The notes under the pieces are model-generated. The model had not been told where the DNA came from and did no database searches. It was given only the letters and a program-made list of their open reading frames with translations. This document shows positions 1 through 64,000 of a stretch of DNA of 64,000 nucleotides, one piece after another (position 1 is the stretch's first letter; every line of letters starts with the position of its first letter). The stretch lies in assembly GCA_964533615.1 (NCBI GenBank), contig CAZHMK010000008.1, positions 56,128-120,127 of the forward strand, written 5' to 3'. This DNA comes from an uncultured Eubacteriaceae bacterium (GTDB lineage: Bacteria; Bacillota; Clostridia; Eubacteriales; UBA1433). Both the position numbers and the translations under genes were made by a program.

Positions 1-517
1 CTCCTTTCGAGATCGCATTGACGGATTTCTCTATAAATTCCTCACGGGGCGGCACGATCCCGGAAGGCGCAATCAGTATAAGTTTGCTTATTCTCTCGGA
101 AAACGCGGCCGCAAATTTCAGCGCCATCCAGCCGCCTAATGAATTCCCTATTAGAATCACCTTATCGATTTCAAGCGTATCCAGTATCTCTTTTATCCAA
201 AACGCATACGCATCTGTTGATAACTCAAGCCGAACTTCATCGCTGTTTCCCGCTTCCCCAATGATGTCGACGGCAAATACATGAAAATTTTTGGATAACT
301 CTGTCATCTCGGCAACCCAAAATGCGCTGTTGCTGCATGAACCGTGAAGCAACACAACCACAGGGTTTTTACCCTCTCCCGCTTCAAGCAAAAAAGTATT
401 TCCATAGGTTGTTGATATATACTGCTGTTTAAACGCAAAGAAGCTCAATACCTGATTATAGTATGCACGTATCTTATCTCTTCCTTCATCTGATTTAAAA
501 ACTTTCTTTGTATTCAC
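1..517 (-). CDS. Alpha/beta hydrolase fold protein (partial, runs off window start)
   Basis: Hand translation from GTG at 517: open frame to base 1 with VVLLHGSCSNS (oxyanion-hole region), VFAVDIIGEAGNS and the nucleophile elbow GNSLGG. Not in the ORF track because its stop is outside the window. Confidence 0.85.
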   Translation of the reverse strand, partial: MNTKKVFKSDEGRDKIRAYYNQVLSFFAFKQQYISTTYGNTFLLEAGEGKNPVVVLLHGSCSNSAFWVAEMTELSKNFHVFAVDIIGEAGNSDEVRLELSTDAYAFWIKEILDTLEIDKVILIGNSLGGWMALKFAAAFSERISKLILIAPSGIVPPREEFIEKSVNAISKG

Positions 518-520
518 TGT

Positions 521-982
521 TCATTGCTCCTCTTCAAAATGATCTGTAAGCGCTTCGATCGACTGCAGCATTGCCACTGTAAATGAGATGTTCCCCCACA
601 GCGTAACACGCACTCTCCCTTCCACTTCTGTTTCTATAAACTGGGTATACATCGTTGAATTACCGTATTCCGGCGGTTTCACATTGAGCACCGCTGAGAG
701 CGTATTCATGATTCGTATTGCCTCATCTCTGCTTGTAACATTAATATCCGCCACGCAGGATACGTTTACTTTTTCTTTTTGTCCTGCAGACCACTGCGCA
801 TTTTCTGATGTTTTATTCTTTGCATTTTCCGCAAAGGCACTCAAGTCGTGACCGCTGACGCGCCAGCTTTTACCGATCTTGCTTGCGCTGATTTTCCCTT
901 CCCTTATATATCGCTGAACGGTTTTTGGGTGGATATCCAAAAGCCTGGAAATCTGCTCTACCGTATAATACTGTTTCGCCAT
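521..982 (-). CDS. Excisionase-like / HTH_17 (BldC/Xis-type) DNA-binding protein with C-terminal domain
   Basis: N-terminus YYTVEQISRLLDIHPKTVQRYIREGKISASKIGKSWRV is a typical MerR-like/HTH_17 motif. AGGAG RBS upstream. Confidence 0.8.
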   Translation of the reverse strand: MAKQYYTVEQISRLLDIHPKTVQRYIREGKISASKIGKSWRVSGHDLSAFAENAKNKTSENAQWSAGQKEKVNVSCVADINVTSRDEAIRIMNTLSAVLNVKPPEYGNSTMYTQFIETEVEGRVRVTLWGNISFTVAMLQSIEALTDHFEEEQ

Positions 983-1011
983 TTTTACTCCTTATTATTT
1001 CCTTTTTAGGA

Positions 1012-1040
1012 ATTATAAGTAATAATAAGTAATATGTCAA
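1012..1040 (-). promoter_or_regulatory. Consensus sigma-A promoter for HTH_17/hydrolase operon
   Basis: Minus strand TTGACA (1040-1035), 17 bp, TATAAT (1017-1012). The spacer contains the direct repeat TATTACTTA x2. Confidence 0.85.
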
Positions 1041-1053
1041 GACTTTTATAAGA

Positions 1054-1093
1054 ATAAAATAAGAACCGATTATTCAATCGGTTCTTATTTTAT
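1054..1093. terminator. Intrinsic terminator at end of hyd operon (bidirectional-type)
   Basis: Perfect 18-bp inverted repeat ATAAAATAAGAACCGATT-ATTC-AATCGGTTCTTATTTTAT just past the aspA stop. Confidence 0.85.
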
Positions 1094-1108
1094 GAGTATG
1101 ATCGATGA

Positions 1109-2440
1109 CTATGATTCTTTATCTTGAATATAGTTTTTAAGTGCTTCTTTGATTTTTTCCGCATTACCACTGTTTTCTTCTATGATATCGCATACCTTAT
1201 CGTATCCCAAATCAACCGTATACGCAGTTGCAAACGCATAAGATTCATCGAGCAGTTGCCGACATCGCTCTTCATTGGCTTCAATGACATCCACACATTT
1301 GATTTTAAAAATCTCTACCGTTTTATCGAGCAGTGAGAGGCTTTCAAGCAGGCTGTCTGCAATCAACGGCAAAAATGCGTTGAGTTCAAATTCCCCGTTG
1401 GAAGCCGCCATCGTAATAGCAGAGTCATTGGCCATGACTTTCAGCGCCACCTGCACCACCATCTCGGGGATCACGGGGTTTACCTTACCAGGCATAATGG
1501 TGCTGCCGATCTGCATAGGTGCGAGTTTTATTTCCGCAAGCCCGCCGTGAGGTCCCGAATTCATGAACCGCAGGTCATTGGCTATTTTCATCAAATTCAC
1601 CGCAAGTGCTTTTAAAAGCCCTGATACTTCCACAAAAACATCATTATTCTGCGTAATATCCATCGGGTATTCCGCAACCGCAAGACCGATATTTGTTATC
1701 CGGCGAAGCTGCTCGATTACTTCAAAGCGATATTTTCGCTCCGCATTATTGGCAAGGCCCACCGCTGTGCCACCTATGTTTACCTGTCTGAGCCGCTCTT
1801 CTACTTTGTAGAGCCTCCAACGATCACGCGCGATGGCCTGGGCGAAAGAACCAAATTCTGATCCAAGCGTAATCGGAACGGCATCCATCAATTCGGTGCG
1901 GCCGAGTTTCTTGATATCGTCAAACTCGTTTTCTTTAATTTGCAATGACTGCTGTAATTTCGCGCAGCCTTCGCTTAAAGAGCGAAGCAGTTCAATAGCT
2001 GCAATGCGCAGCGCCGTGGGATATACGTCATTTGTAGACTGCCCCCGATTGACATCGTCAAGCGGGTGGATGATGTCATACTCTCCGCTTTTTTCCCCGA
2101 GCTTTTTCAAAGCGAGATTAGCAATGACCTCATTGACATTCATATTCGTTGAGGTACCCGCCCCTCCTTGAAGCGCATCAACGATAAAGGCTTCATCTTC
2201 TTTTCCTGACAGGATAGTGCTGCATGCATCTGCAATCGCTTCAAATTTTTCTTTTCTGATGCCAAGTTTTATATAAGTAAGTGCCGCAGCTTTTTTTATT
2301 TTTACGATTGAATATATAAGCCGCAGATTCGTTTTTTTGTATCCAAGCGAAAAATTTTCTTTTGCTCTTGCACTCTGTAGCCCGTATAATATATCATCCT
2401 CAAGCGAGATTTGCCCGAGTCTGTCTTTTTCGGTACGCAT
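1109..2440 (-). CDS. aspA: Aspartate ammonia-lyase-like protein (fumarase/aspartase superfamily), hyd-operon associated
   Basis: QGGAGTSTNMNVNEV, GQSTNDVYPT and GSTIMPGKVNP signature motifs. Abuts hydF. Confidence 0.85.
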   Translation of the reverse strand: MRTEKDRLGQISLEDDILYGLQSARAKENFSLGYKKTNLRLIYSIVKIKKAAALTYIKLGIRKEKFEAIADACSTILSGKEDEAFIVDALQGGAGTSTNMNVNEVIANLALKKLGEKSGEYDIIHPLDDVNRGQSTNDVYPTALRIAAIELLRSLSEGCAKLQQSLQIKENEFDDIKKLGRTELMDAVPITLGSEFGSFAQAIARDRWRLYKVEERLRQVNIGGTAVGLANNAERKYRFEVIEQLRRITNIGLAVAEYPMDITQNNDVFVEVSGLLKALAVNLMKIANDLRFMNSGPHGGLAEIKLAPMQIGSTIMPGKVNPVIPEMVVQVALKVMANDSAITMAASNGEFELNAFLPLIADSLLESLSLLDKTVEIFKIKCVDVIEANEERCRQLLDESYAFATAYTVDLGYDKVCDIIEENSGNAEKIKEALKNYIQDKES

Positions 2441-3649
2441 TTAATTATCCTCTAACTCCATTAAAATATGCGGAAACGCCTCAAGGCTTCTCCTTAGTAT
2501 TCCCTGCATATACGCAATGATAATGCCATAATTTGTAATCGGAACATCTTGGTCCATGGCGCATTTTTGACGGTATTTCATTTCCCGCTCCGTTAACATA
2601 CAGCCGCCGCAATGAATAATTAATTGATACTTGCCCAGTTCATCGGGGAACTCGGTACCGGATGAAAATTCAAAATTAAATTGCTTTGATGTATAATTCT
2701 TGATCCATCTTGGCAGTTTCACACGGCCTATATCATCACATTGACGATGATGGGTGCAGCCTTCCGAAATAAGGATGGTGTCATGCTCATGAAGCTTATC
2801 CAGCGCGGCCGCTCCCTTGACGGCCTGCTCCAAAAATCCTTTATATCTTGCGAAAAGGATTGAAAAAGAAGTGAGCAGTATATCTTTCGGCGTATCCGCA
2901 GACACCTTCGCAAAAACCTGACTGTCGGTGATCACGATTTTCGGTTTTTTGCCCAGGTTTTCAAGTGTCTCTTTCAACTCATATTCTTTTACAACCACTG
3001 CCGTGGCATCTGCTTCCAGGATATCGCGGATCGTCTGCTGCTGAGGCAAAATGAGCCTACCCTTCGGTGCCGCTTTATCGATGGGCACCACAAGCACAAC
3101 AAAATCGGAAGGGCCGATAATATCCGCAACGATTTTCAATTTCACATCATCTGCGGGGACCAATGACGCTATTTTTTCTTTTAACTGTTCAATATTTGTT
3201 TTATTTTTGGCACTGACATATATCTCATGTTCATCGGTCTGTGTTACCTCATTAAGTAAATCGGATTTATTAAACACTATCATATAATTGATATCCTTTT
3301 GTTCAAAAAGTTTTATCAATTCTTCATCGGCCTGCGTTTTCCCGACAGAAGCGTCAATTACAAGCACCGCCACATCTGTTTTGTTGAGTACCTGCTTTGT
3401 TTTCCTGATCCTAAGCTCCCCGAGCGCTCCTTCATCATCGCTTCCAGGCGTATCAATAATCATCACAGGCCCCATAGGCAGCAGTTCCATTGATTTGTAA
3501 ACCGGATCTGTGGTTGTGCCCTTCACATCGGACACTACAGCCAGATCCTGCCCCGTCACCGCATTGACCACACTTGATTTACCGGCATTTCTTCTGCCAA
3601 AGAACCCGATATGTATGCGGTTTGCCGAAGGTGTTGTATTCAGCCCCAT
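2441..3649 (-). CDS. hydF: [FeFe]-hydrogenase H-cluster maturation GTPase HydF
   Basis: GRRNAGKS (G1), GTTTDPV, DTPG, NKSD; C-terminal EGCTHH...HCGGC cluster motif. Confidence 0.95.
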   Translation of the reverse strand: MGLNTTPSANRIHIGFFGRRNAGKSSVVNAVTGQDLAVVSDVKGTTTDPVYKSMELLPMGPVMIIDTPGSDDEGALGELRIRKTKQVLNKTDVAVLVIDASVGKTQADEELIKLFEQKDINYMIVFNKSDLLNEVTQTDEHEIYVSAKNKTNIEQLKEKIASLVPADDVKLKIVADIIGPSDFVVLVVPIDKAAPKGRLILPQQQTIRDILEADATAVVVKEYELKETLENLGKKPKIVITDSQVFAKVSADTPKDILLTSFSILFARYKGFLEQAVKGAAALDKLHEHDTILISEGCTHHRQCDDIGRVKLPRWIKNYTSKQFNFEFSSGTEFPDELGKYQLIIHCGGCMLTEREMKYRQKCAMDQDVPITNYGIIIAYMQGILRRSLEAFPHILMELEDN

Positions 3650-3660
3650 TGTTCTCCCTC

Positions 3661-5079
3661 CTAAAATCTAAAATCTCTCTTGCCATATTCAATATCTTCA
3701 AGATGTTCTACAGCAACTTTCTTTCGTTTTTCGTTTGGTATATGTCTAACTTCCGCTTGAATCAAAGCTTCTCCGATCTCTTTCGTTTTTGGCGATGCAT
3801 AATCCTGCAGATATTCTTTTAATGTCATGAGTGCATTGGGATGACAGAAATTTTGTATTTGCCCACTTTTGCAAAAACTCATAAACCTGTCTCCTGTCCT
3901 ACCCTCTCTATAACAAGCCGTGCAAAAACTCGGAATATAGCCAAGCTCCATAAGCCATAAGATGACCTCATCCAGCGTTCTTTTATCGCTGACATCAAAT
4001 TGTTCTGATATTTCATCTTCAGCTTCAGGCTCATCGTATCCGCCCACACTTGTCCTGGAGGCTCCGCTTATTTGCGATACGCCAAGTCCGATTACCTTTT
4101 CACGGCAGGCTTTGCTCTCTCTCGTAGAAATGATCATGCCTGTATACGGCACGGCAACACGTATACACGCCACTATTTTTGCGAAAATATCATCATCGAT
4201 GCCGTTATCAAAGACATTCGGATCAATGTCATCCGCATGTTTAATCCTCGGTACACTAATAGTGTGCGGACCTACTCCATGCGCCGCTTCCAAATGCTCG
4301 GCGTGCATGAGCAACGCTGCAAATTCATAGCGATAAAGTTCGAGTCCAAATAAAACTCCCAATCCCACATCATCAATACCCCCTTTCATGGCCCGATCCA
4401 TCGCTTCTGTGTGATAAGAATAGTTATGCTTCGGTCCTGTTGGATGAAGTTTTTCGTAGCTTTCTTTGTGATAGGTTTCCTGAAAAAGAATATAGGTGCC
4501 GATACCGGCCTCCTTGAGTTTTCTGTAATCTTCTACTGTTGTGGCCGCAATATTGACATTCACGCGCCTGATGGCACCGTTTTTATGCTTAATACTGTAA
4601 ATCGTATCGATACATTCCAAGATATATTCGATAGGATTATTGACGGGGTCTTCTCCCGCTTCGATTGCAAGCCGCTTATGCCCCATATCTTGCAGCGCGG
4701 TGACTTCCCTGACAATATCCTCCTGAGAAAGCTTTTTTCGCGTGATGTGTTTGTTTGTTGAATGATACGGACAGTAAACGCATCCGTTCACACAATAATT
4801 GGATAAATACAGCGGCGCAAACATAACGATGCGGTTGCCGTAAAAATCTTTTTTGATTTGATTGGCAAGTGCATATATTTCTTGATTTTTTTCTTCGATA
4901 TCACAATCAAGCAACACAGCCGCTTCTCTGTGAGAGAGTCCTTTTCTCAGTTTTGCCTTCTCGATAATGCTGTCGATAAGCTCTGCATTGTGTTTGTTCG
5001 CCTCGGCATATGCCAGTGTGTCAAGCACCTCTTCGTGGCTGATAAATTCCTCAGCTTTCATTGATTTTGAGTTATACAT
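3661..5079 (-). CDS. hydG: [FeFe]-hydrogenase H-cluster radical SAM maturase HydG
   Basis: CVNGCVYC radical SAM motif, plus C-terminal SFCTACYR...NFCHPN (CX2CX22C) auxiliary cluster motif. Confidence 0.95.
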   Translation of the reverse strand: MYNSKSMKAEEFISHEEVLDTLAYAEANKHNAELIDSIIEKAKLRKGLSHREAAVLLDCDIEEKNQEIYALANQIKKDFYGNRIVMFAPLYLSNYCVNGCVYCPYHSTNKHITRKKLSQEDIVREVTALQDMGHKRLAIEAGEDPVNNPIEYILECIDTIYSIKHKNGAIRRVNVNIAATTVEDYRKLKEAGIGTYILFQETYHKESYEKLHPTGPKHNYSYHTEAMDRAMKGGIDDVGLGVLFGLELYRYEFAALLMHAEHLEAAHGVGPHTISVPRIKHADDIDPNVFDNGIDDDIFAKIVACIRVAVPYTGMIISTRESKACREKVIGLGVSQISGASRTSVGGYDEPEAEDEISEQFDVSDKRTLDEVILWLMELGYIPSFCTACYREGRTGDRFMSFCKSGQIQNFCHPNALMTLKEYLQDYASPKTKEIGEALIQAEVRHIPNEKRKKVAVEHLEDIEYGKRDFRF

Positions 5080-5132
5080 AAATAGTTCCTTTCTTTTGGG
5101 TCAGATAAATTCTTCCCCATTAGTTAAATTTC

Positions 5133-6191
5133 TTATTTTGATATATATTTATAGTCACCTCGGCTGACTACTAAATTATATCCAATTCGTCGCATTTGTT
5201 TTTTTAAATGGACATACCCTTCCGCCGCTTCATCCCCTGTACAAATTTTATCATTGTACAGCATATATTTCCCCCTCACATCCAGCGGTGATAAATTTGG
5301 CATCACCACATTTGCTCCCGCCAAAATGCCGTCCTGTCGCCCGTTTGAATCAATGGTGCTAAGCGCAGTCGTAGAAGGAAGCAGCACTGCAGGCAGCATC
5401 AGACGAATGATGGCAAGCAATTTTAGTGTTTGTCTGCATGAACCTGCATTTTTTTGTGCAAAAGGTGTCCGGCTATGCGGTATAAACGGGCCTATACCCA
5501 CCATATGGGGATCGAATTCCTTCATAAAATATAAATCGTTGATGATATGCTCTCTTGTCTGAAAAGGAGATCCCACCATAAACCCGCATCCCACCTGATA
5601 GCCGATCTCTTTTAAATGAAACAAGCATTCCATGCGCCGGCTCAGCAACATTGTATACGGATGCAGCTTGTGATAATGTTCAAAATTCGCAGTCTCATGA
5701 CGCAATAAATATCTGTCCGCTCCAGCATCAAAAAACATTTTATAGCTGTCATAGCTCCTCTCTCCGATAGACAGTGTAACGGCACAATCCGGATAATTTT
5801 TCTTAATGAACGAAATGATCACAACCATTCTCTCATCTGTAAAATATCCGTCCTCCCCACCCTGCAGCACAAAGGTACGAAATCCCAGTTCATAGCCGAT
5901 ACGGCAGCAATCAAGAATTTGCTTGCTGTTGAGTCTGTATCTTTGTGCATAGGTATTGCTTTTTTGAATCCCGCAGTAATAACAATCATTCCTGCAATAA
6001 TTTGTGAATTCAATAAGTCCGCGTATATAAATTTCATTGCCATATATGCTGTCTCTGACAGAGCGCGCCCGCTGAAAAAGATACTCTTCCGTCTCAGAGC
6101 ATTCGCACTCAAGCAGAGTAATCAATTCTTCTTTTGCCAGCAGTTTTTCTTGCTCTAATTTATCGATTAATTGTTTTACTTTATTTGTCAT
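5133..6191 (-). CDS. hydE: [FeFe]-hydrogenase H-cluster radical SAM maturase HydE
   Basis: RGLIEFTNYCRNDCYYCG, RYLLRHETA, GANVVMPNLSP. Start reassigned to ATG at 6191 (MTNKVK), overlapping the upstream gene's stop; the ORF-track start at 6296 lies inside TM1266. Confidence 0.92.
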   Translation of the reverse strand: MTNKVKQLIDKLEQEKLLAKEELITLLECECSETEEYLFQRARSVRDSIYGNEIYIRGLIEFTNYCRNDCYYCGIQKSNTYAQRYRLNSKQILDCCRIGYELGFRTFVLQGGEDGYFTDERMVVIISFIKKNYPDCAVTLSIGERSYDSYKMFFDAGADRYLLRHETANFEHYHKLHPYTMLLSRRMECLFHLKEIGYQVGCGFMVGSPFQTREHIINDLYFMKEFDPHMVGIGPFIPHSRTPFAQKNAGSCRQTLKLLAIIRLMLPAVLLPSTTALSTIDSNGRQDGILAGANVVMPNLSPLDVRGKYMLYNDKICTGDEAAEGYVHLKKQMRRIGYNLVVSRGDYKYISK

Positions 6192-6444
6192 GTGTTGTAT
6201 AAGTTTTAGAATATGCAGTTTTCGCGCTGATGCTCGGCAATTTACCGATTTTCCCTGATACCGCACTAATGATATCCTGCGGAGCATCAAGCACAATACT
6301 GATAATATTCACCTTTCTCCGGCGATAAGGCATGCTCATTCTGCCAATAATATATTGACTGTATTGATGCAGAATATAGTTTAACTTTTCAATTGAATTA
6401 TTGTTTTCAACAATAATTCCAATTACTGCAGCTCTTGTTTCCAT
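6181..6444 (-). CDS. TM1266 family iron-only hydrogenase system putative regulator (NikR C-terminal/ACT-like)
   Basis: 87 aa, METRAAVIGIIVE...IIGRMSMPY...IISIVLDAPQDIISAVSGKIGKLPSI; first gene of the hydEGF operon. Confidence 0.85.
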   Translation of the reverse strand: METRAAVIGIIVENNNSIEKLNYILHQYSQYIIGRMSMPYRRRKVNIISIVLDAPQDIISAVSGKIGKLPSISAKTAYSKTYTTHDK

Positions 6445-6462
6445 CTTTCAGCTTGATATCTG

Positions 6463-6603
6463 AAAATAAAAAATGCACCGTGAAAGGCGCAATCATACAT
6501 TACATTAATATATATCATTCATCGGCCTTTCACTCAGAAAATCTCTTTGTGTCAGTTATGAATATTTTTTTAACTTCACTGCAAGAAAATCTTACAGCTT
6601 AGT
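6463..6603 (-). promoter_or_regulatory. Putative attenuator/riboswitch-like leader of hyd maturation operon
   Basis: Terminator GCGCC-TTTCAC-GGTGC + ATTTTTTATTTT (6490-6463). Alternative helix GTGAAAGGC (6533-6525) / GCCTTTCAC (6488-6480). No match to a riboswitch class I recognise. Confidence 0.6.
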
Positions 6604-6609
6604 GTTAGT

Positions 6610-6638
6610 ATCATAACACAGGCGGCTAAAGAAATCAA
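6610..6638 (-). promoter_or_regulatory. Sigma-A-type promoter of hyd operon
   Basis: TTGATT (6638-6633), 17 bp, extended TGn-TATGAT (6615-6610). Confidence 0.65.
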
Positions 6639-6670
6639 TATTTATTGATAGAAATTTATCAATAAATATT
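6637..6670. promoter_or_regulatory. Perfect 14-bp inverted repeat abutting hyd promoter -35 (candidate operator)
   Basis: AATATTTATTGATA-GAAATT-TATCAATAAATATT. Confidence 0.5.
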
Positions 6671-6768
6671 TTCCTTGTTTTATCTTCTAATCTTGTCAAC
6701 TCATCTGTTTATTTGTCATGGTCTATATATTTATTACAATAATTAATTATATCTATAGGAGATATATT

Positions 6769-6865
6769 ATAAAAAAACATATTGATAACTATGATTCTTA
6801 TGCTTATCATTTTTATGACAGGATGCAACTCTCAACAAAATGAAATAAAAAAAAGCATGGAATAA
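6769..6865 (+). pseudogene. Degenerate lipoprotein gene remnant
   Basis: AGGAG RBS (6757-6761) followed by a broken start, then ILITMILMLIIFMTGCNSQQNEIKKSME-stop (hydrophobic signal + lipobox MTGC). Confidence 0.4.
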
Positions 6866-7104
6866 ATTAAATGAATCAAACATATCACATCACTATGATG
6901 ATAGGTAGTGCCATTTCATAGCAATTTATGAAAAAATAAAAAGAAATAGATTTACTTTAAATTCTTTAAAATAGTATGTTATAATAACAAAGAGAGATAT
7001 TCATTCTATTCCAAAAATTTATTTTACAGAAAACTATACTATGGATATTCTCTAAGGTTTTAAAGCCGAGAATTTAAAAATAATATGGTGATGGAGGTTT
7101 AATT

Positions 7105-7479
7105 ATGACTCAATTGAAACAAGTTTATAAGTGCCAAATTTGCGGCAATATTGTTGAAGTGCTTCATACAGGCGTTGGAGAATTGGTTTGTTGCGGACAG
7201 CCTATGAACTTACAAGTAGAAAATACTGTTGACGCTGCACTTGAAAAACATGTGCCGGTTATTGAAAAAATTGACGGCGGCGTACTCGTTAAAGTCGGAG
7301 AAATTCCACATCCAATGACAGATGCGCACTATATCGAATGGATAGAAATACATACTGCAAATAAAATTTATAGAGAATATTTAAATCCGGAAGATACGCC
7401 TGAAGCCAGATTTTATTTGGATGAAGAAGTTTTAATGGCGAGAGAATACTGTAATTTACATGGTTTGTGGAAAGCATAA
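7105..7479 (+). CDS. dfx: Desulfoferrodoxin (2Fe superoxide reductase)
   Basis: YKCQICGN...LVCCG centre I; EKHVP, HPM..HYIEWI and CNLHGLW centre II. Confidence 0.95.
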
Positions 7480-7509
7480 AGATAAATAGATTTTAAGGAG
7501 GAACAATAA

Positions 7510-7818
7510 ATGCCAGAGTTTTCAGCACCATTTTCAGGTCTTGCAAAAGATCGCAAATTAACAGATGCCGAATTAATACGTTCTATTCGCTTCATGATTG
7601 CCGCCGAATATGAAGCCATTCAGCTTTATATGCAGCTTGCAGAATCAACAGATAACGAATTGGCCATTGAAGTTTTAAAAGACATCGCTGATGAAGAAAG
7701 AGTTCATGCAGGTGAATTTTTAAGACTTTTGAGAGAACTCGCTCCTGATGAAGAAGAATTCTACGCAGAAGGTGCGGAAGAAGTCGAAGAAGAAATAGAA
7801 AAATTACGCAAAAATTAA
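7510..7818 (+). CDS. Small ferritin-like protein (EncFtn/rubrerythrin-like half four-helix bundle)
   Basis: AAEYEAIQLY and DEERVHAGEF di-iron motifs; 102 aa. Confidence 0.8.
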   Translation: MPEFSAPFSGLAKDRKLTDAELIRSIRFMIAAEYEAIQLYMQLAESTDNELAIEVLKDIADEERVHAGEFLRLLRELAPDEEEFYAEGAEEVEEEIEKLRKN

Positions 7819-7839
7819 AAATTGTTTTAAAAAATTAAT

Positions 7840-7903
7840 AACTTCTCTATGCAGTGTATATTCACGTTATGAGTGGATAACATGTGTATTGAGAAGTTTT
7901 TTT
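7840..7903 (+). terminator. Long imperfect hairpin terminator after dfx-ferritin operon
   Basis: AACTTCTC...GAGAAGTT outer stem with further nested pairing, followed by a T run. Confidence 0.65.
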
Positions 7904-7961
7904 GTTTGCATTAAAATATTTTACTATTGTAAATGTTAATAAGATATGCTATACTTCAAAT

Positions 7962-7978
7962 TTGATAGTCACTATCAA
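7962..7978. promoter_or_regulatory. Fur/Zur-type operator upstream of regulator-ABC operon
   Basis: Perfect 8-1-8 palindrome TTGATAGT-C-ACTATCAA immediately upstream of the RBS; resembles the Fur-family TGATAAT-n-ATTATCA box. Confidence 0.7.
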
Positions 7979-7992
7979 TTTGGAGTTTTACT

Positions 7993-8391
7993 ATGATTGA
8001 AAAAAAACAATATCATACTCGACAAAAAGATATTATTTTGAATTTTTTCCAAACTCACGCAGACGAATGCTTCTGCGCAAAGGATATTATTGACAATGAT
8101 GCTCTTCCGCTCGGCGAAGCTACCGTATATCGATATCTATCCAAGCTCACAAAAGAAAATAAATTAAAAAAATTTATATCTGATGATCGAAGCGGTGCGT
8201 TTTACCAATACAACAATACAGATACATGTAAAAATTGTCATATTCATTTGAAATGTTTATCATGCGGTGAATTGGTTCATTTGAACTGTTCTTTTATGAC
8301 TCAGATTGAAAATCATATGAAAGAAATTCATAATTTCTCGATTGACAGCTCAAAAACTGTTATTTATGGAATATGCGATCATTGCAGATAA
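7993..8391 (+). CDS. Fur family transcriptional regulator (Zur-like by context)
   Basis: TRQKDIIL, ATVYRYL, HIHLKCLSCG and GICDHC structural Zn motifs. Confidence 0.9.
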   Translation: MIEKKQYHTRQKDIILNFFQTHADECFCAKDIIDNDALPLGEATVYRYLSKLTKENKLKKFISDDRSGAFYQYNNTDTCKNCHIHLKCLSCGELVHLNCSFMTQIENHMKEIHNFSIDSSKTVIYGICDHCR

Positions 8392-8444
8392 TCAATTAAT
8401 GGATAAGTCTTTGCTTATTATAAATGTTTTAAAATGGAGATTTT

Positions 8445-9407
8445 ATGAAAAAAATAATTATCACTATATTGCTTCTATTCATCTTATCCGGCTTTTTTGC
8501 CGGCTGTATAAATAATCCAAAAACAAAAAATAATACTGAAAATATAACCATCGTCGCTACTATTTTCCCGCCTTATGATTTTGCAAAACAAATTTGCGGT
8601 GGTGCCGCAGAGGTGGAAATGCTCCTTCCTCCGGGCGCAGAAAGCCATTCCTACGAACCATCGGCGCAAGATATTATCAAAATTCAAAACTGCGATTTAT
8701 TTATCTATGTCGGCGGAGAATCGGATACATGGGTTGATAATATATTATCTTCTCTGGACAAACCGATAAAAACGGTAAAAATGATGGATTATATCAACAT
8801 TGTAGAAGAAGAAGCTATCTATGGAATAAAGACACACCATGACGAAGCAGCAGAAACGAAGTCAAAAAATCATGAAAAAGAATATGATGAACATGTTTGG
8901 ACGTCTCCCAGGAACGCCGTATTAATTACACAAGCTATTACGGATGCAATTTGTGAAATAGACACTAAAAATGTTGATCTATATAGACAAAACTCATTGA
9001 ATTATATTATTCAGCTTGAAGAACTTGATAGCCAATTTGCTGATTTTTTTGATGCTGTTACCAATAAAACATTAATCTTTGGTGACCGTTTTCCGCTCAG
9101 ATATTTTGTTGATGAATATAATCTGACCTATTATGCGGCTTTTCCCGGCTGCTCAAACGAAACAGAAGCAAGCGCTGCCACCATTGCTTTTCTGATCGAT
9201 AAAGTCAAAGAAGAACATATCAGCACAATATTTTATATTGAATTTTCAAATCATAAAATCGCTGACAGTATAGCCGAGGCTACAAATACGAAAACAGCGC
9301 TTTTCCATACCTGTCATAATGTGTCCAAAGAAGAATTGGAAAACGGAGCCACTTATTTGTCACTTATGAAACAAAATCTAGCGACTTTAAAGGAGTGCAT
9401 GAATTAA
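8445..9407 (+). CDS. Zn/Mn ABC transporter substrate-binding lipoprotein (ZnuA/AdcA-like)
   Basis: Lipobox FAGC, ESHSYEPS, His/acidic loop, DEHVWTSP. Confidence 0.9.
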   Translation: MKKIIITILLLFILSGFFAGCINNPKTKNNTENITIVATIFPPYDFAKQICGGAAEVEMLLPPGAESHSYEPSAQDIIKIQNCDLFIYVGGESDTWVDNILSSLDKPIKTVKMMDYINIVEEEAIYGIKTHHDEAAETKSKNHEKEYDEHVWTSPRNAVLITQAITDAICEIDTKNVDLYRQNSLNYIIQLEELDSQFADFFDAVTNKTLIFGDRFPLRYFVDEYNLTYYAAFPGCSNETEASAATIAFLIDKVKEEHISTIFYIEFSNHKIADSIAEATNTKTALFHTCHNVSKEELENGATYLSLMKQNLATLKECMN

Positions 9408-9408
9408 T

Positions 9409-10116
9409 ATGGCTTTGCTTACATGCAAAAATATTAGTTTATCTTATGAAAACAAAATTGTTTTAGCCGATCTGTCTTTCGCTGTCGCTTCAGGAGATTA
9501 TCTTTGTATTGTAGGTGAAAACGGGTCAGGTAAAAGCACCCTTATAAAAGCGTTGCTTTCATTAAAAAATCCGGCGAAAGGCAGTATCCTCTACGGAGAC
9601 GGACTGGCGCAAAATGAAATTGGTTACCTTCCACAGCAAACAGATACTAAAAATGATTTCCCGGCCAGTGTTTGGGAAGTCGTACTTTCGGGATGCCTGA
9701 ACGGGCGGGGTCTGCGTCCTTTTTATTCTAAAAAAGATAAAAATAAAGCAATCTCTTCCATGAAAAAGCTTGGTATTCTAGAGCTGAAAAATCAAACTTT
9801 TCAGGCGCTTTCGGGCGGTCAGCAGCAAAGAGTTTTGCTCGCGCGCGCACTTTGCGCTACAAAAAAAATACTGCTTTTGGATGAGCCGGTATCAGGGCTT
9901 GATCCACTTGTCACAAATGAATTTTATTCTCTGATAAAACAAATCAACAATGATGGTATTACGATTATTATGGTCTCCCATGATATCATCAGTGCAGTAA
10001 AATATGCCTCACATATTCTGCATTTGCAAAATAATTTCATTTTCTTCGGCAACACTGCCGATTATTTAAAAAGTCCGTCAGGAAAACAATTTATGGGAGT
10101 AATAGATAATGACTGA
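9409..10116 (+). CDS. Zn/Mn ABC transporter ATP-binding protein (ZnuC-like)
   Basis: GENGSGKS, LSGGQQQRV, LLLDEP, VSHD. Confidence 0.92.
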   Translation: MALLTCKNISLSYENKIVLADLSFAVASGDYLCIVGENGSGKSTLIKALLSLKNPAKGSILYGDGLAQNEIGYLPQQTDTKNDFPASVWEVVLSGCLNGRGLRPFYSKKDKNKAISSMKKLGILELKNQTFQALSGGQQQRVLLARALCATKKILLLDEPVSGLDPLVTNEFYSLIKQINNDGITIIMVSHDIISAVKYASHILHLQNNFIFFGNTADYLKSPSGKQFMGVIDND

Positions 10117-10942
10117 TTTGTTTAGAGAAATGATGAGTTACCCTTTTTTGGTTCGCGCCATCGTGGTAGGCGTTTTGGTTGCGCTATGTTCTTCCCTGCT
10201 TGGTGTGAGCTTGGTATTAAAGCGCTACTCTATGATAGGCGACGGACTCTCTCATGTAGGTTTTGGTGCATTAGCGATAGCTACAGCGCTGAATGCATCC
10301 CCACTAAAAATATCAATTCCCATCGTTATGCTTGCAGCATTTTTATTATTAAAAATAAGTGAGTCCAGCAAAACCAAAGGTGATGCCGCTATTGCATTAA
10401 TTTCAACAAGTTCACTTGCTGTCGGCGTAATGGCCATATCGATAACATCGGGAATCAATATTGATATTTATAATTACATGTTTGGCAGTATTTTAGCAAT
10501 GAGTAAAACCGATGTGATACTCAGCATTATTTTATCTGTTACTGTGTTCGTTTTATATGTGTTTTTTTATTCTAAGCTTTTTGCTATTACATTTGATGAA
10601 AATTTTGCAAAAGCCACAGGTATTAAAACCGATTTATATAATATTCTGCTTGCTGTGCTCACTGCGGTCACTATCGTAATCGGAATGAGGCTAATGGGGG
10701 CCTTATTGATTTCAAGCCTGATCATATTCCCCTCTCTTACATCTATGAAGATTTTTAAAAATTTTCGTTCAGTGGTTATAAGCTCTGCCATTTTATCAGT
10801 ATCTTGTTTTATTATCGGAATCATACTTTCTTATACTCTTTCAACTCCTGCCGGCGCAAGCGTGGTTTGCGTGAATATTATTCTTTTTTTTACTTTTTCT
10901 TTATTTAGACTTTTAAAAAACCAAAATAAATTTTTAAAATAA
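10109..10942 (+). CDS. Zn/Mn ABC transporter permease (ZnuB-like)
   Basis: LVLKRYSMIGDGLSHVGFG ABC-3 motif; multiple TM segments. Confidence 0.92.
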   Translation: MTDLFREMMSYPFLVRAIVVGVLVALCSSLLGVSLVLKRYSMIGDGLSHVGFGALAIATALNASPLKISIPIVMLAAFLLLKISESSKTKGDAAIALISTSSLAVGVMAISITSGINIDIYNYMFGSILAMSKTDVILSIILSVTVFVLYVFFYSKLFAITFDENFAKATGIKTDLYNILLAVLTAVTIVIGMRLMGALLISSLIIFPSLTSMKIFKNFRSVVISSAILSVSCFIIGIILSYTLSTPAGASVVCVNIILFFTFSLFRLLKNQNKFLK

Positions 10943-10984
10943 TTTTGTTTTATTCTTGACCGATATTTAAAAATATGATATCCT

Positions 10985-11006
10985 TTGGTTAGTTTTAACT
11001 AACTAA
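10985..11006. promoter_or_regulatory. GTTAG-N6-CTAAC operator upstream of DUF2325 gene
   Basis: TTGGTTAG-TTTTAA-CTAACTAA; same core as three feo-region boxes. Confidence 0.7.
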
Positions 11007-11022
11007 AGGAGCAGAAAAACAC

Positions 11023-11304
11023 ATGAGTGTAGTTATTATTGGCGGTAATGAATGTATGGAATGCCGATATAAAAATATTTGTAAATCATATGGATGCAGA
11101 GCAAAAATCTTCACAAAAGAAGGTGGCCCTTTAAAGAAAAAGATCGGCACACCTTCTTTAATGATACTTTTTACAAATACCGTCTCTCACAAGATGGTAG
11201 TTACAGCACTTGATGAAGCGAGAAAAAATGATATTCCCGTAATACGTACGCATTCAAGCAGCGCCTCGGCATTGTGCAATATTTTAAATGAATATTGTGC
11301 ATAA
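11023..11304 (+). CDS. DUF2325 family protein
   Basis: MSVVIIGGNECM...LMILFTNTVSHKM...HSSSASAL pattern, recognised as DUF2325 from memory. Confidence 0.75.
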   Translation: MSVVIIGGNECMECRYKNICKSYGCRAKIFTKEGGPLKKKIGTPSLMILFTNTVSHKMVVTALDEARKNDIPVIRTHSSSASALCNILNEYCA

Positions 11305-11364
11305 AATAATATGAAAGTAAACTTTATATGAAAATCATTCTTGCAAATAATATGAAAGCCATAT

Positions 11365-11724
11365 CTATTTTACGTGCTTTTTAATGGCTTCAAAACTCTT
11401 GGCGCTAATAACATGTTCAATTTTGCACGCATCTTCAGCAGCAGTTGCCTCATCTACTCCAAGCATCACGAGCCATTTTGAAAGCAGCGTATGTCTTTCG
11501 TAAATCATTAGCGCAATCTTTAATCCTTTTTCCGTGAGCGTGATATGTCCGTCACTATCCACATGGATGTATCCGTTCTCGCGAAGGTTTTTCATCGCAA
11601 CGCTGATACTTGATTTTTTAAAATCAAGTTCATGCGCGATATCAATTGAACGCACAGACGGATTTTTCTGACTTAACATATAAATAGTTTCCAAATAATT
11701 TTCAGCCGACTGCTTTATTACCAT
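11365..11724 (-). CDS. DtxR/MntR family metal-dependent transcriptional regulator (two-domain, no SH3)
   Basis: SAENYLETIY, RSIDIA..L..KKSSIS.AMKNL, YERHTLL, DACKIEHVIS. Confidence 0.92.
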   Translation of the reverse strand: MVIKQSAENYLETIYMLSQKNPSVRSIDIAHELDFKKSSISVAMKNLRENGYIHVDSDGHITLTEKGLKIALMIYERHTLLSKWLVMLGVDEATAAEDACKIEHVISAKSFEAIKKHVK

Positions 11725-11828
11725 ATCATTAATCCTCCTGCTGCTAATAGCTGTTGTAAAATATCATAACATATCACTAACAAAAGTTCAAATGACTAAG
11801 ATAGTGCATTTATTTTATAAAAAAACTC

Positions 11829-11885
11829 TTGACAAAATGAGTTAGCATGTGCTAACCTTATTTAAGTTAGATGTTGCTAACTTAA
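11829..11885 (+). promoter_or_regulatory. feo promoter with two tandem GTTAG-N6-CTAAC operators
   Basis: TTGACA at 11829-11834; GTTAG-CATGTG-CTAAC (11841-11856); TTAAGTTAG-ATGTTG-CTAACTTAA (11862-11885). Confidence 0.8.
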
Positions 11886-11912
11886 ATATTTTCCTAGTAT
11901 AAAGGAGTGATC

Positions 11913-12125
11913 ATGATGCCTTTGACAATGGCAAAAGCAGGCGAGATGAATTTTATAAAAAAAGTTACAGGAAAAGAAGATATAAAACATTTTCTTGAAA
12001 GTCTTGGCTTTGTTATCGGAAGCAATGTTATTGTCGTAGCAAAGAATAACGGCAATATCATTGTTAATATAAAAGAATCCAGAATTGCAATCAGTCAGGA
12101 AATGGCCAATAAAATAATGGTATAA
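11913..12125 (+). CDS. feoA: Ferrous iron transport protein A
   Basis: FLESLGFVIGS...SRIAISQEMANKIMV; start moved to an ATG downstream of AAGGAG. Confidence 0.9.
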   Translation: MMPLTMAKAGEMNFIKKVTGKEDIKHFLESLGFVIGSNVIVVAKNNGNIIVNIKESRIAISQEMANKIMV

Positions 12126-12154
12126 ATATAAACTTTTACCGAAAGGAGTTATCT

Positions 12155-12376
12155 ATGCAAACACTTAGAGACGCAAAGTGCAGCGAGAATGTTACTGTTG
12201 TCAAGCTTCACGGTCAAGGTGCGGTGAAACGTCGTATCATGGATATGGGGATTACGAAAGGTACCCAAATCTTTATCCGGAAAGTAGCACCCCTTGGTGA
12301 TCCGATCGAAGTGACAGTACGAGGCTACGAACTTTCCATCAGAAAAACAGATGCGCAAATGATTGAAGTTGAATAG
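12155..12376 (+). CDS. feoA: Ferrous iron transport protein A
   Basis: RRIMDMGITKGT...APLGDPIEVTVRGYELSIRK. Confidence 0.95.
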   Translation: MQTLRDAKCSENVTVVKLHGQGAVKRRIMDMGITKGTQIFIRKVAPLGDPIEVTVRGYELSIRKTDAQMIEVE

Positions 12377-12421
12377 AATAAAAACATATCAGAGAGACAT
12401 CTCTGTTATTTTAGCACGTAC

Positions 12422-12439
12422 AGTTAGCTATTACTAACT
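12422..12439. promoter_or_regulatory. Internal GTTAG-N6-CTAAC operator upstream of feoB
   Basis: AGTTAG-CTATTA-CTAACT in the feoA-feoB spacer. Confidence 0.65.
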
Positions 12440-12469
12440 ATACGGTTATATCTTAAAGGAGGAATAAAA

Positions 12470-14632
12470 ATGTCTATTAAAATAGCTCTTGCCGGCAATC
12501 CCAACAGCGGCAAGACAACGCTTTTCAACGCACTCACCGGCTCAAACCAATTTGTTGGAAACTGGCCGGGTGTGACGGTAGAAAAAAAAGAAGGAAAATT
12601 AAAAGCCGATAAAAATGTCATTATTATAGATTTACCGGGAATATATTCGCTTTCACCGTATACTCTTGAGGAAGTAATTGCCAGAAATTATCTTATTCAG
12701 GAGCGCCCTGATGTAATTTTAAACATCATCGACGGCACAAATATTGAGCGAAATTTATATCTTACAACGCAGCTGCTTGAACTTGGCATTCCCGTTGTTG
12801 TCGCTGTCAACATGATTGATATTGTTAATAAAAATAAAGATAAAATCGATATAGACCATCTTTCAAAAACTATGGGATGCCCTATTATTGCAATATCTGC
12901 ATTAAAAGGCACAGGCATTGATGAAGCAGCAAACCAAGCTATTCAGCTTGCTGAAAAAAAATCAAAACTCTTTAGTTTACATAGGTTTGATAAAGCTGTC
13001 GAAAATGCATTATCAATCATTGAAGCTACACTCGATGACAATATAGCCAATGAACAAAAACGTTTTTATGCAATAAAAATTTTTGAACGAGACAGCAAAA
13101 TTCTTCAGCAAGTTAACGTGGACCCCAAAATTGAAAACATTATTACAGTAACAGAAGATAAATTGGATGATGATTCAGAAAGCATTATAACAAACGAGCG
13201 CTATAAATATATCACCTCAATCATCAAAGATAGTTGTATAAAACAAAATGCAGGAAAGCTAAGCATTTCGGATAAAATTGACAAGGTTGTAACCAATCGT
13301 TATTTGGCACTCCCCATTTTTGCCATCGTTATGTTTATTGTATATTATGTATCGGTAACAACGATCGGTACTCTCGTTACCGACTGGGCAAATGATGGTG
13401 TATTTGGCGAAGGATGGAGCCTGTTTGGACTGAATATTCCCGGAATCCCGGTTCTCGTCGAGAAAGGCCTAAGCAGCCTGGGCACGGCAGACTGGCTAAA
13501 CAGCCTGGTTATTGACGGTATTATAGGCGGTGTCGGCGCAGTGCTCGGCTTTGTGCCGCAGATGCTTGTTTTGTTTGCTTTTATCGCTTTGCTTGAAGCC
13601 TGCGGATACATGGCGCGTGTTGCATTTATTATGGACAGAATTTTTAGAAAATTCGGCCTTTCAGGGAAATCTTTTATCCCTATGCTAATAGGAACAGGCT
13701 GTGGCGTCCCGGGCATCATGGCATCGAGAACCATTGAAAATGATCGCGACCGCAAAATGACCATTATTACGACTACTTTTATTCCATGCGGCGCCAAATT
13801 GCCTATCATCGCCTTGATTGCAGGTGCTCTATTTGGAGGTGCATGGTGGGTAGCACCCAGTGCATATTTTGTTGGCATTGCAGCTATTATTTGTTCCGGC
13901 ATCATTTTAAAAAAATCACGCATGTTCGCCGGAAACCCCGCCCCGTTTGTTATGGAACTCCCGGCTTATCACTTGCCAACTATAGGCAACGTACTGCGAA
14001 GCATGTGGGAACGTGGATGGTCATTCATTAAAAAGGCAGGTACTATTATTCTTCTCTCGGCAATCGTCATTTGGTTCCTCTCAAGTTTTGGTGTTGTTGA
14101 TGGACAATTTATTATGGTAGAAGATATCAGTGATGGTTTCCTTGCATCAATAGGCAATGCCATTGCGTGGATTTTCTCTCCATTAGGCTGGGGAAATTGG
14201 CAGTCGGCAGTAGCCACATTTACAGGGCTTGTTGCTAAAGAGAATGTCGTAGGTACTTTCGGCGTGCTATACGGCTTTGCGGAAGTTGCAGAAGACGGCG
14301 TAGAAATTTGGGCAACTCTAGCCTCAAGCTTTACGGTAATCTCCGCATATTCTTTCTTGGTATTCAATTTATTGTGTGCGCCTTGTTTTGCAGCGATTGG
14401 AGCGATCAGGCGCGAAATGAACAGCGCAAAATGGACTTGGTTTGCTATCGGATACCAAACATTATTTGCCTATGCTGTTGCTTTTTGTGTATACCAATTC
14501 GGAAATTTCTTCATCACAGGAGCCTTCGGAGTCGGAACTGTCTTTGCTCTGATTACCGCAGTAATATTCTTTTTCTTGCTCCTTAGACCTTACAAAGAAA
14601 GTGGCAGCCTTAAAGAAAAAGCAATTGCATAA
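12470..14632 (+). CDS. feoB: Ferrous iron transport protein B
   Basis: GNPNSGKT, VGNWPGVTVE, DLPGIYSL, NMID; membrane domain with FIPCGAKLP and LCAPCFA. Confidence 0.97.
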   Translation: MSIKIALAGNPNSGKTTLFNALTGSNQFVGNWPGVTVEKKEGKLKADKNVIIIDLPGIYSLSPYTLEEVIARNYLIQERPDVILNIIDGTNIERNLYLTTQLLELGIPVVVAVNMIDIVNKNKDKIDIDHLSKTMGCPIIAISALKGTGIDEAANQAIQLAEKKSKLFSLHRFDKAVENALSIIEATLDDNIANEQKRFYAIKIFERDSKILQQVNVDPKIENIITVTEDKLDDDSESIITNERYKYITSIIKDSCIKQNAGKLSISDKIDKVVTNRYLALPIFAIVMFIVYYVSVTTIGTLVTDWANDGVFGEGWSLFGLNIPGIPVLVEKGLSSLGTADWLNSLVIDGIIGGVGAVLGFVPQMLVLFAFIALLEACGYMARVAFIMDRIFRKFGLSGKSFIPMLIGTGCGVPGIMASRTIENDRDRKMTIITTTFIPCGAKLPIIALIAGALFGGAWWVAPSAYFVGIAAIICSGIILKKSRMFAGNPAPFVMELPAYHLPTIGNVLRSMWERGWSFIKKAGTIILLSAIVIWFLSSFGVVDGQFIMVEDISDGFLASIGNAIAWIFSPLGWGNWQSAVATFTGLVAKENVVGTFGVLYGFAEVAEDGVEIWATLASSFTVISAYSFLVFNLLCAPCFAAIGAIRREMNSAKWTWFAIGYQTLFAYAVAFCVYQFGNFFITGAFGVGTVFALITAVIFFFLLLRPYKESGSLKEKAIA

Positions 14633-14650
14633 TATAGAAAGGAGCATAAA

Positions 14651-14833
14651 ATGATTACATTTATTATAGAAAATCTTGCTACCATTCTTGTCAGCATTAT
14701 CATTGCCGCAATTGTTGCTGTTATTCTTATCCGTATGAGAATAAATAAGAAAAAAGGAACTTCTTGCAGCTGCGGGTACGCCTGCAAGGGTTGTGCAAGT
14801 TCTTCAATATGTGATGATACGAAAGAAAAGTAA
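14651..14833 (+). CDS. FeoB-associated Cys-rich membrane protein
   Basis: One TM helix then CSCGYACKGC...C; directly after feoB with GGAG RBS. Confidence 0.85.
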   Translation: MITFIIENLATILVSIIIAAIVAVILIRMRINKKKGTSCSCGYACKGCASSSICDDTKEK

Positions 14834-14877
14834 TATTAAAATATTAAATAGATAATTTATATAACAAAGTAACGCCT

Positions 14878-14907
14878 AAAATAGACAGCATTTATGCTGT
14901 CTATTTT
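14878..14907. terminator. Intrinsic terminator of feo operon
   Basis: AAAATAGACAGCA-TTTA-TGCTGTCTATTTT perfect hairpin. Confidence 0.85.
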
Positions 14908-15006
14908 ATTTATCTATCTATCTATCTTAAAATTATCATTGTTAAGTTTTTTTTGCCTTCTTATCATTTTTGATTATCATTACAAAGTTGATTATTACAA
15001 AAGATA

Positions 15007-15037
15007 TTGACTTAGAGTAAACTCTAAATGATATAAT
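15007..15037 (+). promoter_or_regulatory. MerR-type promoter (19-bp spacer with dyad operator)
   Basis: TTGACT, 19 bp, TATAAT; palindrome TTAGAGT-AA-ACTCTAA (15012-15027). Confidence 0.7.
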
Positions 15038-15358
15038 TATGGTTAAATTAATATCTTATTATTTATCAATATTCCAACACTTTCAAAAGAATGCTCACAG
15101 GAAATTGTGATTCCAAAGATATTTGATGCTATGAAGATTCATTTAATTTATAATAATTTAAAAGAAACAAAAAATATATATGTGAGAGAGCAAAAGAGGC
15201 GGCGTTGCTTCAAAATATATTGAATACAGTTAATGTAAAGTTGCATGTCCACAGCATATTGCTATGATATATGAACTAAAAAGCTGCCGAGAGATGAGAA
15301 GGATGGAACGCTTATTTGATATAATTTGATAAACACCGCAGAAGAAAGGAATGAATAT

Positions 15359-16063
15359 ATGAACAGTCAAAAAGTCGCCGTCGTTACAGGCGGTGCAAAC
15401 GGTATAGGTAAGGCAATTTGCGATGAATTCAAAAAACAGGGCGTTGTCGTATGTATAATTGACCTATTGGATAACGATTATTTCGTCGGTGATATTGCAG
15501 ATAAAAATACTCTATGTGTTTTTGCTGATAAAGTCATTAAAGAACATAATAAAATTGATTTTCTGATCAATAATGCTTGCTTATCAAAAGGCGGGCTTAA
15601 AGACTGTTCTTATGATGATTTTAATTATGTACTGCGTGTAGGTATCAGTGCGCCTTATATGCTTACAAAGCTTTTTATAGAACATTTTAATAATAACGCA
15701 AGTATTGTGAATATTTCATCTACGCGGTATCTCATGAGTCAAACAAACACCGAAAGCTACACGGCCGCCAAAGGAGGCATTACTTCTCTGACACATGCCA
15801 TGGCCGTCACGCTTTCCGGTAAAGCACGTGTCAATTCTATTTCGCCAGGCTGGATCGATACAAAAAACACAAGCTTTTCCGATGCTGATCATTTTCAACA
15901 TCCTGTATGCCGAGCCGGTAAACCTGCCGATATTGTTAACGCCGTCATGTTTTTATGCGATGAAAAGAGCAGTTTTATCACAGGACAAAACATTACCGTA
16001 GACGGCGGTATGACGAAATTAATGATTTACCATGATGATTTTGGCTGGGAATACAAAAAATAG
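15359..16063 (+). CDS. Short-chain dehydrogenase/reductase (SDR)
   Basis: TGGANGIG, INNA, NISS, YTAAKGG (YxxxK), NSISPGWIDT; start set at ATG 15359 after AAGGA. Confidence 0.92.
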   Translation: MNSQKVAVVTGGANGIGKAICDEFKKQGVVVCIIDLLDNDYFVGDIADKNTLCVFADKVIKEHNKIDFLINNACLSKGGLKDCSYDDFNYVLRVGISAPYMLTKLFIEHFNNNASIVNISSTRYLMSQTNTESYTAAKGGITSLTHAMAVTLSGKARVNSISPGWIDTKNTSFSDADHFQHPVCRAGKPADIVNAVMFLCDEKSSFITGQNITVDGGMTKLMIYHDDFGWEYKK

Positions 16064-16190
16064 AAAAGCATCGGATATAAACACTACTTATAAAAATACC
16101 AAAAAATTTTCTTTATAAACACTGCAAAATTCTTTTATTTTATTAGACTAAAATTAATTTAATATCTTCTGTTTGCTGTTTAAAATACGC

Positions 16191-17777
16191 CTACAGCTTA
16201 TTTGCAATCTCTATGCATCCTTCGGCTGCTTTAATGCCATCGATCGCGCTGCTTACAATACCTCCCGCATATCCACTTCCTTCCCCTGCAACAAACAATC
16301 CTTTTACATTAATACTTTCACAGTTTTTATTGCGAAGCAATCGAACAGGAGAAGATGTTCTCGTTTCCGCTGCCGTGATATAAGCATTCGCACTATCAAA
16401 ACCTTTCAATTTACAGCCGAAATCTATAATAGCTCTTTTTAAAGGCTCCGTAATACTTTGCGGTAGGCAATCACGCAAATCAGCTTCTCTGATACCCGGA
16501 AGATAAGACGGCATTACTTTCCCAAATCCTTTATTGTCTGTATGTGAGAGGAAATCACCGAGACTCATTACAGGTGCATCGTAGTTAGCACCTCCTAAAA
16601 TATAAGCCTGGTTCTCAAGTTTTTTCTGAAATTCGATTCCGGCAAGCGGCATCATTGAACTAAAATCTTTTTGATCGATTGCAATAACAACGGCACTGTT
16701 TGAATTGACGGCATCTCTTTTTGAATAACTCATTCCATTAATACAAAGCATTTCCTTTTCTGTAATGCAGGCAACGACTTCTCCTCCGGGACAATTACAA
16801 AAGGTATATACACCCCTGCCCGAACTGTCCTTGTATTTTAATATATATTCAGCCGAGGGAAGAGAAGCTTTTAAATAATGCTGTTGATATGTTGCCCTGT
16901 CTATATCTCGGCGAAGATGCTCGATGCGTACCCCTACCGCAAATGGTTTTGATTCCATCGCAAGGCCTTTTACATGCATCATTTCATACACATCACGTGC
17001 GCTATGTCCGGTCGCGAGAAAAAGTGTATCTGTTTTTATTTCTAAATCTGTACATTGAACAGCCCTTACTACATTATTCTTTATTTCCACATTTTTCAGG
17101 CAAGTATTGAAATAAAATTCTGCTCCCTGACGCATAAGATCATCTGTCATATTTGTAATGACTTTTCTGAGCACATCTGTGCCTATATGCGGCCTGTGAT
17201 CATATAAAATACTTCTGGCTGCTCCATACTTTACAAATGCTTCCAGCACTTTATTCTGACGACTAGCTTTGCTCCTGCTTGTCAGCTTCCCGTCAGAGAA
17301 GGTGCCTGCTCCGCCTTCTCCGAAACATATATTACTCTCTAAATTGATAACTCTATTTTTTTGAAAATGATCTATATCCTGTATACGCTGCGTAATGCGT
17401 TTACCTCTTTCAACAATGATTGGAACAATACCATTTTCTAAAAAAGCCAGCGCACAAAATAACCCCGCAGGACCGCATCCAACAATAACCGGTCGTAGCT
17501 CTGAATTTATTTTTTTTAAGAGTTTGGTTTCTTCACGCTTTACAGGTTCATATACTTCTAAGAATCTGTTCCCGGATCTGAAGTGCTTTAAAGCAAAAGT
17601 TACTGTATAGACAGTATATATATCTTTCTCTTTATGTCTTAAATCCAGAGAACGCCGAAGGATAGCAAAATCAATAATATCCTCCTTTTTTATTTTTAAC
17701 AGATCCGCCACTTTTTGAGCAGGAGCAATATTATCATAAATACTGATTTTTAGGTCTTTAACTATATAATATTTCAT
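16191..17777 (-). CDS. Uncharacterised FAD-dependent oxidoreductase (COG2509-like)
   Basis: VGCGPAG, GEGGAGTFSDGKL, FLATGHSARD, ETRTSSPVR, GEGSGYAGGIVSSAIDG. Confidence 0.85.
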   Translation of the reverse strand: MKYYIVKDLKISIYDNIAPAQKVADLLKIKKEDIIDFAILRRSLDLRHKEKDIYTVYTVTFALKHFRSGNRFLEVYEPVKREETKLLKKINSELRPVIVGCGPAGLFCALAFLENGIVPIIVERGKRITQRIQDIDHFQKNRVINLESNICFGEGGAGTFSDGKLTSRSKASRQNKVLEAFVKYGAARSILYDHRPHIGTDVLRKVITNMTDDLMRQGAEFYFNTCLKNVEIKNNVVRAVQCTDLEIKTDTLFLATGHSARDVYEMMHVKGLAMESKPFAVGVRIEHLRRDIDRATYQQHYLKASLPSAEYILKYKDSSGRGVYTFCNCPGGEVVACITEKEMLCINGMSYSKRDAVNSNSAVVIAIDQKDFSSMMPLAGIEFQKKLENQAYILGGANYDAPVMSLGDFLSHTDNKGFGKVMPSYLPGIREADLRDCLPQSITEPLKRAIIDFGCKLKGFDSANAYITAAETRTSSPVRLLRNKNCESINVKGLFVAGEGSGYAGGIVSSAIDGIKAAEGCIEIANKL

Positions 17778-17857
17778 ATTCCTTTAAATAAATATCAGTA
17801 TGCATTTTATCTACACATACTGTATTTTTGTTTAGTATTTAAATATTGATTCGCAGT

Positions 17858-18790
17858 TTATAAAATAAGATCGACAGCAACTGTCACATTGATTTTTGGA
17901 GGATCCACAATAACGATATTTTCTTCGTCAATGTTATATTTGGCCAGTAGCGTAGTATCCTCTTTTTCCTTCCCCGTAAGGTTGACAACGACTGATATAC
18001 TCGTCAAATCTTCGTTTCTGCTAATTACAGTAACCTGATTTGGATTTGCCGCAAATGAGCTGATAGCATAACCTGATGCAGGCTTACCTTGTACCGATAC
18101 TGCAATATCCACATCCCTTTGATATCCCGTAAGAATATCAATAGTCGTCTCTTCCTCACTGAATGTGATGTCATTGACCGCTACCCCGGCTTGTGTATAT
18201 GCTGCAATGGGCTGTTTCAGCGATATATCACCGGTAATACCATTCAAATTTACGGTTGCCCCCACATTGTCAATCGTATTGATGACTCGCTGAGGGCCTG
18301 TTATCGTAACAGTGGAGACGGATGAGCTCATTGAAAACACCGCGAGCCCATTATCGAGTGACCCTGTGCCGTTTACGCTGATAGGCATATCTACTTGAAC
18401 TAAATCATCGACCGTAATCGGCACATTGGCAGGGCTGATACTGCTGAGTTCTGCACCATAAGGCAGGCCGCTTACCTTAACCGCTGCATTATATTCGCCA
18501 GCTTCATCAATATCGGAAACATCAATATAGATTTCAAAATCATCTGATTTAATCGTCCCGACCGTCAGCACCGGACCTTTTAATTTAAGGTCTACTTCTA
18601 TTTCTTCATTCAATAGAACAAGATCTTTAGAAGTGAGTGATTGCTTGCTCTGAATACTCACATTGACGTTTGACATATTGCGGGTTACAGCAGGGTTTTC
18701 TTCATTTAATGCCACCATCCAAAGCATGATGGCTATCACTAAAGAAAGGGCTATATAGAGAAGTTTATTTTTCTTTTTCTTCTTTGTCAT
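17858..18790 (-). CDS. cdaR: CdaA regulator CdaR (YbbR-repeat protein)
   Basis: N-terminal TM (IALSLVIAIMLWMVAL) then YbbR-like beta repeats; overlaps the cdaA end. Confidence 0.85.
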   Translation of the reverse strand: MTKKKKKNKLLYIALSLVIAIMLWMVALNEENPAVTRNMSNVNVSIQSKQSLTSKDLVLLNEEIEVDLKLKGPVLTVGTIKSDDFEIYIDVSDIDEAGEYNAAVKVSGLPYGAELSSISPANVPITVDDLVQVDMPISVNGTGSLDNGLAVFSMSSSVSTVTITGPQRVINTIDNVGATVNLNGITGDISLKQPIAAYTQAGVAVNDITFSEEETTIDILTGYQRDVDIAVSVQGKPASGYAISSFAANPNQVTVISRNEDLTSISVVVNLTGKEKEDTTLLAKYNIDEENIVIVDPPKINVTVAVDLIL

Positions 18791-19649
18791 TTGAACTAAA
18801 CCTCCATAAACCCTCTGAATTGATTGCACTTTCTTTCCGCGTTAATCCTTCAATTAAAAGTTCTTTTAATGAATTGGCATTTAAGAACCTTGACAGGCTC
18901 CCCTTTTCCGCAATAGAAATGGTTCCTGTTTCTTCTGATATAATAACAATCAACGCATCACTTACTTCGCTCATTCCTATTCCTGCTCTATGCCTGGTAC
19001 CAAGTTCTTTCCGCAAATTTTTTGCTTGTGTAAGCGGCAGCAGGCATCCCGCAGCCATTATCTTTGAATTTTCAATTCTTATCACTGCTGCACCATCGTG
19101 CAACGGAGTATAGGGTACAAAAATATTCATTAAAAGCTCCGAGCTTATATCTGCTTCCATTTTGACCCCAGTCGATATAATATCGTCTAAATCAGATTGC
19201 CGCTCAATAACGATAAGCGCTCCTACTTTATTTTTTGCCATCTCAACAGAAGCTTCCACAATTTCATCAATTATTTTATTCGGTGTTACATCTTTGCTTG
19301 TAAAAGAGATGATTTTCTTAACAATTTTATTTTCAGAAAATGAAGTGCTTCCTATTTTACTCAGCACTCTTCTGAGCTCAGGCTGAAATACGACAACAAG
19401 TACAATCAAACCCACTGTGAGCACATTTTTCAATATGTAAGAGAGCGTAATAAGCCCCAACCAATCACTAAGCTGCGTCAATAAAAGGATGAGCAAAATT
19501 CCTTTTGCCGCCTGTGCTGCCTGTGTACCACTGACCCAATAAATTATTTTATATGCAATATAGGCAACAATCGCTATATCAATGATATTTTGTATGCTTA
19601 TCATTGAAAATAGTTCTTTTGACACTGTCAGTAAATCTATCATATCCAT
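18765..19649 (-). CDS. cdaA: Diadenylate cyclase CdaA (DacA)
   Basis: Three N-terminal TM helices, VVFQPELRR, TPLHDGA, GTRHRAG. Confidence 0.95.
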   Translation of the reverse strand: MDMIDLLTVSKELFSMISIQNIIDIAIVAYIAYKIIYWVSGTQAAQAAKGILLILLLTQLSDWLGLITLSYILKNVLTVGLIVLVVVFQPELRRVLSKIGSTSFSENKIVKKIISFTSKDVTPNKIIDEIVEASVEMAKNKVGALIVIERQSDLDDIISTGVKMEADISSELLMNIFVPYTPLHDGAAVIRIENSKIMAAGCLLPLTQAKNLRKELGTRHRAGIGMSEVSDALIVIISEETGTISIAEKGSLSRFLNANSLKELLIEGLTRKESAINSEGLWRFSSNDKEEKEK

Positions 19650-19752
19650 CCCCGCTCATACGTTTCAAAGAGTCTCTCTTATATATGATACTATAATAAA
19701 ATTATTTAATAAAGATTATATTTTACGAATATTTTTCTTATCGTGTTTTCTT

Positions 19753-22581
19753 TTATTTTTTATTTAAGATTTTATTTAAATATTGTCCCGTGTAGCTGTT
19801 TTTTACCTTTGCAACTTCTTCGGGCGTACCTGTTGCAACAATGCCGCCACCTTTATCGCCGCCTTCGGGTCCCATATCGATAATATAATCGGCACATTTA
19901 ATCACATCTAAATTATGTTCTATGACAACAAGTGTGTTTCCACTTTCTTTTAAGCGCTGCAATACTCTTAAAAGCTTGTCAACATCCGCCGTATGCAGCC
20001 CGGTTGTAGGCTCATCCAGTAAATACAAAGTTTTTCCGGTTGGTCTTTTGCTCAGTTCATAAGCAATTTTGATTCTTTGTGCTTCTCCGCCGGAAAGCGT
20101 CGTAGAAGGCTGCCCTAGTTTTATATAGCCAAGCCCTACATCATTGAGCGTTTGCAGTTTATTTCGAATAGAAGTAATCCCTCCAAAAAAATGCAATGCT
20201 TCCTCTGCTGTCATGTCGAGCACATCAGCGATATTTTTACCTTTATATTTTACTTTAAGGGTTTCTTCATTATACCTTTTGCCTTTGCAAACTTCACATG
20301 CAACATAAACATCCGAAAGAAAATGCATCTCGATTTTTATGATACCGTCTCCGGCACAGCTTTCACACCTGCCTCCTTTAACATTAAATGAAAAACGTCC
20401 TTTGTTGAAGCCTCTCATTTTTGCTTCTTTTGTCATTGCAAACAATTCCCGAATATCATCAAAAACCCCGGTATAAGTAGCCGGATTGCTCCTTGGTGTG
20501 CGCCCGATCGGGGACTGATCGATCTCAATGACTTTATCAATATTCTCAAGACCTTCAATACGGTCATGAAGTCCGGGTTTTACATTGCTGTTATAGATGG
20601 CTTTCTTCATACCTTTATAGAGGATTTCATTGACCAATGTGCTTTTCCCGCTTCCGGAAACACCTGTTATGAGTATCATCATACCTAGAGGAAATGCTAC
20701 ATCTATCCCTTTCAGATTGTTTGCACGTGCATTGATGACTTTTAATTCTTTACCGTTTGGTTGCAGGCGTTCTTGCGGTACCGGGATTTGTTTTTTACCG
20801 CTTAAATATTGACCTGTTATTGATTTCTTGCTTGCTTTTATCTTCTCAATACTTCCCGCTGCAACAACTTCTCCACCGTGAATTCCCGCTCCCGGCCCTA
20901 TATCCACAATATAATCCGCTTCATACATTGTCTCTTCATCATGTTCAACCACAATGAGTGTATTATCTAAATTAACCAGCATGCGCAATGTATCGAGTAA
21001 TCTTCTATTATCTCTTTGATGCAGCCCAATGCTCGGTTCATCGAGTACATATAATACACCTGTGAGCCCCGAGCCTATTTGAGTTGCCAATCGTATTCTT
21101 TGGCTTTCTCCGCCGGAAAGCGTTGTCGCTGCGCGGAAAAGCGTGAGATAATCGAGCCCGACATTGATTAAAAACATTAGTCTTTCTTTGATTTCTTTTA
21201 GAATCTGCGCCGCGATAATAGCGTCTTTCTCACTCAATTTTATATGCTCAATAAACCGCAGCGCATCCGCGATCGACAGTTTTGTAAAATCAATGATATT
21301 GCACCCGCCGACCGTAACAGAAAGTGAAGCTTTTTTTAACCTGTCCCCGCCGCATGCAGGACATGGCGTATAGCTCATAAATGACTGATAATATTTTTTC
21401 ATACCCTGACTTTCTGTTTGATGATATCTTCTCTTAATAGCTGGCACAATACCCTCATATACAGGATTGAATTCTCCGGCAAAATTATCGGAAACATAAT
21501 TTATCTTCAATTTTTTACCGTCCGTGCCATGCATGATGACATGCTTTATTTCATCCCTCAATTGTTCGTACGGCATATTGATATCAAAATCATATTCTCT
21601 TGCAAGTCCTTCCAGATAATAATATGCCATACTGCCTTTTTTTGAAAAATTCCAGCCAGCAACATCGGCGGCACCCTGCGCTAAAGACAAAGACTTATTC
21701 TTGACAATCACATCTTCATCCACTTCAAATAAAACGCCGAGTCCGTAGCACGCAGGGCATGCTCCAAACGGAGAATTGAATGAAAACACCCTCGGTTCCG
21801 GCTTATCTATGCTGATATTGCAATCCGGGCAAGCATATTTTTCTGAATAAACTCTTCTTTCTTTATCTAATATATCACAGATAACAAGGCCGTCAGATAA
21901 TTTCAATGCTGTCTGTACACTGTCGGCAACACGGCTTTTGATACCCTCCTTCATTTTGAGCCTGTCTACTACAACTTCAATTGTATGCTTGATATTTTTA
22001 TCCAGCTCAGGCACTTCATTAATATCCATCATTTCCTTATCGATAATAACTCTTACAAATCCGTTTTTCTTCAAATCTTCTATAAGTTTCCTATGCTGTC
22101 CTTTTTGCGCCGTTACAACTGGAGAAAGTATATAAAAAGCCTCTCCCTCACCAAGCGTCATAATATCATTTACCATCATGTCAATGCTTTGTGAACTGAT
22201 TTCTTTACCGCATTGAGGACAATGCGCAATGCCTATCCTCGCATAAAGCAGTCTTAAATAATCATAAATTTCGGTAACAGTTCCCACTGTGGAACGCGGA
22301 TTCCGATTTGTGGTTTTCTGATCGATAGAAATAGCGGGAGAAAGCCCTTCTATGTATTCCACATCAGGCTTATTCATCTGTCCTAAAAATTGTCTGGCAT
22401 ATGCCGAAAGGCTTTCAATATAACGTCTTTGCCCTTCTGCATAGATGGTATCAAATGCAAGAGAAGTTTTGCCAGAGCCTGAAAGCCCTGTAAAAACAAT
22501 AAGCTTATTTTTTGGTATTTTCAAAGATATATTTTTTAAATTATTTTCATTTGCTGAACGTATTGTTATATATTTTCCCAT
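19753..22581 (-). CDS. uvrA: Excinuclease ABC subunit A
   Basis: Two ABC ATPase modules ([21 protein letters not shown]), Zn fingers; 942 aa. Confidence 0.98.
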
Positions 22582-22717
22582 TCATTACTTCTTTCTAAGG
22601 TCTTAAAATGAATTACTGATGATATATTATATCATGATTTTTCTGTCTTTTATATTACATAATTACCCAAAAAACTTAAAATATCTTATGATGACTCAAG
22701 TAAAATTCATATTTTAA

Positions 22718-22762
22718 ATAAAGAAAAAACGGTTTTTTCTGCTCCCCGTTTTTTCTTTATTT
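22718..22762. terminator. Terminator after sleB-ypeB
   Basis: AATAAAGAAAAAACGG...CCGTTTTTTCTTTATT inverted repeat. Confidence 0.7.
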
Positions 22763-22791
22763 GTTTATATATATCTCTCTCAATTATTTTA

Positions 22792-24132
22792 CTATAATGT
22801 TAAAACACTTTCATTAGCCTCTATGATTTTTAATATTTCTTGTTGTTTTCCTGTATCTGCATTTATATAAACAATATACCATTCATCATCTTTTGTTTTG
22901 CCTTTAAATTCATAGCACAACACCTCATTTCCTCCATCCAGTGGAATAACAGCCAGTTTTTTGGATGTTATCTCCAGGCTGGAACTGACATTTTTTTGTG
23001 CTTGCTGCATGGATACATTTGCCGTCGCGATATCTCTGTCATAATGAGACATATAATACGTGCTTGCTTCAAAGCCTACAATCTCTCCGTTATCCAGTGC
23101 CACCTGCACTTTGACTAAGTCCGGATAAATGATTATATTCTCCTGTTCATATACGAAATTAAATACGGTTTTGTTCCCATACGTTTCATAATAATTTTCA
23201 CTCATATTCTTAAAGCCGTTTTTTTCCAAAAAGTCTTTGGCTTTTGCCTGTGCATCCTTTAAACTTAATTTCTGTTCGGCAATTTCTCTGTTGGATACAA
23301 TTTGCAGCACATGTCCGCCTTCTTTGCTTATTTTTATTCTATAGTAGGTTTCCTTATTGTCTTCATCTGCCTTGCTTTCAAAAATATAACAGGGAATAAT
23401 CCCGTCATCATCGGTTGTTTTTTGAAGATCTTTATCATTATCCAAGAATTCGGCTACTAATTCCTTGGCTTTTTCATCATCTATTTTTTCGTCTAAATCC
23501 ATTTTAGGCCCCTGCTCTTTGAGTCCTTCCGAAAATGGCCCGTCGTAGATTAATTTAGGATACTCCATACTGGATTTATTGATTCCGGAAAAAAGACTGT
23601 CTATTTCATTCTCCGTCTCATCACTTAAATAAAAATCATTATCCTCCCTCAAAAAGCTGATTTCTCCATTTTGGAATTTTTCCGACAGGCTTTCTACATT
23701 TTTCATAATGGTATAAACACCGTCTTTTATTTTCTGAAGATTATTCATATCTTCCTCTGAAATATCTGTGTTGGAATCTACTTTTTGAGCAACGCTGTAA
23801 CAATAATCTCCAGCTTGTGTGATGACTTCACAGCTTTCCTTAAGAGAAACGTGACTTAACGGCAAATTATTGACTGCAGTAGAACCTGAAATGCTGTATC
23901 TCCAAACATCAAGCAGCAAATTTCTCAGATAGGAATCATTGGTAGCCACAAGCGCTTTTGATAGAGATGATTCCATATTTTTCAGCGATTCCTGCAATGT
24001 GATAAAATTATCTTCATAAGTGTTTGTGACCAATGTTTTATAGCTTGTACCTTCTTCATTTGTGTTATATCCCCATATGCCAAGCACTACAAGCGCCACT
24101 GCCAGTATACCTATAACTAAATTTTTACTCAT
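22792..24132 (-). CDS. ypeB: Spore germination protein YpeB
   Basis: N-terminal anchor, YPKLIYDGPFS, IYPDLVKVQVALDNGEIVG, C-terminal PepSY-like domains; follows sleB. Confidence 0.92.
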   Translation of the reverse strand: MSKNLVIGILAVALVVLGIWGYNTNEEGTSYKTLVTNTYEDNFITLQESLKNMESSLSKALVATNDSYLRNLLLDVWRYSISGSTAVNNLPLSHVSLKESCEVITQAGDYCYSVAQKVDSNTDISEEDMNNLQKIKDGVYTIMKNVESLSEKFQNGEISFLREDNDFYLSDETENEIDSLFSGINKSSMEYPKLIYDGPFSEGLKEQGPKMDLDEKIDDEKAKELVAEFLDNDKDLQKTTDDDGIIPCYIFESKADEDNKETYYRIKISKEGGHVLQIVSNREIAEQKLSLKDAQAKAKDFLEKNGFKNMSENYYETYGNKTVFNFVYEQENIIIYPDLVKVQVALDNGEIVGFEASTYYMSHYDRDIATANVSMQQAQKNVSSSLEITSKKLAVIPLDGGNEVLCYEFKGKTKDDEWYIVYINADTGKQQEILKIIEANESVLTL

Positions 24133-24143
24133 TTTTAAACCTC

Positions 24144-24818
24144 TTATTTACAAAATACATGCTTCCCGATCGTTACAATAATCGGACGTGAACGTATCCA
24201 TTTATTTGTGGCTGTTTCAGGATTATAATAATATATTGCTCCACCTGAAGGATCCCAGCCGTTCATGGCATCTTTTGCGGCATTCAAAGCACTTTGATTT
24301 GGTGTAAGATTGATCTGTCCGTCAGATACGGCATCAAATGCTCCTTTTTGATAAATAACGCCACTGATGGAATTTGGAAAACCACTGTCTTCAACTCTGT
24401 TTAATATGACAGCTGCGATCGCCACTTGCCCTGTATATGGCTCTCCTCTTCCCTCTCCATAAATACATCTGGCAAGAAGATAGACATCATCTGAATAATT
24501 GGTACCGCCCGAAGATGTGCTTTTGCTGATAAGATCTGTAAGGCCCATAGCAGTAAGCGTTTCCTTGCCGCATTTACCATCTACGGTCAATCCGTTTTTA
24601 CTCTGAAACCAACGAACGGCTTTTTCTGTTTTAATTCCAAATATACCATCCACCGCTCCGTCATAATATCCCCAGTTTTTTAATTTTTGCTGTACTTGCT
24701 TTACCGACGCACTGTCGGAGCCATAGTAAATACTTGCCGCAAAGGCATTGGATGCAATACCGAAAACGAACGTAAATATAAGAAGACATATTATTACTAA
24801 TTTTTTATTGTTATGCAT
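24144..24818 (-). CDS. sleB: Spore cortex-lytic enzyme SleB
   Basis: Signal peptide, PG-binding domain (VDGIFGIKT, VDGKCG), Hydrolase_2 domain (IYGEGRGEPYTGQVAIAAVILNRV, GKHVFC); start set at MHNNKK. Confidence 0.93.
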   Translation of the reverse strand: MHNNKKLVIICLLIFTFVFGIASNAFAASIYYGSDSASVKQVQQKLKNWGYYDGAVDGIFGIKTEKAVRWFQSKNGLTVDGKCGKETLTAMGLTDLISKSTSSGGTNYSDDVYLLARCIYGEGRGEPYTGQVAIAAVILNRVEDSGFPNSISGVIYQKGAFDAVSDGQINLTPNQSALNAAKDAMNGWDPSGGAIYYYNPETATNKWIRSRPIIVTIGKHVFCK

Positions 24819-24962
24819 AAAATTCACCTCTCGTGATATTTTTTGCGTAACAAAGTAATAATATACATATGAAAGCAATTAATTATTTTGATTATGGGAT
24901 TCTTTGAAAATTAAATGATCATGAAGATTACTATACAGACTATCAATATCTATTTAAATCTA

Positions 24963-25826
24963 TTATCTATACGGTTCAAGATGCGCAATCAGCTGTATGC
25001 TGGCGTTTATTTCTTTTTTGATTTGTTCTTCAATTTCATGAATCAGTTTATGGGATTCTTCAACACTCATATGTGGCTCAATAAGAATATGCATATCCAC
25101 ATGTAAATCATTTTTACTGCCTCTGCTGCGTATATTATGTACATCTTTTATCTGACCATAGCTTAAAACAATTTGTTCTATTTTTTGAATATCCACGGCA
25201 GCGGCATCCAACAAAACACTGCTGTTTTCTTTAAATATTATATAGGCCGCATGAATTATAAAACCTGATACGATTAAAGAAGTAATCGGATCTATGATGG
25301 GCGGCAGGCCTAATTTTATACCTATGAGTGTTATTAAAACCCCTATAGAGACATAAATATCGCTTCGTGTATGCATAGAGTCTGAAATTAAAATTTGGCT
25401 TCCCAATTTTTTGCCTTGCTTGTATTCGCATGTACATACAAAAATATTGATGCAAAGTGTGATCATAAGCGCAATCAAACAATCTATGCCAATGTTCGGA
25501 ACAACAGGATTGATGAACCTCTCTATGGCAGTGTAAATTATTTTACCGCCTATAAGAAAGAGCATCCCCGAGATAAACAATCCTGTCAGCGTTTCGTATT
25601 TTTTGTGCCCATATGGATGGTCATCATCAATCGGCTTTGATGCCAGATGAATACCTATTAATCCAATAATATTAGATGAACCGTCAGCCAACGAGTGAAA
25701 GCCGTCTGCAGTCATACTCGTGCTGTTGCTGATAGTGCCTATGATAATTTTAAGCGCCGCTACCGCAAAATTGGCAAATAAAATAATCCATAATATTTGT
25801 TTTACTTTCTTGAAACTATCCTGCAT
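24963..25826 (-). CDS. Cation diffusion facilitator (CzcD/FieF family) metal exporter
   Basis: ADGFHSLAD (TM2), HPYGHKKYE, DSMHTRSD (TM5), C-terminal AHLEP; start set at MQDSF after GAGGGAAGG. Confidence 0.93.
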   Translation of the reverse strand: MQDSFKKVKQILWIILFANFAVAALKIIIGTISNSTSMTADGFHSLADGSSNIIGLIGIHLASKPIDDDHPYGHKKYETLTGLFISGMLFLIGGKIIYTAIERFINPVVPNIGIDCLIALMITLCINIFVCTCEYKQGKKLGSQILISDSMHTRSDIYVSIGVLITLIGIKLGLPPIIDPITSLIVSGFIIHAAYIIFKENSSVLLDAAAVDIQKIEQIVLSYGQIKDVHNIRSRGSKNDLHVDMHILIEPHMSVEESHKLIHEIEEQIKKEINASIQLIAHLEPYR

Positions 25827-25857
25827 GATACTTCCCTTCCCTCTATTTGCTTTCAGC

Positions 25858-25896
25858 AAAAAAACCATGGCACAATTATCTGAAATTGTCCCATGG
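25858..25896 (-). terminator. Riboswitch expression-platform terminator
   Basis: Minus strand CCATGG-GACAATT...AATTGT-G-CCATGG + TTTTTTT; overlaps the 3' strand of the NiCo aptamer. Confidence 0.8.
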
Positions 25897-25965
25897 ATCT
25901 AACTCCATTGCTTTGCCTCAAAGCCCGGTCTCACGTGCAAAAGCCACATATTGCCTGCTCAATTT
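25883..25965 (-). ncRNA. NiCo (czcD) riboswitch aptamer
   Basis: Minus strand AAATTGAGCAGGC...ACCGGGC...GCAA...TGGGACAATTT matches the conserved NiCo junction sequences; P1 AAATTG/CAATTT; directly upstream of a CDF gene. Confidence 0.88.
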
Positions 25966-26050
25966 CTCTATTTATACAAAAATATTTTCTGCCTGTTTTT
26001 TTATAACTGTTACAATGTTATTATACCTGATACAATTACACAAATTATAT

Positions 26051-26674
26051 TTAATTTAATAATTCTTCTATAGCGATATTTCTAAACTGTACATCATTTT
26101 CAAAAGATGAACTCACAGATATCATATATTCTTTATACCTGCTGCTGTGGACATATATATTTTCTTTTTTAATGAGATATCCAATTTTTTTTAAATCCAT
26201 CCCAATACTTGCGCCCTTATACTTAATATAGCTTTCTTTCATTGTCCAAAGCTTTGCAAACAGCTCTTCTTTATTCTCAGATCCAAGCAGCATATTTATT
26301 TCTTCATCTGAGCAAACTTTTCTTATTAAATCCTTTTTTAAAGGTTTTATTTTTTCTATATCAGCACCACATTCATCATCAGAGATGCAGCAAATGATTT
26401 TGTCTTCGGCGTGACTGATATTGAAAAATAAACTTCCTTCCTTCAGATAGGGTTTTTCATAACGTCCATATGTAAAATAAATATCTTTTGCATTCATGCC
26501 CGCTTCTTTTAATCCATATGCTAAAAGCAAAAAAGATAATACACAAATAAGCCTATCTTTTAAATGAATATATTTTTTCGCCTGCACAGCTCTCTGTGGC
26601 GGTATACTTTCTATTAAACTCAGTATCTCCTTTTTGTCAATATTTCCCAGATCATCAAAAATATAGATTATCAT
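26051..26674 (-). CDS. 4'-phosphopantetheinyl transferase (Sfp-type)
   Basis: YGRYEKPYL, FNISHA, GADIE, LWTMKESYIKYKG; ATGA overlap with the rnr stop. Confidence 0.9.
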   Translation of the reverse strand: MIIYIFDDLGNIDKKEILSLIESIPPQRAVQAKKYIHLKDRLICVLSFLLLAYGLKEAGMNAKDIYFTYGRYEKPYLKEGSLFFNISHAEDKIICCISDDECGADIEKIKPLKKDLIRKVCSDEEINMLLGSENKEELFAKLWTMKESYIKYKGASIGMDLKKIGYLIKKENIYVHSSRYKEYMISVSSSFENDVQFRNIAIEELLN

Positions 26675-28779
26675 CTTTTTTTACTTTCTTCATCGCTGGT
26701 CATGATAAAAATACATCGTCCTTCATTGATGTCAACTTCAGTAACTTTTATCCCAATAATTTGTCCCATTTTATATACTTTCTTGCTTTGTTCATTAAAA
26801 AATAAAAACCTTTTAACATCTGAAATATAATATTCATCTAAATATGAGAAAGGAACGAATCCTTCTATTAAGTTATCGAGCTCAACAAAAAAACCGTTTA
26901 TTGTGATATAAGAAATAACGCCCCTATACTCCGCACCAATTTTATCCGATAAATATTTTGCCATCTTTATTCGCATTACATCGCGCTCCGCTTTCATTGC
27001 ATTGCGTTCTGTTCTTGATATATGAGCGGATATTTCCGCGAGCTGCTCATTTGAATACAGCAACTCATTTTCGGTATTATTTTTAAGAATTTCACTCAGC
27101 ACTCTGTGTACAATTAAGTCTGCATATCTTCTGATTGGAGATGTAAAATGGGTATAATATTTCGCGGCAATACCAAAATGACCAAGATTTTTATTTTGAT
27201 ATACCGCACGCTGCATACTTCTGAGTATAATATTTTTAATCAAATCTTCTTCGGGTTTATCAGCTATATTCTCAAGCAATTCCGAAATTCTTCTGGGATG
27301 CATATTCATAATATTTATTTTATATCCCATACTGAAAAGCACTTCTTTAAGTGCAGATAATTTTTCGGCTTCAGGATTTTCGTGTGTTCTGTAAATACAT
27401 GGATAATTCAGCCAAAAAATATGTTCTGCAACTGTCTCATTTGCAAGCAGCATGAACTCTTCAATAATTTTATGTGATTTAAGTCTTTCAGCTTTTTTAA
27501 TTGTCTGTGGCCATCCGTTCTCATCGATGATTGCTTCTGCTTCAGGCATATCAAAATCAATACTGCCTCTTTTTTTTCGTCTTTGCTGATTCAATATATC
27601 ACAAAGCTCATCCATTAAGAAAATATCGTTTTTAAAATTTTTATATTCTTCATCTTCCATTACACGGCTATCTAAAACAGCTTGTACACCTGTATACGTC
27701 ATCTTTTTCTTTGATTGTATGATCGATTTAAAGATTTCATAATTTTTTATATTCCCGAGCTTATCAACTGTCATGATAACGCTAACCGTCAGCCTCTTTT
27801 GTCCTTCTTTAAGGCTGCATAGTTCGGATGAAAGTGCATACGGCAGCATCGGAACGGCATAGTCTGGGAAATACACACTATTCCCCCTCTCCAGCGCTTC
27901 TCGGTCGAGAGGAGTATTTTTTTTGACATAATGACTCACATCTGCAATATGAACCCCTAAAATATAATTGTCTTTATTTTTTTTTATGCTGACCGCATCG
28001 TCCATATCTTTTGCGGTTAATGCATCTATTGTAAAAATATTTTCACCGCTTAAATCGATACGTTTTTTTATTTCCTGCGTACTAATATCAAGAATTATTC
28101 TTTCTGCCTGGTCTGCAGCCTCATCATTGAAAGTATACTTAATAGCATTATTAATCAACACGCTTTTAATATCTGCTCCCTTATTTGCAGCACTGCCCAG
28201 CACTTCGACAACTCTGCCTTCCAGCCTTCCTTGTTCTTTTTTTTGTATAATTTCAAAGAGCACTCTGTTCTTGTTTCTGGCTTGTAGAGTATTTTTATCA
28301 CTTACATAAACATCGCGAAAAATGCCTTTATTATCAGCGCGAATATAAGCACCTCTTTTTGTCTTTAAAATAGTTCCTGTAAGAACTTTATTGTTATTTT
28401 TGAGGATTTTTAAAATTCTGCCTTCATTATGAGGCTTATTTTCTCTTGTAATTTGAGCCAATACCTCATCGCCACTCAGCGCTCCTGCCAATTCTTCGGA
28501 AGGAATATAAATATCCTCCGCTTTATTGCTAAGCACAAAGCCATAGCCGCCTGAATTTATTCGGAGTAATCCTTTTAGGATACTGTCTTCTTTCGGCCTT
28601 GCATATCTATTTTTCTCAAATATAATAACCGCACTATTTTCCAGTTCAGATAAAACTTCTTTCAGTTTGTTTTTTTCTTTATTTGTATGAACATCCAACA
28701 AATAAGCAAACTCTTTAAAACTTAACGGTTTGTACTGCTTATCATTTATTACACTTAATATTAACTGCTTTAAATCCAT
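26671..28779 (-). CDS. rnr: Ribonuclease R
   Basis: FTIDALTAKDMDDAVS, VHIADVS, HFTSPIRRYADL, C-terminal S1 domain. Confidence 0.95.
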   Translation of the reverse strand: MDLKQLILSVINDKQYKPLSFKEFAYLLDVHTNKEKNKLKEVLSELENSAVIIFEKNRYARPKEDSILKGLLRINSGGYGFVLSNKAEDIYIPSEELAGALSGDEVLAQITRENKPHNEGRILKILKNNNKVLTGTILKTKRGAYIRADNKGIFRDVYVSDKNTLQARNKNRVLFEIIQKKEQGRLEGRVVEVLGSAANKGADIKSVLINNAIKYTFNDEAADQAERIILDISTQEIKKRIDLSGENIFTIDALTAKDMDDAVSIKKNKDNYILGVHIADVSHYVKKNTPLDREALERGNSVYFPDYAVPMLPYALSSELCSLKEGQKRLTVSVIMTVDKLGNIKNYEIFKSIIQSKKKMTYTGVQAVLDSRVMEDEEYKNFKNDIFLMDELCDILNQQRRKKRGSIDFDMPEAEAIIDENGWPQTIKKAERLKSHKIIEEFMLLANETVAEHIFWLNYPCIYRTHENPEAEKLSALKEVLFSMGYKINIMNMHPRRISELLENIADKPEEDLIKNIILRSMQRAVYQNKNLGHFGIAAKYYTHFTSPIRRYADLIVHRVLSEILKNNTENELLYSNEQLAEISAHISRTERNAMKAERDVMRIKMAKYLSDKIGAEYRGVISYITINGFFVELDNLIEGFVPFSYLDEYYISDVKRFLFFNEQSKKVYKMGQIIGIKVTEVDINEGRCIFIMTSDEESKKR

Positions 28780-28905
28780 GATTGCTCCACACTTATCTCA
28801 GACGTATTATTGCCATATTAACATAAATTCATTCACAATACAATTCATCAACATATCTGCTTTAAATGAAAAGAACCGATTGCCACAAACAATCGGTTTC
28901 CTCTT

Positions 28906-30690
28906 TTATTTTTTCTTTTTTTTATGTTTATAGTTTGGATTTTCAATAAATTTCCCGTTTTGTATAATAAACATATCGTCTACATTAATGCCTTGATCTC
29001 GCTTTATTTCCATTTCAATTTGTTCTTTTTCTTCGGTAGTAGCCGCCTGCGTTTTTCTGATATCTATATCGTATTCATATAAGCGTTTCAAAAACATTTC
29101 TTTTCGCTCGCCGGTACTAATGGGCGCATCATCATCTTTTACTGTAATGGTATATTTATCTTTATTATACTCAAAACTGTCTCCACCTCTAAGTGCCCTT
29201 AAAATTGCTTTTGTCGATGGCCTTGCGTTCAGCTGACGTGTTTTAGTGGGATGTTCCAAATCATCTTCAATAAGTACAGGTTTTGCCAAATCTTTAATGG
29301 AAAGCTGCGTAGTATCGGATAACCTCTCACCAAAATGATCGCTTCCCTTCGTTTGTATTATAGTCTCTTCCTGCAAGGGTGGCTGTGTTTTGAGCTTAGT
29401 TGATTTCTCTTGCTCCTGCTGTTTTTTTAATTCCTGTCCGATATCTTGAAGCGGAACCTGTTTTTTTACATTATTTGCATTATCTTGCGTATTTTTATTT
29501 TCTGCAGGTTGATCTGCAACACTTCTTATATACTCCTTTAACGGAGAGTTTGTTTTAAACAAATCTACATACATAGCCATTTCAGGATCTAAAAATGTCA
29601 GCTGACCTTTTTCAACCTCGGATTCTGCGTTTTCCGCTGATTGTGCATGTGCTTCAGTGGCCTCTTCCTGCGGTACATTTTGCTTTTGCGCAGCAGACTC
29701 TTCATTTTCTTGTTTATGTATAGATTGCTCTACTTTCAAAATATCCTGCTCTGTCATTTCTTCTATAATCAATGCCTGACAATCGTCTTCATCTTTTAAC
29801 ATCAACTGATCAATTTCAATAACTTTTTCTTCTTCAATTTCTAAAACGGGCTGCTCAGATTCTTCCTTATCTATCTCACTTTCATTTCCGTCTGCTTTAT
29901 TATCTTGCATCTGAGGCCTATTGCTTTGCTTGGTATGAAATTCAAACTCATTTGCCTCCGGCTCTTTTGTTTCAGAAATTTCCTCTACTAAGCGCGCAAT
30001 AGCATTATATTCATTATCGTCATATTTATCATCATTCTCATTGTTCGGATTGAAAAATTCATTGATATCAACCAGCTTCACATCACTGTTAAAATAATTT
30101 TCTTCTCTTTCCACTTCTTTTTTAGGTGTCAAATACATTTGTGAATTCTTTTGTACAAACATTTTCTGAACCGTCATAAATAATCCGACAAATATAATAA
30201 CATCTCCGGGGCTTATAACGACACTAAGCGGATAAAAAGACGGCATCGGGATAATATCTCCGAGTATTTTCAATTTTGTTTCACTATCCATGGCGTTGCT
30301 GATTGCGATCATTCTTTCTAAAAAAATGTTACCTGAATCTTTTAGTCCGGTCAATGCGGCAGCATCTAATGAAAGCGGCATTTTCCCTCCGTTTATGAAT
30401 GTAACGGCAAAATTCAAGAAAACACCCATAAGAATGATGATAAATTCAGGTTTATCTACATTTTGAAGCAGAAACCCCATTAAAAGCAGATAACTGAACA
30501 GATAGATAAACATACTGTATTTTAAAGCTGAGTCCGGCAGTTTGTTGCCAAAGAAAACGAGCCCTATTTGGATAAGTATGTATAACAAAAACAACACTTT
30601 AAATTTTATTTCATAATTTAAAATATTGCGTATTTTCCCTTTTCTGATGACTGCAATAATAAAACTAATTAAAATTACTTCAAGAATCAT
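28906..30690 (-). CDS. DUF5317-like membrane domain fused to long acidic low-complexity tail
   Basis: N-terminal ~180 aa with TM helices and GVFLNFAVTFINGGKMP...LGDIIP...VISPGDV, recalled as DUF5317; the remaining ~400 aa are E/Q/D/N/K-rich. Confidence 0.6.
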   Translation of the reverse strand: MILEVILISFIIAVIRKGKIRNILNYEIKFKVLFLLYILIQIGLVFFGNKLPDSALKYSMFIYLFSYLLLMGFLLQNVDKPEFIIILMGVFLNFAVTFINGGKMPLSLDAAALTGLKDSGNIFLERMIAISNAMDSETKLKILGDIIPMPSFYPLSVVISPGDVIIFVGLFMTVQKMFVQKNSQMYLTPKKEVEREENYFNSDVKLVDINEFFNPNNENDDKYDDNEYNAIARLVEEISETKEPEANEFEFHTKQSNRPQMQDNKADGNESEIDKEESEQPVLEIEEEKVIEIDQLMLKDEDDCQALIIEEMTEQDILKVEQSIHKQENEESAAQKQNVPQEEATEAHAQSAENAESEVEKGQLTFLDPEMAMYVDLFKTNSPLKEYIRSVADQPAENKNTQDNANNVKKQVPLQDIGQELKKQQEQEKSTKLKTQPPLQEETIIQTKGSDHFGERLSDTTQLSIKDLAKPVLIEDDLEHPTKTRQLNARPSTKAILRALRGGDSFEYNKDKYTITVKDDDAPISTGERKEMFLKRLYEYDIDIRKTQAATTEEKEQIEMEIKRDQGINVDDMFIIQNGKFIENPNYKHKKKKK

Positions 30691-30847
30691 AAGAATTCAT
30701 ACCTTTTCGATTTTTATCTGCTTATTTTAATAATTTTATCATAAATAATTTAAAAAACAAAACTCTTCTGTGTCATTTTTTTAGTCAATATCTGTAATTT
30801 ATATATTTCTTTTAAATATCATGTAGATTACATACATATTAACTACA

Positions 30848-31507
30848 TTATGAATTTTCATTGTTCATTATAATATCAAATATTTCGCGTGCGTCACTAG
30901 CCATGTATTTCACACGAATTTCTTCAAATTCTTTTTCTTTTCCATAACCGTATTTTACCCAGACAAAATCCATATTTTGCAGCTGTGCACCATATGCGTC
31001 ATAATATCTATCCCCGATCATGACACATTCATTTGCTTTATGATTTGTAAATTCCCTGACATAGCCCAACAGCTCTTTTTTACTTGAAAAAGAACCATCC
31101 TCATTACTGCCAATAACACAATTGAAATAACTTATCAAATTACTGTGCGCCAACATTTGTTCGGCAAAAGCTTTATATTTTGTAGTTGCAAGTGCGAGCG
31201 TAACAGCATTTGCTTGCAGTTTGGCAAGCAATTCTTCTATACCGTCATATAATTCGTATTCATACATGCCTTTTTCTTTATAGTATTGTCTGTAGATTTT
31301 GACTGCTTCAATCGATTTCTCATCGGAAAAATGATAAAACCGACTAAAACTATCATAAAGAGATGGTCCTATAATATCATCATCATGTGCATTTAAATAC
31401 TGTGTTCCCATTTTGCCGAGTGCATATTTAAATCCATTGATAATACCCGGTTTTGTATTTGCTATTGTCCCGTCTAAATCAAATATGACACATTTATATT
31501 TTCCCAT
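30848..31507 (-). CDS. HAD-superfamily hydrolase (phosphoglycolate phosphatase/5'-nucleotidase-like)
   Basis: FDLDGTI, LATTK, MIGDRYYD; start set at MGKYK. Confidence 0.88.
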   Translation of the reverse strand: MGKYKCVIFDLDGTIANTKPGIINGFKYALGKMGTQYLNAHDDDIIGPSLYDSFSRFYHFSDEKSIEAVKIYRQYYKEKGMYEYELYDGIEELLAKLQANAVTLALATTKYKAFAEQMLAHSNLISYFNCVIGSNEDGSFSSKKELLGYVREFTNHKANECVMIGDRYYDAYGAQLQNMDFVWVKYGYGKEKEFEEIRVKYMASDAREIFDIIMNNENS

Positions 31508-31537
31508 AGGAGTTCCTTTTTTTATTAACTGCAAGCT

Positions 31538-32539
31538 TTATTCCAATGTTTTCTTTGACAAGCCATAAAATTCACGAACTTTTTGTGCGATTTCATCGCA
31601 TATCTGAGGATTTTCTTTTAAATATGTTTTTACATTTTCTCTTCCTTGTCCCATTCTCTCTCCGTTATAAGAATACCAAGCACCTGATTTGGCTACAATT
31701 TCGCATTCGACCGCAATATCTAAAATATCACCTTCTTTTGAAATCCCTTTACCGTACATAATATCAAAATCAGCAGTTTTAAAGGGTGGGGCCACCTTAT
31801 TTTTAACCACTTTTACCTTGGTGCGGCTTCCAATCATTTCTGTACCTTGCTTAATAACCTCTATTCTTCGTACTTCCATTCTTACCGAAGAATAAAATTT
31901 AAGCGCTCTTCCACCGGGGGTCACTTCTGGATTACCAAACATGATACCCACTTTTTCCCTGAGTTGATTAATGAAAATAGCGCAGCAATTGCTTCTGCTG
32001 ATTGCTCCCGCTAATTTTCTCAATGCCTGAGACATTAATCTTGCCTGCAGACCCACATGCTGATCTCCCATCTCTCCTTCTATTTCCGCCCTTGGCACTA
32101 ATGCAGCTACCGAGTCTACAATAACGGTATCCACTGCCCCGCTTCGCACCAAAGCTTCTACAATTTCTAAGGCTTGTTCCCCTGTATCAGGCTGTGATAC
32201 GATCAAATTATCAATATCTACCCCAAGCGCTTTTGCGTAAACCGGATCAAGCGCATGCTCAGCATCGATAAATGCTGCAATACCTCCCATCTTCTGTGCT
32301 TCCGCTGCTATATGCAATGCTACTGTTGTTTTCCCTGATGATTCGGGACCATAAATTTCTACAATTCTGCCCCGCGGCACCCCGCCGATACCAAGCGCAA
32401 TATCGAGCCCCAGAGAGGATGTGGATATTGCTTCAATATTCATATCGGAAGCGTGATCCCCCAGTCTCATAATAGACCCCTGTCCAAATTGTTTTTCTAA
32501 ATTTTTTATTGTTAATTCTAAAGCTTTATCCTTTTCCAT
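31538..32539 (-). CDS. recA: Recombinase A
   Basis: [28 protein letters not shown]; no intein; start set at MEKDK after GGAG. Confidence 0.99.
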
Positions 32540-32571
32540 CTTTATTTCTCCATTCACTTCTTATTAAATTT

Positions 32572-33798
32572 CTATTTTCCTACTATTTTATGCCTTAATA
32601 TATTAAGAGCTTCATTTCCTACTCTTATTTGATGCATTCTTCTCCTAAAAGGATAATTTACTTTTTTCACTATGATTTTTCCTTTGAAGTATACAGATAT
32701 ATACGCCAACCCTACAGGCTTTTCATCGCTGCCTCCACCCGGACCTGCAATGCCGGTTACTACAATTGCCGCATCAGCACCGCTGAGGTCGATCAACCCT
32801 TGTATCATTTCAACGGCTGTTTGCTCACTGACAGCTCCAAAAGTATCAAGTGTTTCTTTTTTGACACCTAATACTTTCATTTTAGCTTCATTGCTGTATG
32901 TAACAAGCCCACCGTAAAACACTTCACTCGCTCCTGGATTTTCGGTAAGCGCAGCAGATATCGCCCCGCCTGTACACGATTCTGCGACTGCGAGTTTTAG
33001 TTTATTTTCTTTGAGCAACTCTATTATCACTTTTGAGAGACTTACGTCTTCATTTGCAAAAATGCCGTCTCCAACTCTTGACATAATGATTTCCTCATAT
33101 TGATCCAAAAGCTTATCTGCTTCTTTATTGTCCTCTGCATTTGCCGTTACACGCAGCAATACACCGTTTTCTTTCGCATATGTGGCAATGGTCGGATTTG
33201 TCTGCTTATCTATAATATCCATAAGCTGATATTCCAAAGCACTTTCTCCATACCCGGTAATCATATAATATCTTGAGTAAAATGACTTGCCTGACTTTTT
33301 CATCAAGTAAGGCAGCACTTGCTCATCAAACATGGGAACCATTTCCTTAGGCGGTCCCGGCAGAAGAATGATCGCTTTTTCTTCATTTTCAATAATAACC
33401 CCGGGCGCTGTCCCGTTGTTATTGCCTAGCATAATTGCCCCCCTAGGCAGATACGCTTGTTTCAGGTTATTGGGCGTCATTCGATCTCCAAACATACTCT
33501 TAAGTTTTTGCATCCATTCATCATTGATTTCAAGCTTCACACCCATCAGTTCGGCGGCGGTTTCTTTCGTCAGATCATCTTGTGTAGGCCCGAGTCCGCC
33601 TGTTGCTATGATGATATCGCTGCGTTCAAACGCCTGCCTGAAAGCTTCCTTAAGACGCAGGGGATTATCTCCCGTGACTGTGTGATATAAAAGGCTGAGC
33701 CCCAATTGGTTTAAATTTTTCGAAATATATTGTGAATTCGTATTGACGATATCTCCTAAAAGTATTTCTGTTCCAACACAAATAATTTCACTTTTCAT
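32572..33798 (-). CDS. cinA: Competence/damage-inducible protein A (CinA, NMN deamidase domain)
   Basis: GTEILLGDIVNTN, GGLGPTQDD, AESCTGG, GIAGPGGG. Confidence 0.95.
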   Translation of the reverse strand: MKSEIICVGTEILLGDIVNTNSQYISKNLNQLGLSLLYHTVTGDNPLRLKEAFRQAFERSDIIIATGGLGPTQDDLTKETAAELMGVKLEINDEWMQKLKSMFGDRMTPNNLKQAYLPRGAIMLGNNNGTAPGVIIENEEKAIILLPGPPKEMVPMFDEQVLPYLMKKSGKSFYSRYYMITGYGESALEYQLMDIIDKQTNPTIATYAKENGVLLRVTANAEDNKEADKLLDQYEEIIMSRVGDGIFANEDVSLSKVIIELLKENKLKLAVAESCTGGAISAALTENPGASEVFYGGLVTYSNEAKMKVLGVKKETLDTFGAVSEQTAVEMIQGLIDLSGADAAIVVTGIAGPGGGSDEKPVGLAYISVYFKGKIIVKKVNYPFRRRMHQIRVGNEALNILRHKIVGK

Positions 33799-33807
33799 AT
33801 TATTCTC

Positions 33808-34344
33808 CTATTTTACACGAATATTTTTTCGGTTTGCATAGAAATATTCCACACCTGAAATAATTGTCAGAAGGACCATAATGTATATAAATACATCGCC
33901 TAAAATAGTTGAGGAAAAATTTCCCCCAACCTCAAAATGCAGATAAATCAGCCCTATCATTTGAAAAAAAGTCTTGGCTTTTCCCCATATTCCGGCAGCA
34001 AGCACGACTCCGTCTGCGGCAACAGCAGCTCGAAGCCCTGTGACTGCATATTCTCTGGCCAGTATGATAAAGACTGCCCATATACCAAGCCTGTCAATAC
34101 TCATAAAACATAAAAGTGCAGCCGTAACAAGCATTTTATCAGCCAGCGGATCTGCAAATTTTCCAAACGATGTAATCAAATTTCTGTTACGTGCTATGTA
34201 TCCGTCAATAAAGTCCGTAATACTTGCTATAATAAAAATAACAACAGCAAAATAATAATGATTATTAAAATTTATTAAAAATAACACGATATATAATGGT
34301 ATGATCATCATTCTGCTCAAAGTGAGCTTATTGGCTATATTCAT
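33808..34344 (-). CDS. pgsA: CDP-diacylglycerol--glycerol-3-phosphate 3-phosphatidyltransferase
   Basis: TDFIDGYIAR...FGKFADPLADK. Confidence 0.95.
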   Translation of the reverse strand: MNIANKLTLSRMMIIPLYIVLFLINFNNHYYFAVVIFIIASITDFIDGYIARNRNLITSFGKFADPLADKMLVTAALLCFMSIDRLGIWAVFIILAREYAVTGLRAAVAADGVVLAAGIWGKAKTFFQMIGLIYLHFEVGGNFSSTILGDVFIYIMVLLTIISGVEYFYANRKNIRVK

Positions 34345-35668
34345 TATTTAAAACCGTTCCTACAAGATCGTATGCATCTGCACCATTTATTTTGCATTGA
34401 TAATATTCTCCGATATTGAGCGTGCCAGATGAGTGAACAAGTATGCCTCCGTCAATATCAGGAGCATCCCGATAGATTCTGCCCAGATAAATATTATCTT
34501 CTAACCGATCATAAATCAATACTTCTTCTGTTTTCCCTATAAATATGTTATTGATTTTTTGTGATATTTTCTGTTGCTTTTTCATCAGTTTATGATATCG
34601 TTTTGTTTTTACTCTTTGACTGATCTGCTGCGGCATTTCAGCTGCCAGAGTGCCCTCTTCCTGAGAATACATAAAAACGCCTACTTTATCAACAGGATAT
34701 TTTCCAATAAAATCAATGATTTCTTCAAACTGCTCTTCACTCTCAGAAGGAAACCCTACTATAAATGTTGTACGAAGGGTAATATCAGGTATTTCTTTTT
34801 TTAGCTTTTTATAAAGATTTTCTATATCTTTTTTATTCGTATGACGTCCCATTTTATTTAAAATATCATCGTTGACGTGCTGAAGAGGCAAATCAATATA
34901 ATTCTGAAGTTTATCTAAATGATTAAAACACGCAATTAAAGCATCGTCTATTCCTTCTGGATAAGCATACATCAAGCGTATTCTTTTTATCTGACGGATT
35001 TCATTTAGTTTTGTTAATAATTCGGGCAGCTTCTTTTTCTTATATAAATCTATTCCGTATAATGTTACATCCTGTGCGACAAGTATAATTTCATTATAAC
35101 CATTCGCCACAAGATCATTCGCCTCAAGGAGGATATCTTCCATCCTCCGGCTGCGATATTTGCCACGCAGCTTTGGTATGATGCAGTAAGTGCAATTACG
35201 CGAGCATCCTTCACTTATCTTCAAATAAGCTACCGGTTTTTTTGTAAAAATTTTTCTTTTTATCTCAACAATACCTCTGTTGATATCATCAGTGATACAT
35301 ACATTTTTTTGTGTTTGAAGCATCTGCAAAGCACTGATAATGTTAGGATACTTGCCTGTACCGATAAAGATATCAATTTGGGGAATTTCTTCTTTGAGCT
35401 CTTCTGCATATCTTTGCGCAAGGCAACCTGCTACAATGATTTTTATACGCCGATTATTTTTTTTTGCCTCAGCGGCATTTAGTATTTCTCTTACCGCTTC
35501 CTCTTTGGCATCTTGTATAAATGCGCACGTATTGATAAGTACGAGCGAAGCTTTATTGATATCATCTACAAACTCGTAACCTTCATTTTCTAAAAGATAG
35601 GCCATGCTTTCACTGTCTGTAAGATTTTTAGCGCAACCCAGCGATATTATAAAAACATTTTTATCCAT
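34328..35668 (-). CDS. rimO: Ribosomal protein S12 methylthiotransferase RimO
   Basis: [24 protein letters not shown]-terminal TRAM (APDIDG); start reassigned to ATG 35668 (MDKNV) after GAGGAG. Confidence 0.95.
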
Positions 35669-38006
35669 CTTGCTCCTCGACCTGGGCCGCCTCTTCTTTG
35701 CCGTCATTTTTTTGACTGAAATACTCATCATATGTAATAAGTACATTTCTCGGTCTGCTTCCGTCTGCCGGTGAAATGATACCGCGCTCTTCCATTTCAT
35801 CAACCATTCTTCCTGCTCTGGCATACCCTATTCTGAGTTTGCGCTGAATCATCGATGTGGAGATTTGGCCTCTCTCCATCGCCAGTGTCACAGCTTCATC
35901 AAATAGTTCGTCGTTGTAATCGCTGCTTGCGGATTTTGGTGAATTGATTTTTTCAATAATTTCATTATTATAAGCTTCGTTTGTACGTTTTTTTATAAAA
36001 TCCACCATGCGTTCCACTTCTTTTTGATCGATATATGCACACTGTGCTCTTTGCGGCTGGCTTGTACCTGCAGGATAATAGAGCATATCTCCGTTCCCAA
36101 GTAATTTTTCCGCGCCGGCCATATCAATAATGGTTCTGGAATCGACCTGTGAAGATACCATAAAAGAAATTCTGGACGGAATATTGGCTTTAATAAGGCC
36201 TGTAATGACGTCCACCGAAGGACGCTGTGTAGCCAGCACAAGGTGCAGTCCTGCTGCCCGCGCAAGCTGTGCGAGTCTACAGATAGCACCTTCCACCTGC
36301 TGCGGCGCAACGGCCATTAAATCTGCCAATTCATCAATGATAATGACGATCAGCGGCAGTTTGGCTTGTCCCTCTTTTTCCAATTTATCATTATAGCTTT
36401 TAATATCTCTTACTTTATTGTCGGCAAACTTTTGATATCTGTCCATCATTTCCATAACTGCCCAATTCAACGCACTTGCCGCTTGTTTCGGGTCTACAAC
36501 TACAGGTACCAACAGATGCGGAATTCCGTTATAGATATTTAACTCCACCATTTTGGGATCTATTAAAATTAATCTGACATCTTTTGGAGAACTGCGATAT
36601 AAGATTGATGCCAAAATCGCATTCACACATACGCTTTTACCTGATCCTGTGGCTCCTGCAATAAGCATATGCGGCATTTTTTTTAAATCACACATTAAAT
36701 TTTGTCCTGATAAATTTTTCCCCAATGCAACCGCAACAGGAGACTTGTTTCCCTTAAATTCTTTGGATGCGATTACTTCTCGAATATGTACTGTCGTGAT
36801 ATTTTTATTGGGTATTTCGATACCGACGGCGCTTTTACCCGGTATCGGCGCCTCTATCCTTACGCGCGGAGCAGCAAGCGCAAGCGCAATATCATCCGAT
36901 AGATTCACAATTTTATTAACGCGAATTCCTGCCTGCGGCTCAAGTTCATAACGAGTCACTGTAGGGCCTACCGATATACCTACAAGCTTTGCACTAATAC
37001 CAAAGCTAGCCAGAGTATTTTGCAGTTTTTCAGCATTTTTGAGTGTTTCCTGACGCGTACTTTCTGATGAAGATTTATATTCGTTTAAAAGAGATATAGG
37101 AGGAAAGACATATTTATCATTTTTAACCTCGTTCGGCTGAATATTTGCATTCACCGTATCTTTTTTAGCATCGTTTGCATGGGATTCTTCTGCTGCTTCG
37201 CTTTCTTTGTTTAGTTCTATTTTGATCAGTTCCGCATCTTTTTGTTTAGGGATATCTTTCAATTCATGATTGTCTTTTTCATCATGTTTCCCCCTGTTTT
37301 TATGATGGATTCCGCTTCCGTTATCATCAAGCTGCGCCATCCATTTTTCTACCTGTGCGAATGATTTGTCATCTGAATTTAATTTGTTGTTTTCTTCACT
37401 CAATATATCATTGACAAGCTTTTTATCTTTATGGTTTGTTTCTCTTTTATCCATAAGATTATGTATAATTTCTCCGATACTTTTTCGAAAAATAAAAAGT
37501 ATCAGCCCTATGGATATAAATATAATAAATAAATATGCCCCTGTAACTGAAAATAACTCAACAATCAGCTTGGCAAGGCCCATACCAATCAGCCCGCCTG
37601 CATTTTCTTGCAGCTGCTCTGCGGCAATATCGAATATGTTCTTAAAAAATGGATCACCGATCGTATCAATACTATTGATATGTAATATAACACAAAAATT
37701 AATAAGCAAGATGAGTAAAAGAAAGATCTTTTTATTCATTCGAAGCGGCCTGTACTGAAAGATAATATAAATACTGCATATGAGCAGTACGGTCATTAAT
37801 GCAAAACTTCCGATGTCGCCAAATAAAAATTTACACCCTTTTATATAAGCTTCTCCTACAAGCCCCGCATTTTGCGCAAAAAGAGAATAAAATCCAAACA
37901 TACTTAAAAACAATAAAAGAATACCGATCAATTCATTAATCAATCGTTCTTTTTTTAAACGCTTTTTGATAGTTGCTTGTCTTTTACTCTGTTTTGTTGA
38001 AGCCAA
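35661..38006 (-). CDS. ftsK: DNA translocase FtsK/SpoIIIE
   Basis: N-terminal TM domain, [23 protein letters not shown], gamma domain [10 protein letters not shown]. Confidence 0.97.
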
Positions 38007-38039
38007 TATTGATATCTCCTTACTTTTTAAATAGATGTG

Positions 38040-38873
38040 TTAAAAAAACAAACTTTTGATAATAACAATACTTGCAACTGCCCAACAATAATATGCGAAA
38101 TATTTCAGCCTTTCTTTTTTAACAACAAAAATCAAAAGTTTTATTGATAAATATCCCACTATGAGTGCGGTTAAAAATCCGATAATCATTGCCGATACCG
38201 ACGTAGCGGTGCTGCTTAACGCAAATATATCTTTCATTTCAATGAGAGTGGCACCAAGCACGGCAGGCATAGAAAGCAGAAAGCTGAATTCAACCGCGTC
38301 TTCTTTTTTAAGCCCTGAAAAAAGACCTCCCACCATAGTGGAGCCGGAACGTGAAATACCCGGTATTAATGCAGCTGCCTGGAAAAGCCCAATAGCAAAC
38401 GCATTTTTAAACCTTAACTGACTAATACGTTTCTGATTTTTTTTGCCCATTTTTTCTCCCAAGATTAACAACCCGCCCGTTATATAGAGCATGCAGCTTA
38501 CGACAATAATACTTACAAAAATCTCACTTAATTTATCTTCAAATAATAATCCGGCTATGCCCGCAGGAATTGAACCCACAATCAATAATAATACATATAA
38601 TCTGTATTTATCTTTTCTTATCATTAAACTTTTTTCTTTGAATAAATCAGCAATCATGCCAAAAAATGCTTTTATGACCGCAATCACTGTTTTTCTGTAT
38701 GCTAAAAATACAGCCAGTAGGGATCCCGCATGCAAAAGAATCGTAAATTCTAAAGCTCCTTCTTTTACATTCATAAACGCCTGCGCAATAGCCAAGTGCC
38801 CGGAACTTGAAACAGGTAAAAATTCCGTAAGCCCTTGGATCAGCCCTAAAATAAACGCCTGTATGTTTGTCAT
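38040..38873 (-). CDS. uppP: Undecaprenyl-diphosphate phosphatase UppP/BacA
   Basis: QGLTEFLPVSSSGH, PGISRSG. Confidence 0.95.
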   Translation of the reverse strand: MTNIQAFILGLIQGLTEFLPVSSSGHLAIAQAFMNVKEGALEFTILLHAGSLLAVFLAYRKTVIAVIKAFFGMIADLFKEKSLMIRKDKYRLYVLLLIVGSIPAGIAGLLFEDKLSEIFVSIIVVSCMLYITGGLLILGEKMGKKNQKRISQLRFKNAFAIGLFQAAALIPGISRSGSTMVGGLFSGLKKEDAVEFSFLLSMPAVLGATLIEMKDIFALSSTATSVSAMIIGFLTALIVGYLSIKLLIFVVKKERLKYFAYYCWAVASIVIIKSLFF

Positions 38874-39027
38874 ATGTATACCTCAAAAGATTATGTAAAT
38901 TTATATTTACTATAACATATTTTTAGAAATGATGATATTCCCTCCCGAATATCTTCGGGACGGAATATGCCTGTAATTGCTTTAACTTAGTTTTATATTA
39001 TATCATAGATAAAGATTGATGAATATT

Positions 39028-39744
39028 TTATTTTGCTTTATTTTCATTGATAAGTTCTTTGAGTTTTTTCAACGCTTTATTCAGTCCGCCTACTTCATCA
39101 ATCAGCCCGATATCAACAGCCTGCTGCCCGATTAATATGCTCCCTATGTCATTGACCATTTCTGTTGTGTTCAGCATGAGCTCTATAAATTTTTCACGTT
39201 TGATTTTTGAACAGGATACCACAAATCTAATGATACGATCCTGCATCTTTTTAAAATATTCAAAACTTTGCCATACCCCGATGACTAATCCGTTTGTGCG
39301 AATAGGATGAAGCGTCATTGTAGCTGTTGGCACGATAAAAGAATAAGTTGTACATACCGCGAGGGGCACACCTATGCTGTGCCCTCCGCCAAGTACAAGC
39401 GATACACTGGGCTTCGAAATACTTCTCACAAGTTCTGCGATTGCCAGCCCGGCTTCCACATCTCCTCCAAGGGTATTGAGCATTAAGAGGACTCCTTTCA
39501 CTTCATCGTCTTCTTCGATCTGTGTAAGAATTGGGATAATGTGTTCATATTTTGTTACTTTTTTTTGTGCTTCCAATATATGTCCTTCAATTTCACCGAT
39601 AATAGGGATTACCTTAATGCCGCTTTTCGCCTCATCTTGCAGCGCCCCTCCAAATTCCTTTATATTTTCTGCTGCTTCCTCAGCATATTTTTCATTTTCA
39701 TCTTTATCTTTTTCATTAATGAATCGATTATCTTTTTTATCCAT
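39028..39744 (-). CDS. tepA: ClpP-like translocation-enhancing protein TepA
   Basis: IIGEIEGH, KYEHIIP, LNTLGGDVEAGLAIAE, GGHSIGVP; conserved position before ftsK. Confidence 0.9.
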   Translation of the reverse strand: MDKKDNRFINEKDKDENEKYAEEAAENIKEFGGALQDEAKSGIKVIPIIGEIEGHILEAQKKVTKYEHIIPILTQIEEDDEVKGVLLMLNTLGGDVEAGLAIAELVRSISKPSVSLVLGGGHSIGVPLAVCTTYSFIVPTATMTLHPIRTNGLVIGVWQSFEYFKKMQDRIIRFVVSCSKIKREKFIELMLNTTEMVNDIGSILIGQQAVDIGLIDEVGGLNKALKKLKELINENKAK

Positions 39745-39829
39745 AAAAAAACCATCTCCTTAAATGATTGGATGGTTTTATTGTGTGTTTTTATTACTGT
39801 TTTATACTATGACATAAAAATTGAATATT

Positions 39830-41014
39830 TTAAAATATTTTTTCATGCAGCAATGCCACAGTCTTTTTTTCATCAGCTTTATCAACTAAAATTGAAATCG
39901 TGGTATAGGAATCCGAAGACTGCCATACTTTTATATTTTGCCCGCTTAATGCACTCATGATTTTTGCTATGATGCCCGGCACTCCTGCGATTCTGGCCCC
40001 CACGATTGTGATCTTGCTGCAATCTTTTTTTATTTCGTAATCTAAGTCCATGCCATCGAGTATTTCCTGTGCTCTATGTAAATCTTCTCTGTCAATGATA
40101 AAGACTGTCTCTCCGATAAAGATATTGATCATATCTATACTGATATGGCACTGTGCCAAAGCATCAAAGAGATTTTCCTCGCTGCCCGTACTTTTTACTT
40201 TAATTTGAACCTGCTTATCTTTTGACGTTATTGCCGTAAATATTTTATTTTTTGTCCATAACTTCGGAACTTTTGAAATAATCGTTCCACCATTGCTGCG
40301 GCCTTTGCGTGTATTGAGCACCACGACAGGTACGCTGCCTTTCTGTGCGTATTCCACCGCACGCGGATGAATGACTCTTGCGCCAAATTCAGCAAGCTGA
40401 AACACTTCTTCATAATCTATTTTTTCAATAATATGCGCATTGTTTACCACTTTTGGGTCAGCGGTCATAACACCGTCTACATCTGTGTAAATTTCAACAC
40501 ATGCAGCGTTTAAAAAAGCGCCGAGTGCCGTTGCCGTGATATCGCTGCCGCCTCTGCCAAGTGTTGTGATATCATAGCCTTCTCCTTGTCCCTGGAATCC
40601 TGCAATAACAGGGATAATATTTTCTTTCAATATATTTAAAATAATTGACGTATCAATATCGACTATATCACTGTTCCCGTAAATACCGTTTGTTTTGATA
40701 CCTGCCTGATAACCGGTTAAAGCTTTCGTGGCATATCCCGCTTTTTTTATGTCTTCTGCTACGATCACGCAAGATATAATTTCCCCGCAGGAAATTAAAA
40801 GATCACGATTTCTCTCGTCAACCGCTTCCCCGTTTGGGAGCATTTCCAAAAGAGTATCTGTGGCATATGGCTCACCTTGTCTGCCCATTGCGGAAACCAC
40901 AACTACCGGGCTGAGCCCTTTTTCCTTGGCATCCGCAATGTTTTGAACGATCATTTGTCGCAGTTCAGGTTTGTTGACGCTCGTTCCGCCATATTTTTGC
41001 ACAACTATTTCCAT
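39830..41014 (-). CDS. dapG: Monofunctional aspartate kinase (DapG-like)
   Basis: VQKYGGTSV, TTLGRGGSD, YTDVDGVMTADP, ACT domains. Confidence 0.9.
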   Translation of the reverse strand: MEIVVQKYGGTSVNKPELRQMIVQNIADAKEKGLSPVVVVSAMGRQGEPYATDTLLEMLPNGEAVDERNRDLLISCGEIISCVIVAEDIKKAGYATKALTGYQAGIKTNGIYGNSDIVDIDTSIILNILKENIIPVIAGFQGQGEGYDITTLGRGGSDITATALGAFLNAACVEIYTDVDGVMTADPKVVNNAHIIEKIDYEEVFQLAEFGARVIHPRAVEYAQKGSVPVVVLNTRKGRSNGGTIISKVPKLWTKNKIFTAITSKDKQVQIKVKSTGSEENLFDALAQCHISIDMINIFIGETVFIIDREDLHRAQEILDGMDLDYEIKKDCSKITIVGARIAGVPGIIAKIMSALSGQNIKVWQSSDSYTTISILVDKADEKKTVALLHEKIF

Positions 41015-41030
41015 TATTTAAAACTCCTTG

Positions 41031-41276
41031 CTATATATCAACCATGATTGTATCCACACCGATTTTGACTATATTTTCCCATGGCACCTGCAAATTCATA
41101 TCTTCATTGGCAAATGAAAAAAATCCTTGTCGAATTTGCCCAAGAACAATAGCTTCCACTTTGCCGGTGTCTTCATTAATAATCAAATCACATGATTTAA
41201 ATTGTGCCATTCTCTGTCCTGTATTAATATTGACAATATCTTTGTCACGCATATCCGATAATCTCATACAAATCAC
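41031..41276 (-). CDS. YlmC/YmxH family PRC-barrel sporulation protein
   Basis: MRLSDMRDKDIVNINTG...VPWENIVKIGVDTIMVD. Confidence 0.88.
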   Translation of the reverse strand: MICMRLSDMRDKDIVNINTGQRMAQFKSCDLIINEDTGKVEAIVLGQIRQGFFSFANEDMNLQVPWENIVKIGVDTIMVDI

Positions 41277-41314
41277 CTCTTAAATAATTTATGAGGTGTA
41301 TTTGTATTATATTA

Positions 41315-41749
41315 CTATCTCCCCGAAGAACCAAATCCGCCCTCGCTGCGTTTTGTACTTTCAAGTTTACTGACTTCAACAAACTCCGCCTTGATATACT
41401 TACAAAATATCATTTGCGCGATCCTGTCGCCTTTTTTTATTTGATAAGGAATATCTGTACAGTTTGTAAAAATAATTTTGATCTCTCCACGATAATCACT
41501 GTCAATTGTACCGATACCATTGACCATCATAAGACCATGCTTTAACGCTAGACCGCTTCGGCATCTGATTTGAGCTTCATAGCCCGATGGCATTTCTATA
41601 TAAAGACCGGTGGGCACAAGGCTAACAGAACCATTTTGCACAAGCGCATCTTCGGCAGCATAAATATCTATTCCTGCCGCCCCGGCTGTCATATATCCGG
41701 GAAGTGGATTTTCTGAATGGTTGATAATTTTTACTTGTATACTGCTCAT
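41315..41749 (-). CDS. dut: dUTP diphosphatase (trimeric)
   Basis: AAGIDI, RSGLA, GTIDSDYRGEI, GDRIAQ, RSEGGFGSSG. Confidence 0.97.
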   Translation of the reverse strand: MSSIQVKIINHSENPLPGYMTAGAAGIDIYAAEDALVQNGSVSLVPTGLYIEMPSGYEAQIRCRSGLALKHGLMMVNGIGTIDSDYRGEIKIIFTNCTDIPYQIKKGDRIAQMIFCKYIKAEFVEVSKLESTKRSEGGFGSSGR

Positions 41750-41779
41750 TTTTTTCTTCCATGGTTTTTCTATATAATA

Positions 41780-43939
41780 CTAACGCCTGTTATGACCGCC
41801 TCTGCCGTTACTGTTATTATGATTTTTCTTATTTGACCGATTATTTTCATGATAACCTTCAGGTTTTGGCAGTAAGTCTTTCATGGAAAGATTGATTCTG
41901 CCCCTGCTGTCGATTTCGGTCACTTTTACTTTTACAATATCACCAACATTAACAACATCGGTAACACTTTTCACATGGTCGTAAGAAAGTTTTGAAATAT
42001 GAACCATACCTTCTTTGCCCGGTAAGAGTTCAACGAATGCGCCAATTTCCATAACGCGCGTTACTTTTCCTTCATATATCTGACCAGCTTCCACATCTTT
42101 AATGATTGCTTCAATCATTTGCTGCGCCTTCTGTGCATTTTCTAAATCCGGAGAAGATATATACGTTTTTCCATCATCCATAATATCAATTTTTACGCCG
42201 GTTTCTTCAATGATTTTATTGATCATTTTCCCGCCTGGTCCAATAACTTCTCCAATTTTTTCATTTGGAAGCTGCATACTCAGCATTCTGGGTGCATACT
42301 TACTCATCTCTGCTCTTGGTTCGCTGATAACTTCTGCCATCTTGCCAAGAATAAATAATCTTCCTTTTCTTGCCTGCTCAAGAGCTTCTTTGAGTATCGC
42401 TTCGTCTATACCGTTTATTTTTATATCCATTTGAATTGCGGTAATGCCATCTTTGGTTCCCGCCACTTTAAAATCCATATCTCCGTTATGGTCTTCAAGG
42501 CCCTGTATATCAGATAAAATACTGATAGAATCTTCTTCTTTGATAAGTCCCATGGCAATGCCTGCCACAGGTGCCTTGATCGGGACCCCTGCGTCCATGA
42601 GAGATAAAGTAGAGCCACACACACTTGCCTGAGAGCTTGAACCGTTAGACATTAATATTTCGGATACAACCCTTATGGTATACGGAAAATCATCCTGCGA
42701 AGGAATCACAGGCTCCAGTGCTCTGCCTGCCAAAGCGCCGTGACCTATCTCACGTCTGCCCGGACCTCTGCTCGGCTTTGTTTCTCCCACCGAATAAGCG
42801 GGAAAATTATAATGATGCATATACCGTTTAAATTCTTCATCTGTAAGACCATCTATGACTTGAACATCAGAGAAAGCACCAAGTGTTACAACAGACATTG
42901 CCTGTGTTTGTCCTCTTGTAAACAAAGCACTGCCGTGCACTCTTGCAAGGAGACCTACTTCACAAGTGATCGGACGGATTTCATCCATAGCTCTTCCATC
43001 AGGGCGAATTTTTTCTTTTGCTATCATTTCTCGCACGATTGATTTTTCTAATTTTTCAACTGCCTGCGATAATTGTTCTTCCTGACCTTCATAATCGGCT
43101 GCAAGCGCTTCCGTAAGTTCTTTGCCAACCTTCTCTACCGCTTCTTCCCGCTCTGCCTTTTCTTCATGACGCAGTGCCTCATCCATTTTTTTCGTTCCGA
43201 TCTCGTTTACTTTTTCAATCATTTCATCAGTTGGAACGTAGTATTCCACTTCTCTTTTCGCTTTGCCGACCTGCTCAATAATTTCTTCCTGAAAAGCAAC
43301 GATTTTCTTGATCTCTTCATGCGCTGTTAAAATAGCTTGTATCATTAACTGTTCGCTTACTTCATTTGCTCCGGCTTCCACCATCATAATAGCATCTTTG
43401 GTGCCGGACACAATTAAATCAAGCTCACTGCCTTCTCTTTGCTCAACAGTCGGGTTAATGATCAGTTCACCGTCTTTATACCCCATAGAAACGGACCCCG
43501 TAGGGCCGTTAAAAGGTATATCTGAGATTGAAAGCGCAATAGACGAACCCACCATAGCTACGAGTTCCGGAAGATTATCCTGCTCTACCGACAGCACAGT
43601 CGCTACAACCTGCACATCATTTCTCATTCCTTTGGGGAAAAGCGGTCGCAGGGGTCTGTCAATTAACCGTGATGACAGTATTGCTTTTTCAGAAGGTCTC
43701 CCCTCTCTTTTGATGAATCCTCCTGGGATTTTACCTACCGAATACAGTTTTTCTTCATAATCCACACTTAAAGGAAAGAAGCTCATACCTTCTCGCGGGA
43801 CTTTACTCATTGATGCCGTTACTAATACATTGGTATCTCCATATCTCATAAATACAGAACCTGAGGCCAGTTGCGCCAATTGCCCTGTTTCTACTATTAA
43901 CTCTCTTTGAGCAAACATAGTTTTAAAAATTTTTTTCAT
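41780..43939 (-). CDS. pnp: Polyribonucleotide nucleotidyltransferase
   Basis: [37 protein letters not shown] and S1 domains. Confidence 0.98.
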
Positions 43940-43975
43940 TTATTTATCCTTCCTTGATTGCTAAATAACAAATAA

Positions 43976-44002
43976 AGGCGGAACTTGAACCAAGCACCGC
44001 CT
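43976..44002 (-). terminator. Terminator after rpsO
   Basis: Minus strand AGGCGG...CCGCCT then TTATTTGTT. Confidence 0.65.
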
Positions 44003-44009
44003 CTTAAAT

Positions 44010-44279
44010 TTACTTTCTCAAATTCAGTTTTGAAATGATATCTCTATATCTTTCAATGTCTTTTTCCACAAGGTAATTTAAGAGTCTCCTTCTTTTACCT
44101 ACCATCATTAACAATCCTCTTGTTGAATGATAATCTTTCTTGTTTGTCTTTAAATGTTCGTTCAGCCTGTCGATTTGTGCCGTTAAAATTGCTATTTGCA
44201 CTTCAGGCGAACCTGTGTCGTTTTCTCCTCGTTTGTATGTTTGTATTATCTGCTTTTTTTCTTCTGTTGATAATGCCAT
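44010..44279 (-). CDS. rpsO: 30S ribosomal protein S15
   Basis: [32 protein letters not shown]. Confidence 0.99.
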
Positions 44280-44282
44280 TTT

Positions 44283-44348
44283 ATTCCTCCATTATAATTT
44301 AGCTATTACCCTGCTATTCGCCGGAACAATCGAATAACTGAGTGATAG
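44283..44348 (-). promoter_or_regulatory. Probable S15 autoregulatory leader
   Basis: Position 5' of rpsO with pairing potential (TTATTCG...CGAATAG); r-leader assignment rests on position and general knowledge only. Confidence 0.4.
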
Positions 44349-45284
44349 TTACAATATTTTTGCGCTTATAAATTTTTTCGCACAATTTGTATCATTATAT
44401 ATTTGTTTTTTAAGTTCGTCAAGACTTTCAAATTTTTTTTCATCTCTTATTTTTTTCAGAAAACAAACTTTTATTTCTTTATCATAAATATTTTCATCAA
44501 AGTCAATAATAAATGTTTCAATTCGGTAGGGATGATTTTTAAATGTAGGATTTTGGCCCACATTCGTAATGGAATAATATTCACTGTCGTGCACGATTGT
44601 TTTTGTTAGATAAACACCGTTTTGAGGCATCACAAGATCTTCAGGCATACGCAGATTAGCTGTCGGAAAACCCAGTTTTCTGCCTAAGCGTTTGCCGTTG
44701 ATTACAGTCGAGGTAACATAAAAAGCTCTTCCCAGCATTGCATTGGCTTTTTCTATATTCCCATCCAACAATGCTTTCCTGATCGTTGTACTACTGATGA
44801 TTTCATCATGAAGACATACTTTATCAACAATTTCAACATCATAAGCATGCCGCTTGCCCATTTGTATTAGGAGCTCCCCGCTGCCCTGCCCATCTTTTCC
44901 GAATCTATTATTAAACCCCACCGTAACTTTTTTTAAATCAAATTTATCAAGCATATATTTTTTTATAAAGTCATCCGCAGTGGTATTTTTTACTTCATCG
45001 TTAAAATGGATATATACAATCATCTCAACGCCCATATTTCTTAGTATTTCTTCTTTTTGACCGCGCGTTGTGATATATCTAATCGTCTTATTTTTGTTGA
45101 TGATATCTTCAGGATGATTATAAAATGTAAGCACAATTTTTTTTGTGTTTTTTATATCCATCATGCGCTCAATTATTTTTTTATGTCCTAAATGAACACC
45201 GTCAAAAACGCCGAAAGCTATAGATGCATTTTTTATTTTTTTTGTGATATCACATACTTTAATTATTTCCATATCCATATTCAA
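44349..45284 (-). CDS. ribF: Bifunctional riboflavin kinase/FAD synthetase
   Basis: FGVFDGVHLGH, ISSTTIR, LGFPTANL, GQNPTF. Confidence 0.96.
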   Translation of the reverse strand: MNMDMEIIKVCDITKKIKNASIAFGVFDGVHLGHKKIIERMMDIKNTKKIVLTFYNHPEDIINKNKTIRYITTRGQKEEILRNMGVEMIVYIHFNDEVKNTTADDFIKKYMLDKFDLKKVTVGFNNRFGKDGQGSGELLIQMGKRHAYDVEIVDKVCLHDEIISSTTIRKALLDGNIEKANAMLGRAFYVTSTVINGKRLGRKLGFPTANLRMPEDLVMPQNGVYLTKTIVHDSEYYSITNVGQNPTFKNHPYRIETFIIDFDENIYDKEIKVCFLKKIRDEKKFESLDELKKQIYNDTNCAKKFISAKIL

Positions 45285-45313
45285 ACATATTTACTATGTA
45301 ATCCTGCTACTTA

Positions 45314-46261
45314 CTAATTTATTTCGATTTTGCTTGCTACATTTTTTATAATCGTATCAATATCCCCGCTTATATTGCAACCGGCCGCTTTTTTATGCCC
45401 GCCCCCACCGTAAGATTTCGCAACGGCCGCCACGTCAAAGTCTCCGTTAGAACGCAGGCTTACTTTGAAAAGTTCTCTATCTGCCTGTTTTATCAAAACC
45501 GCTACTTCCACACTTTCAACATTTCTGAGTATATCAATCATATTTTGGAGCTGCATATCGGCTTCTTCATCCATTATTTTATTTACATAATCATTAAGGC
45601 TGATATATGAAATGATTACCTTATTGCCGCTGAACATTTTTATATTATTAATGATCTTTGAAAGATATGTCAGCCGTGTCAACCCATATTCTTCTATTTT
45701 TTTATTAATTGCGCTGAAATCATCTCTTATTTCATATAATTTGGCAACTTTTCTATGCGTATTTGCTGTCACATTGCTATAGCGAAAATTTCCAGTATCT
45801 GTTGCAAGCGATAAATAAAGCCATGCTGCCGCTTGACTGCTGATTTGAATATTTGCATATTCGTACATGTCAATAATAATTTCCCCCACGGCTGCAGCAC
45901 TTTCGCATACATAGTTCATATCTCCGTATTTTTTGTTCGTGATATGATGGTCAATGACAATGACCTGATTGGCTTTTTCAAGATATTTTCTATCATATAA
46001 ATAATCTAATTCCGAACAATCAAGAGCGATGGCCAAATCAAACGCCTCGGTTGTTGATGCGGAAAAAAAATTCGCCTCATTATTAATCTTTAATTTTTCA
46101 CTTAGCATACTATCTACGATATACGTGATATCTTTGCCCATTTCTTTGAGCATTAATCCCAGCGCACAAACCGACCCTACCGCATCGCCATCGGGCCCTT
46201 TGTGTGTTAAAATTAATATTTTATTGTTTTGTTTTATACTATCTAAGAGCTTACTTATCAT
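45314..46261 (-). CDS. nrnA: DHH/DHHA1 phosphoesterase (NrnA-like)
   Basis: HKGPDGDAVGS, IDHH, DTGNF, SLRS, GGGHKKAAG. Confidence 0.92.
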   Translation of the reverse strand: MISKLLDSIKQNNKILILTHKGPDGDAVGSVCALGLMLKEMGKDITYIVDSMLSEKLKINNEANFFSASTTEAFDLAIALDCSELDYLYDRKYLEKANQVIVIDHHITNKKYGDMNYVCESAAAVGEIIIDMYEYANIQISSQAAAWLYLSLATDTGNFRYSNVTANTHRKVAKLYEIRDDFSAINKKIEEYGLTRLTYLSKIINNIKMFSGNKVIISYISLNDYVNKIMDEEADMQLQNMIDILRNVESVEVAVLIKQADRELFKVSLRSNGDFDVAAVAKSYGGGGHKKAAGCNISGDIDTIIKNVASKIEIN

Positions 46262-46607
46262 TTTTTTTATCTAATTCTTTTAATAATTTATTTATTTTGA
46301 TGCCGTATTCCAAAGTGTCATCCGAGATAAATGTTATCTGTGGTGTATTATATGTTTTTAATACTTTACCCAGCTCTCTTCTCAAAAAGCCTTTTGCATT
46401 ATTGAGTGCATTTGTGACTTCATCTCTTACTTCTTTGCCTTCGATAACACTGATATACACTTTCGCAAATTTAAAATCGTTAGAACAATCTACTTTAACA
46501 ATGCTGACCATTCTGTCTTTAATTCTGTAATCATTAACCTCGTCTCGAATGAGTCTGCTGAGTTCTTTTTTTATCTCTTCATTAATTCTATCTACACGAT
46601 AAGACAA
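46251..46607 (-). CDS. rbfA: Ribosome-binding factor A
   Basis: RVDRINEEIKKELS, AKVYIS, AKGFLRREL, TPQITF. Confidence 0.96.
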   Translation of the reverse strand: MSYRVDRINEEIKKELSRLIRDEVNDYRIKDRMVSIVKVDCSNDFKFAKVYISVIEGKEVRDEVTNALNNAKGFLRRELGKVLKTYNTPQITFISDDTLEYGIKINKLLKELDKKNDK

Positions 46608-46611
46608 ATCA

Positions 46612-48807
46612 TCAAACCCTTTCTATTTCAACCATTTTAAAGCCTTCAATCATATCGCCTTCTTTAAAATCGTTAAATTTATCGATTCCTATTCCACATT
46701 CGTAACCGCTCGCAACTTCCTTAACATCATCTTTAAATCTCTTAAGCGATGTAATAGTGGATTCGGCAATTACAATACCGTCTCGAATAACTCGAACATT
46801 TTCATTACGGTTGATGGCTCCATCTACGATATAACATCCTGCAATCGCTCCAACATTCGGCACTTTGAATATCTGTCTCACTTCGGCAGTACCTGTTGCC
46901 ACTTCTTTAAATTCCGGATCGAGCATACCTTCCATCGCTGCCTGAATATCTTCTATAAGCTCATAAATGATACGATATGTTCTGATATCGACAGTTTCTT
47001 TGGCCGACATTTTTTTAGCATTTGCGTCCGGACGAACATTGAATCCTAATATAAGCGCATTGGACGCTGCCGCAAGCGTTACATCGGTTTCCGTGATACC
47101 GCCCACAGCACCATGAATAATATTGATCTTGACATTTTCATTTGAGAGCTTGAGCAGCGATGCCTTAATTGCTTCAAGAGAACCATGTACATCCGCTTTG
47201 AGGAGAATATTGATTTCTTTTAAATTCCCCTGTTGAATTTTGCTAAACAAATCTTCAAGCGAAATCGGCGCAGATTTTTTCTGTGCATCCGTCTTTTGCC
47301 TGTTAATACGACTTTGCGTTATTTTTTTCGCTTCTTTTTCGTTTTCTACCACATAGAATTTATCACCGGCCACAGGAACTTCTCCAAATCCCATTATTTC
47401 TGCCGGACATGACGGTCCTGCAAATTCCAACTTTTGTCCTTTTTCATTACTCATGGCTTTAATTTTCCCATAGATGCTTCCGCTTACCACAATATCACCA
47501 AGTTTTAATGTTCCCGATTCCACAAGCATTGTAGCGATGGTACCTCGCTGCACATCAAGCTGCGCTTCTATAACGGTTCCGACAGCATTTTTATTTTTAT
47601 TCGCTTTAAGCTCTTCAACTTCGGCAACAAGCAAGATCATTTCAAGCAGTTCTTCAATACCTTCATTTTTCAATGCTGAAATCGGAACACAAATTGTATC
47701 TCCACCGTAATTTTCTGCAACAAGCCCGTATTCTGTAAGTTCCTGCATAACCTTATCGGCATTTGCGGTAGGTTTATCTATCTTGTTGATAGCGACTATA
47801 ATGGGCACCTGTGCCGCTTTCGCATGATTGATTGCTTCAACCGTCTGCGGTTTTACCCCATCATCGGCCGCAACTACCAGCACGGCGATATCTGTCACTT
47901 TAGCACCTCTTGATCGCATTTGAGTAAAGGCCGCATGACCGGGCGTGTCGATAAAAGTGATATCTTCATCTTTTAACTTGACCATATAGGCGCCGATATG
48001 CTGTGTGATCCTTCCCGCTTCGTCCGCAATAACATTTGTATTGCGAATGGCATCAAGCAGTGAGGTTTTTCCATGATCGACATGCCCCATAACAGTCACG
48101 ATCGGCGGTCTCGGCGAAAGCTCTTCTTCATTTTCATAATGTTTTTCAAGTATTCGCTCAACGATATCTTCATCTTCTTCCATAATGACTTCAATACCAA
48201 ATTCCTGACTTACAATATAAGCTGTATCAAAATCTATTTCCTGGTTAATGGTAGCCATCACGCCAAGCGTCATTAGTTTTTTTATAATTTCAATTGAATT
48301 TTTCCCGATTGCTTCCGCAAGTTCTCCCACGGTAAGCATTTGCGGAATAATGATCTCTTGTTCGGCACCTTCTCGGTTTAATCTTTTAAGTTTCTCCTTT
48401 TTATACGTCCCCTTGCTTTTCTTTATAACTTTTGCATTATTCTGTCTGCTTGTTTTTTCATTTGCATTGTTTGCAGTTGCAGGCTTACCCGCAAATTTTG
48501 AACGTTTATCTTTTTTCTTTGTGAAATCGGCGTTTTTTTCTGTATTCTTATTTGCGTTCTTTTTATGTTTATCATTTTTCGACTGAATAGTCGCTTTTAT
48601 CTGACTTTCCTGTTTAGTTTCTGCTTTATTTGAAGCGCCGGCTTGCTTTCCGTAATTATTTTTAAAATACTTCACCTGCTGTTCAGTCAAAGCGCTCATA
48701 TGGTTTTTTGCGGGAATGCCTAAATGATTAAGCTGTTCAACTAATTCTTTGCTGGATATATTCATTTCTTTTGACAATTCATGAACTCTTGTTGCCGCCA
48801 TATACAT
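46612..48807 (-). CDS. infB: Translation initiation factor IF-2
   Basis: [25 protein letters not shown]. Confidence 0.98.
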
Positions 48808-49084
48808 TTCCCTCCTTTGAATTTTTTATTTCACAAATCTGATCATAAATTTGTGTTTTAATGTCTTGATTTATATCTATTCCAAATACTTTATCAAGCT
48901 TACTTGTGCTTTTGATTTTTTCTATACACTCTTGACTGTCACATACATAAGCACCACGCCCGTTTGCCCTTAGCGTTTTATCAAAAAAGATTTCTCCTTC
49001 TTTATTTTTCACAATTCTAAAAAGCCTTCTCTTATCCGATTTTTCCCTGCAGATCAGGCAACTTCTAATTGGAACTTTTTTCAT
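48779..49084 (-). CDS. ylxR: YlxR (RnpM) family RNA-binding protein
   Basis: [19 protein letters not shown]. Confidence 0.92.
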
Positions 49085-49096
49085 ACTATAGCCTCC

Positions 49097-50218
49097 TTAC
49101 TGAGTTAAGTTATTTATCTCATCAACTAAGCTATCAAGCAAGTCCTTTTCTTTTTGAATATCAGAATCGACCACTGGTGCATTTTCATCTTCGCTTTTAC
49201 TTTTAATATCAATTTTCCAACCTGTGAGTTTTGCGGCAAGACGAACATTTTGCCCCTCTTTACCGATAGCAAGCGATAACTGATCATCTGCTACGACAAC
49301 ATAGGCAACTTTATTTTCTTCATCAATATCTACGTCTAAAACTTCAGCGGGACTTAATGCGCTTGAAATATAGACTACCGGGTCTTTATTCCACTTTATG
49401 ATATCAATTTTTTCGCCATTGAGCTCATTTACAATGTTTTGCACACGCAGCCCTCTTGCTCCGACACAGGAGCCCACAGGATCAATATTCTCATCTTCTG
49501 CATATACAGAAATTTTTGCTCGGCTGCCCGCTTCTCTTGCAATAGCTTTAATTTCAACGACTCCCGAATAAATTTCAGGCACTTCCAACTCAAACAACCT
49601 TCTAAGAAGACCAATATGATTTCTCGAGAGAATAATATGAGGTCCTTTTGTCGTTTTCCTCACTTCCGCCACATAAGCTTTAATGCGCATGCCTTGATAA
49701 TAGTGTTCTCCTTTTATTTGATTTGCAACATTCAAAACTCCGTCTGTTTTTCCCAAATCCACTATAATGTTATTATTGCTTTCTTTTCTTTGAATAATCC
49801 CTGTGATCAGTTCCTCTTGTTTTTGATAAAACTCATCATAAATAATATTTCGCTCAGATTCCTTTATTTTTTGAATAACAAGCTGTTTAGCATTTTGAGC
49901 AGCAATTCTTCCAAAATCCTTCGGATTAATTTCTACTTCCAAAAATTCATTGAGCTGAGCATCAGGTTTAATTTTTTGAGCCTGAAGTATACTGATTTCA
50001 TCTTCAAGAGGATGCGTTTCATCTACAACCTGCCTGATGGAGTACACTTTCACATCTCCGGTGCTTCTATCTATTGTAATTTTGATATTTTCCTCGGATC
50101 CGTAATGTTTTTTATACGTGGAAATCAATGCTGTTTCTATCGCTTCAATTAATTCTTCTTTATTAATACCTTTTTCTTTTTGTATTTCTTCTAGTGCTTG
50201 CAAAAATTCTTTGTTCAT
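49097..50218 (-). CDS. nusA: Transcription termination/antitermination factor NusA
   Basis: FGRIAAQNAKQ, S1, IAREAGSRAK, IGKEGQNVRLAAKLTG. Confidence 0.98.
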   Translation of the reverse strand: MNKEFLQALEEIQKEKGINKEELIEAIETALISTYKKHYGSEENIKITIDRSTGDVKVYSIRQVVDETHPLEDEISILQAQKIKPDAQLNEFLEVEINPKDFGRIAAQNAKQLVIQKIKESERNIIYDEFYQKQEELITGIIQRKESNNNIIVDLGKTDGVLNVANQIKGEHYYQGMRIKAYVAEVRKTTKGPHIILSRNHIGLLRRLFELEVPEIYSGVVEIKAIAREAGSRAKISVYAEDENIDPVGSCVGARGLRVQNIVNELNGEKIDIIKWNKDPVVYISSALSPAEVLDVDIDEENKVAYVVVADDQLSLAIGKEGQNVRLAAKLTGWKIDIKSKSEDENAPVVDSDIQKEKDLLDSLVDEINNLTQ

Positions 50219-50234
50219 TTATTTTTTCCTCCAG

Positions 50235-50696
50235 TTAAAACTTATAAGCAAGCTTTGCTTTGCTGATCTTTTCAGTCGGAACTGCAAAAACCATATCTTC
50301 TATTTCAAATAATACTTCTTTTTCATCATCAGATAGCCCAACTATCTTAGCCGTAAATTTTTTTCTTCCTTCATATGCGGTATAAAGCGCTATATCCGCC
50401 AATCTGCCACTGTATTTTTTATAATCACTGATTTTTCTAATAGGCGGACATATTCCGGGAGATGATACCTCCAGGTAATATTTTCCTTCGATAAAATCTC
50501 CTTCATCTAAAAGAGGACTGATATTACGCGAGAATGCTTCACAATCCTGGGTTGTAACGCCGCCTTCCCTATCGACATAAAATCTTAAAATGCGTGCACT
50601 TCCTTCTTTTACAAACTCAATATATACAAGTTCAAGACCTAAAGATTCCGCTGTTTTCTTTGCGATTCCTTCCGTCTTTTGTATGATTTTAGACAT
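50235..50696 (-). CDS. rimP: Ribosome maturation factor RimP
   Basis: YYLEVSSPG; start reassigned to ATG 50696 (MSKII) after GGAGG. Confidence 0.93.
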   Translation of the reverse strand: MSKIIQKTEGIAKKTAESLGLELVYIEFVKEGSARILRFYVDREGGVTTQDCEAFSRNISPLLDEGDFIEGKYYLEVSSPGICPPIRKISDYKKYSGRLADIALYTAYEGRKKFTAKIVGLSDDEKEVLFEIEDMVFAVPTEKISKAKLAYKF

Positions 50697-50718
50697 TTTA
50701 TCCTCCGATATAAAATTC

Positions 50719-50742
50719 AATGAGTGGGTTGCCCCACTCATT
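50719..50742 (-). promoter_or_regulatory. Hairpin in rimP-nusA operon leader
   Basis: AATGAGTGGG-TTGC-CCCACTCATT; a GAGTGGG/CCCACTC hairpin is commonly seen before rimP in Firmicutes. Confidence 0.6.
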
Positions 50743-50790
50743 TCTGCGTCTTTAAGTTTATCATAATCGTTATAATTATGCAACTTATTC

Positions 50791-53700
50791 TTAAAAAAAC
50801 GCAAACTGATCTGTTTTCTGCAGGCCTTCTAAAGCCTTTAATTCAAAAAGTTCATCCAAAACTGCAATTGAGGCAGAAGTTCTTTTCTTTAAATCTTCAA
50901 TCGATGTAAAGGGGGCAATCTTACTCTGCTCGTAAATTTTTTTCGTCACTTTTTCTCCTGCTCCTTCTATAACTTTGTAAGGAAGCACCAGTTTATTGTC
51001 TGCAATGATAAAATCATTATAGTGTGATTTTCCAAGTGTGATCGTTTCAAATTCATACCCTCTGCATATCATTTCGAGTGCGATTTCGAGTGTAATCAAC
51101 GTATCTTTTTGTGTCTGCGTCATGCTTTTTAATGAATAATATTTTTTTATTTCTTTTCTGATTGCATCCGGTCCTTTGAGGATTGTTTTTAAATCGAAAT
51201 CTTTAGACCGGATTGAAAAATATGCGGAGTAATACTCCAGAGGATAATATATTTTATAATAGGCTACCCGAAAACCCATCATAACATAAGCCGCAGCATG
51301 CGCTTTTGGAAACATATACTTAATTTTATTACAGGAATCGATATACCAATCATCAATATTGATTTGTTTCATTTTTTCAATATCACTGTCTTTAAGTCCT
51401 TTGCCTTTGCGTACACGCTCCATAATATCAAAAGCTGTTTTTGATTCCATTCCCATCTGTATTAAATAAAGCATGATGCTGTCACGCGTAGAAATAACAT
51501 TTTTTATGGTAGCTGTACCGTTCTTAATATATTCCGCCGCATTATTGATCCAAACATCCGTGCCGTGAGAGAGCCCTGATATACGTATCAAGTCATCAAA
51601 ACATTGAGGCTGGGCTTGTTTTAACATTTCACGAACGAACTTTGTCCCAAATTCGGGTACGCCGTATGTGCCCACTTCGGTAAGTATATCTGTATCTTTA
51701 AGATTCAACGCTTCCAGTGAAGTAAACAAGCTGAGGACTGTTTTATCATCAAACTTTATTTTTTTAACGTCATATCCTGTAAGCTTTTGAAGCGCATTGA
51801 TCATGGAAGGGTCATCATGTCCAAGCAAATCCAGTTTTAACAGCCTGCCTTTTAATGCATCATAATCAAATGATGTTGTGATTACTTTTTTGTTTTCATC
51901 ATTTGCCGGATACTGCACAGGCGTGAATTCATAGATCTCCATACCTTGAGGCAGAATAATCAGTCCTCCCGGATGCTGACCTGTAGTGCTTTTTACATCA
52001 CTGCACCCTATTTCAAGCCGTTTTTGTTCGGCAGAATTCATGACCAATCCTCTATCATCTAAATATTTTTTCGCATAGTTTCTTGCAAGGCTTCCCGCTA
52101 CTTTACTGATTGTTCCCGAACGAAATACATTTTCCACTCCCAGCATTTCTTCCACATATTTATGGATTTTACCCTGGTAATCACTTGCAAAATTCAAGTC
52201 AATATCAGGTTCTTTATCCCCTTCAAACCCTAAAAAGCATTCAAACGGAATATCAAAACCGTCTTTTTCATATGCACAGTTGCAGTGCGGGCAATTTTTA
52301 TCCGGCAAATCTGCTCCGACACCATACATTGTCACATCTGCAAACTCCGTATGTTTGCAAACCGGGCATACATAATGAGGCGGAAGCGGATTCACTTCGG
52401 TAATCCCTAAAAATGTTGCAGCCAGAGATGACCCTACAGATCCTCTGGAACCTACCAGATACCCGTCATCTTTTGCTTTATGCACCACTTTTTGTGCTAA
52501 ATAATATAATACGGAATAATTATATTTTGCTATTACACTAATTTCTTTTTCTATACTTTTTTCAATGAGTTCAGGCAGGATGTCCCCATACTTTTCATGC
52601 GCCGTTTTGTAGATATATTCTGCAACCATTTTCTCTGCGCCTTCCATGACAGGCGGATAAGAGCCTTCCGGTATCGGACGAATCGCGTCTTCAATAAAAC
52701 TTGCTATAGCCTGTGTATTCTCAACAACTGCCTTATATGCCTTCTCTTGTTCCAAATAATAGAATTCATCCAGCATTTGAGAAGTATTACGAAGATAAAG
52801 AGGTGCTTGATTGTCTGCATCGTCAAATTTCAGCGCATTGAGCAATACTGCCCGGTATATACTGTCTTTCTCATCAACAAAGTGTACATCTCCGGTAGCT
52901 ACATAATATTTGCCTGTTTTCTCCGCAAGAGAAATAATATCTTTATTGATTTGTATGATATCCTCTTTTGAAGAAAGTATACCGTTATTGACAAGATGCA
53001 TGCTGTTCCCAATAGGTTGAATTTCCAAATAGTCATAAAAATTTGCTAACCTTAGCATATACTGCTCATTTCTTGCATTTATGAATGCCTGAAAAACTTC
53101 ACCCGAATCACAGGCACTGCCAATCATAAAATTTTTTTTATATAAAGCAATTTCGCTCTTTAATATTTTAGGACGCCTATAAAAATATTTAAGATTTGAA
53201 TTTGAAATAAGCTTGTATAAGTCTTTAAGTCCCTGTTTATTTTTTACAAGGATTGTACAATGTATATGGGGTGCCTTTTTATCACTTTGGGGTGATTTTC
53301 TATATTCTTTAAGCTCGCTGATCATGCTGATTTTGTCTGATTTTGCAGTTGATAGAATATGTAGCAGCACCTTCGCAGTTGCCACCGCGTCATCCAATGC
53401 CCGGTGTGCATGCCCGATATCAATATTTAGTAGTTTAGTGACTGATTTAAGCTTATAAGTTTTTAACTGTGTAAATACACGTCTGCATAAATGCAGAGAA
53501 TCTAAATAGACAAATCTTTCATCATGTCCTGTCTGGCGCAATGCCTTATCAATAAAGGCCGAGTCGAAAGATGTATTATGTGTGCAGAGCACTTGCGTAT
53601 CCTTCACAAAGCATATAAACTCTTCCATCACTTTTTGCAAATCATCTGCATTGTTTAGCATTTGCTGCGTAATAGATGTCAGCGCTGTGATCCTTTGCGG

Positions 53701-55065
53701 CACAGGTTTTTTTGGTTTTACCAAAGCCGAATAGGTATCAATTATTTTGAAATTCTTTATTTTAACGGCTGCCAGTTCTATGATTTCATCATTTCGCGCG
53801 CACAGTCCCGTTGTTTCAACGTCCACAACAATGATCTCACTGTCTAACGGCGCTTCTGTCTGCTGATTCAAAACAAAATTTTCATCGTCGACCATATAAG
53901 CTTCAACGCCATAGATAACTTTAATTCCGTATTTTTTTGACAATGCAAATGCATCGGGATATGCATACACGCCGGCATGATCCGTGATAGCTACGGCCTG
54001 ATGCCCCATTTTACTGAGTTTATAAAAAATATCTTCTATCTTAGATACGGCATCTCTTTCACTATACTGACTATGACAATGCAGCTCCACTCTTTTTTGC
54101 TTGCTTTTATCCGTATATTCATCAACCTCTGCTTTTAAAAATCCATAACACTGTATATAGCGATCATTTTTATATTCATCAAACGCGATTTTGCCGAAAA
54201 TTTGTGCATACCTGGTTTTTTTGATTTTATCAAAAAGATCTTCTATCTCACTTTTATCACAATTTATTCTTATTTCCGCAGAAGACTGCTCATCATTGAT
54301 ATATACTCTAATATAAGAGCGCAATCTGTTTTCTACAACTTCGGCATAAAAACATTTCCCACAAGCAGCAATCATCTCTCCTGTCTGTTTTAAATATACA
54401 TTGTCCAAACTTTGAATTTTGTGTTTATTCACTCTGCCATAAATAAGCTCTCCAATTATCCGGCCGGCATTTTTTTGCGATATTTTATTATTTGAAGTGT
54501 GAACGATTTTTTTTCTTTTTTGCTGTGGTATACTCTTGTTATTAACATTTTTATCTATTGCGCTTTTGTTAACCTCAGTATCATTGTCATCTACTTGCAT
54601 AATCTCAAAGTGAATCAGCGCATCCAGTGCGGCATCTCTTTTTATGTAAGATCTTATTTTTTGTTCGATCTGCTGCTCACCAAGCATCTTTAAGTGGCTC
54701 TTAGATAAAGCCGATATATGGACAGTATTTTCTTTTACGTACCAGTTTTCAGATAAAAATAAAGCCGACGAGGTATTTTCATCAGCAAGATACTTAATAA
54801 TTTTTCTCTGATTATATTTAATATATGTATCCAGCTTCATTTTTTCTGCTATGTTTTGTATAATTTTTATCTGTTTAAAAAAATGATACTTCTCATATAT
54901 TCTGTTTATAATTTCATCTATATCATGACTGCAAAACGCACTTTCAGAAAGCAAGTAAAAGACTGCATCGTCCTTTTTTGTTAACAATACTTTTTCAATA
55001 ATACAACCTTTAGCATTTACAATACCGGCTGTATCGATAAATTCACTTAGATATTTATTTTGCAT
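50791..55065 (-). CDS. polC: DNA polymerase III PolC-type alpha subunit
   Basis: PHP (ELHCHSQYS), embedded 3'-5' exonuclease (VDVETTG, HRALDDA), EPDIDLNF, KLDLLGHDDP, YMFPKAHA; 1424 aa, no intein. Confidence 0.97.
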   Translation of the reverse strand: MQNKYLSEFIDTAGIVNAKGCIIEKVLLTKKDDAVFYLLSESAFCSHDIDEIINRIYEKYHFFKQIKIIQNIAEKMKLDTYIKYNQRKIIKYLADENTSSALFLSENWYVKENTVHISALSKSHLKMLGEQQIEQKIRSYIKRDAALDALIHFEIMQVDDNDTEVNKSAIDKNVNNKSIPQQKRKKIVHTSNNKISQKNAGRIIGELIYGRVNKHKIQSLDNVYLKQTGEMIAACGKCFYAEVVENRLRSYIRVYINDEQSSAEIRINCDKSEIEDLFDKIKKTRYAQIFGKIAFDEYKNDRYIQCYGFLKAEVDEYTDKSKQKRVELHCHSQYSERDAVSKIEDIFYKLSKMGHQAVAITDHAGVYAYPDAFALSKKYGIKVIYGVEAYMVDDENFVLNQQTEAPLDSEIIVVDVETTGLCARNDEIIELAAVKIKNFKIIDTYSALVKPKKPVPQRITALTSITQQMLNNADDLQKVMEEFICFVKDTQVLCTHNTSFDSAFIDKALRQTGHDERFVYLDSLHLCRRVFTQLKTYKLKSVTKLLNIDIGHAHRALDDAVATAKVLLHILSTAKSDKISMISELKEYRKSPQSDKKAPHIHCTILVKNKQGLKDLYKLISNSNLKYFYRRPKILKSEIALYKKNFMIGSACDSGEVFQAFINARNEQYMLRLANFYDYLEIQPIGNSMHLVNNGILSSKEDIIQINKDIISLAEKTGKYYVATGDVHFVDEKDSIYRAVLLNALKFDDADNQAPLYLRNTSQMLDEFYYLEQEKAYKAVVENTQAIASFIEDAIRPIPEGSYPPVMEGAEKMVAEYIYKTAHEKYGDILPELIEKSIEKEISVIAKYNYSVLYYLAQKVVHKAKDDGYLVGSRGSVGSSLAATFLGITEVNPLPPHYVCPVCKHTEFADVTMYGVGADLPDKNCPHCNCAYEKDGFDIPFECFLGFEGDKEPDIDLNFASDYQGKIHKYVEEMLGVENVFRSGTISKVAGSLARNYAKKYLDDRGLVMNSAEQKRLEIGCSDVKSTTGQHPGGLIILPQGMEIYEFTPVQYPANDENKKVITTSFDYDALKGRLLKLDLLGHDDPSMINALQKLTGYDVKKIKFDDKTVLSLFTSLEALNLKDTDILTEVGTYGVPEFGTKFVREMLKQAQPQCFDDLIRISGLSHGTDVWINNAAEYIKNGTATIKNVISTRDSIMLYLIQMGMESKTAFDIMERVRKGKGLKDSDIEKMKQINIDDWYIDSCNKIKYMFPKAHAAAYVMMGFRVAYYKIYYPLEYYSAYFSIRSKDFDLKTILKGPDAIRKEIKKYYSLKSMTQTQKDTLITLEIALEMICRGYEFETITLGKSHYNDFIIADNKLVLPYKVIEGAGEKVTKKIYEQSKIAPFTSIEDLKKRTSASIAVLDELFELKALEGLQKTDQFAFF

Positions 55066-55084
55066 TTCTCCCTCTCCCTATTAT

Positions 55085-56158
55085 TCAGTGACTGTTTTTT
55101 AGTAACTCATCTAATTTTTCAAGCAAAATACGCACTGCTTCATCTTCTTTAACTGTCTGCGTAATGATTCCCTTTTCAAACAAAGCGGCATTATGCGCAC
55201 CAAACGCAAGTCCTAAATCAGCTTCTTTTGCTTCTCCTGGTCCATTGACTACACATCCCATCACTGCTACTTTTGCATATGTAGAAATATCTTTTGTCTT
55301 TTCTCTGACTTCTTTTGCATAGCTGATCACATCTGTTTTACATCTGCCACATGTAGGGCAAGAAATGATTTCAATGCCATATTTTTGTATTCTAAGTAAA
55401 CTCAGCAAGCTTTTTGCTGCACACACTTCCTGCATCGGATTTTCACTTAAGGAAACTCGAAGCGTATCCCCTACTCCGTTTAACAATAAAGCGCCTATAC
55501 CGGCAGAAGACTTGATAATGCCGTCATAATAAGTGCCGGCTTCCGTAATCCCTATATGCAAAGGATAATTGCAACTTTCACTGAAAAGCATATTGGCCCG
55601 ATAAGTTGTGTCTACATCTGAAGATTTTATTGAGATAACTAAGTTAGAAAAGCTTTCTTTTTCTGCAAATTCTACATATCTGATTGCTTCTTCTTCTAAG
55701 GCTTTATACGTTGGAGAACCATACTTCCGGAGTAAATCTTTTGAAAGAGACCCGGAATTCACCCCTATACGCACAGCACATCCATGCTGTTTAGCTGATT
55801 TTAAAACTAGCGCGGCTTTTTCATATCCACCAATGTTTCCCGGATTAATTCTCACTTTGTCTGCCCCGTTTTCAATGCATTTAATCGCAATTCTATAGTC
55901 AAAGTGTATATCTGCCACTAGTGGCAATTTGATTTGCTTTCTAATTTTCTGCACAACATCGGTTGCCCGATGATCCGGAATTGCGATACGGATAATATCA
56001 CATCCTGCATTATCCAGTTCGGCTATTTGTCTGACTGTATTTTTTATATCCGGCGTATTGGTCTTTGTCATAGACTGCACTGCAATTTTGTTATTACCGC
56101 CTATTACGGTGTTGCCAATTTGCACTTCGTTTGTTTTTTTTCTTTGAATTGTGTTCAT
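55085..56158 (-). CDS. ispG: (E)-4-hydroxy-3-methylbut-2-enyl-diphosphate synthase
   Basis: VQSMT, ADIHF, RINPGN, RIGVNSGSL, SCPTCGR, GCVVNGPGE; start set at MNTIQ. Confidence 0.97.
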   Translation of the reverse strand: MNTIQRKKTNEVQIGNTVIGGNNKIAVQSMTKTNTPDIKNTVRQIAELDNAGCDIIRIAIPDHRATDVVQKIRKQIKLPLVADIHFDYRIAIKCIENGADKVRINPGNIGGYEKAALVLKSAKQHGCAVRIGVNSGSLSKDLLRKYGSPTYKALEEEAIRYVEFAEKESFSNLVISIKSSDVDTTYRANMLFSESCNYPLHIGITEAGTYYDGIIKSSAGIGALLLNGVGDTLRVSLSENPMQEVCAAKSLLSLLRIQKYGIEIISCPTCGRCKTDVISYAKEVREKTKDISTYAKVAVMGCVVNGPGEAKEADLGLAFGAHNAALFEKGIITQTVKEDEAVRILLEKLDELLKNSH

Positions 56159-56169
56159 GACATCTCCCA

Positions 56170-57189
56170 TTAGAAGAATCGTATAATATCATTATAAGCA
56201 ATAACAATGGCAAGTAAAATCATTAAAGCAAATCCGATAAAATGAAATATATTTTCACGTTCTTTTTTTATCGGCGAACCTTTGACGGCTTCTACCAAAA
56301 GCAAAAATACTCTGCTGCCGTCGAGTGCAGGAATCGGCAGCATATTGATAATACCAAGGCTCATGCTGATTGCCCCCGCAATCTGTAAAACGGCCGCTGC
56401 CCCGTAAGTTGTCATGTCACTGACGATCTTTACGACTCCGATAGGCCCTGTAAATGCGTCTATTCCAACAAGTCCTCTTATTAATCCTATCAGTGTAGCA
56501 AAGATTAATTTTATATATGTCCAAATGAGCACCCCTGCTCTAGCGAGCGCCGTTAAAATATTTTTTGTTGCCTGCGGCGTCACCCCTATGATATATCTGT
56601 CTTCGTCTTCAACATAAGCTGGTTTTATTTGAAATGTGAGAAGTTCGTCTGTGCTTTGCCTGTATACTTGCACGCTGAGTGTCTGCGATGAATCTGCATC
56701 GACAAGAGCCACGCTGATATCTTCCCACTGATCTATTTTTGTATCTGCTATCATAATTATCTTATCGCCTGTCTCCATACCTGAGAATTCTGCGGGATAG
56801 CCTGACGAAAAACCTCCGACTGTTGTCGTAGGGATTCCCACGATCATGAGTGCAATCGCAAAGAAAATAAACGCAGTGAAGATATTCATGATTGAACCTG
56901 CCGAGAAAATAAATGCACGCACTAATTTTGATTTTGAATTAATGCTGTCCTCACTTTCTTCATCATCAGATTCTCCGACAATTTTACAATAGCCTCCGAT
57001 CGGCAACGCCCTAAGCGTGAATAATGTATGCTTACCTTGTTTTTTTAAAATGAGAGGGCCCATGCCTATGGCAAATTCTGTCACGCCTACCTTGCACAAA
57101 CGGGCAGATATATAATGTCCTGCTTCGTGAACGGCAATCAGCACGCCAAATATCAGCAAAGACAACAGTATTGTCCAAATATTGATCAA
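56170..57189 (-). CDS. rseP: RIP metalloprotease RseP (RasP)
   Basis: HEAGH, PDZ domain, NMLPIPALDG; TTG start. Confidence 0.95.
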   Translation of the reverse strand: MINIWTILLSLLIFGVLIAVHEAGHYISARLCKVGVTEFAIGMGPLILKKQGKHTLFTLRALPIGGYCKIVGESDDEESEDSINSKSKLVRAFIFSAGSIMNIFTAFIFFAIALMIVGIPTTTVGGFSSGYPAEFSGMETGDKIIMIADTKIDQWEDISVALVDADSSQTLSVQVYRQSTDELLTFQIKPAYVEDEDRYIIGVTPQATKNILTALARAGVLIWTYIKLIFATLIGLIRGLVGIDAFTGPIGVVKIVSDMTTYGAAAVLQIAGAISMSLGIINMLPIPALDGSRVFLLLVEAVKGSPIKKERENIFHFIGFALMILLAIVIAYNDIIRFF

Positions 57190-57199
57190 ATGTTCCTCC

Positions 57200-57985
57200 T
57201 TATGCTATTAGAGCATAAAAATAAATAATCGGTATTACAAATAATATGCTATCTATTCTATCTAATATACCACCGTGACCGGGAAGTATATTCCCAAAAT
57301 CTTTTTTGTTAAATTTTCTTTTGATTAAAGAAGCACTTAAATCACCGAATTGACTGCAAGTACTCCCAAGTGCTCCGACGACTGCATAATGCCAAATTGG
57401 TGCAGCAAGATGAAAATATTTTGTGAAAATAATACCACCCAGGATACTGACTGCAATTCCGGAGACAAGCCCTGCCAAGGCTCCTTCAACACTCTTCTTC
57501 GGGCTTATCGCCGGACACAATCTTTTCTTTCCCATACTGATTCCTATAAAATAGGCCATTGTATCTGTGGCGCAAGCAACCAAAAAAATAAGCCATACTA
57601 AAATGTATCCGTTATGTATAGAAAAAATATTCACAACCAGCCCTAGAGGCAGAGGAATATATATTAAAGAAAATATCTGATGCATGATCTCATTTATTTC
57701 ATATTGTTTTTTTAATATATCATAAATAAACACACTCATAACGCTGAAAGTTATAACCACCGAATAAATAACAGGCCTATAAGAAACAGAAATATAAATA
57801 ATAATGCCAAGGATGATAGTGAGCACAAGATCAATTTTTTTCTTATGAAAAACAACATTCAAATACTCATACATTGCAAGAGCGCACACAATCCCTGCCA
57901 GGACCGCTGTTGTGGTTTGCCCCATCAATAAAGCCGCTACCAATAATATTCCGATAACAACTGATGCAATTATTCTCATCTTCAT
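57200..57985 (-). CDS. cdsA: Phosphatidate cytidylyltransferase
   Basis: ISPKKSVEG, GDLSASLIKR, KDFGNILPGHGGILDRIDS. Confidence 0.96.
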   Translation of the reverse strand: MKMRIIASVVIGILLVAALLMGQTTTAVLAGIVCALAMYEYLNVVFHKKKIDLVLTIILGIIIYISVSYRPVIYSVVITFSVMSVFIYDILKKQYEINEIMHQIFSLIYIPLPLGLVVNIFSIHNGYILVWLIFLVACATDTMAYFIGISMGKKRLCPAISPKKSVEGALAGLVSGIAVSILGGIIFTKYFHLAAPIWHYAVVGALGSTCSQFGDLSASLIKRKFNKKDFGNILPGHGGILDRIDSILFVIPIIYFYALIA

Positions 57986-58726
57986 CTAATTATTCAACCC
58001 TCCGTAACGTCTGTCTCTGTTTTGAAAGTCATAGATAGCATTACATAAGGTCTGTTTGGTAAAATCGGGCCAATAAGTATTTGTAAACCACAATTCCGCA
58101 TAGCTTAGTTGCCATATTAAAAAGTTGCTGATTCGCATCTCTCCGCCCGTACGAATCATTAAGTCCGGATCCGGCATATCTTTCGTATACAAAAAGTCCC
58201 CGAACATTTCTTCGTTAATATCTTCGATAGATAATTCGCCGTCTTTTACTTGACGTGTAACTTGCTTTGTTGCATGGATGATATCGGCTCTGCCTCCATA
58301 GTTGAGTGCTATGTTTAAATTTAATACCGTATTGTTTTTTGTTTTTTCTATAGCGTCAACAGCACATTTTTTTGTATTTTCAGGCATTGCATCAACAGCA
58401 CCAATAATCCGTACTCTTACGCCTTCTTTATCCAACTGATCAATCTCTTTTTTGAAATACTCTATCATCAGGCGCATAAGTCCGTCTACTTCGTCTTGGG
58501 GCCTTTTCCAATTTTCAGTTGAAAAAGCATATAGTGTTAAATACTTTATATCCAAATCAACACAGGCCTTTACTATTGTGCGAACTGTTTCAACGCCTTG
58601 ACGATGTCCGAACAATCTCGGCATATTTCTCTTCTTTGCCCATCTTCCGTTTCCGTCCATAATAACAGCTACATGTACAGGCATTTTTTCTTTATTGATT
58701 AAATCACAGTATTTTTTGTTCATCAT
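57986..58726 (-). CDS. uppS: Undecaprenyl diphosphate synthase
   Basis: HVAVIMDGNGRWA, YAFSTENWKRP, IRTGGEMRISNFL. Confidence 0.97.
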   Translation of the reverse strand: MMNKKYCDLINKEKMPVHVAVIMDGNGRWAKKRNMPRLFGHRQGVETVRTIVKACVDLDIKYLTLYAFSTENWKRPQDEVDGLMRLMIEYFKKEIDQLDKEGVRVRIIGAVDAMPENTKKCAVDAIEKTKNNTVLNLNIALNYGGRADIIHATKQVTRQVKDGELSIEDINEEMFGDFLYTKDMPDPDLMIRTGGEMRISNFLIWQLSYAELWFTNTYWPDFTKQTLCNAIYDFQNRDRRYGGLNN

Positions 58727-58879
58727 ATTACTCTCTTCTATACAAACAACTTATTTACTAACATAAATACCCGCAAAGAAAGGTTTGAATACTGTTTCAT
58801 ACCTTTAACGGGTATCGGATATACATGTTCCCCGTATGTATACCACATAGCTCAAGGATTTATAAACTACTTATTATAC

Positions 58880-59437
58880 TTAAATTTCCATTATTTCAGC
58901 ATCTTTAGCTTTTACAATTTCATCAACTTTTTTAATTTTATTATCTGTGATTTTTTGAATACTATTCTCGCCGCCTTTGCAGTCATCTTCCGTTATTTTA
59001 CTGCTCTTTTGGGCTGTCTTTAATTCCTCTATTGCCGTACGCCTGATATTTCTAATTGCAACTTTTGTGTTCTCGCCTTCTTTTTTTGATAATTTCACAA
59101 GTTCTTTTCTTCTCTCTTCGGTAAGCTGTGGGATCACAAGACGAATGCTTCTTCCATCATTGCTAGGATTAATGCCGATATCAGAAGCCAAAATTGCTTT
59201 TTCGATTAAGGGAATCACTTTTGCATCCCACGGCTGAATTAAGATCATTCTGGGTTCGGGCGCCGAAATAGATGCCATTTGCGATATTGGCGTAGAGCTT
59301 CCGTAGTAATCTGCTGTAACTCTGTCAAGCATTTTAGGATTTGCTCTCCCCGCGCGCAGTGTGTTTAACTCAGATTTTAAGACATCAATTGCCTTGTCCA
59401 TTTTATCTTCGGCTTTTATTTCAATATCTTTAACCAT
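58880..59437 (-). CDS. frr: Ribosome recycling factor
   Basis: LRAGRANP, IPQLTEERR, VAIRNIRR. Confidence 0.98.
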   Translation of the reverse strand: MVKDIEIKAEDKMDKAIDVLKSELNTLRAGRANPKMLDRVTADYYGSSTPISQMASISAPEPRMILIQPWDAKVIPLIEKAILASDIGINPSNDGRSIRLVIPQLTEERRKELVKLSKKEGENTKVAIRNIRRTAIEELKTAQKSSKITEDDCKGGENSIQKITDNKIKKVDEIVKAKDAEIMEI

Positions 59438-59443
59438 CTACTC

Positions 59444-60157
59444 TCACTCTCCTTTAATAATCGTTCCTATTTTCTCTCCGCAAACTGCCTTTTGAATATT
59501 CCCGCTCGGATGTAATCCAAATATATGAATCGGAATATAATTGTCCATACAAAGCGATACAGCTGTTGAATCTATCACTTTTAGACCTTTATCGAGTACA
59601 TCAATATATGAAAGCGCTTGAAACATGGTTGCGGCAGAATTTTTATTTGGATCAGAATCATAAACTCCGTCTACATTTTTGGCGGACAAAATAACTTCTG
59701 CCTCCATCTCAGCGGCTCGAAGTGCCGCCGCACTGTCTGTTGTAAAATACGGATTACCTGTACCGAAACCAAAAATAACAACCCTGCCCTTATTTAAATG
59801 ACTGATTGCTTTGCGCCTGATATAAGGTTCCGCCAGTTCTTTCATTTCAATTGCGGTCTGTACTCTTACATCGACTCCAAGCTGTTCAAGAGCATCCTGA
59901 AGAGCCATCGCGTTAATCACTGTCGCAAGCATTCCCATGTAATCTGCGTTAACCCTGTCCATCCCTACCCCGCTTCTGCCGCGCCAGATATTGCCGCCTC
60001 CGACAACAATGCATACCTGCACCCCCATCAAAACAACCTCTTTGATATCTTGGCAAATTGTCTTAATTGTATCCCAGTCAAGCCCGAATCCTTTTTGACC
60101 AGAAAGCGCTTCACCACTCATTTTTATTACAATTCGTTTATATATCGGTTTCCCCAT
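59444..60157 (-). CDS. pyrH: UMP kinase
   Basis: [25 protein letters not shown]. Confidence 0.98.
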
Positions 60158-60232
60158 CAGCTGCCAACCTCTCGCTTATTCTGTGTAATATAATACAACA
60201 AAATCGTGTAATTTACAAATTTTATTTTCAAT

Positions 60233-60259
60233 AAAAAACCAAGCTGCATTGCTTGGTTT
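60233..60259 (-). terminator. Terminator after tsf
   Basis: AAACCAAGC-loop-GCTTGGTTT with an adjacent T run on the minus strand. Confidence 0.75.
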
Positions 60260-60270
60260 CAAAATATTTA

Positions 60271-60918
60271 CTATTTCATTTGACTGGCAACTTCTTCGGC
60301 AAAATTATCACTGCGTTTTTCCAAGCCTTCACCCATCTGGTAACGTGTAAATCTTCTGATTTTAATGTTTTCACCAATAGAAGAAATAGCTTCTTTGACT
60401 GCATCTTCTACGCTTTTATCCGAATCTTTTACAAATGGCTGCTCCAGCAAGCATACTTCTTTAAAATATTTTTTCAAACGTCCTTCTACCATTTTTTCTG
60501 CAATATTTTCCGGTTTGCCTTCATTGACAGCCTGTGCTTTATAGATTGCTTTTTCTTTATCAATCACATCCTGCGGCACTTCTTCTTTTGATAAGTAAAG
60601 TGGATTAATTGCCGCTATATGCATTGAAATGTCTTTTACAAAACTTAAAAATAATTCATTTTTGGCAACAAAATCTGTCTCGCAGTTAACTTCAACTAAA
60701 ACACCTATTTTACCGCCCATATGAATATAGGACGCTACAACGCCTTCCGCCGCAATCCGGCCACTTTTTTTAGCAGCTGATGCAAGCCCTTTTTCTCTCA
60801 GATATTCTATTGCTTTTTCAACGTTTCCATCTGTTTGTATAAGAGCTTTTTTACAGTCCATCATGCCTGCACCCGTTTTTTCTCTGAGCTCTTTTACTAT
60901 TGCTCCGGTTATTTGCAT
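60271..60918 (-). CDS. tsf: Elongation factor Ts (short form)
   Basis: [38 protein letters not shown]. Confidence 0.97.
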
Positions 60919-60964
60919 TTTCAACCGACTCCCTTCAACCTTATAATATCAAAAAAATTAAAAT

Positions 60965-61840
60965 CTATTCTTCTGCACCTTTATCGGCACTTTCTTCTTG
61001 TACTGACTCTTTTGCCGGCTCAGCTTCGGTATTGGCTTGTTCTGTCTGCGCTACTGTTTCAGTTTCTTCTTTTACTGCTGTCTCAGTTTCTTTTTTTACT
61101 GTTGTTTCGGTTTCTGTTTCTACTGCTGTCTCAATTTCTTCTTCTGCCGTAAATTGTTCTCCTTGCTTTCCTTCTATGACTGCATTTGCGAGAATTCTTG
61201 TGATTAGTGCAACCGCACGAATGGCATCGTCATTGCCAGGTATAGGATAGTCAATTTCTTCAGGATCACAGTTGGTGTCTACCACCGCAACAATCGGAAT
61301 ACCAAGTTTTTTTGCTTCCAGAATTGCAATTCTTTCTTTTTTCGGATCAATAACAAACAGCGCCCCCGGCATTTTTTTCATTTCTCTTATGCCGCCCAAA
61401 AATTTTTCAAGCCTTTCCTTTTCATGAAGAAGCTTGATAACTTCTTTTTTGGGAAGAAGCTCAAAAGTTCCGTCTTCCTGCATTTTTTCGAGTTCTTCAA
61501 GTCTTTCTACTCGTTTACTGATTGTTTTATAATTTGTAAGTGTTCCACCCAGCCATCGATGTTCAACATATACACAACCACATCTGAACGCTTCTTTTTT
61601 GATGCTTTCCTGTGCTTGTTTCTTTGTCCCCACAAATAAAATTTGTTTGCCTTCTTCTGATACTGAACGAACAAATTCGTAGGCTTCATTTATTTTGCCT
61701 ACTGTTTTTTGCAAATCAATGATATAAATACCATTTCTTTGTGTATAGATGTATTCCTTCATTTTAGGATTCCATCTTCTCGTTTGATGCCCAAAATGAA
61801 CACCCGCTTCAAGCAATTGCTTCATGCTTACATATGACAT
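60965..61840 (-). CDS. rpsB: 30S ribosomal protein S2 with acidic repeat tail
   Basis: [28 protein letters not shown]. Confidence 0.99.
61054..61145 (-). repeat. Imperfect 24-nt tandem repeats in rpsB 3' end
   Basis: Encodes ETAVETET / ETTVKKET / ETAVKEET / ETVAQTEQ. Confidence 0.65.
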
Positions 61841-61844
61841 ATTT

Positions 61845-61945
61845 TTCCCTCCTCGGTTAATTCGTCCATTGCGCTAACCCATATCTTCCGCTTTGGCGGC
61901 ACCGCTATGGCAGATACGCTCTATCTGTGCGCAATGTGTTTTTTT
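61845..61945 (-). promoter_or_regulatory. Probable S2 autoregulatory leader
   Basis: GC-rich structured 5' UTR (ACACATTGCGC...GCGCAATG; CAGATA/TATCTG) before rpsB. Confidence 0.55.
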
Positions 61946-61995
61946 TTAATGCCGTAATATATTACCATAAAAACAATAGAATGTAAAATACTATT

Positions 61996-62772
61996 TTAAT
62001 AATATTTTAACAATTCTATTAACTCTTTATTGACCACTTTAATATATGTGCCTTTCATTCCCAGAGACCGCGTCTCAATCACTCTTCCGCTCTCTAGTTT
62101 TCTCAGGGCATTGACAATTACAGAATGTGTGATGCTGGTGCTGCTCGCAATTTTGCTTACAATAACCATTCCTTCATATCTATTTTCTCCGAAACTTTCA
62201 AAAACACTTTTGACTGCCTGAATTTCGGTATAGGACAGGGTAGATATAGTCAATTTCAGGTTATTATTTTTTCTTTCTTTTTCCATGAGAGCAATATTTT
62301 CAAGCCTCATTAATTCCATAGCCACAATAGTGGCACTATATTCACTTAAAACCAAATCTTCATCCGTAAAACTTAATTTATTTTTAGCAAGCACCATTGT
62401 TCCCAGGCGTTTTCCGCCTCCGTTTATCGGCACTATACTCACATATCGTTCTTTCATTGCGCAAACCATTTCCTCGGAATAAGCACATTTCGGATTTTCT
62501 TCATATTGATTTGCTTTGCTCTCTTTTAAAGACATTAAATAATCATTATAAGCGCCGGGAAACTTTTTGTTTTTTATTGCTTGCATATTTCTATCACATT
62601 GCTCTTCAGGCAGATACGCATATCCTAAAAATTTACCTTCGGTATCGGCAATATAAACATTGCATTTTAAAATATCGCGTAGCATAGAACATAATTCTTC
62701 AAATGATAAAACTCCGTTACCTGATAGCTGGAGTGTCATGTTGAGTTTTCTTGTTTTTTCTAAGAGATTCAT
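61996..62772 (-). CDS. codY: GTP/BCAA-sensing pleiotropic repressor CodY (variant HTH)
   Basis: [51 protein letters not shown]; follows hslU. Confidence 0.95.
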   Translation of the reverse strand: [258 protein letters not shown]

Positions 62773-62814
62773 TTTCTCTCCTGTCCTTTATGGGATTGAA
62801 AAATATTCCAACCC

Positions 62815-64000
62815 CTAAATAATGTATTTTTCTAGGCTTTTTAGGTATTCTTCTGTATCAAACACTTTTCTCACATAATCTCTGCTTACCGTGAAGGTTG
62901 AATTGGCATATTTGTCTACGTCGTACGATATATCTTCAAGCAATTTTTCCATAACCGTGTGCAGTCTCCTTGCTCCTATATTTTCATTGTTTTCATTTTG
63001 ATAAATAGCTACTTTTGCTATCTCCTCAAGCGCACTTTCTTCGAATAAGAGCTGCATGTCTTCTGTGGCAAGCAACTGCTGATATTGCATGATAATAGCG
63101 TTTTGCGGTTGTGTAAGAATTAACTTAAAATGCTCATACGTCAAATTATGCAGTTTTACTTTAATCGGAAAACGTCCCTGCAGCTCCGGTATCAAGTCGG
63201 AGACTTTGCTCATATGAAAAGCACCTGCCGCTACAAATAAAATATGATCTGTTTTTACCGGTCCATACTTCGTATTGACCGTGCTGCCTTCCACGATAGG
63301 CAAAATATCCCTCTGCACACCTTCACGCGACACATCGGCACCGCTGCGGTAGCCTTCACCACCGGCTATTTTATCAATTTCGTCTAAAAAAATAATTCCG
63401 CTCTGCTCGGCATCTCGAATACCCTGCTCTATAATGGCATCCATATCCATGAGTTTATCTGCTTGCTGCTGAACTAATATTTTTCGCGCTTCACTGACGC
63501 TGACACGTCTTTTTTTCTTCTTTTTCGGAAGTATTCCGCCAAGCATATCATTGATATTCATGTCTTCGCCCATACCCCCTCCAATCACTCCGATCGGGAC
63601 ACTTTGATTATCTTCAACCATAATTTCTACGATTTCATCTTCCATTTCGCCGGCCATGAGCTTTCGTTCAACCTCTGAACGTTTCAAGCGCAGCTCATCG
63701 GTAAGTTCCGCTTGCTCACTTTCTTCTTCCTCATTCGCGCCGCCTCCAAAAATCATATCGAACGGAGTTTGTGTTTTTGCCTTTTTCTTCAGAGCCGGTA
63801 CAAGCAAATCAAGCAGCCTCTCAGTCGCCATAAGCTCTGCTTTTAGTTTCACTTCTTCAAATTTTGTCTGCTTCGCCATGCGAATCGCCGCATATACCAA
63901 ATCCCGCACCATGCTTTCCGCGTCTCTGCCCACATAGCCCACTTCTGTAAACTTTGTGGCTTCCACTTTTATAAACGGAGCACTGACGAGTTTTGCAAGC
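62815..64000 (-). CDS. hslU: ATP-dependent protease ATPase HslU/ClpY (5' end outside window)
   Basis: VEATKFTEVGYVGRD, FLDEIDKI, EGVQRDILP, PELQGRFP, GARRLHT. Confidence 0.97.
   Translation of the reverse strand, partial: LAKLVSAPFIKVEATKFTEVGYVGRDAESMVRDLVYAAIRMAKQTKFEEVKLKAELMATERLLDLLVPALKKKAKTQTPFDMIFGGGANEEEESEQAELTDELRLKRSEVERKLMAGEMEDEIVEIMVEDNQSVPIGVIGGGMGEDMNINDMLGGILPKKKKKRRVSVSEARKILVQQQADKLMDMDAIIEQGIRDAEQSGIIFLDEIDKIAGGEGYRSGADVSREGVQRDILPIVEGSTVNTKYGPVKTDHILFVAAGAFHMSKVSDLIPELQGRFPIKVKLHNLTYEHFKLILTQPQNAIIMQYQQLLATEDMQLLFEESALEEIAKVAIYQNENNENIGARRLHTVMEKLLEDISYDVDKYANSTFTVSRDYVRKVFDTEEYLKSLEKYII

Follow-up and report, generated by a model that had tools for sequence, protein, structure and literature searches.

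A dyad-symmetric RNA element with the anatomy of a transcription attenuator upstream of [FeFe]-hydrogenase maturation genes

Organization of the locus

The window, a stretch of 64,000 nucleotides from an uncultured Eubacteriaceae bacterium, carries on its minus strand an operon that starts with a gene of the TM1266 family and continues with hydE, hydG, hydF and an aspartate-ammonia-lyase-like gene (Table 1). The first gene matches PF21699 with an E value of 1e-29 and 102.8 bits (cut-off 27), and TIGR03959 with 105 bits (cut-off 60.8). An AF2 model of its product (pLDDT 92) has a beta-alpha-beta-beta-alpha-beta fold, and the nearest structures are 2NZC, which is TM1266 itself with four chains, the tetrameric C-terminal domain of NikR, and ACT domains. 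A DNA-binding domain is absent. The invariant residues in the family alignment include R4, R35, K65, K75, H26, Y28 and Y40. A metal site of the NikR type was considered and rejected from this alignment: as it contains no invariant cysteine, and H26 is the sole invariant histidine, a NikR-like square-planar site is unlikely. To our knowledge, no more than a putative regulatory role has been assigned to TM1266-like proteins since the structure 2NZC of 2006; small molecules and metals, but not RNA, are the known ligands of the ACT/NikR-C fold. The public sequencing runs that contain the locus sequence are of sludge-metagenome DNA only.

Table 1. Positions in the window of the hyd operon genes and of the elements of its leader
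Feature	Position	Strand	Description
Aspartate-ammonia-lyase-like gene	1109..2440	-	subfamily NF008909
hydF	2441..3649	-	NCBIfam equivalog
hydG	3661..5079	-	NCBIfam equivalog
Second dyad copy	5093..5123	-	CUAA-UGGG-GAAG-aauuuau-CUGA-CCCA-AAAG, in the 53-nt hydE-hydG spacer
hydE	5133..6170	-	NCBIfam equivalog (TIGR03956, TIGR03955 and TIGR03918 across hydE/hydG/hydF)
TM1266-family gene	6181..6444	-	87 aa; first gene of the operon; candidate trans-acting factor
Intrinsic terminator	6463..6491	-	stem 6491-6486 with 6479-6474, loop UUUCAC, U-tract 6473-6463
AU-rich spacer hairpin	6493..6513	-	between motif and terminator; inside the antiterminator helix in the read-through state
Whole operator/aptamer domain	6517..6563	-	helix P1 (AUUCAU 6563-6558 with AUGAAU 6522-6517) around the dyad core; MFE fold
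Antiterminator 5' strand	6525..6533	-	GUGAAAGGC; 3' half of the dyad motif
Dyad-symmetric core	6527..6555	-	half-site 1 CUGA-CAC-AAAG (6555-6545), half-site 2 CUGA-GUG-AAAG (6537-6527)
Upstream hairpin P0	6574..6602	-	diverged dyad copy CUAA-GCUG-UAAG-auuuu-CUUG-CAGU-GAAG
Sigma-A-type promoter	6610..6638	-	-35 TTGATT (6638-6633), 17-nt spacer, extended -10 TGtTATGAT (6618-6610)

The leader and its mutually exclusive helices

The initial annotation placed a promoter, a leader of about 160 nt, a terminator and an antiterminator helix (6533-6525 with 6488-6480) ahead of the TM1266-family gene, and all of these elements are present on the minus strand. The promoter has 9 of 12 consensus matches in addition to the TG extension, in a consensus scan in which comparable matches are no more frequent than in shuffled sequence, and it is kept in the sister species. 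Transcription is predicted to start near A6603, and the leader extends from there up to the ATG of the TM1266-family gene. Its minimum free energy is -40.1 kcal/mol (z = -3.5 against 200 shuffles), and the fold has four parts, namely a 5' hairpin (6598-6578), the hairpin 6563-6517 closed by AUUCAU/AUGAAU, the AU-rich spacer hairpin, and the terminator. The sequence of the spacer hairpin is not conserved outside the genus. The terminator reads UGCGCC-UUUCAC-GGUGCA + UUUUUUAUUUU. As is usual for an intrinsic terminator, a stem-loop (6 bp with 4 GC pairs, 6-nt loop) is followed immediately by the U-tract, upstream of the regulated gene. It is the sole terminator-like site within 5800-7300.

The exact reverse complement of the antiterminator's 5' strand, GUGAAAGGC, is found at 6488-6480 as GCCUUUCAC. 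The latter lies inside the terminator, so that the perfect 9-bp helix and the terminator are mutually exclusive, as had been claimed for this 9-mer. The two states are close in energy. The leader folds with -33.6 kcal/mol when the antiterminator is enforced and with -34.9 kcal/mol in the terminator state, a gap of 1.3. In a transcript that has just reached 6480, the antiterminator is the minimum free energy structure.

The same competition is found in related leaders. A strong terminator lies 13-146 nt past the motif in 57 of 59 cases; the calls for the other two (L089 and L096) are doubtful, and they were left out of the duplex test. In the leaders tested, the terminator's 5' arm and loop are the pairing partner of the motif's 3' half in the same leader. 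The duplexes of motif 3' half and cognate terminator 5' arm average -12.3 kcal/mol (n=57), compared with -10.5 kcal/mol for non-cognate duplexes (Wilcoxon p 3e-4) and -9.4 kcal/mol for shuffled strands (p 2e-8). For the window, the cognate duplex reaches -17.7 kcal/mol, compared with -9.6 kcal/mol for non-cognate terminators, and is the best of its row. The variable bases 3' of AAG covary with the terminator (AAAGAUGC/GCAUCUU, AAGAUACGG/CCGUGUCUU, AAAGGCACGG/CCGUGCCUUU). A 9-bp complement, nearly isoenergetic states and a preference for cognate over non-cognate duplexes are the marks of a terminator/antiterminator attenuator. Since the conserved hairpin excludes the antiterminator, whatever stabilizes the hairpin causes termination. 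The anatomy of the leader thus suggests a switch that would be ON when the hairpin is unbound, and OFF when it is bound.

Structure and covariation of the dyad core

In the core of the window copy, the CAC and GUG segments of the two half-sites form helix P2a, with tandem purine-purine mismatches on either side. The half-site consensus on both strands is C-Y-G-A / N3-5 / R-A-R-G, and the N segments pair with each other. Going outward from the paired N segments, each side has two purine-purine mismatches, followed by a Y-R and a C-G pair. The helix between the mismatch motifs has 3, 4 or 5 bp, varying by lineage.

The structure was tested on a MAFFT alignment of 37 copies of the short type and on a model-aligned set of 58 distinct matches. 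CUGAC...G-RAAG is invariant in the 37 copies, and the two variable P2a pairs are AU 20, GC 11 and UA 2 for the one, and CG 19, UA 9, UG 7 and GC 2 for the other. The fraction of paired cells is 84-86% (85.6% in the 37 copies, similar in the 58 distinct matches), but at most 52% when the partner column is slid. The P2a covariation score of the 37 copies was reached by no shuffle. The MAFFT alignment of the minimal dyads (A8) was excluded from the pair counts, because it had gaps placed inside the paired segments, and a parse by regular expression with a permutation control was used instead. The half-site expression, which makes no demand on pairing, returned 45 different sequences from the loci that had been fetched. 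Full complementarity of the N segments is seen in 26 of these, against a mean of 3.8 and a maximum of 9 in 1000 permutations, and the half-site pairs comprise 14 different helix sequences. As the N segments are complementary and covary, the constraint acts at the RNA level.

Two types of the motif occur, a short one, found in the window, and a longer one (type 1), which has a GGG-UUCGU-CCC tip. As its second half-site, type 1 has CCGA facing GAGG where CUGA facing GAAG would otherwise stand. This replacement of a U-A by a C-G pair agrees with the dyad model. We provisionally define the dyad family by half-sites on opposite strands, complementary N segments, and a position ahead of hyd, TM1266 or ABC genes in the sense orientation. 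The copies in the window that fall under this definition are 6555-6527 and 5123-5093.

The 5' part of the leader had been described as carrying one motif twice, each copy folding into a hairpin with a UUU triloop. The duplication stands, in that P0 is a diverged version of the dyad core, while the triloop does not hold for the second hairpin: its loop in the window is GAUUU, closed by AGA/UCU, and the UUU triloop is found in close relatives. P0 has retained the proximal purine mismatches and has Watson-Crick pairs in place of the distal ones. With compensatory changes, P0 is found by a strict descriptor in 3 of 59 leaders, in close relatives only (L040, L045; L127 by eye), and the tandem motif was therefore rejected as a general feature. 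P0 is lineage-specific, and could serve as an auxiliary site or as a 5' stabilizer. In one other leader (L149), two complete dyads follow each other.

Distribution and gene neighbourhoods

A DNA search with the leader located its central 30-40 nt in two further families of the order, again ahead of TM1266-hydE and each time with a terminator after it. Regions of 300-350 nt upstream of 110 TM1266 genes were read, 30 of them from the order and 80 from named genome records, spanning Lachnospiraceae, Oscillospiraceae, Eubacteriaceae, Peptococcia, Sporomusa, Acidaminococcaceae, Desulfovibrio, Prevotella and a Bacteroidaceae MAG. About 60 of the 110 regions show a recognisable pattern of CUGA - short helix - variable hairpin - helix' - RAAG(RY). 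The combination of motif and terminator is found in Clostridia, Negativicutes, Desulfovibrio and Bacteroidota, upstream of TM1266, hydE, hydG, hydF/aspartase-like genes and two kinds of ABC importer operons. The dyad element is always in sense orientation relative to the downstream gene. Its recurrence together with a terminator, and its covariation, in dozens of genomes is not due to chance.

A first covariance model (R1), built from 4 sequences, gave 6 strong matches in 102 genomes, 78 of which contain TM1266. It was too narrow, and was replaced by a model built from 37 sequences (R2). Since R2 misses the long type 1 (CUGA..GAGGG-UUCGU-CCC..GAAGGC), which is common in the largest genus of the order (g3), the R2 counts are lower bounds. 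In the 2.35-Mb genome to which the window belongs, the domain 6517-6563 is the only significant match to R2 (40.6 bits, E 4e-6). In the class sample, R2 matched 47 of 401 genomes, with exactly one match each. Among the best 30 matches, 21 are found immediately ahead of TM1266, and one is placed between TM1266 and hydE; five are upstream of hydE, two upstream of hydG and two upstream of a FecCD-type ABC permease. In both FecCD-type operons the ABC ATPase bears a C-terminal TM1266 domain, and NifH-like and NifD-like genes follow, with a HydE-like gene as well in one of the two. Further operons headed by the motif consist of an aspartase-like gene and hydF, of hydE and hydG, or of an SsuA-like ABC importer without a TM1266 gene.

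Of 399 genomes in the class sample, 244 encode TM1266 and 257 encode HydF. According to a hand comparison of the tables, the R2 motif is present in 44 of 213 genomes with both HydF and TM1266, but in none of the 44 genomes with HydF and without TM1266. The hypergeometric estimate for this co-occurrence is about 1e-4, which ignores phylogeny and takes R2, i.e. the short type only, as the motif. The one R2-positive genome without TM1266 has a weak match (27 bits), and HydF is absent from it as well. All 10 genomes with the motif ahead of hydE, hydG or an ABC operon, away from TM1266, nevertheless encode this protein; in one of them (G282) the motif lies downstream of the TM1266 gene. The motif is tied more tightly to the TM1266 family than to any other gene.

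Further copies in the same genome

A scan of the whole genome for paired half-sites returned 4 places, compared with about 1 in shuffles. The N segments pair in three of them, which are the hyd leader, a site ahead of hydG and the leader of a TM1266 paralog. In the fourth place the N segments do not pair, and by its sequence it looks like a chance occurrence.

The dyad ahead of hydG is followed directly, at the next base, by the Shine-Dalgarno sequence AAAGGA (5092-5087) of this gene, whose ATG is at 5079. A dyad before hydG is present in at least 9 loci, one of them in a Desulfovibrio, and covaries (CGGG/CCCG, CAGG/CCUG, UGGG/CCCA). No terminator was found at the hydG-proximal copy. In the predicted folds of this site the hairpin forms, the Shine-Dalgarno sequence is single-stranded, and the flanks lack a conserved closing helix (no P1). 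An unpaired Shine-Dalgarno sequence without a conserved flanking helix suits a steric block by a protein.

The third copy, on contig C14, lies in the leader of a second TM1266-family gene (TIGR03959, 90.8 bits), which is the first gene of an SsuA-like ABC importer operon. It reads CUAA-UGAA-AAAG-cacag-CUGA-UUCA-AAAG, and its second half-site doubles as the strand of an antiterminator whose partner is in a terminator further downstream (UCAAAAGGG with CCCUUUUUGA). This type of leader is conserved in four other genomes, with the variants UGGA/UUCA and UAGA/UCUA. In another genus, 10 of 10 TM1266 paralogs have a dyad about 120 nt upstream.

Catalogue and literature searches

Among the 4227 models of Rfam 15, which include T-box, SAM, TPP, cobalamin, NiCo, Moco, PyrR and ykkC, only the NiCo riboswitch matched the window at the gathering threshold (25884-25972), and the leader was unmatched. 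Searches of the leader at E<=10 returned only noise of at most 21 bits. No match was found for 16 orthologous loci at the gathering threshold, and only two unrelated noise matches for 15 loci at E<=5. The element is thus outside every catalogued RNA family tested. With motif and antiterminator conserved and covarying in the orthologous leaders, the results bear out the proposal of the initial annotation that the leader is an unclassified terminator/antiterminator switch, whether a new riboswitch or a protein-responsive attenuator to which TM1266 might bind. Our literature search found no paper that links TM1266 or hydE/hydG to an RNA element, and none on the control of HydE/HydG/HydF maturase production. 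The element is probably the first known control switch for the [FeFe]-hydrogenase maturation pathway.

Discussion

The anatomy of the leader suggests the following mechanism. The nascent RNA, starting at about 6603, would fold into the hairpin 6563-6517, with two identical CUGA-N3-AAAG half-sites across a short helix. As long as the hairpin is not clamped, GUGAAAGGC would re-pair with GCCUUUCAC once the latter has been transcribed, and the terminator would be blocked. The default state would therefore be ON, with read-through into the TM1266-hydE-hydG-hydF-lyase operon. A factor that clamps the hairpin would allow the terminator (6491-6474) to form, and transcription would stop at the U-tract. 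The clamping factor would most likely be TM1266, the first product of the operon, probably gated by a small ligand. TM1266 would also bind to the second operator before the hydG ribosome-binding site and block translation there, and to the related operators ahead of ABC-importer operons. That binding stabilizes the hairpin, and that TM1266 is the binder, we infer from the anatomy and the distribution of the motif. On balance, we lean slightly towards reading the leader as a transcription attenuator built on a dyad-symmetric RNA operator, with TM1266 as its ligand-gated RNA-binding effector.

The genome co-occurrence and the second copy at the hydG ribosome-binding site make us lean towards TM1266. 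A symmetric oligomer, as formed by the nearest solved folds, would suit a dyad RNA, and for the copy at the ribosome-binding site a steric block is an easier explanation than a ligand-induced fold. Several observations speak against TM1266 as the effector. The helix between the half-sites has 3-5 bp, which is awkward for a rigid dimer. The fold is associated with small molecules and metals rather than with RNA. Several operons controlled by the motif have no TM1266 gene in cis. Finally, the fusion of a TM1266 domain to the C-terminus of an ABC ATPase, seen in two genomes, fits a riboswitch at least as well. The C-terminus of ABC ATPases is the classic place of a solute-sensing trans-inhibition domain.

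Alternatively, the hairpin may be the aptamer of a new small-molecule OFF riboswitch for a metabolite or metal linked to the H-cluster, with TM1266 as a co-regulated ligand-binding protein. The OFF architecture, the covarying helices around a conserved internal loop and the 3' strand that is common to aptamer and antiterminator are in line with this explanation, as are the variable spacing of the half-sites and the resemblance of the ATPase-fused TM1266 domain to a solute sensor, not an RNA binder. The motif also heads operons without a TM1266 gene, namely those of hydE, hydG, the aspartase-like gene with hydF, and the SsuA-like and FecCD-like ABC transporters. However, conservation is limited to about 10 nucleotides in a dyad arrangement, which is unusual for an aptamer. 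Further points against a riboswitch are that the motif is missing from all 44 HydF-positive genomes without TM1266, that TM1266 paralogs each have their own copy of the motif, and that the hydG-proximal copy has no expression platform, with its Shine-Dalgarno sequence unpaired and P1 not conserved. We regard a riboswitch as the main alternative, possible but less probable than TM1266 as the effector.

It is also conceivable, but improbable, that another protein or a small RNA binds the hairpin in trans, and that TM1266 is a mere passenger of the regulon. Conservation of the dyad, together with the translational site, points to a macromolecule of some kind as the binder, but no gene accompanies the motif as consistently as TM1266, and the neighbourhoods that were read hold no other candidate. 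Ribosome-mediated attenuation by leader uORFs, either MNDIY (6522-6505) or the ORF from 6518, had been put forward earlier as a weaker alternative, and AUG codons do lie between motif and terminator. It appears most unlikely, because a 2-nt indel in the sister species shifts the frame and changes the peptide, an AUG is missing at this place from leaders of other genera that share the motif and the terminator, and proper Shine-Dalgarno spacing is absent. The two direct repeats CTGA-N3-AAAG, 18 bp apart and downstream of the promoter, might be taken for the DNA operator of a transcription factor or for a chance resemblance, but this is just as hard to believe for a motif whose N segments are complementary and covary, whose 3' half covaries with the terminator arm, which keeps its sense orientation and occurs also within the operon at the hydG ribosome-binding site, and of which 3 of the 4 genome-wide occurrences (about 1 expected) are at TM1266-linked places.

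We see about even chances that TM1266-like proteins are a new ACT/NikR-C-fold family of ligand-gated RNA attenuators that clamp the CYGA-N3-5-RARG dyad as symmetric oligomers, and thereby either terminate transcription or block a ribosome-binding site. Together with the hairpin they would define a single regulon, in which a nitrogenase-like gene cluster and two ABC importers are linked with the maturation of the H-cluster (hydE, hydG, hydF, ammonia-lyase).

The element offers a control point that is both concrete and conserved over a wide range of bacteria; the mechanism proposed for it is simple enough to be tested, and there is an obvious candidate for the effector. Should TM1266 prove to be the binder, a protein long listed as a 'putative regulator' would have a function, and the RNA-binding attenuators would gain a member with the ACT/NikR-C fold. 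Should the binder be a metabolite, the element would be a new riboswitch class that reports on H-cluster chemistry. In both cases, the regulon leads to transporters and a nitrogenase-like cluster as possible contributors to the assembly of the hydrogenase cofactor. In hydrogen-producing strains, removal or rewiring of the switch could raise hydrogenase maturation.

Comparison with known systems

By analogy, the proposed mechanism resembles attenuation by PyrR, TRAP or HutP, or else a small OFF riboswitch. Two other known RNA architectures were considered and rejected. ANTAR-target RNAs have two tandem hairpins with hexanucleotide loops (A in position 1, G in position 4), the second of which overlaps the terminator. 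In the hyd leader the loops are UUU and GAUUU, and the conserved hairpin lies clear of the terminator stem. Kink-turns have a three-nucleotide bulge and then tandem sheared G-A pairs between two helices. In the predicted fold of the hyd element, the tandem purine mismatches are in symmetric 2x2 loops, and there is no bulge.

The RAT hairpins bound by LicT and SacY are similar to the proposed hyd switch in that a protein dimer binds, or in the hyd leader would bind, a pseudo-symmetric hairpin with two similar internal loops that overlaps a terminator. However, binding to RAT prevents termination, whereas the hyd leader hairpin competes with the antiterminator. Moreover, the loop sequences differ, and a CAT/PRD protein is absent from the hyd locus. 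The THF-II/folE and NAD+-I riboswitches share with the hyd element a short hairpin with a conserved internal loop, a 3' strand that is common to the antiterminator, and a Rho-independent terminator as the platform. In contrast to these riboswitches, the hyd motif has conserved nucleotides in dyad symmetry, occurs in one copy without an expression platform, and co-occurs with one protein family.

In the TRAP (trp) and HutP (hut) systems of Bacillus, as in the mechanism proposed for TM1266, a ligand-gated oligomer acts on repeated short RNA elements that overlap an antiterminator, and HutP is, like TM1266, encoded by the first gene of its operon. The elements differ, in that TRAP and HutP bind single-stranded GAG/UAG triplet repeats, whereas the hyd element consists of two half-sites of 11-12 nt in a hairpin with a covarying stem. 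HutP antiterminates, whereas the hyd element is predicted to terminate transcription when bound; RNA binding by TM1266 itself is a prediction.

With respect to PyrR (Bacillus pyr operon, RF00515), a PyrR binding site proper was rejected, as cmscan found no match of the leader to RF00515 and the first gene of the operon encodes TM1266, not PyrR. PyrR has a phosphoribosyltransferase fold, in contrast to the ACT/NikR-C fold of TM1266, and its target differs from the hyd leader RNA, which is dyad-symmetric with tandem purine mismatches. In addition, one site of the hyd operon is at a ribosome-binding site instead of a terminator. The likeness lies in the arrangement. In both systems the first gene of the operon encodes a small regulatory protein, there are several sites in one operon, and the protein, together with a co-repressor, would stabilize a leader hairpin that excludes the antiterminator, so that the terminator forms.

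Dyad motifs in the absence of a TM1266 gene in cis

The dyad motif, a hairpin of two half-sites, is not confined to operons that encode the small ACT/NikR-C-like protein TM1266, its candidate binder. In three genomes (G060, G085 and G007; loci L181, L182 and L184), an SsuA-like ABC importer operon without its own TM1266 gene carries the motif, with a CAGA/UUUG helix, and a terminator; each of these genomes has one TM1266 gene. The arrangement therefore implies that these importer operons are controlled in trans or by a ligand. In genus g13, TM1266 directly follows another gene and is leaderless (L174, L175, L178 and L179), and the dyad motif and a terminator precede hydE-hydG (L183) on a different contig. 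In this genus, the candidate regulator and its target are unlinked.

TM1266 genes and neighbouring features in the window genome

The TM1266 copy of the window reads GRMSMPY versus the nearly invariant GRMGIPY of the family, which the sister species retains; the codons for residues 35-37 lie at 6334-6342, and the family alignment (A3) shows at least 90% conservation of G37. A second family member of 88 aa, with GRLGIPF replacing GRMGIPY, is encoded first in an importer operon of the same genome, followed by genes for a binding protein, a permease and an ATPase. The operon is directly preceded by metG and starts with a leader that contains a dyad motif, an antiterminator and a terminator of its own. 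A 460 bp AT-rich spacer with several promoter-like sites separates the hyd leader, upstream of TM1266-hydE-hydG-hydF, from a desulfoferrodoxin gene. An Rfam scan of the whole window identified only the NiCo riboswitch family.

Features of the window and of its genome (G000)
Feature	Position	Strand	Remark
Second TM1266-family gene and SsuA/NMT1-like ABC importer operon	G000 C14:18981-21730 (locus L168 2982-5730)		
Desulfoferrodoxin (superoxide reductase) gene	7105-7479	+	divergent from hyd leader
NiCo (nickel/cobalt) riboswitch aptamer	25884-25972	-	42.6 bits; gathering score 37

FecCD-type operons

A FecCD-type permease gene comes after the dyad motif and a terminator in L166 (G453:C14) and L167 (G457:C78), and the next gene encodes an ABC ATPase with a TM1266 domain at its C-terminus. 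In L166, genes for a HydE-like radical SAM protein and a NifH-like protein come next, and the locus stops within the latter; in L167, NifH-like and NifD-like genes follow, with no HydE-like gene. This gene set may represent an undescribed cofactor or metal-handling cluster that is regulated in the same way.
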